The notes under the pieces were generated by a model that was given only the letters and a program-made list of their open reading frames with translations, did no database searches and was not told the origin of the DNA. From Thainema sp. (lineage in GTDB: Bacteria; Cyanobacteriota; Cyanobacteriia; Phormidesmidales; Phormidesmidaceae): a stretch of 16,987 nucleotides of DNA. The translations under genes and the position numbers were made by a program. Within the stretch, counting starts at the first letter, position 1. The number at the start of each line of letters is the position of its first letter. Positions 1 through 16,987 of the stretch are shown here, piece by piece. The stretch spans positions 1-16,987 of the forward strand of contig JBQLZK010000102.1 in NCBI GenBank assembly GCA_052168235.1, written 5' to 3'.

Positions 1-126
1 TTCACCTTAAGCACTCATCTCCCGAACAACATCGGTTTTCGGATAGGTTCTTAGTGTCAGAATTGAATACTCTATCTACAAAAGGAACGGATATTAATGC
101 TCCTGTAGATGCTAAAGGTTTGCTGA

Positions 127-312
127 TTAGTTGTGCAGCAAACTCTTTGAGGTACTGGGCTGCTGTCGGCGTTCTTGCAAAGTCTTATCAATTAATTTTG
201 CCACCAGCCAGGAGACAGACCGTTCATCTGTCTGTGCCCATTCCTCTAGTTCTTTTTTACGCTCAGCAGGAATGTAAGCAACCACTCGCTCTAAATCTGT
301 TTTACCGCCCAT
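127..312 (-). CDS. Ribbon-helix-helix (CopG/Arc-like) DNA-binding protein, 61 aa
   Basis: MGGKTDLERVVAYIPAERKKELEEWAQTDERSVSWLVAKLIDKTLQER has the beta-strand, helix, RS(V)S helix pattern of cyanobacterial RHH proteins. ATG at 312 preferred over 384. Confidence 0.8.
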   Translation of the reverse strand: MGGKTDLERVVAYIPAERKKELEEWAQTDERSVSWLVAKLIDKTLQERRQQPSTSKSLLHN

Positions 313-370
313 TTTAAGTTTCACTTTTACTTTACCTACCCCTAAGATACCAACAATGGCCCGTCTCGCA

Positions 371-399
371 TCATGCTGGGCCATGCTAGCCCAGCATGA
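371..399. promoter_or_regulatory. Perfect 11-bp inverted repeat between divergent RHH and map genes, candidate operator
   Basis: TCATGCTGGGC-catgcta-GCCCAGCATGA; CATGCT also recurs as a direct repeat. Confidence 0.55.
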
Positions 400-433
400 C
401 AGAACGAGGCTTTAATCCGCGAACCATCAAAAT

Positions 434-1243
434 TTGCTTTCAATCACCGGAAATTTTGTACAACCCCCCATTAGTTCAGGGCTAGTCTTGCTTTCGGCTA
501 GAGAATTAGACAAGATGCGGCGGGTTGGGCAGCTGGCGGCGAATCTCCTCAATCATCTTGAGCCAATGGTGCAGCCTGGCGTGAGTACGCAAGCTTTAAA
601 CGATGAGGCGGCGCGTTGGATGCAAGCTCATGGTGCAATCAGCGCCACCCTTGGCTACGCACCTCCTGGCCATCCCCCTTTCACAGGGTCAATTTGCACC
701 AGCATTAATGAAGTGGTTTGTCACGGAATCCCGAACCCAAAGCAAATCCTCAAAGACGGGGATATTATCAATATCGATGTGACCCTGAGGTTGGCAGGCT
801 ACCACGGCGACACATCGAGAACATTTCTAGTGGGTCCGGTATCCGCAACCGCCCGAAAATTAGTTGAAGCGACTCACGAATCGATGATGCGGGGAATTGC
901 TGAAATCAAGCCTGGGGCAAGAATTGGTGATATTGGCGCGGCAATTCAAGCCTATGCCGAGGCAAGTGGATTCTCCGTTGTTCGAGATATGGTTGGGCAT
1001 GGCATTGGCAGGCAGATGCATACAGAGCTGCAAATTCCTCACTATGGCAAACGAGGCAGCGGGTTGAAGCTGCGTCCAGGTATGATTTTTACGGTTGAAC
1101 CGATGCTAAACGAAGGGACTTATGAGCTTAAATTTCTCGCGGATGGTTGGACTGTGATTACGAAGGATAAGAAACTCTCTGCTCAGTTTGAACATACCGT
1201 TGCTGTAACTGAGGAAGGGGTAGAGATTTTAACGCTTGCCTAA
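434..1243 (+). CDS. map: Type I methionine aminopeptidase
   Basis: SICTSINEVVCHGIP, and all five metal ligands present: INIDV, GDTSRT, GHGIG, TVEPM, AQFEHT. Start (TTG 434) uncertain. Confidence 0.95.
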   Translation: MLSITGNFVQPPISSGLVLLSARELDKMRRVGQLAANLLNHLEPMVQPGVSTQALNDEAARWMQAHGAISATLGYAPPGHPPFTGSICTSINEVVCHGIPNPKQILKDGDIINIDVTLRLAGYHGDTSRTFLVGPVSATARKLVEATHESMMRGIAEIKPGARIGDIGAAIQAYAEASGFSVVRDMVGHGIGRQMHTELQIPHYGKRGSGLKLRPGMIFTVEPMLNEGTYELKFLADGWTVITKDKKLSAQFEHTVAVTEEGVEILTLA

Positions 1244-1391
1244 ACTTCAAGCCGCAATACCCTTAATTTATTTTTTGGTTGAGAAGCAACATCGCTGCCC
1301 CAAAAGTCTTTGCTGCTGATCAGTTGTAGCCATAAAAAGTGGCGGTTGGGACATCCCAATAAAATTGCGCTCGATTTGTGACTACCTGTGC

Positions 1392-1495
1392 TTAGGAATG
1401 AGGACCAAATAATATCCAAATTGTTAGGGCAGACATCTTGCCTGCCTGGGGACAGCCGAGACGGCTATCCCAACTTATTCAATTCTCATTCCTTA
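1392..1495. repeat. MITE-like miniature element with internal REP-like hairpins
   Basis: TTA direct repeats (1392-1394, 1493-1495) flank terminal inverted repeats GGAATGAG...CTCATTCC. Internal hairpins GGCAGACATCTTGCCTGCC and GACAGCCGAGACGGCTATC. Confidence 0.6.
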
Positions 1496-1524
1496 GAAGT
1501 TGCCAAAGACTTCTAGACACACCC

Positions 1525-1586
1525 TAAGAATCTGACAAACTCTCCTAAGAATTTGAAAGAAACCGAGATTCAGAACTCACTACACT
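1525..1586 (+). promoter_or_regulatory. AraC-associated tandem site plus -10 box, copy 1
   Basis: TAAGAATCTGA (1525) and TAAGAATTTGAAAGA (1546), period 21; TACACT at 1581; RBS AGGAG before ATG 1637. Confidence 0.7.
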
Positions 1587-1636
1587 TCGGTTAAATCAGA
1601 CGAGCATTCAATGCGGTATTTATTAGGAGATGGACA

Positions 1637-2473
1637 ATGCCTTATGTAACGGTCGGTCAAGAAAATTCTGCAGCCATTGATCTCTACTACGAAGATCTGG
1701 GGGCGGGTCAACCCATTGTTCTTATTCATGGATTTCCCCTTAACGGCCATTCCTGGGAAAAGCAGGTTTTGGTGCTGCTAAATGCCGGGTATCGAGTGAT
1801 TACCTACGATCGCCGAGGATTTGGTGCGTCTAGCCAACCCTCGTTGGGCTATGACTACGATACTTTTGCCGCCGACTTGAACACGATAATGACCAAACTT
1901 GACTTGCAGGATGCGGTGCTGGTTGGCTTCTCTATGGGAACGGGTGAGGTCACGCGCTATCTCGGCAAATATGGCTCAGAGCGGGTACAAAAAGCGGTGC
2001 TGATGGCTCCCGTACCGCCCTTCTTACTGAAGACTGATGATAATCCTGAAGGGGTTGAGCAAAGTGTTTTCGATGGCATTATGAACGCGATCGTGAAAGA
2101 TCGCCCCGCCTACTTTTCTGACTTTTTCAGAGAATTCTTCAATGTGGATGTGCTGCTGGGCGAACGCATCAGCAACTATGCCATTCAAGCCAACTGGAAT
2201 GTGGCAGCCGGAGCTTCTGCTAAGGGGACTTTGGATTGTGTGCCGTCCTGGCTCACCGATTTCCGTGACGATCTGCCGCGCATCGATGTCCCCACCCTGA
2301 TCATTCATGGCGATGCCGATCGCATTTTGCCGCTTGAGTCCACCGCCGCCAGACTGCCAAAGCTGATTAAAAACAGCCAGCTTGAAATCATTCCTGGGGG
2401 GCCACACGCCATTAACTGGACTCACGCTGATCAGGTCAATCCCCTATTGCTCAACTTTCTTCAGCAGGAATAA
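1637..2473 (+). CDS. bpoA2: Non-heme (cofactor-free) haloperoxidase/perhydrolase, alpha/beta hydrolase
   Basis: N-terminus PYVTVGQENSAAIDLYYEDLGAGQPIVLIHGFPL closely resembles Streptomyces BPO-A2. Triad motifs GFSMG, HGDADRILP, GPHA. Confidence 0.88.
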   Translation: MPYVTVGQENSAAIDLYYEDLGAGQPIVLIHGFPLNGHSWEKQVLVLLNAGYRVITYDRRGFGASSQPSLGYDYDTFAADLNTIMTKLDLQDAVLVGFSMGTGEVTRYLGKYGSERVQKAVLMAPVPPFLLKTDDNPEGVEQSVFDGIMNAIVKDRPAYFSDFFREFFNVDVLLGERISNYAIQANWNVAAGASAKGTLDCVPSWLTDFRDDLPRIDVPTLIIHGDADRILPLESTAARLPKLIKNSQLEIIPGGPHAINWTHADQVNPLLLNFLQQE

Positions 2474-2604
2474 TTGGTGACTCATTACATTTCTGACTTG
2501 TGGGAAAACTCTGTGATTCATCTATTGAATCAAGCTCACGCTAATCCAGATGGAGTATTGCAAATCAAAAGTTGAGTTATGAGGGCAAAGATGTTGGATG
2601 TGCG

Positions 2605-2702
2605 TTAGGAGATCTCTGGCAAAGAGTTTCTCACTCGTAGGGTGTCATTAGCGAAGCTTAATGCACCACTGCCCGATATTTTTGTTCCTGGAGATCTCCT
2701 TA
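2605..2702. repeat. MITE-like miniature element with a GTAG REP-like hairpin
   Basis: TTA (2605-2607, 2700-2702) flanks GGAGATCTC...GAGATCTCC; internal GTAGGGTGTCATTAGCGAAGCTTAATGCACC (2637-2667). Confidence 0.6.
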
Positions 2703-2831
2703 GCGAAGCTTACCGAAGGTACTACATCTTTACTTTCACAAGACAACCGTTGGGTAAATGCTCAGAGAATTGCAGTCTCTAGCGGCATCTTTCTTTAATT
2801 CACACTGACTAAAACAAAAGGAAAACTCACC

Positions 2832-3566
2832 ATGTTGAATGTAGAAAACAAAGTAATTGTTATTACTGGAGCCAGCAGCGGCATTGGCGAAGCCACCGCG
2901 AAACTGCTCGCCCAAAATGGCGCAAAAGTCGTTTTGGGAGCGCGACGCACAGACAAGCTAGAGAAGCTAGTTAAAGAAATTCATGCATCTGGTGGGACAG
3001 CAGAATGCAAAGCGGTTGATGTCACCGATCGCGAAAATGTGAAAGCATTTGTTGAGTTTGCCAACGACAAATTCGATCGCGTCGATGTCATCTTTAACAA
3101 TGCAGGCGTGATGCCCCTATCGCCGATGAATGCCCTGAAAGTCGAGGAATGGGACAACATGATTAATGTGAATATTCGGGGCGTGTTGAATGGGATTGCG
3201 GCGGGGCTGCCAATTATGGAAGCGCAAGGAGGTGGGCAAATCATCAATACCGCCTCCATTGGTGCCCATGTAGTTGTTCCGACGGGGGCCGTCTATTGCG
3301 CCACAAAATATGCGGTTTGGGCAATTTCTGAAGGACTGCGCCAGGAATCACAAAACATTCGCGTCACCACCATCTCTCCGGGTGTCGTTGCCACCGAACT
3401 GGGCTCTGATATTACAGACGAGTCGGCGAAAGGTGCTTTGCAGGAATTTCGCAAAATTTCGCTCAGCCCAGATGCGATCGCGAGAGCGGTGCTGTACGCC
3501 GTATCCCAACCCGATGATGTTGACGTGAATGAAATCATAGTCCGACCGACGGCCAGTGCGTTCTGA
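2832..3566 (+). CDS. Classical short-chain dehydrogenase/reductase (YdfG-like)
   Basis: [13 protein letters not shown]...YCATK, ISPG, EIIVRP; RBS AAGGA. Confidence 0.93.
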   Translation: MLNVENKVIVITGASSGIGEATAKLLAQNGAKVVLGARRTDKLEKLVKEIHASGGTAECKAVDVTDRENVKAFVEFANDKFDRVDVIFNNAGVMPLSPMNALKVEEWDNMINVNIRGVLNGIAAGLPIMEAQGGGQIINTASIGAHVVVPTGAVYCATKYAVWAISEGLRQESQNIRVTTISPGVVATELGSDITDESAKGALQEFRKISLSPDAIARAVLYAVSQPDDVDVNEIIVRPTASAF

Positions 3567-3621
3567 AGGGAATCGGTCAAAGCATAGGAGCGTTATCACC
3601 AACACAAAGGACATTGTCATA

Positions 3622-4110
3622 ATGAAACCATTTCATTTTTTAGCTGCTATGGCGCTTATTCTCACGGTAGGCTGTAACGCTGTCGGACAAACTTCTGTTC
3701 CCCATGAAACACCAGCACCAAGTAACAAGACCGTTGTCGAGGCGAGTTTTCAGCAATGGCAAGATGGTACCGGCTCTCCTTTCGAGCTTTTATCAGAGGA
3801 TATGCGCTGGACGATTAGTGGCTTTAATACATATGCCGGCACTTACACACGCGAGCCTTTTGAAGAAGAGCTGATTGCGCCTTTTAATGAGCGCGTAGAG
3901 GAGCCTTTAAGGCCAACACAGTGGCAAGTTTATGAAGATGGTGACGTTGTTGTTATTCATTTTGATGCTGAAACAACCTTGATTAATGGAGAACAGTACA
4001 GGAACAGCTATGCCTGGTTTTTCACTTTCGAGGATGAAGAAGTGACTGAAGTTACCGCATTCTTGGACATGCCAGCTTTTGAAAAAGTTTTGGAAATAGA
4101 AGTTAGGTAA
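3622..4110 (+). CDS. SnoaL/NTF2-like (ketosteroid isomerase-like) protein, predicted lipoprotein
   Basis: Signal MKPFHFLAAMALILTVG-C; LSEDMRWTISG...AGTY, DGDVVVIHF, YRNSYAWFFTF...VTAFLD typical of SnoaL_2-like proteins. Confidence 0.8.
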   Translation: MKPFHFLAAMALILTVGCNAVGQTSVPHETPAPSNKTVVEASFQQWQDGTGSPFELLSEDMRWTISGFNTYAGTYTREPFEEELIAPFNERVEEPLRPTQWQVYEDGDVVVIHFDAETTLINGEQYRNSYAWFFTFEDEEVTEVTAFLDMPAFEKVLEIEVR

Positions 4111-4373
4111 CCAATGAATTAAATTGTGGAATTATATCTGATGAGTTAATGGAAACTGTGTATCTCACGGACAGTTACGTCCAGCTTTCCTCGCGCTTTA
4201 ATTGCGGCAGGAATTCTCAAAGAGCTGTTCCAGGAAAACGACGTTAGTTTTCCAGTAGCATCGCCGAATTAAATACTTTTAAATGTGGTCATATCCCTCT
4301 TCTGTGTAGGGCAATCGCATTTTTATCCAACTAGCACTTTGAAGAGGTACTCATCGTCCTAACGCACTAGACT

Positions 4374-4399
4374 CGCAGGGCTTCCTGGGAAGCCCTGCG
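4374..4399. terminator. Strong GC hairpin, possible terminator or stability element
   Basis: CGCAGGGCTTCC-tg-GGAAGCCCTGCG; no clean U-tract follows. Confidence 0.4.
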
Positions 4400-4594
4400 G
4401 GTGCCACAAGTTTTGGCTCATCGCTGTGCCTATCTAACCCAGATTATTCATGAGAAGCGTTAATGGCTAGCTTGTATACTTAGTGCGTCAGTGATTGTCT
4501 TGGTTTCCCAACTGGTAGACGCTTTTGCTGCGCCAGAGTAAGGCTGAGAGGTGTTGTTTTGCAAATGCAAAAGATATCGGTGGAGAGAAATTCT

Positions 4595-5482
4595 ATGGCT
4601 AGCAACCAGCTCAACTCGCTCAAACTCTGCCAACGGTTCAATAAACCACTGATGCTCTCCAGTCGTCAAATGAACTGGAATGGCATTTTGGTTGAGCAGT
4701 GTCAAAGTCCTGCTTCAACCTATGAGGTAGAACTCCCAGCCCTCTCAGACCACTGGCTCAGCCTACACCTAGGAAATTCCACTTCTTTAATTCAGAAACG
4801 GGGCGATCGCCTGCATGAATCGACCCTGCGTGAAGGGGACAATCTCTTTATTCCGGCTGGGCAGCCAAGCTTCTGGTGTCAACATAAAAGTGGTATCCCC
4901 TGCTCTCCACTATTCATTTTTTTCAAGCCAGAACTGATTCAGCAGGTGGCTGAAGCCTCGGATATGGATGCAAATCGGTTCGAGTTTAGGCATTGTTTTG
5001 GCCAGCAAGATTCGCAACTTCATCAGATTGGCACGCTGATGTTGGCTGAGTTGCGGTCGGGCGGGATGATGGGGCAATTGTATGTCGAATCACTCACTCA
5101 AGTTCTGGTCATTCATTTACTCCGAAACTTTTCGACCCTAATAAAACCGATCGCATCACCCCACAGCCGCTTTACTCATAGCCAGTTGCAGCAGGCGATT
5201 GATTACATTCACACTTATTTGAATCGAGATTTATCCCTGGCAGAACTGGCAAGTGTAGTGAACATCAGCCCAACTTACTTTGCAAGTTTGTTTAAGCAAG
5301 AAATGGGAATTTCGCCCCACCAATACGTGATTCAACAGCGGGTAGAACGGGCAAAAGTGATGCTGATGAAAACGGATTTAGCGATTGCAGACATCGCTCT
5401 ACAAGTCGGTTTCTCTAGCCAAAGCCATCTAACACAACAGTTTAAGCGATTCACGGGACTGACTCCAAAACAGGTGCGCTAA
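4595..5482 (+). CDS. AraC family transcriptional regulator (AraC-1)
   Basis: C-terminal double HTH (LSLAELASVVNISPTYFASLFKQEMG...IALQVGFSSQSHLTQQFKR...TPKQVR); ATG 4595 preceded by GGAGAG. Confidence 0.95.
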   Translation: MASNQLNSLKLCQRFNKPLMLSSRQMNWNGILVEQCQSPASTYEVELPALSDHWLSLHLGNSTSLIQKRGDRLHESTLREGDNLFIPAGQPSFWCQHKSGIPCSPLFIFFKPELIQQVAEASDMDANRFEFRHCFGQQDSQLHQIGTLMLAELRSGGMMGQLYVESLTQVLVIHLLRNFSTLIKPIASPHSRFTHSQLQQAIDYIHTYLNRDLSLAELASVVNISPTYFASLFKQEMGISPHQYVIQQRVERAKVMLMKTDLAIADIALQVGFSSQSHLTQQFKRFTGLTPKQVR

Positions 5483-5487
5483 CACCT

Positions 5488-5549
5488 TAAGAATTTTATA
5501 AACCGCCATAAGAATCTGAAAGAAATCAAGCATTGAACCTCAGTACACT
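5488..5549 (+). promoter_or_regulatory. AraC-associated tandem site plus -10 box, copy 2
   Basis: TAAGAATTTTA (5488), TAAGAATCTGAAAGA (5509), TACACT (5544). Confidence 0.7.
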
Positions 5550-5680
5550 TCAGATATCACAATGCGGTTAACTCTCCTTTCAAACGACTGCACGAATATT
5601 GATTGAGTCCTTTGACCTAGCTTAACTGCGACTGAAATGAGCGATCGCACATGAAAACTTTTCAACACAGAGGAATGAAT

Positions 5681-6133
5681 ATGAAGACTTGGATTTCGAT
5701 GCTGCTAATTTTAGCAAGTGTGAGCTTGTTCGGGTGCGACGATCAACGAGCGAAAGAACAATTGGATAGCACAATGGACAGTTGGATTGGTCGGGATATC
5801 GATGAGTTTGTTCGCAGATATGGTACACCCACGGCAACGCTTACGTTACCCAATGGAAACACAATCTATTCCTACAGAACGGATCGAGAACGCGAGTTTA
5901 ATCAGCCAACCACTGTGAATGAGTTTGAGAACGATCAGGGCGATACAACTACGATAATTAGCGGAGGCAACACGGTTGTTGATCGTGATTTCTGTGAGAT
6001 TGATGTCGAGTTCGATCGCTCTGGAGAAATTCAGTCTTGGCGCTATGAGGGTAGTTCTCCAAGACATTGCGACATTAAGAGCCTGCCGAAAACGCTCCAG
6101 AAGCAATTACAAAAAGACGGCATTCTTCCGTAG
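5681..6133 (+). CDS. Hypothetical lipoprotein, possibly SmpA/OmlA-like fold
   Basis: Signal [35 protein letters not shown]...YSY and [29 protein letters not shown] before ATG 5681. Confidence 0.75.
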
Positions 6134-6135
6134 GT

Positions 6136-6237
6136 CAAAACAAAGTTATTGCGATTACTGGAGCCAGTAGCGGTATTGGTGAAGCAACTACTAGATTGCT
6201 GGCTCGTCAGGGCTTACAGGTTTTGTTAGGGGCGCGA
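6136..6237 (+). pseudogene. SDR N-terminal remnant (34 codons, no start)
   Basis: [34 protein letters not shown] aligns with [34 protein letters not shown] of the SDR at 2832. Confidence 0.85.
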
Positions 6238-6239
6238 TT

Positions 6240-6257
6240 CCCAAACAGATTCGTTAG
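6240..6257 (+). pseudogene. Last 5 codons and stop of a third, deleted araC (PKQIR*)
   Basis: CCCAAACAGATTCGTTAG vs AraC-2 end CCGAAACAGATTCGCTAG; gapless homology continues to 6350/8525. Confidence 0.8.
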
Positions 6258-6262
6258 CCCCA

Positions 6263-6323
6263 GAAGAATCTAATCACTAACCGTAAGCATCTGAAAGAAG
6301 TTGAGTGTTGAAACTCATACACT
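6263..6323 (+). promoter_or_regulatory. AraC-associated tandem site plus -10 box, copy 3
   Basis: GAAGAATCTAA (6263), TAAGCATCTGAAAGA (6284), TACACT (6318). Confidence 0.65.
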
Positions 6324-6354
6324 CAAGTGAGCTAAGACAAAAATAATCTGTCCA

Positions 6355-6416
6355 GAAAGCCCCTGTCATAGTCAGCAGTAGTACCCTCACCCCTGCCGAC
6401 TATGACGGGGGCTTTC
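6355..6416. repeat. Long 24-bp inverted repeat (22/24) with 14-nt loop
   Basis: GAAAGCCCCTGTCATAGTCAGCAG ... CTGCCGACTATGACGGGGGCTTTC. Confidence 0.75.
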
Positions 6417-6438
6417 ATATGTCATGCCCTTATCGGTC

Positions 6439-6470
6439 GTTCCAGAGCCGAATAGTTCCAGAGCCGAATA
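6439..6470. repeat. Exact 16-bp tandem duplication
   Basis: GTTCCAGAGCCGAATA x2. Confidence 0.85.
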
Positions 6471-6513
6471 GCTATTTGCCGAAATAAGACGTGCGAGTTG
6501 GTAAAGCAACCTC

Positions 6514-6557
6514 TTGTCACTAAGTGACATTTAGCGCTATTGTGTCACTTAGTGACA
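6514..6557 (+). promoter_or_regulatory. Paired TetR-type operators overlapping a putative tetR promoter
   Basis: TGTCACTAAGTGACA (6515-6529) and TGTCACTTAGTGACA (6543-6557); TTGTCA-N18-TATTGT. Confidence 0.75.
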
Positions 6558-6601
6558 GACTTTGAAAGAAGACTGTCGTGGGGAGTGACGGTGCCAGCGG
6601 T

Positions 6602-7249
6602 ATGACGAAGAACAAGCGTAAAACAGGGAGGATGAGTGAGCAGCGACAGCAGCGGATACGTCTAGAGATTTCGCGGGAGGCGGCGCGTTTGTTTTGGGAG
6701 CAAGGCGTCGCTGCCACGACCGGCGAGCAAATCGCAGAAGCGGTAGGTCTCTCAGTGCGCACCCTCTGGCGGTACTTCCGCAACAAGGAGAGCTGTGTAG
6801 AGCCGGTCTTGGCGCAGGATGGCGAGGAGTTTGTGGCGCTATTGCGCCGCTGGCCTCGGGATGTCTCCCTTGAAGATCACCTCATGGAGTGGGCGATGAA
6901 TCGTACTAAAGATCCCGATCAGCAGTCCTTTGATCAGGCTGTCATCAAGATGACTGTGCTGGCCGAAAAAGAGCCGGATCTGCGGACGGTCTGGCTGATG
7001 ACCAACGACCGAATAGAGCGCGCTCTGGTCGAGATCTTCGCAGATCGCCTGCGGCGATCGCCTGACGATATCGAGGTGCGACTGCACGCCGCAGCGGCTA
7101 CCGCAGTCGTGCGCGTTATCAGTGAAGACATCAGTGCGGCCCTGATGGCAGGAGCCGATCCCACCTCGCTTGGCAACACGCTTGGGCAGATGGCCCGCGC
7201 CGTGCATACAGCGACTGGTGGGGCAGTCGGCGATCCTGTCGATCCTTAA
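6602..7249 (+). CDS. TetR/AcrR family regulator (MftR-like C-terminus possible)
   Basis: ISREAARLFWEQGVAATTGEQIAEAVGLSVRTLWRYFRNKE is a TetR_N HTH. Start could be 6578, 6602 or 6632. GC-rich. Confidence 0.92.
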   Translation: MTKNKRKTGRMSEQRQQRIRLEISREAARLFWEQGVAATTGEQIAEAVGLSVRTLWRYFRNKESCVEPVLAQDGEEFVALLRRWPRDVSLEDHLMEWAMNRTKDPDQQSFDQAVIKMTVLAEKEPDLRTVWLMTNDRIERALVEIFADRLRRSPDDIEVRLHAAAATAVVRVISEDISAALMAGADPTSLGNTLGQMARAVHTATGGAVGDPVDP

Positions 7250-7297
7250 ACCCATTGACAATTGAAATCAGCAATAAGAGCCAAGGAGTTGATCCTC

Positions 7298-7552
7298 ATG
7301 TCTAATCTTTCTTCTAACTATTCGCGGGAGTCAGGAAAAAATACCGCTGGGTTATCTACTCAGCCCGTACGTCATCAGTTCACCCGTCTGAGCTGGCCCG
7401 AGGGCATTGTGAGCCTTATCGTCCCTAACATAATCGGGTACGGAGTCGGATTGCCGCTCTCGCGACTCGGACTCGATCCCGTGGTCTATCGGCACTTAAT
7501 ATCCCTGGAGTCCTACGTAAAAGCAATCGGTGAGAGCAAACTTCATGACTAG
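7298..7552 (+). pseudogene. Truncated membrane protein N-terminus, likely a CPBP-family remnant
   Basis: RBS AAGGAG and ATG 7298. RLSWPEGIVSLIVPNIIGYGVGLPLSRLGLDPVVY resembles N-termini of TetR-linked CPBP proteases (recalled, not searched), then runs into the araC-2 leader. Confidence 0.45.
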
Positions 7553-8432
7553 CAATCGGCTTAACTCGCTTGAACTCAGTCAGCAGTTTAATAAAACGCT
7601 GATGTTCTCCAGTCAGCAAATGAACTGGAATGGCGTTTTCGTTGAGCAGTGCCAAAGCCCTATTTCAGCGTTTGAGGTGGAACTCTCAGCCCTCTCAGAC
7701 CATTGGCTGAACTTACACATCGGAAATCCTGCCCCTTTAATTCAGAAACGGGACGATCGCCTGCATGAATCAATCCTTCATGAAGGGGACAATCTTTTTG
7801 TCCCGGCTGGACAACCGAGCTATTGGTGTCGAGATGAGAGTGGTGTTATCTGTACTCCGCTGCACATTTGCCTAAAGCCAGAATTGGTTCAACACGTTGC
7901 TGAAGCGTCTGACATTGATTCCACACGGTTCGAGCTTGTGCATGGTTTCGGTCAGCAGGATGTGCAACTGCATCAGATTGGTATGCTGATGCTCGCTGAG
8001 TTGAGATCGGGCGGGATGATGGGGCAACTCTATATCGAATCACTCACTCAAGCCCTAGTGATTCATCTACTCCGACACTATTCGACCCTAACGCAATCGA
8101 TCGCATCACCCTACAGTAGCTTTACTCGTAACCAGTTACAGCAGGCGATTGATTACATTCACACTTACTTGAATCGAGATTTATCCTTGGCAGAACTGGC
8201 GAGTGTTGTAAATATCAGCCCAACTTACTTTGCCAGTTTGTTTAAGCAAGAAATGGGAATTTCGCCCCATCAATACGTGATTCAACAGCGCGTAGAACGG
8301 GCAAAAGTGATGCTGATGAAAACGGATTTAGCGATCGCAGACATCGCTCTACAAGTCGGTTTCTCTAGCCAAAGCCATTTAACCCAACAGTTTAAGCGCC
8401 ACACTGGCATGACACCGAAACAGATTCGCTAG
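7545..8432 (+). CDS. AraC family transcriptional regulator (AraC-2), paralog of AraC-1
   Basis: Colinear with AraC-1; 89 consecutive HTH-domain residues identical; ATG 7545 aligns with ATG 4595. Confidence 0.95.
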   Translation: MTSNRLNSLELSQQFNKTLMFSSQQMNWNGVFVEQCQSPISAFEVELSALSDHWLNLHIGNPAPLIQKRDDRLHESILHEGDNLFVPAGQPSYWCRDESGVICTPLHICLKPELVQHVAEASDIDSTRFELVHGFGQQDVQLHQIGMLMLAELRSGGMMGQLYIESLTQALVIHLLRHYSTLTQSIASPYSSFTRNQLQQAIDYIHTYLNRDLSLAELASVVNISPTYFASLFKQEMGISPHQYVIQQRVERAKVMLMKTDLAIADIALQVGFSSQSHLTQQFKRHTGMTPKQIR

Positions 8433-8437
8433 CTCCA

Positions 8438-8498
8438 TAGGAATCTAATAAATCACCGTAAGAATCTGAAAGAAGTTGAGTGTTAAAACTCACATACT
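8438..8498 (+). promoter_or_regulatory. AraC-associated tandem site plus -10-like box, copy 4
   Basis: TAGGAATCTAA (8438), TAAGAATCTGAAAGA (8459), CATACT (8493). Confidence 0.65.
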
Positions 8499-8684
8499 CA
8501 AGTTAGCTAAGACAAAAACAATCTGCACCAAAAGTACATAAACCCAGCCCAAAAATTCCGTTGATAGTGGCCGTCGATCCTCGGATCGTGGTTCGACTAA
8601 GGGCAAACGCATGTTCAACGATGCCGGATCTGGTGCCACCAGATCTATCGAAGTCATCGTTAAATCCTGAAACTATCGACAACT

Positions 8685-9692
8685 GTGATCAGTAACCCGA
8701 CCCAAGTACTACATAACTTACCCATGAAGGAAACAAATTTGGAGATGCAAAACACCGAAAGAACGCGGAGAATCATCACAGAAGCCAAAAAAGTGACCTA
8801 CCTAGAGGCTGCCCGGTGGGGTAAGTATCGGGGGTGGCGGTATGTTCTGGGGCTGATGATCATCCTCTTTGCGTGGCTGGTCATTGGTAGTGGGGCCAGC
8901 GTACTCGTTGCGTTTGCCCTCGGCGGCCAGGCAGACCCCTCGGGGCTGGGGCCTGTGGAATACTACCTGTTTGTCATAGCAAGTTTCCTGTGCTTTTTCG
9001 CGGGAGTGCTGATCGCTGTCTCCTTCGTCCACCGCCGCCCCCCCCAAACGCTTGTCACGGCGCGGAAGCAGATCAACTGGCAGCGGGTCGGTCATGGATT
9101 TGTGGCGTGGTTTGTGCCGTACTGCCTGATCGGTGGGCTGGGGCAGTACCTCTTCTACCCGGATACTTTCTCCTTTAACTCCGGCCTCTTAACGTTCGCA
9201 CTCTTCGTTCCGATCGCGCTGGTTCTCACCGCTGTCCAAACGACCACCGAGGAGCTGTTCTTTCGCGGATACGTTGTGCAGGGGGCGAGCCTCATCTGGA
9301 GCAATCGTGTTTTTCTGGCGATCGCGTCAGCCGTGATCTTTACCCTGCCGCACCTCCTTAACCCGGAAGCGCGGACGGGCGGCTGGCTCACGATCTTTTC
9401 CAACTATTTCTTCGTTCCGGGTCTGGTGTGGACTGTGGTCTCGTTGATTGACGGCACTACCGAACTCGCCATCGGCGTACACTTCGCGAACAACATCGGT
9501 GGGGTACTCCTGTTCAACATCACTGGAACAGCCTTGCCCTCACCCGCTCTGTTCACCATCAGCGAGTATCACGCGACCTACGGGGCGCTATCAGCGTTGG
9601 TTACAGTCCCCGTGTTTCTGGCGATCGCCTACGGAGTATTTAAGCGTCAGACCCCAACCCATTTTCCAGAGCCACGGCAAGATCGTGGGTGA
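8685..9692 (+). CDS. CPBP (CAAX/Rce1-like, Abi) intramembrane glutamic endopeptidase
   Basis: EELFFRG, FTLPH, AIGVHFANN motifs; multiple hydrophobic segments. Start may be 8724 or 8745. Confidence 0.92.
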   Translation: MISNPTQVLHNLPMKETNLEMQNTERTRRIITEAKKVTYLEAARWGKYRGWRYVLGLMIILFAWLVIGSGASVLVAFALGGQADPSGLGPVEYYLFVIASFLCFFAGVLIAVSFVHRRPPQTLVTARKQINWQRVGHGFVAWFVPYCLIGGLGQYLFYPDTFSFNSGLLTFALFVPIALVLTAVQTTTEELFFRGYVVQGASLIWSNRVFLAIASAVIFTLPHLLNPEARTGGWLTIFSNYFFVPGLVWTVVSLIDGTTELAIGVHFANNIGGVLLFNITGTALPSPALFTISEYHATYGALSALVTVPVFLAIAYGVFKRQTPTHFPEPRQDRG

Positions 9693-9796
9693 TCTCGCCG
9701 ACCTCGATCTGCCCGACGAAGGGGCGACCTGCACCCTATAACCACAAGAACGCGAAGGCTTGAAAACAATTCTGAAATGAAGTTGAGGATAGCATC

Positions 9797-10537
9797 ATGG
9801 TTGAGCATAAAAACTCTAGGCTGCGACTGTTTGGGCTGCTGTGGTTGGCCGGCATGGCTGGGGTGATGTCCCTGGTGTTGCTGCCGTTGCCCGTGCTCCC
9901 AGAGGGTGCCCCCCCTGCCGCTGTGGTCAGACTACTGATGCTGGTGCAGCCCGCGGTTTTGGTGTCGGTAGCGGTGCTGATAGGCGTGCTCTTGACTCAC
10001 CGGCTAGGGCTAATGGCACCGGGGGCAGAGGCGCTGGCCACTGGGCGATCGTGGCGGCAAGCCATCGTGCCTCAACTGTTACCCGGCGTGGTGGGTGGGT
10101 TGATCAGCGGCGGACTACTGACGGCGATCGCCCTGCTGTCTCGCCCGCTGCTGCCACCAGCCTATGGGGCGGCTGAGCCCACGCCGCTGCTAGTGCGATT
10201 TCTCTACGGCGGTATCACCGAAGAAATTCTCATCCGCTGGGGACTGATGACGCTGCTGCTATGGCTGGGCTGGCGATTTGGACAGCAGCGCCAGGGTAAA
10301 CCCCAGGCCCGATGGGTGGTCGTCGCCATTGCTGTCTCCTCCCTGGTGTTTGCGATGGCCCACTTGCCCTATGCAATCGCCCTAGGGCTGCCGTTAACCC
10401 CAGCCCTCGTGGGATTCTTGCTGATCCAAAATTCTTTATTTGCCGGGGTTGCAGGGTATTTGTTCTGGCGCTACGGGCTAGAGACTGCCGTGATCGCCCA
10501 CCTGATAGTTCATGCCGTGCTGGCCCTCATCAGCTGA
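9797..10537 (+). CDS. CPBP (CAAX/Rce1-like, Abi) intramembrane endopeptidase, second subfamily
   Basis: LYGGITEEILIRWG, FAMAH, IAHLIVH; RBS GAGGA. Confidence 0.92.
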   Translation: MVEHKNSRLRLFGLLWLAGMAGVMSLVLLPLPVLPEGAPPAAVVRLLMLVQPAVLVSVAVLIGVLLTHRLGLMAPGAEALATGRSWRQAIVPQLLPGVVGGLISGGLLTAIALLSRPLLPPAYGAAEPTPLLVRFLYGGITEEILIRWGLMTLLLWLGWRFGQQRQGKPQARWVVVAIAVSSLVFAMAHLPYAIALGLPLTPALVGFLLIQNSLFAGVAGYLFWRYGLETAVIAHLIVHAVLALIS

Positions 10538-10713
10538 GGTATCTCCTGGCTACCGGGCAGGGTGGACACGGGTGTCGTAGCCCAGGCACGCTGCCGGATG
10601 GGCTGGACGGCAAAGCGTTCACCCTCATGTCTCAAATTTCTTCTAACAGCTCACGAAATCGTGACCGACTCACGTACGACTCAAGACCAACAGCTTCCAT
10701 TAGGAGGAGAATT

Positions 10714-12456
10714 ATGCGCGTTCCCAAGACCTACGTCAGGCGCTTATTAACAGGCACAGCGGTGATGTTGCTTGTCCTCGCTGGGGCACCTGCCGCATTG
10801 ACACAATCAGAAGCGATCGCGACTGCTGCGGTTGCCACCGCCGACAAAGCGGTCACGCACGCCGAGAACAACCGCGTTCCCCAAGGCGCGGCCTGGACGC
10901 AGCACTATTTTCCGTCCTCAGACGGCTCCGAAGTTGAACTGCACGCCGACGTTCTGTTGCCCGAAGGACTGGCCGCAGGCGAGCAGGTGCCGGTAATCCT
11001 GTCGGTCGGAGCGTACTTCGGGCACTCCGGCCAACAGGCACTGGAAAACCACGCGCACACCGGCCCCTCGAACCGCTTCAACGACCTGATCGAAGGCACT
11101 GATCTCTTCAACCGCGGCTACGCCCTGGTGATGGTCGATCTGCGCGGCTTCGGCGGCTCCACCGGATGTCTAGACTTCATGGGTCCCGGTGAGCAGGCCG
11201 ACGTGCAGGCCGCGATCGACTGGGCCGCGAGCCAGCCCTGGTCTACGGGTGCCGTCGGCATGTATGGCAAGTCCTATGATGCCATCACCGGGTTAGTTGG
11301 TAACAACCTCGACCAGGACGCGCTCAAAGCCGTCGTCGCCCAGGAGCCGATCTGGGATCTGCACCGCAGCGCCTGGTCGAACGGCGTCCCCCGCTCGACC
11401 ATCGTGGATGTGTCGCGCACCTATAACGAGATTGCTATCTTGCCGCAGCTGCCCGACGATGACGAGCGCTACCGGACCAATGCCGCCTACGAGCAGATAA
11501 ACCCGCTGTGCCTGCCGGTGAACTCGCTCGGCTACCAGGACGCTGACCCAGGCTCTGAGTTCTGGCAGTTCCGTAACTTAGCAGAGCGCGCCAAGGGCAC
11601 CGACACGCCGCTATTGTTCACGCAGGGTTTCCTTGAGTGGAAGGCCGAGGCCGAGGCGGTGGAGGAGTTCCTCGCCAACCACCGGGGACCGCAGCGCGGC
11701 TGGCTCGGCCCTTGGGAGCATTACCGGGGTAATGATCGTACTGCCGATGGGCAACTGGAAATGGGCCGCGAGGGCTGGTTCGACGAGGTGATGTCCTTCT
11801 ACGACCAGCACCTCAAGGGCATCGAACCGACCGTGGACTACCCAGCCTACGTCGTGCAGGACAGTACCGGCACCTGGCGCGCCCAGGACACCTGGCCGGT
11901 TGTGGAGTACGCCGCCACCCTCGCGCTCAACGGCGGGTCGTATCTAGACGACGGCCTGCTTGCCGACCCCGCAGCCAAGGCTCCCAACCGCTTCTTCGTC
12001 TGGTCTGAGCCACTTGGGCAGTCGGTTCGGATCACTGGTACGCCGCAGGTGTCTCTGAATACCGAGGGCCACGGCAATGTCATGGTCGAGCTGTACGACG
12101 TCGCCCCAGACGGCAGCGCCGTTGCGTTCAACCGGCAGGTGGCGGTGGTGAAACCCGGCACGACCAGCTTCGACCTCAGATCGACGGACTGGACGCTGCA
12201 AGCTGGTCACGCATTGGCCGTTGAGATTGGCACCATTCAGCCCTCTCTGGCCCCCGACAACGACTGGATTGATACACCGTCGCTTGAAAGAATCACCGTC
12301 AGCGACACCCGGCTCGAGCTTGCCCTGGACGACCCAGCCAACGACACTGTCATCCCTGGCGATCGCGCGCCGTGGCTGGACATCTACCGGCAGGCGTACA
12401 CGGAGCAGTTGTCTCCCAATACCCCAAGCTTCACGCTGCCGACGCAAGACCGCTGA
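10714..12456 (+). CDS. Secreted CocE/NonD family hydrolase (peptidase S15 / X-Pro dipeptidyl-peptidase-like)
   Basis: RBS AGGAGGAG and ATG 10714; signal peptide; RGYALVMVDLRGFGGSTG, QPWSTGAVGMYGKSYD, GPWEH; PepX_C-like C-terminus. Confidence 0.9.
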   Translation: MRVPKTYVRRLLTGTAVMLLVLAGAPAALTQSEAIATAAVATADKAVTHAENNRVPQGAAWTQHYFPSSDGSEVELHADVLLPEGLAAGEQVPVILSVGAYFGHSGQQALENHAHTGPSNRFNDLIEGTDLFNRGYALVMVDLRGFGGSTGCLDFMGPGEQADVQAAIDWAASQPWSTGAVGMYGKSYDAITGLVGNNLDQDALKAVVAQEPIWDLHRSAWSNGVPRSTIVDVSRTYNEIAILPQLPDDDERYRTNAAYEQINPLCLPVNSLGYQDADPGSEFWQFRNLAERAKGTDTPLLFTQGFLEWKAEAEAVEEFLANHRGPQRGWLGPWEHYRGNDRTADGQLEMGREGWFDEVMSFYDQHLKGIEPTVDYPAYVVQDSTGTWRAQDTWPVVEYAATLALNGGSYLDDGLLADPAAKAPNRFFVWSEPLGQSVRITGTPQVSLNTEGHGNVMVELYDVAPDGSAVAFNRQVAVVKPGTTSFDLRSTDWTLQAGHALAVEIGTIQPSLAPDNDWIDTPSLERITVSDTRLELALDDPANDTVIPGDRAPWLDIYRQAYTEQLSPNTPSFTLPTQDR

Positions 12457-12532
12457 CCCAGCGGTTGTTGTAGCCCTAAACAAACCAAATCATGATGGTT
12501 TCTTGAATCGATTGTCAACTCTGCAATTTTAG

Positions 12533-12832
12533 ATGGTGAATCAAATGATTAAGTACAAAGATTTTGCGCCTCGAATTACTGAACGAGGCCCCTTCGGCGG
12601 ACCTTCCGAGTATGAATCTTTCTCGGAGGTGGTGAGTACTGTAAATCAGTGGATTGCAAGTACAACGATACAGATCATCAATGTTGAAACGGTTGTTTTA
12701 CCCGATCGAATTGAAGGCACTGGTGATGGTGACTACGGAGTGAAAACCAGTAACACTTTCTACCCAGTGATGATCAGTCAGGGGCTTGCCATCAATTGCT
12801 TTCAATGTGTGCGTGTTTGGTACCGAGAATAA
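12533..12832 (+). CDS. Small hypothetical protein
   Basis: Globular-looking 99 aa (YKDFAP...NQWI...INVETVVLP...QCVRVWY); co-oriented. Start could be 12545. Confidence 0.7.
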   Translation: MVNQMIKYKDFAPRITERGPFGGPSEYESFSEVVSTVNQWIASTTIQIINVETVVLPDRIEGTGDGDYGVKTSNTFYPVMISQGLAINCFQCVRVWYRE

Positions 12833-12852
12833 GCTTCACCAGAGAAGAAATC

Positions 12853-13224
12853 ATGAAACGATCTACCTTATTTACTTTCCTGTATCTGGCGCTGGGAGTT
12901 TGTCTGACAGCGATCGCGTTGGGATACCCAAACCTGTCTTCAGGTCTTCAAACCAGCCTACTCATCAGTGCAGGAGCGTCCTACCTCGCTTGTATTTTCA
13001 ATCCATCTTGGCGAGAGAGGACAATCCGCTTCTATCGCCGCCGCAATTCATCGGTCATCCTATCCTCGTTGGTGATTGGATTCACTATTATTGGGATGAT
13101 CTGGCAGGTTCAGAATCAAAACTGGACAGCGGAAGCCATTTTGCAGGTGCTTCCGTGGCTAATCGTTGTTTTACTGTTTGCTGAAAACATTGTGATGATC
13201 AGGCAAGTGAATGCTGAAGATTAG
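12853..13224 (+). CDS. Hypothetical membrane protein, about 4 TM segments
   Basis: ATG 12853 just after the previous stop; four hydrophobic stretches and an Arg-rich loop. Confidence 0.7.
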   Translation: MKRSTLFTFLYLALGVCLTAIALGYPNLSSGLQTSLLISAGASYLACIFNPSWRERTIRFYRRRNSSVILSSLVIGFTIIGMIWQVQNQNWTAEAILQVLPWLIVVLLFAENIVMIRQVNAED

Positions 13225-13436
13225 AAACTGTTTTCTAACGCTTATTAAGTGATTTCTACCTTCCACGTTCGCTTGTTGTTGGCGAGTCTTCGTACATCAA
13301 CAATATTCTCGGCTCAACTTCAAAGGCGCAAACATGGCATATCCAATCAGCAAACTTGGCTCCAGTTCGTCAATTTTTGCTCCGAGGAGAACTGCATCCT
13401 TATTTAACTCCAGCCGTATCAAGAGTAAAGTCAACC

Positions 13437-13784
13437 ATGTTCAAGCGATTCTCTCAAGTTTTTATCCTGTTAGTCACAGTTACAGCATTGGTGATGGTTT
13501 GTTTACCATCTTTTGGGGCAAAGCCTGCCCTATCTGAGATACCAGATTTAGGCTCCTCAAATCAGTCAACGCTGGTTGCAACAGCCGCTCTTCCCCCTGA
13601 TCTGGTCCCGGCTGTTTTAGGCGGTAGACCTGTTTATGTACTGTATGTGACCAGAGCCGAAGATACGGTTCTCATCCGTTGTTATCCCGGTTATGAACCT
13701 ACGATCACCGTTCGAGCGATGGGAAGTAATCCCAATGCCAACACTCAAAAAGAAGGTGTTATGATGTGCCGCCCTTCTGCTTAG
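13437..13784 (+). CDS. Hypothetical secreted protein with two C-terminal-domain Cys
   Basis: Signal-like MFKRFSQVFILLVTVTALVMVCLPSFGAKPALS; DTVLIRCYPGYEP...GVMMC. Confidence 0.65.
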   Translation: MFKRFSQVFILLVTVTALVMVCLPSFGAKPALSEIPDLGSSNQSTLVATAALPPDLVPAVLGGRPVYVLYVTRAEDTVLIRCYPGYEPTITVRAMGSNPNANTQKEGVMMCRPSA

Positions 13785-13919
13785 AACTGATGCAGCAAAT
13801 TTACTCTGGTATCGCTACAGGCACATGGACAGAAGCTGCTTAAGATCGCAGCCAATAGGGTGGGCACTGTCCACAAAATTTTAAAGCTTAACTACAACAC
13901 ACCCATCAGGAGGTTTCTG

Positions 13920-14783
13920 ATGAACCGGAAGGTTTTAGTCACTGGCGCAACTGGCAGCAACGGTACAGAGATTGTCAAGCGACTCTCAGCACAGAACATA
14001 CAAGTCCATGCAATGGTTCGTAACCCTGATCGAGCAAAGGAGATTGCACTCCCGAATGTTGAAGTGGTGAAGGGGAACTTTGATCACCCTGAGACGCTGT
14101 TGGAGGCGCTGACTGAAGTAGACCGTGCCTTCCTCTTAACGAACTCTACAGAACACGCAGAAGCGCAACAACTTGCGTTCGTTGATGCGGCACGTCAGAG
14201 TAGCGTCAAGCATATCGTCAAACTATCGCAATTTGCAGCCGATGCCCATTCGCCCGTGCGCTTTTTGCGTTACCATGCCGCAGTCGAAGCGGCAATCCAA
14301 GCATCAGGAATGACGTATACGTTTCTGCGTCCCAACCTCTTTATGCAGGGCTTACTAAGCTTTAGATCGACAATCACAAGCCAAAACGCCTTTTATGCAG
14401 CGATCGGTGATGCAAAGGTGAGCGTCGTAGATGTCCGCGACATTGCTGACGTTGCTGTAGCGGCTCTAACCGAAGCTGGGCATGAAGGCAAGATTTACGA
14501 TCTCACGGGTCCGCAGGCGCTAACACATACCGAGATGGCAGAATATCTCTCTGCTGCCCTGAAGCGTCAAATTGCGTTCGTCAATATCCCACCCGAGCAG
14601 ATGCGGGAAGCCATGATTGGCTTTGGGATGCCAGCTTGGCAAGCCGATGGACTGATTGAAGATTACGCCCACTATCGACGTAATGAGGCAGCAGCGATCG
14701 CTTCCGGAATAGAGGATGCGACTGGCCAAGTGCCGCGCCAGTTTGAGGACTTTGCTCGCGATTATGCAACGGTATTTAGCTGA
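13920..14783 (+). CDS. NmrA-like atypical SDR (NAD(P)H azoreductase/quinone reductase-like)
   Basis: KVLVTGATGSNG, TFLRPNLFMQ, VDVRDIADVA, HEGKIYDLTGP; RBS AGGAGG. Confidence 0.92.
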   Translation: MNRKVLVTGATGSNGTEIVKRLSAQNIQVHAMVRNPDRAKEIALPNVEVVKGNFDHPETLLEALTEVDRAFLLTNSTEHAEAQQLAFVDAARQSSVKHIVKLSQFAADAHSPVRFLRYHAAVEAAIQASGMTYTFLRPNLFMQGLLSFRSTITSQNAFYAAIGDAKVSVVDVRDIADVAVAALTEAGHEGKIYDLTGPQALTHTEMAEYLSAALKRQIAFVNIPPEQMREAMIGFGMPAWQADGLIEDYAHYRRNEAAAIASGIEDATGQVPRQFEDFARDYATVFS

Positions 14784-14843
14784 TTTCCAAAATTGAACGA
14801 TCAACAAGTTTAGCTCTAGCCGTTCGCAACCCTAGTTCGGTAA

Positions 14844-15218
14844 TAAACCCAGTCTATTTTGAGACCCGTAGTTTTTCTTCTTCTGAATCCAGGCGAGATT
14901 TACCCCACAACCGATCAGCGATCGCTAGCGACGTTGCGTTGATGCATTGCTGAAACCGTACGACTTGGGTCTTCAAATCCGCTTTACAGTCATAACAAGC
15001 GTGATAAGTGGCCTCCTTCCGCAACCACTGCCAAAGATGCTCGACCGCATGAAGTCAGGATTGTCAGTGGGTAACGGCTGAAGCGCGATGTCGAACACCT
15101 CATCTGCGGCAATTTGAACGGTTTTGACCCGATGATAGGAGGCCCCATTCCAGATCACCTTCATCGGGAGGTCGGGAAATTCCACCCGCAGTTGCTTGAG
15201 CATGTCAATCGTGTTGAA
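14844..15218 (-). mobile_element. IS630-family transposase C-terminal remnant with right end
   Basis: FNTIDMLKQLRVEFPDLPMKVIWNGASYHR...PDFM, frameshift near 15047, VEHLWQWLREE...LDSEEEKLRVSK* (stop 14854-14856). Catalytic WDG reads WNG. Confidence 0.85.
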
Positions 15219-15221
15219 TCA

Positions 15222-15373
15222 CCGGAGTTCGCTGAGAATGCGGTGGCTCAGCCCTGGCGCAGTTGACGACGTAGCCACTTAAACCACATCTGTGGGGTGC
15301 GAGCGGGACTGCCGTCGCGATAAGCTTCCGCCGCTTGCCAGAGATGCGCGGCGGCATGATAAAAGTCCAGGAT
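15222..15373 (-). mobile_element. ISKra4-family transposase internal fragment
   Basis: Minus frame not in the ORF track: ILDFYHAAAHLWQAAEAYRDGSPARTPQMWFKWLRRQLRQG; LDFYHA is characteristic. Confidence 0.75.
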
Positions 15374-15462
15374 CCAAGAATGACTCGGCTCAACTTGTGC
15401 ATCAGAGCGCCCACCATGTGCATCTTGGTTTTGCCTGTAGCCAAGAGGCGATCGCGAAAGGC
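15373..15462 (-). mobile_element. IS110-family transposase C-terminal fragment
   Basis: AFRDRLLATGKTKMHMVGALMHKLSRVILG. Confidence 0.75.
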
Positions 15463-15569
15463 CATTGGGTCATTGCTCCTAAGAGCAGAACACCTCATCC
15501 GGAGATCGCTCCATACTCCAGTGAATGCAAGCCCAAGCGGGGGTAAGGCATAGGACTGGCGCGCGGGCG

Positions 15570-15821
15570 TCAGCTCAGAGATGCCAACATACTCTTGACC
15601 CAGGCAGCTTCTTCACTCGATAACTTGGGCTGAACGGGTTGCTCATAATCAATCACAAGATGGAAGCGAGCCCGGTCATAGACATCGTTAAACATTTGCT
15701 GCAAATTCACTGTAGGAATGAGCGCTTAAGGGTGCAATGGCACGGGGAAGGTCGGTATTGCCATCTTGAGGTCAAATTCGTACAGTTCGGCATCGGGTCG
15801 CTCAATACTGGCACTCACTAA
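15570..15821 (-). pseudogene. DUF4058-family protein C-terminal remnant
   Basis: LVSASIERPDAELYEFDLKMAIPTFPVPLHP*ALIPTVNLQQMFNDVYDRARFHLVIDYEQPVQPKLSSEEAAWVKSML; internal stop at 15726-15728. Confidence 0.75.
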
Positions 15822-15832
15822 CCTGCATTATT

Positions 15833-16303
15833 AGACCTCTTGCACGAATAACTTGACTCGTTGAGAGCACCTGGCAGAGACTCATAAAAGTCTTTAGTTC
15901 CAACCGCAATGACGTACGACCGGATCAGCCAACTGAAGCCGAATGACTTTCGCCGCTACTGCGGGGTCAGCCCCGAGACCTTTGGCACGATGGCCAAAAC
16001 CATTGCTCCTGGGCTTCCTAAAGTTGGTCAGCGGAGGGGACAGCCCGGTTTCAGCGTAGAAGACCAATTGCTGATGACCCTAGAATACTGGCGAGAATAT
16101 CGTACCTTCTTTCATCTGGCCGTGAGTTGGCAGACCTCTGAAGCAACGGTCTGCCGCACCATCACTCGAGTAGAAAATGAGCTTGCGGCCTGCGGCTACA
16201 GCAAGTTACCGGGACATAAGAGCCTCACAGCGGAGACAGAGGTCACCTCAGAGGTCATTGCCCTTGGATGTGAGCGAGTCACCGATAGAGCGTCCAAAAA
16301 AAA
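15833..16303 (+). mobile_element. IS5-family (ISL2-like) element: left end and N-terminal half of transposase
   Basis: End-like AGACCTCTTGCA; ORF from 15909 with FRRYCGV and VEDQLLMTLEYWREYRTFFHL; 1-nt frameshift near 16261 before DVSESPIERPKK; truncated after the A8 run. Confidence 0.85.
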
Positions 16304-16931
16304 CTAAGGCGGCAAAGTTAGCTGGAGGAAGGTTGCTTCGAGCTGAGCCAGGTAGACGTCTGGGTCACGACGAAAGCGCCGCTGCTGAAGCCGTTTCTGC
16401 CGAGGTGGTTCTAGTTGAGAGCGCATGAGCCGCCACTGCTGGTGCGAAACCTGAGCTAAATCGTGAGCCGTCACCGCATGCAGGTGAGTTGCGGTTGAAA
16501 CCACTAACTGGACAGCACCCCGTAACACGGATGAGGCGGGAGCCGTTTTCCGCCCCGTTGAGCGACGCTGATGGTAGCGCCAGGAGCCAAAGCACTGCTC
16601 CAAGTCGTTGTTGGTACGAGGCAAATCTGCCCTCTCATAACAGTGAAAGAGTCCCGGCCAGTGGCTACGAGTGACGTTGAGGAAATGAGCCACCCCGGCC
16701 GCCAAGTCTCCCGCCCGAGTTTGCCATCGAGTGATGGCTCCTAATAAACCTCGATAGGAACGCTGAACCGCATGAGCTGATTGCTGAGCCTCATTGTTGA
16801 GGATCTCAGCGGCTCGATGCACCCAATCATAGACCGTGGCAATGGCAGGCCACAGAGGAGCCGTGTGCTCCAACGCAGTGGAGAGAATGCCTTTGAGTTT
16901 GTTCAACGATGGGGGCAAGGGCTGCTTTGCT
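16304..16931 (-). mobile_element. C-terminal part of an ISNCY-type (unclassified) cyanobacterial transposase
   Basis: HFLNVTRSHWPGLFHCY...LPRTNNDLEQCFGSWRYHQRRSTGRK...RFRRDP...LPP*. Confidence 0.8.
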
Positions 16932-16987
16932 CTAACCTGAATAATTCACGAAAGGTAAAAGAGGGATAGAAAAAAGAGCCTGAAACG

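Follow-up and report, generated by a model that had tools for sequence, protein, structure and literature searches.

The locus raises the question of why one short block of sequence recurs four times within a 16,987-nt stretch of Thainema sp. DNA (hereafter, the window), partly directly behind genes of the AraC/XylS family, and what that block does. An earlier note on this DNA had taken it for a portable araC-operator-promoter cassette, in which the regulator carries its target promoter on its tail and switches on whatever lies downstream. Sequence comparisons lead us to favor, with a probability of about 75%, that a single activator-dependent promoter, belonging to a cupin-type AraC/XylS subfamily, is present in four copies in the window and in a fifth copy on contig C121. 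Overall, the set of elements has the appearance of a cyanobacterial regulon that is conventional although undescribed, and not of a free-moving promoter cassette.

Structure and Specificity of the Repeated Element

When the positions were recomputed, the four site pairs were recovered exactly where the earlier note had placed them, each with a period of 21 bp (Table 1), and the second-site consensus TAAG(A/C)AT(C/T)TGAAAGAA was found in 4/4 copies with 0 mismatches. The -10-like boxes also lie as described, at +35 from site 2 in copies 1 and 2 and at +34 in copies 3 and 4, as does the CAATGCGGT common to copies 1 and 2 (1609 and 5560), whose offsets from site 2 are unequal (+63 vs +51). An independent repeat search returned the same blocks as an 82-nt family of four copies (D2; 1498-1579, 5461-5542, 6236-6317 and 8411-8492). 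Allowing up to 2 mismatches, the second-site consensus matched 5 times in the window, as compared to a mean of 0.04 in shuffled sequences, none of which (0/200) reached 5. Moreover, the 34-nt composite GAATYTNAYNANNNNNNNTAAGNATYTGAAAGAA has exactly 5 matches in the 7.54-Mb genome, irrespective of whether 0, 1 or 2 mismatches are allowed: four are in the window, the other is on contig C121 directly after a third araC paralog, and all five share a spacing of exactly 21 bp. The fifth second-site match in the window (172-187, minus strand) appears chance-like.

Table 1. Features of the window, with the data on which each assignment is based.
Feature	Position	Strand	Description and basis
Promoter copy 1 (orphan)	1525..1586	+	site 1 1525-1540; site 2 1546-1561; TACACT 1581-1586; predicted start ~1593
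Alpha/beta hydrolase	1637-2473	+	copy 1 cargo; Pfam Abhydrolase_1 2.5e-42
SDR	2832-3566	+	copy 1 cargo; Pfam adh_short 8.4e-56
SnoaL-like protein	3622-4110	+	copy 1 cargo; lipoprotein-type signal; Pfam SnoaL_2 2.8e-07
araC1	4595..5482	+	long-form AraC/XylS, ~295 aa from ATG 4595; Pfam HTH_18, HTH_AraC
Promoter copy 2	5488..5549	+	site 1 5488-5503; site 2 5509-5524; TACACT 5544-5549
160-aa protein	5651..6133	+	copy 2 cargo; lipoprotein-type signal (LFGC); no Pfam family
Deletion scar	6133..6257	+	SDR N-terminal fragment (to ~6240) plus ~20 nt of araC 3' end with stop 6255-6257
Promoter copy 3	6263..6323	+	site 1 6263-6278; site 2 6284-6299; TACACT 6318-6323
TetR-family gene	6578..7249	+	downstream of copy 3; Pfam TetR_N
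CPBP-family N-terminal fragment	7298..7552	+	abuts araC2 start; 72% identical to 5' part of G040 CPBP gene; family D8
araC2	7545..8432	+	long-form AraC/XylS, 295 aa, cupin-type N-terminal domain; Pfam, AlphaFold model
Promoter copy 4	8438..8498	+	site 1 8438-8453; site 2 8459-8474; CATACT 8493-8498
CPBP	~8724-9692	+	copy 4 cargo; Pfam Rce1-like
Second CPBP	9797-10537	+	copy 4 cargo; Pfam Rce1-like
CocE/NonD (S15) hydrolase	10714-12456	+	copy 4 cargo; Pfam Peptidase_S15; NCBIfam CocE_NonD 1.5e-99

The element consists of a pair of 16-bp direct repeats with a 21-bp period, followed by a -10-like TAcAcT. The putative operator comprises two tandem 21-bp units, roughly caccRTAAGAATCTGAnAAAt, the promoter-proximal one ending at the position expected for a -35 element; a -35 consensus is absent from the element, and past the operator there is a conserved spacer, GAGCATTGGAACTCA, and then the -10-like box, 19-20 nt beyond site 2. 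Among 38 non-redundant copies the box is conserved, and both sites have a high information content, with about 1 bit remaining across the spacer and -10 (positions 40-61), which lay outside the search pattern. Conservation spans the araC tail, both sites, the spacer and the -10, and falls to background level after about +68. In addition, an open reading frame on the same strand is found within 450 nt in 53/57 instances, the remaining 4 having too little flanking sequence. A scan for consensus promoters was negative at the box and gave no match at any of the four copies, which is expected if the promoter is activator-dependent and does not count as positive evidence. In two instances (L059 and L060) a start codon follows site 2 after just 10 nt, which is too close for a -10 to fit, so that some copies cannot function as promoters.

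The block could alternatively be an RNA element, which in transcripts reading through araC would serve as a terminator, a leader structure or a 3' UTR. Short inverted repeats across the -10 region, e.g., TTGAGTGT and ACACTCAA in copy 3, are compatible with such a role; however, the folding z-scores of the four copies range from -1.8 to +0.6, and RNAalifold on 36 instances returned no consensus structure (mean z of -0.27), with candidate pairs lacking covariation. An intrinsic terminator or structured RNA was therefore rejected, as neither a conserved stem with a U-tract nor covariation was found; moreover, nothing resembling a terminator was detected by the scan behind the araC genes, and the element has no match in Rfam. 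We give the RNA alternative hardly any credence. A separate hairpin, located 3' of copy 3 (6355-6416, at about +25; -43.6 kcal/mol, z of -9.2), may halt copy 3 transcripts.

Association with One AraC Subfamily

The composite was then followed beyond the source genome. Across 401 cyanobacterial genomes there are 158 matches in 44 genomes, as compared to 2 for a reversed control; the 21-bp spacing of these matches is fixed by the search pattern, and, many of the counted genomes being related, the counts overstate independence. According to a hand cross-match of motif and araC coordinates, the motif starts 3-6 nt past the stop codon in at least about 39 of 52 subfamily genes, with about 11 genes having no motif after the stop among the matches listed. 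In the opposite direction, 29 of the 31 genomes encoding a homolog of at least 60% identity contain the motif, and the other two (G208 and G082) have a motif variant directly after the stop; one motif variant has a 32-bp spacing. Among the 15 motif genomes without the long form, 10 encode a conserved 118-aa form containing the HTH only (72-86% identical), so that the subfamily, in long or short form, is present in 39/44 motif genomes; no regulator of at least 60% HTH identity was found in four (G089, G109, G210 and G312). Overall, the claim that the repeats are an AraC/XylS-type operator adjoining a promoter gains on two accounts, as the repeat anatomy fits and the motif is tied to one AraC subfamily far outside the window, where a scan of other genomes had been proposed as a check.

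It could also be considered that a different factor binds the direct repeats, e.g., the TetR-family protein of the island, the adjacency to araC being merely historical. A TetR gene is indeed present in the island of G000, G020, G023, G026 and NIES-970, and the spacer contains a weak dyad, TGAG-N8-CTCA. Nevertheless, direct repeats of 21-bp period are unlike typical TetR palindromes, and the TetR gene has palindromic sites of its own at about 6514-6560, as read off the sequence, with a promoter-like match at 6514-6543. Moreover, the co-occurrence with the AraC subfamily described above argues against another factor, as does the finding that diverged paralogs bear diverged repeats: 5/25 distant paralogs have, at the stop of their own gene, a related repeat with a period of 20-21 bp, e.g., TAAGAATGTG... 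Another factor is thus very improbable.

A passive relic, in which the similarity merely results from recent duplication of araC 3' ends and their flanks and has no regulatory function, would be consistent with copies 3 and 4 sharing 129 nt at 83% identity (family D3), and with araC1 and araC2 being paralogs (80% identical). This is very improbable, since the 16-bp sites are nearly invariant while synonymous positions of the araC tail and the sequence past +68 vary freely, since orphan copies retain the sites after the araC gene was lost, and since the motif occurs in 44 genomes of many families. Counting against the favored reading, 18/57 motif instances have no araC-derived sequence upstream by BLAST.

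The Regulators

The starts in the open reading frame list, TTG for araC1 and GTG for araC2, were replaced by the probable ATG codons at 4595 and 7545. The two proteins are most similar in the C-terminal 105 aa (94% identity, as compared to 73% in the N-terminal part). In both, the DNA-binding region matches HTH_18 (2.7e-25 and 5.5e-26) and, in two stretches, HTH_AraC, and two helix-turn-helix motifs lie in a C-terminal domain of some 100 aa, as is defining for AraC/XylS; sequence matches in the PDB are to the DNA-binding domains of AraC, MarA, SoxS and Rob. The N-terminal domain has a weak Pfam match only, to Cupin_6 (E of 0.009-0.075). However, the AlphaFold model of araC2 (pLDDT of 80.8) has nine strands followed by helices, that is, a cupin barrel plus a DNA-binding domain, and a Foldseek search with it returned full-length CsvR, ToxT, Rns and CuxR as well as the AraC dimerization domain (2arc and 1xja). 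According to this model, the N-terminal part is an effector-binding and dimerization domain of the AraC/ToxT type.

The three paralogs share identical putative recognition helices, which differ from those of the distant paralogs of the genome, but have diverged sensor domains. Any of the three would therefore probably serve all five promoters. Orthologs of araC2 with 94-98% identity are encoded in six other genomes; the source genome encodes long forms only.

Orphan and Scarred Copies

The earlier note had site 1 starting at the 6th nucleotide after an araC stop in copies 2-4. This holds for copies 2 and 4, which follow true stops (5482 and 8432), and fails for copy 3, as its supposed stop at 6257 is not a gene end. 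Rather, it is a deletion scar, in which a fragment of an SDR gene is joined to a short araC 3' end: positions 6133-6240 correspond to the first ~34 SDR codons (adh_short positions 1-34; 72% identical to 2845-2955, family D4), and BLAST detected no araC homology upstream of copy 3, the ~20-nt tail being visible in family D2. Copy 1 was correctly described as lacking an adjacent araC, since alignments of its upstream sequence with araC tails score inside the shuffle range, with no remnant; its regulator would therefore need to act in trans. In G361, G191 and G228 the orthologous promoter lies behind a full araC, and in G006 behind the 118-aa short form.

Cargo Genes and Their Inheritance

The cargo types behind the motif include hydrolases, SDRs, SnoaL-like proteins, RidA and CPBP proteins, a flavodoxin-fold reductase and an MBL-fold protein. 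This combination of small-molecule-transforming and envelope cargo suggests a xenobiotic or natural-product defense response. The cargo matches the regulator clade perfectly: in the araC2 clade the first cargo gene is the same in 6/6 loci with enough flank, and in G020, G023 and G064 the lipoprotein-type gene found behind copy 2 again follows this type of promoter. When the 6 cargo groups were mapped onto a tree of 18 full-length AraC proteins, 5 changes sufficed, which is the minimum, and 0/200 label shuffles were as low; regulator, promoter and cargo have thus been inherited together as paralogous operons. The single exception, window araC1 with its lipoprotein cargo within a clade whose cargo is a 253-aa SDR (SDR253), is attributable to loss of the SDR253 cassette.

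These data bear directly on the portable cassette of the earlier note, for which the araC 3' end and operator-promoter would travel as a unit and capture arbitrary genes, with the tail-operator block as recombination substrate. Several observations agree with it. Upstream of 12/57 motif copies there are araC 3'-end remnants of 39-217 nt, and ~20-nt stubs precede others, including copy 3; island breakpoints among G000, G020, G023 and G026 coincide with araC-tail-operator blocks; and the SDR253 cassette lies between two such blocks in G020, G023, G026 and G064, and is missing from G000. In addition, the island of [Synechococcus] sp. NIES-970 is plasmid-borne (plasmid2: map, motif, oxidoreductase, epimerase, araC, motif, tetR), and regulators 94-98% identical occur in different families, while the best match in G001, of the same genus, has 39% identity (E of 1.3e-51).

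Nevertheless, the clade-specific cargo speaks against arbitrary capture, the junction at copy 3 arose by illegitimate deletion within an SDR gene and is not a precise cassette boundary, and the observed events are losses, not captures. No recombinase or transposase linked to the blocks was found: Pfam detected no integrase or recombinase family in the window, where IS66-like and HTH_Tnp_4 transposase fragments occur only at 15.9-16.9 kb. An integron-like, site-specific cassette system was likewise rejected, as the window has no recombinase and the repeats are direct, with no conserved pairing. Altogether, a mobile unit is unlikely. What stands of the earlier proposal is a regulator-linked promoter that recurs; its free portability gives way to co-inheritance of regulator, promoter and cargo, and the statement that it switches on whatever lies downstream is not supported, as the cargo follows the AraC clade. 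The genomes appear to differ because units were duplicated, redundant araC copies decayed and the DNA between repeated blocks was deleted. Near araC2, homology with other araC upstream regions stops about 30 nt before the ATG, and at the position of the CPBP fragment G023 has a longer CPBP gene, split between two reading frames.

Proposed Mechanism and Closest Known Systems

For an activator-dependent promoter, the following course may be envisaged. Two regulator subunits, possibly joined via the cupin-type N-terminal domain when loaded with a small molecule, would occupy the direct repeats and bring in RNA polymerase, in the manner of AraC at I1-I2 and of XylS at Pm, and transcription would start about 7 nt past the -10 and continue into the downstream genes. 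The ancestral unit would have been an araC gene, its own operator-promoter directly past the stop, and a dedicated cargo. The window could then be read as a head-to-tail array of such units in differing states of decay, two of them intact (araC1 with copy 2, and araC2 with copy 4), one with araC reduced to a 20-nt stub (copy 3), and one in which araC would be fully lost (copy 1).

AraC at araI1-I2 (pBAD) and XylS at Pm are cases of class II activation, and the I2 site of AraC overlaps the -35 by 4 bp. The system described here resembles them in its two-domain regulator (a cupin-type sensor and dimerization domain plus a double HTH), in a candidate operator of two direct repeats with a 21-bp period, and in a proximal repeat that would reach the -35 position of a putative promoter with a -10-like box and no -35. 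In contrast, the sequence of the operator is a different one, a single operator appears to be shared by several paralogous regulators and, unlike in the divergent araC-araBAD arrangement, the operator lies directly past the regulator's stop and points away. For the XylS-dependent Pm, PMC5481539 describes two 15-bp direct repeats, each bound by one monomer via helices 3 and 6.

Paralogous activators that seem to share one box, given their identical putative recognition helices, recall a second group, MarA, SoxS and Rob. These E. coli proteins bind one asymmetric box as monomers, and Rob has a C-terminal domain. The 118-aa HTH-only forms of related genomes are similar to MarA and SoxS in size, and the detoxification-type cargo (flavodoxin-fold reductase, SDRs, hydrolases and MBL-fold protein) is similar to their regulon. 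However, there are two tandem sites here, the sensor domain is an N-terminal cupin, unlike in Rob, and the source genome, with its long forms, departs from MarA and SoxS.

Within cyanobacteria, a further comparison is with PchR/PcrR-like AraC proteins encoded next to siderophore receptor genes; for Anabaena, repeated AraC-receptor units are tabulated in PMC3610870. A parallel is the repeat at the stop in 5/25 distant paralogs here. However, these proteins are only distantly related (35-60% identity), their box has another sequence, and their cargo serves iron uptake, whereas here it consists of hydrolases, SDRs and CPBP proteins.

Four repeated putative operator-promoters and a fifth elsewhere in the genome

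The earlier note had described four pairs of sites exactly 21 bp apart, each followed by a -10-like box, and all four pairs, their spacing and the box offsets proved correct (see the table), with no mismatch to the claimed site-2 consensus in any of the four copies. Allowing up to two mismatches, this consensus matched five times in the window, against 0.04 expected, and none of 200 shuffles reached five. A repeat search also recovered this family, as four copies of an 82-nt block that takes in the last ~27 nt ahead of site 1, and the observation of four repeated composite sites is confirmed. In the whole host genome (7.54 Mb in 205 contigs, of which the window is one entire 16,987-bp contig, C102), the 34-nt two-site composite gave exactly five matches, the same at 0, 1 or 2 mismatches. 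The fifth lies on contig C121, 5 nt past the stop codon of a third araC paralog (araC3), whose identity is 74% to araC1 and 80% to araC2; the araC1 and araC2 proteins are themselves 80% identical. Past this fifth copy, on the reverse strand of C121, the cargo is a RidA-family protein and, behind it, a protein whose STFK motif suggests a class D beta-lactamase or a transpeptidase fold.

Features of the window; operator copies are given as the starts of sites 1 and 2, and box offsets are counted from the start of site 2
Feature	Position	Strand	Basis or remark
Left contig end	1-60		~54-55-nt words shared with at least 8 contigs
Methionine aminopeptidase	434-1243	+	Pfam
GC-rich element, ~22 nt	1448-1470		recurs on contigs C33, C115, C11 and C132
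Copy 1 (P1)	1525/1546		TACACT at +35
Alpha/beta hydrolase, SDR, SnoaL-like protein	1637-4110	+	Pfam
araC1	between SnoaL-like gene and lipoprotein-like ORF	+	Pfam
Copy 2 (P2)	5488/5509		TACACT at +35
Lipoprotein-like ORF	5651-6133	+	Pfam scan, no family assignment
SDR start, first ~34 codons	6133-6240		72% identical to 2845-2955
Copy 3 (P3)	6263/6284		TACACT at +34
Hairpin	6355-6416		near-perfect 19-bp stem, -43.6 kcal/mol, z -9.2
Perfect tandem duplication	6439-6470		16-nt unit, GTTCCAGAGCCGAATA, x2
Two near-identical palindromes	6514-6560		TGTCACTAAGTGACA and TGTCACTTAGTGACA
TetR gene	6578-7249	+	Pfam
Small ORF	7262-7552		N-terminal piece of CPBP gene
araC2	after TetR gene	+	Pfam
Copy 4 (P4)	8438/8459		CATACT at +34
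19-codon ORF	8590-8649		MFNDAGSGATRSIEVIVKS
Two CPBP proteins, then S15 (CocE/NonD) hydrolase	8685-12456	+	Pfam
Transposase fragments	15.9-16.9 kb		
Right contig end	16933-16987		~54-55-nt words shared with 2 contigs

Anatomy of the proposed operator-promoter

A conservation profile of 38 non-redundant instances runs from the araC tail through both sites and the spacer (GAGCATTGGAACTCA) to TAcAcT, and falls to background after about +68; the spacer and TAcAcT (positions 40-61) lay outside the search pattern. Conservation also covers the five bases (caccR) ahead of each 16-mer, so that the operator would consist of two tandem 21-bp units, the first of which starts at the first base past the stop codon. 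The araC tail appears to be conserved as coding sequence and not as a DNA signal, because its synonymous positions vary; a third operator unit inside the tail was therefore rejected, no match to the site consensus being visible there by eye.

These features are best read as an AraC/XylS class II operator-promoter of conventional type, belonging to an as yet undescribed subfamily in cyanobacteria, and the mechanism, as judged from sequence, is an ordinary AraC/XylS design. The copies contain no -35 consensus, and a generic promoter scan gave no match at any of the four, nor did it find a terminator after either window araC gene. We also considered that the conserved region might act as a structured RNA. 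Single-sequence folding of the copies gave z-scores from -1.8 to +0.6, RNAalifold on 36 instances returned no consensus structure (mean z -0.27), with candidate pairs lacking covariation, and Rfam had no match for the motif region, so that this reading found no support. In a search of sequencing runs the matching shares were small (at most 0.21), and the contigs from four RNA runs come from relatives (90-99% alike), in libraries that also contain very long contigs. Many metatranscriptome contigs terminate at the GC-rich element upstream of copy 1.

A literature search with the operator string retrieved no paper, and keyword searches on cyanobacterial AraC regulons, covering main texts, returned nothing on the motif or the subfamily. 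The cyanobacterial AraC literature consulted deals only with siderophore-linked AraC genes or All1651.

Association with one AraC subfamily

The regulator carries a standard double HTH at its C-terminus. In its structural model (14-row alignment, pLDDT 80.8), a beta-barrel at the N-terminus is followed by helical linkers and then by the DNA-binding domain, and Foldseek matched it to full-length CsvR, ToxT, Rns and CuxR, as well as to the arabinose-binding dimerisation domain of AraC. No specific NCBIfam equivalog was found, every match being below cut-off. The three paralogs are 88-94% identical over their last 105 residues, but just 67-78% ahead of that. Moreover, the two putative recognition-helix stretches, placed by analogy with MarA and XylS (for XylS, after PMC5481539), are identical in all three and different in the distant paralogs of the genome.

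The composite was then sought in 401 cyanobacterial genomes, where it matched 158 times in 44 genomes from many families, against two matches for the reversed pattern used as control. There are up to 16 copies per genome, often clustered on one strand of one contig. In the same 401 genomes, searched with AraC2 as query (E up to 1e-60), homologs at least 60% identical occur in 31, and 29 of these contain the motif, so that the association with this AraC subfamily holds beyond the window. The remaining two have a motif variant directly after the araC stop, with an 11-nt internal duplication in site 1 in G208 and as a degenerate copy in G082. The composite begins 3-6 nt past the stop in ~39 of 52 subfamily genes (coordinates cross-matched by hand); it lies at 17 nt in one, ~25 nt further in another and as a variant in two, and at most ~11 of the 52 have no composite after the stop among the matches listed.

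Fifteen motif genomes lack a long form, with its cupin-type N-terminal domain, at 60% identity or above. In ten of them there is a short protein with the HTH part only, whose DNA-binding domain is 72-86% identical; one has a pseudogene, and in four no regulator exceeds 54% identity. The short proteins form a genuine gene family of ~118 aa with a conserved N-terminus (MLTITTPT...), often with a stop codon just before the start (loci L034 (G006), L038, L039, L040, L066, L074, L075, L077-L082 and L089); downstream lies the motif in some cases and directly a CPBP gene in others. These proteins have the size of MarA or SoxS and occur in many cyanobacteria, some without the long form, while the host genome has long forms only. 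Of 25 more distant AraC paralogs, with HTH domains 45-60% identical, five also have a significant direct repeat at their own stop or just past it; its period is 20-21 bp, and the sequences are related but diverged. The regulator-stop-repeat layout is thus not confined to the window island and would be an old trait of the clade.

Upstream context was classified for 57 distinct motif instances with flanks, close orthologs included; they were drawn from the islands of relatives, from the best locus of each motif genome, and from loci of genomes without the long form. A full-length araC precedes 18 and a short form five; four follow a partial araC (two cut by the locus end, one truncated gene in G023, one pseudogene in G040), and 12 follow an araC 3' remnant of 39-217 nt. 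The other 18 show no araC homology by BLAST, although several have a tail-like stretch of up to 30 nt by eye. Copy 1 had been described as lacking an adjacent araC, and that is the case: a remnant upstream of it was sought and rejected, tblastn and local alignments remaining within the shuffle range. In G361, G191 and G228, by comparison, the orthologous promoter of the hydrolase stands behind a full araC, and in G006 behind a short form. At loci L059 (G180) and L060 (G260), site 2 lies just 10 nt ahead of a RidA start codon, which implies deletion of the spacer and -10 box; these copies are probably dead or re-purposed.

Cargo and module loss

The first genes past the motif across loci encode alpha/beta hydrolases, SDRs, SnoaL-like, RidA and CPBP proteins, a methyltransferase, an Atu4866-like protein, an intradiol dioxygenase, a flavodoxin-fold reductase and an MBL-fold protein, which points to detoxification or modification of small molecules. 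A tree was built from 18 full-length AraC proteins, and each was labelled by the gene that comes first after it; 17 received a label, in six groups, and the flank of the remaining one contained no ORF. Five changes, the minimum possible, account for the labels, and none of 200 shuffles was as low, a test that near-copies inflate. The pattern is nevertheless plain: the araC2 clade goes with CPBP, three others with an alpha/beta hydrolase, RidA and a 253-aa SDR, respectively, and SnoaL-like proteins follow the most distant pair.

Window araC1 has the lipoprotein downstream, yet it is placed within the SDR clade with full support. In G020, G023 and G064 the order is araC, motif, 253-aa SDR, araC remnant, second motif and lipoprotein, the remnant measuring 54 nt in G023 and 191 nt in the other two; G026 starts in the same way, again with a remnant of 191 nt, but has the TetR gene behind its second motif. 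The host genome would therefore have lost one module, most simply by recombination between repeated araC-tail and operator blocks. The changes seen between loci are loss and decay, with no capture of new cargo. Hence, the proposal of a portable cassette that switches on whatever lies downstream is only partly supported: the promoter on the regulator's tail recurs, but cargo follows the AraC clade.

The window is best read, from its gene content and order, as duplicated, partly decayed modules, each laid out as regulator, promoter on its own tail and dedicated cargo. A copy of araC had been claimed to end before copy 3, but none is present, and an SDR start with ~20 nt of araC tail stands there instead. 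At the position of the truncated CPBP piece, G023 has a longer copy split over two reading frames. The SDR fragment fused to an araC tail, together with the truncated CPBP, indicates that the array bears deletion scars.

A broader proposal, possible but in our view rather doubtful, is a horizontally mobile xenobiotic-defence regulon across cyanobacteria, with self-contained modules, a shared-operator relay and homology-based cassette exchange. The sensor-activator gene would end exactly at the start of its own operator, and paralogous sensors with different ligand domains, as well as the MarA-sized short forms of other genomes, would all read that one operator. The island would then be a relay of many inputs and one promoter type (P1, araC1, P2, P3, tetR-araC2, P4), and the repeated araC-tail and operator block would supply homology for gain or loss of cargo cassettes.

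About a tenth of the cyanobacterial genomes sampled contain this uncharacterised AraC subfamily, for which the motif is a precise, testable candidate operator. Hydrolases, reductases, SnoaL-like, RidA and CPBP proteins would make up the corresponding regulon, and its inducer could show how cyanobacteria sense foreign or self-made small molecules. Since the promoter is compact (~62 bp) and its regulator is encoded adjacently, it could be tried as an inducible cyanobacterial expression module.

Setting of the island and additional elements

AraC2 orthologs 94-98% identical occur in several genera and families, and the closest homolog in the same-genus genome G001 has 39% identity. The shared words at the contig ends and the transposase fragments indicate repeats on both sides of the island, at which the assembly broke. 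A syntenic island on plasmid2 (65.8 kb) of [Synechococcus] sp. NIES-970 reads map, motif, oxidoreductase, epimerase, araC, motif and tetR, and continues to a beta-lactamase-family gene. Methionine aminopeptidase (map) heads both islands; the window gene is one of four homologs in the genome and is 88% identical to that at C1:9385-10188. Speculatively, a drug might target this enzyme, and the extra copy might confer resistance to it.

The hairpin begins ~25 nt past the predicted start of copy 3 and is missing from related type-A leaders of other genomes, which suggests that a small palindrome was inserted here; copy 3 transcripts might be terminated or stabilised by it. The palindromes overlap a promoter-like match just 5' of the TetR gene and are probably a TetR operator, and araC2, being downstream of that gene, may also be TetR-controlled. 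A tandem duplication lies between hairpin and palindromes. Finally, the first ~45 nt of the ~220-nt leader from copy 4 to the CPBP gene are conserved among type-A promoters, and the same leader contains the 19-codon ORF.
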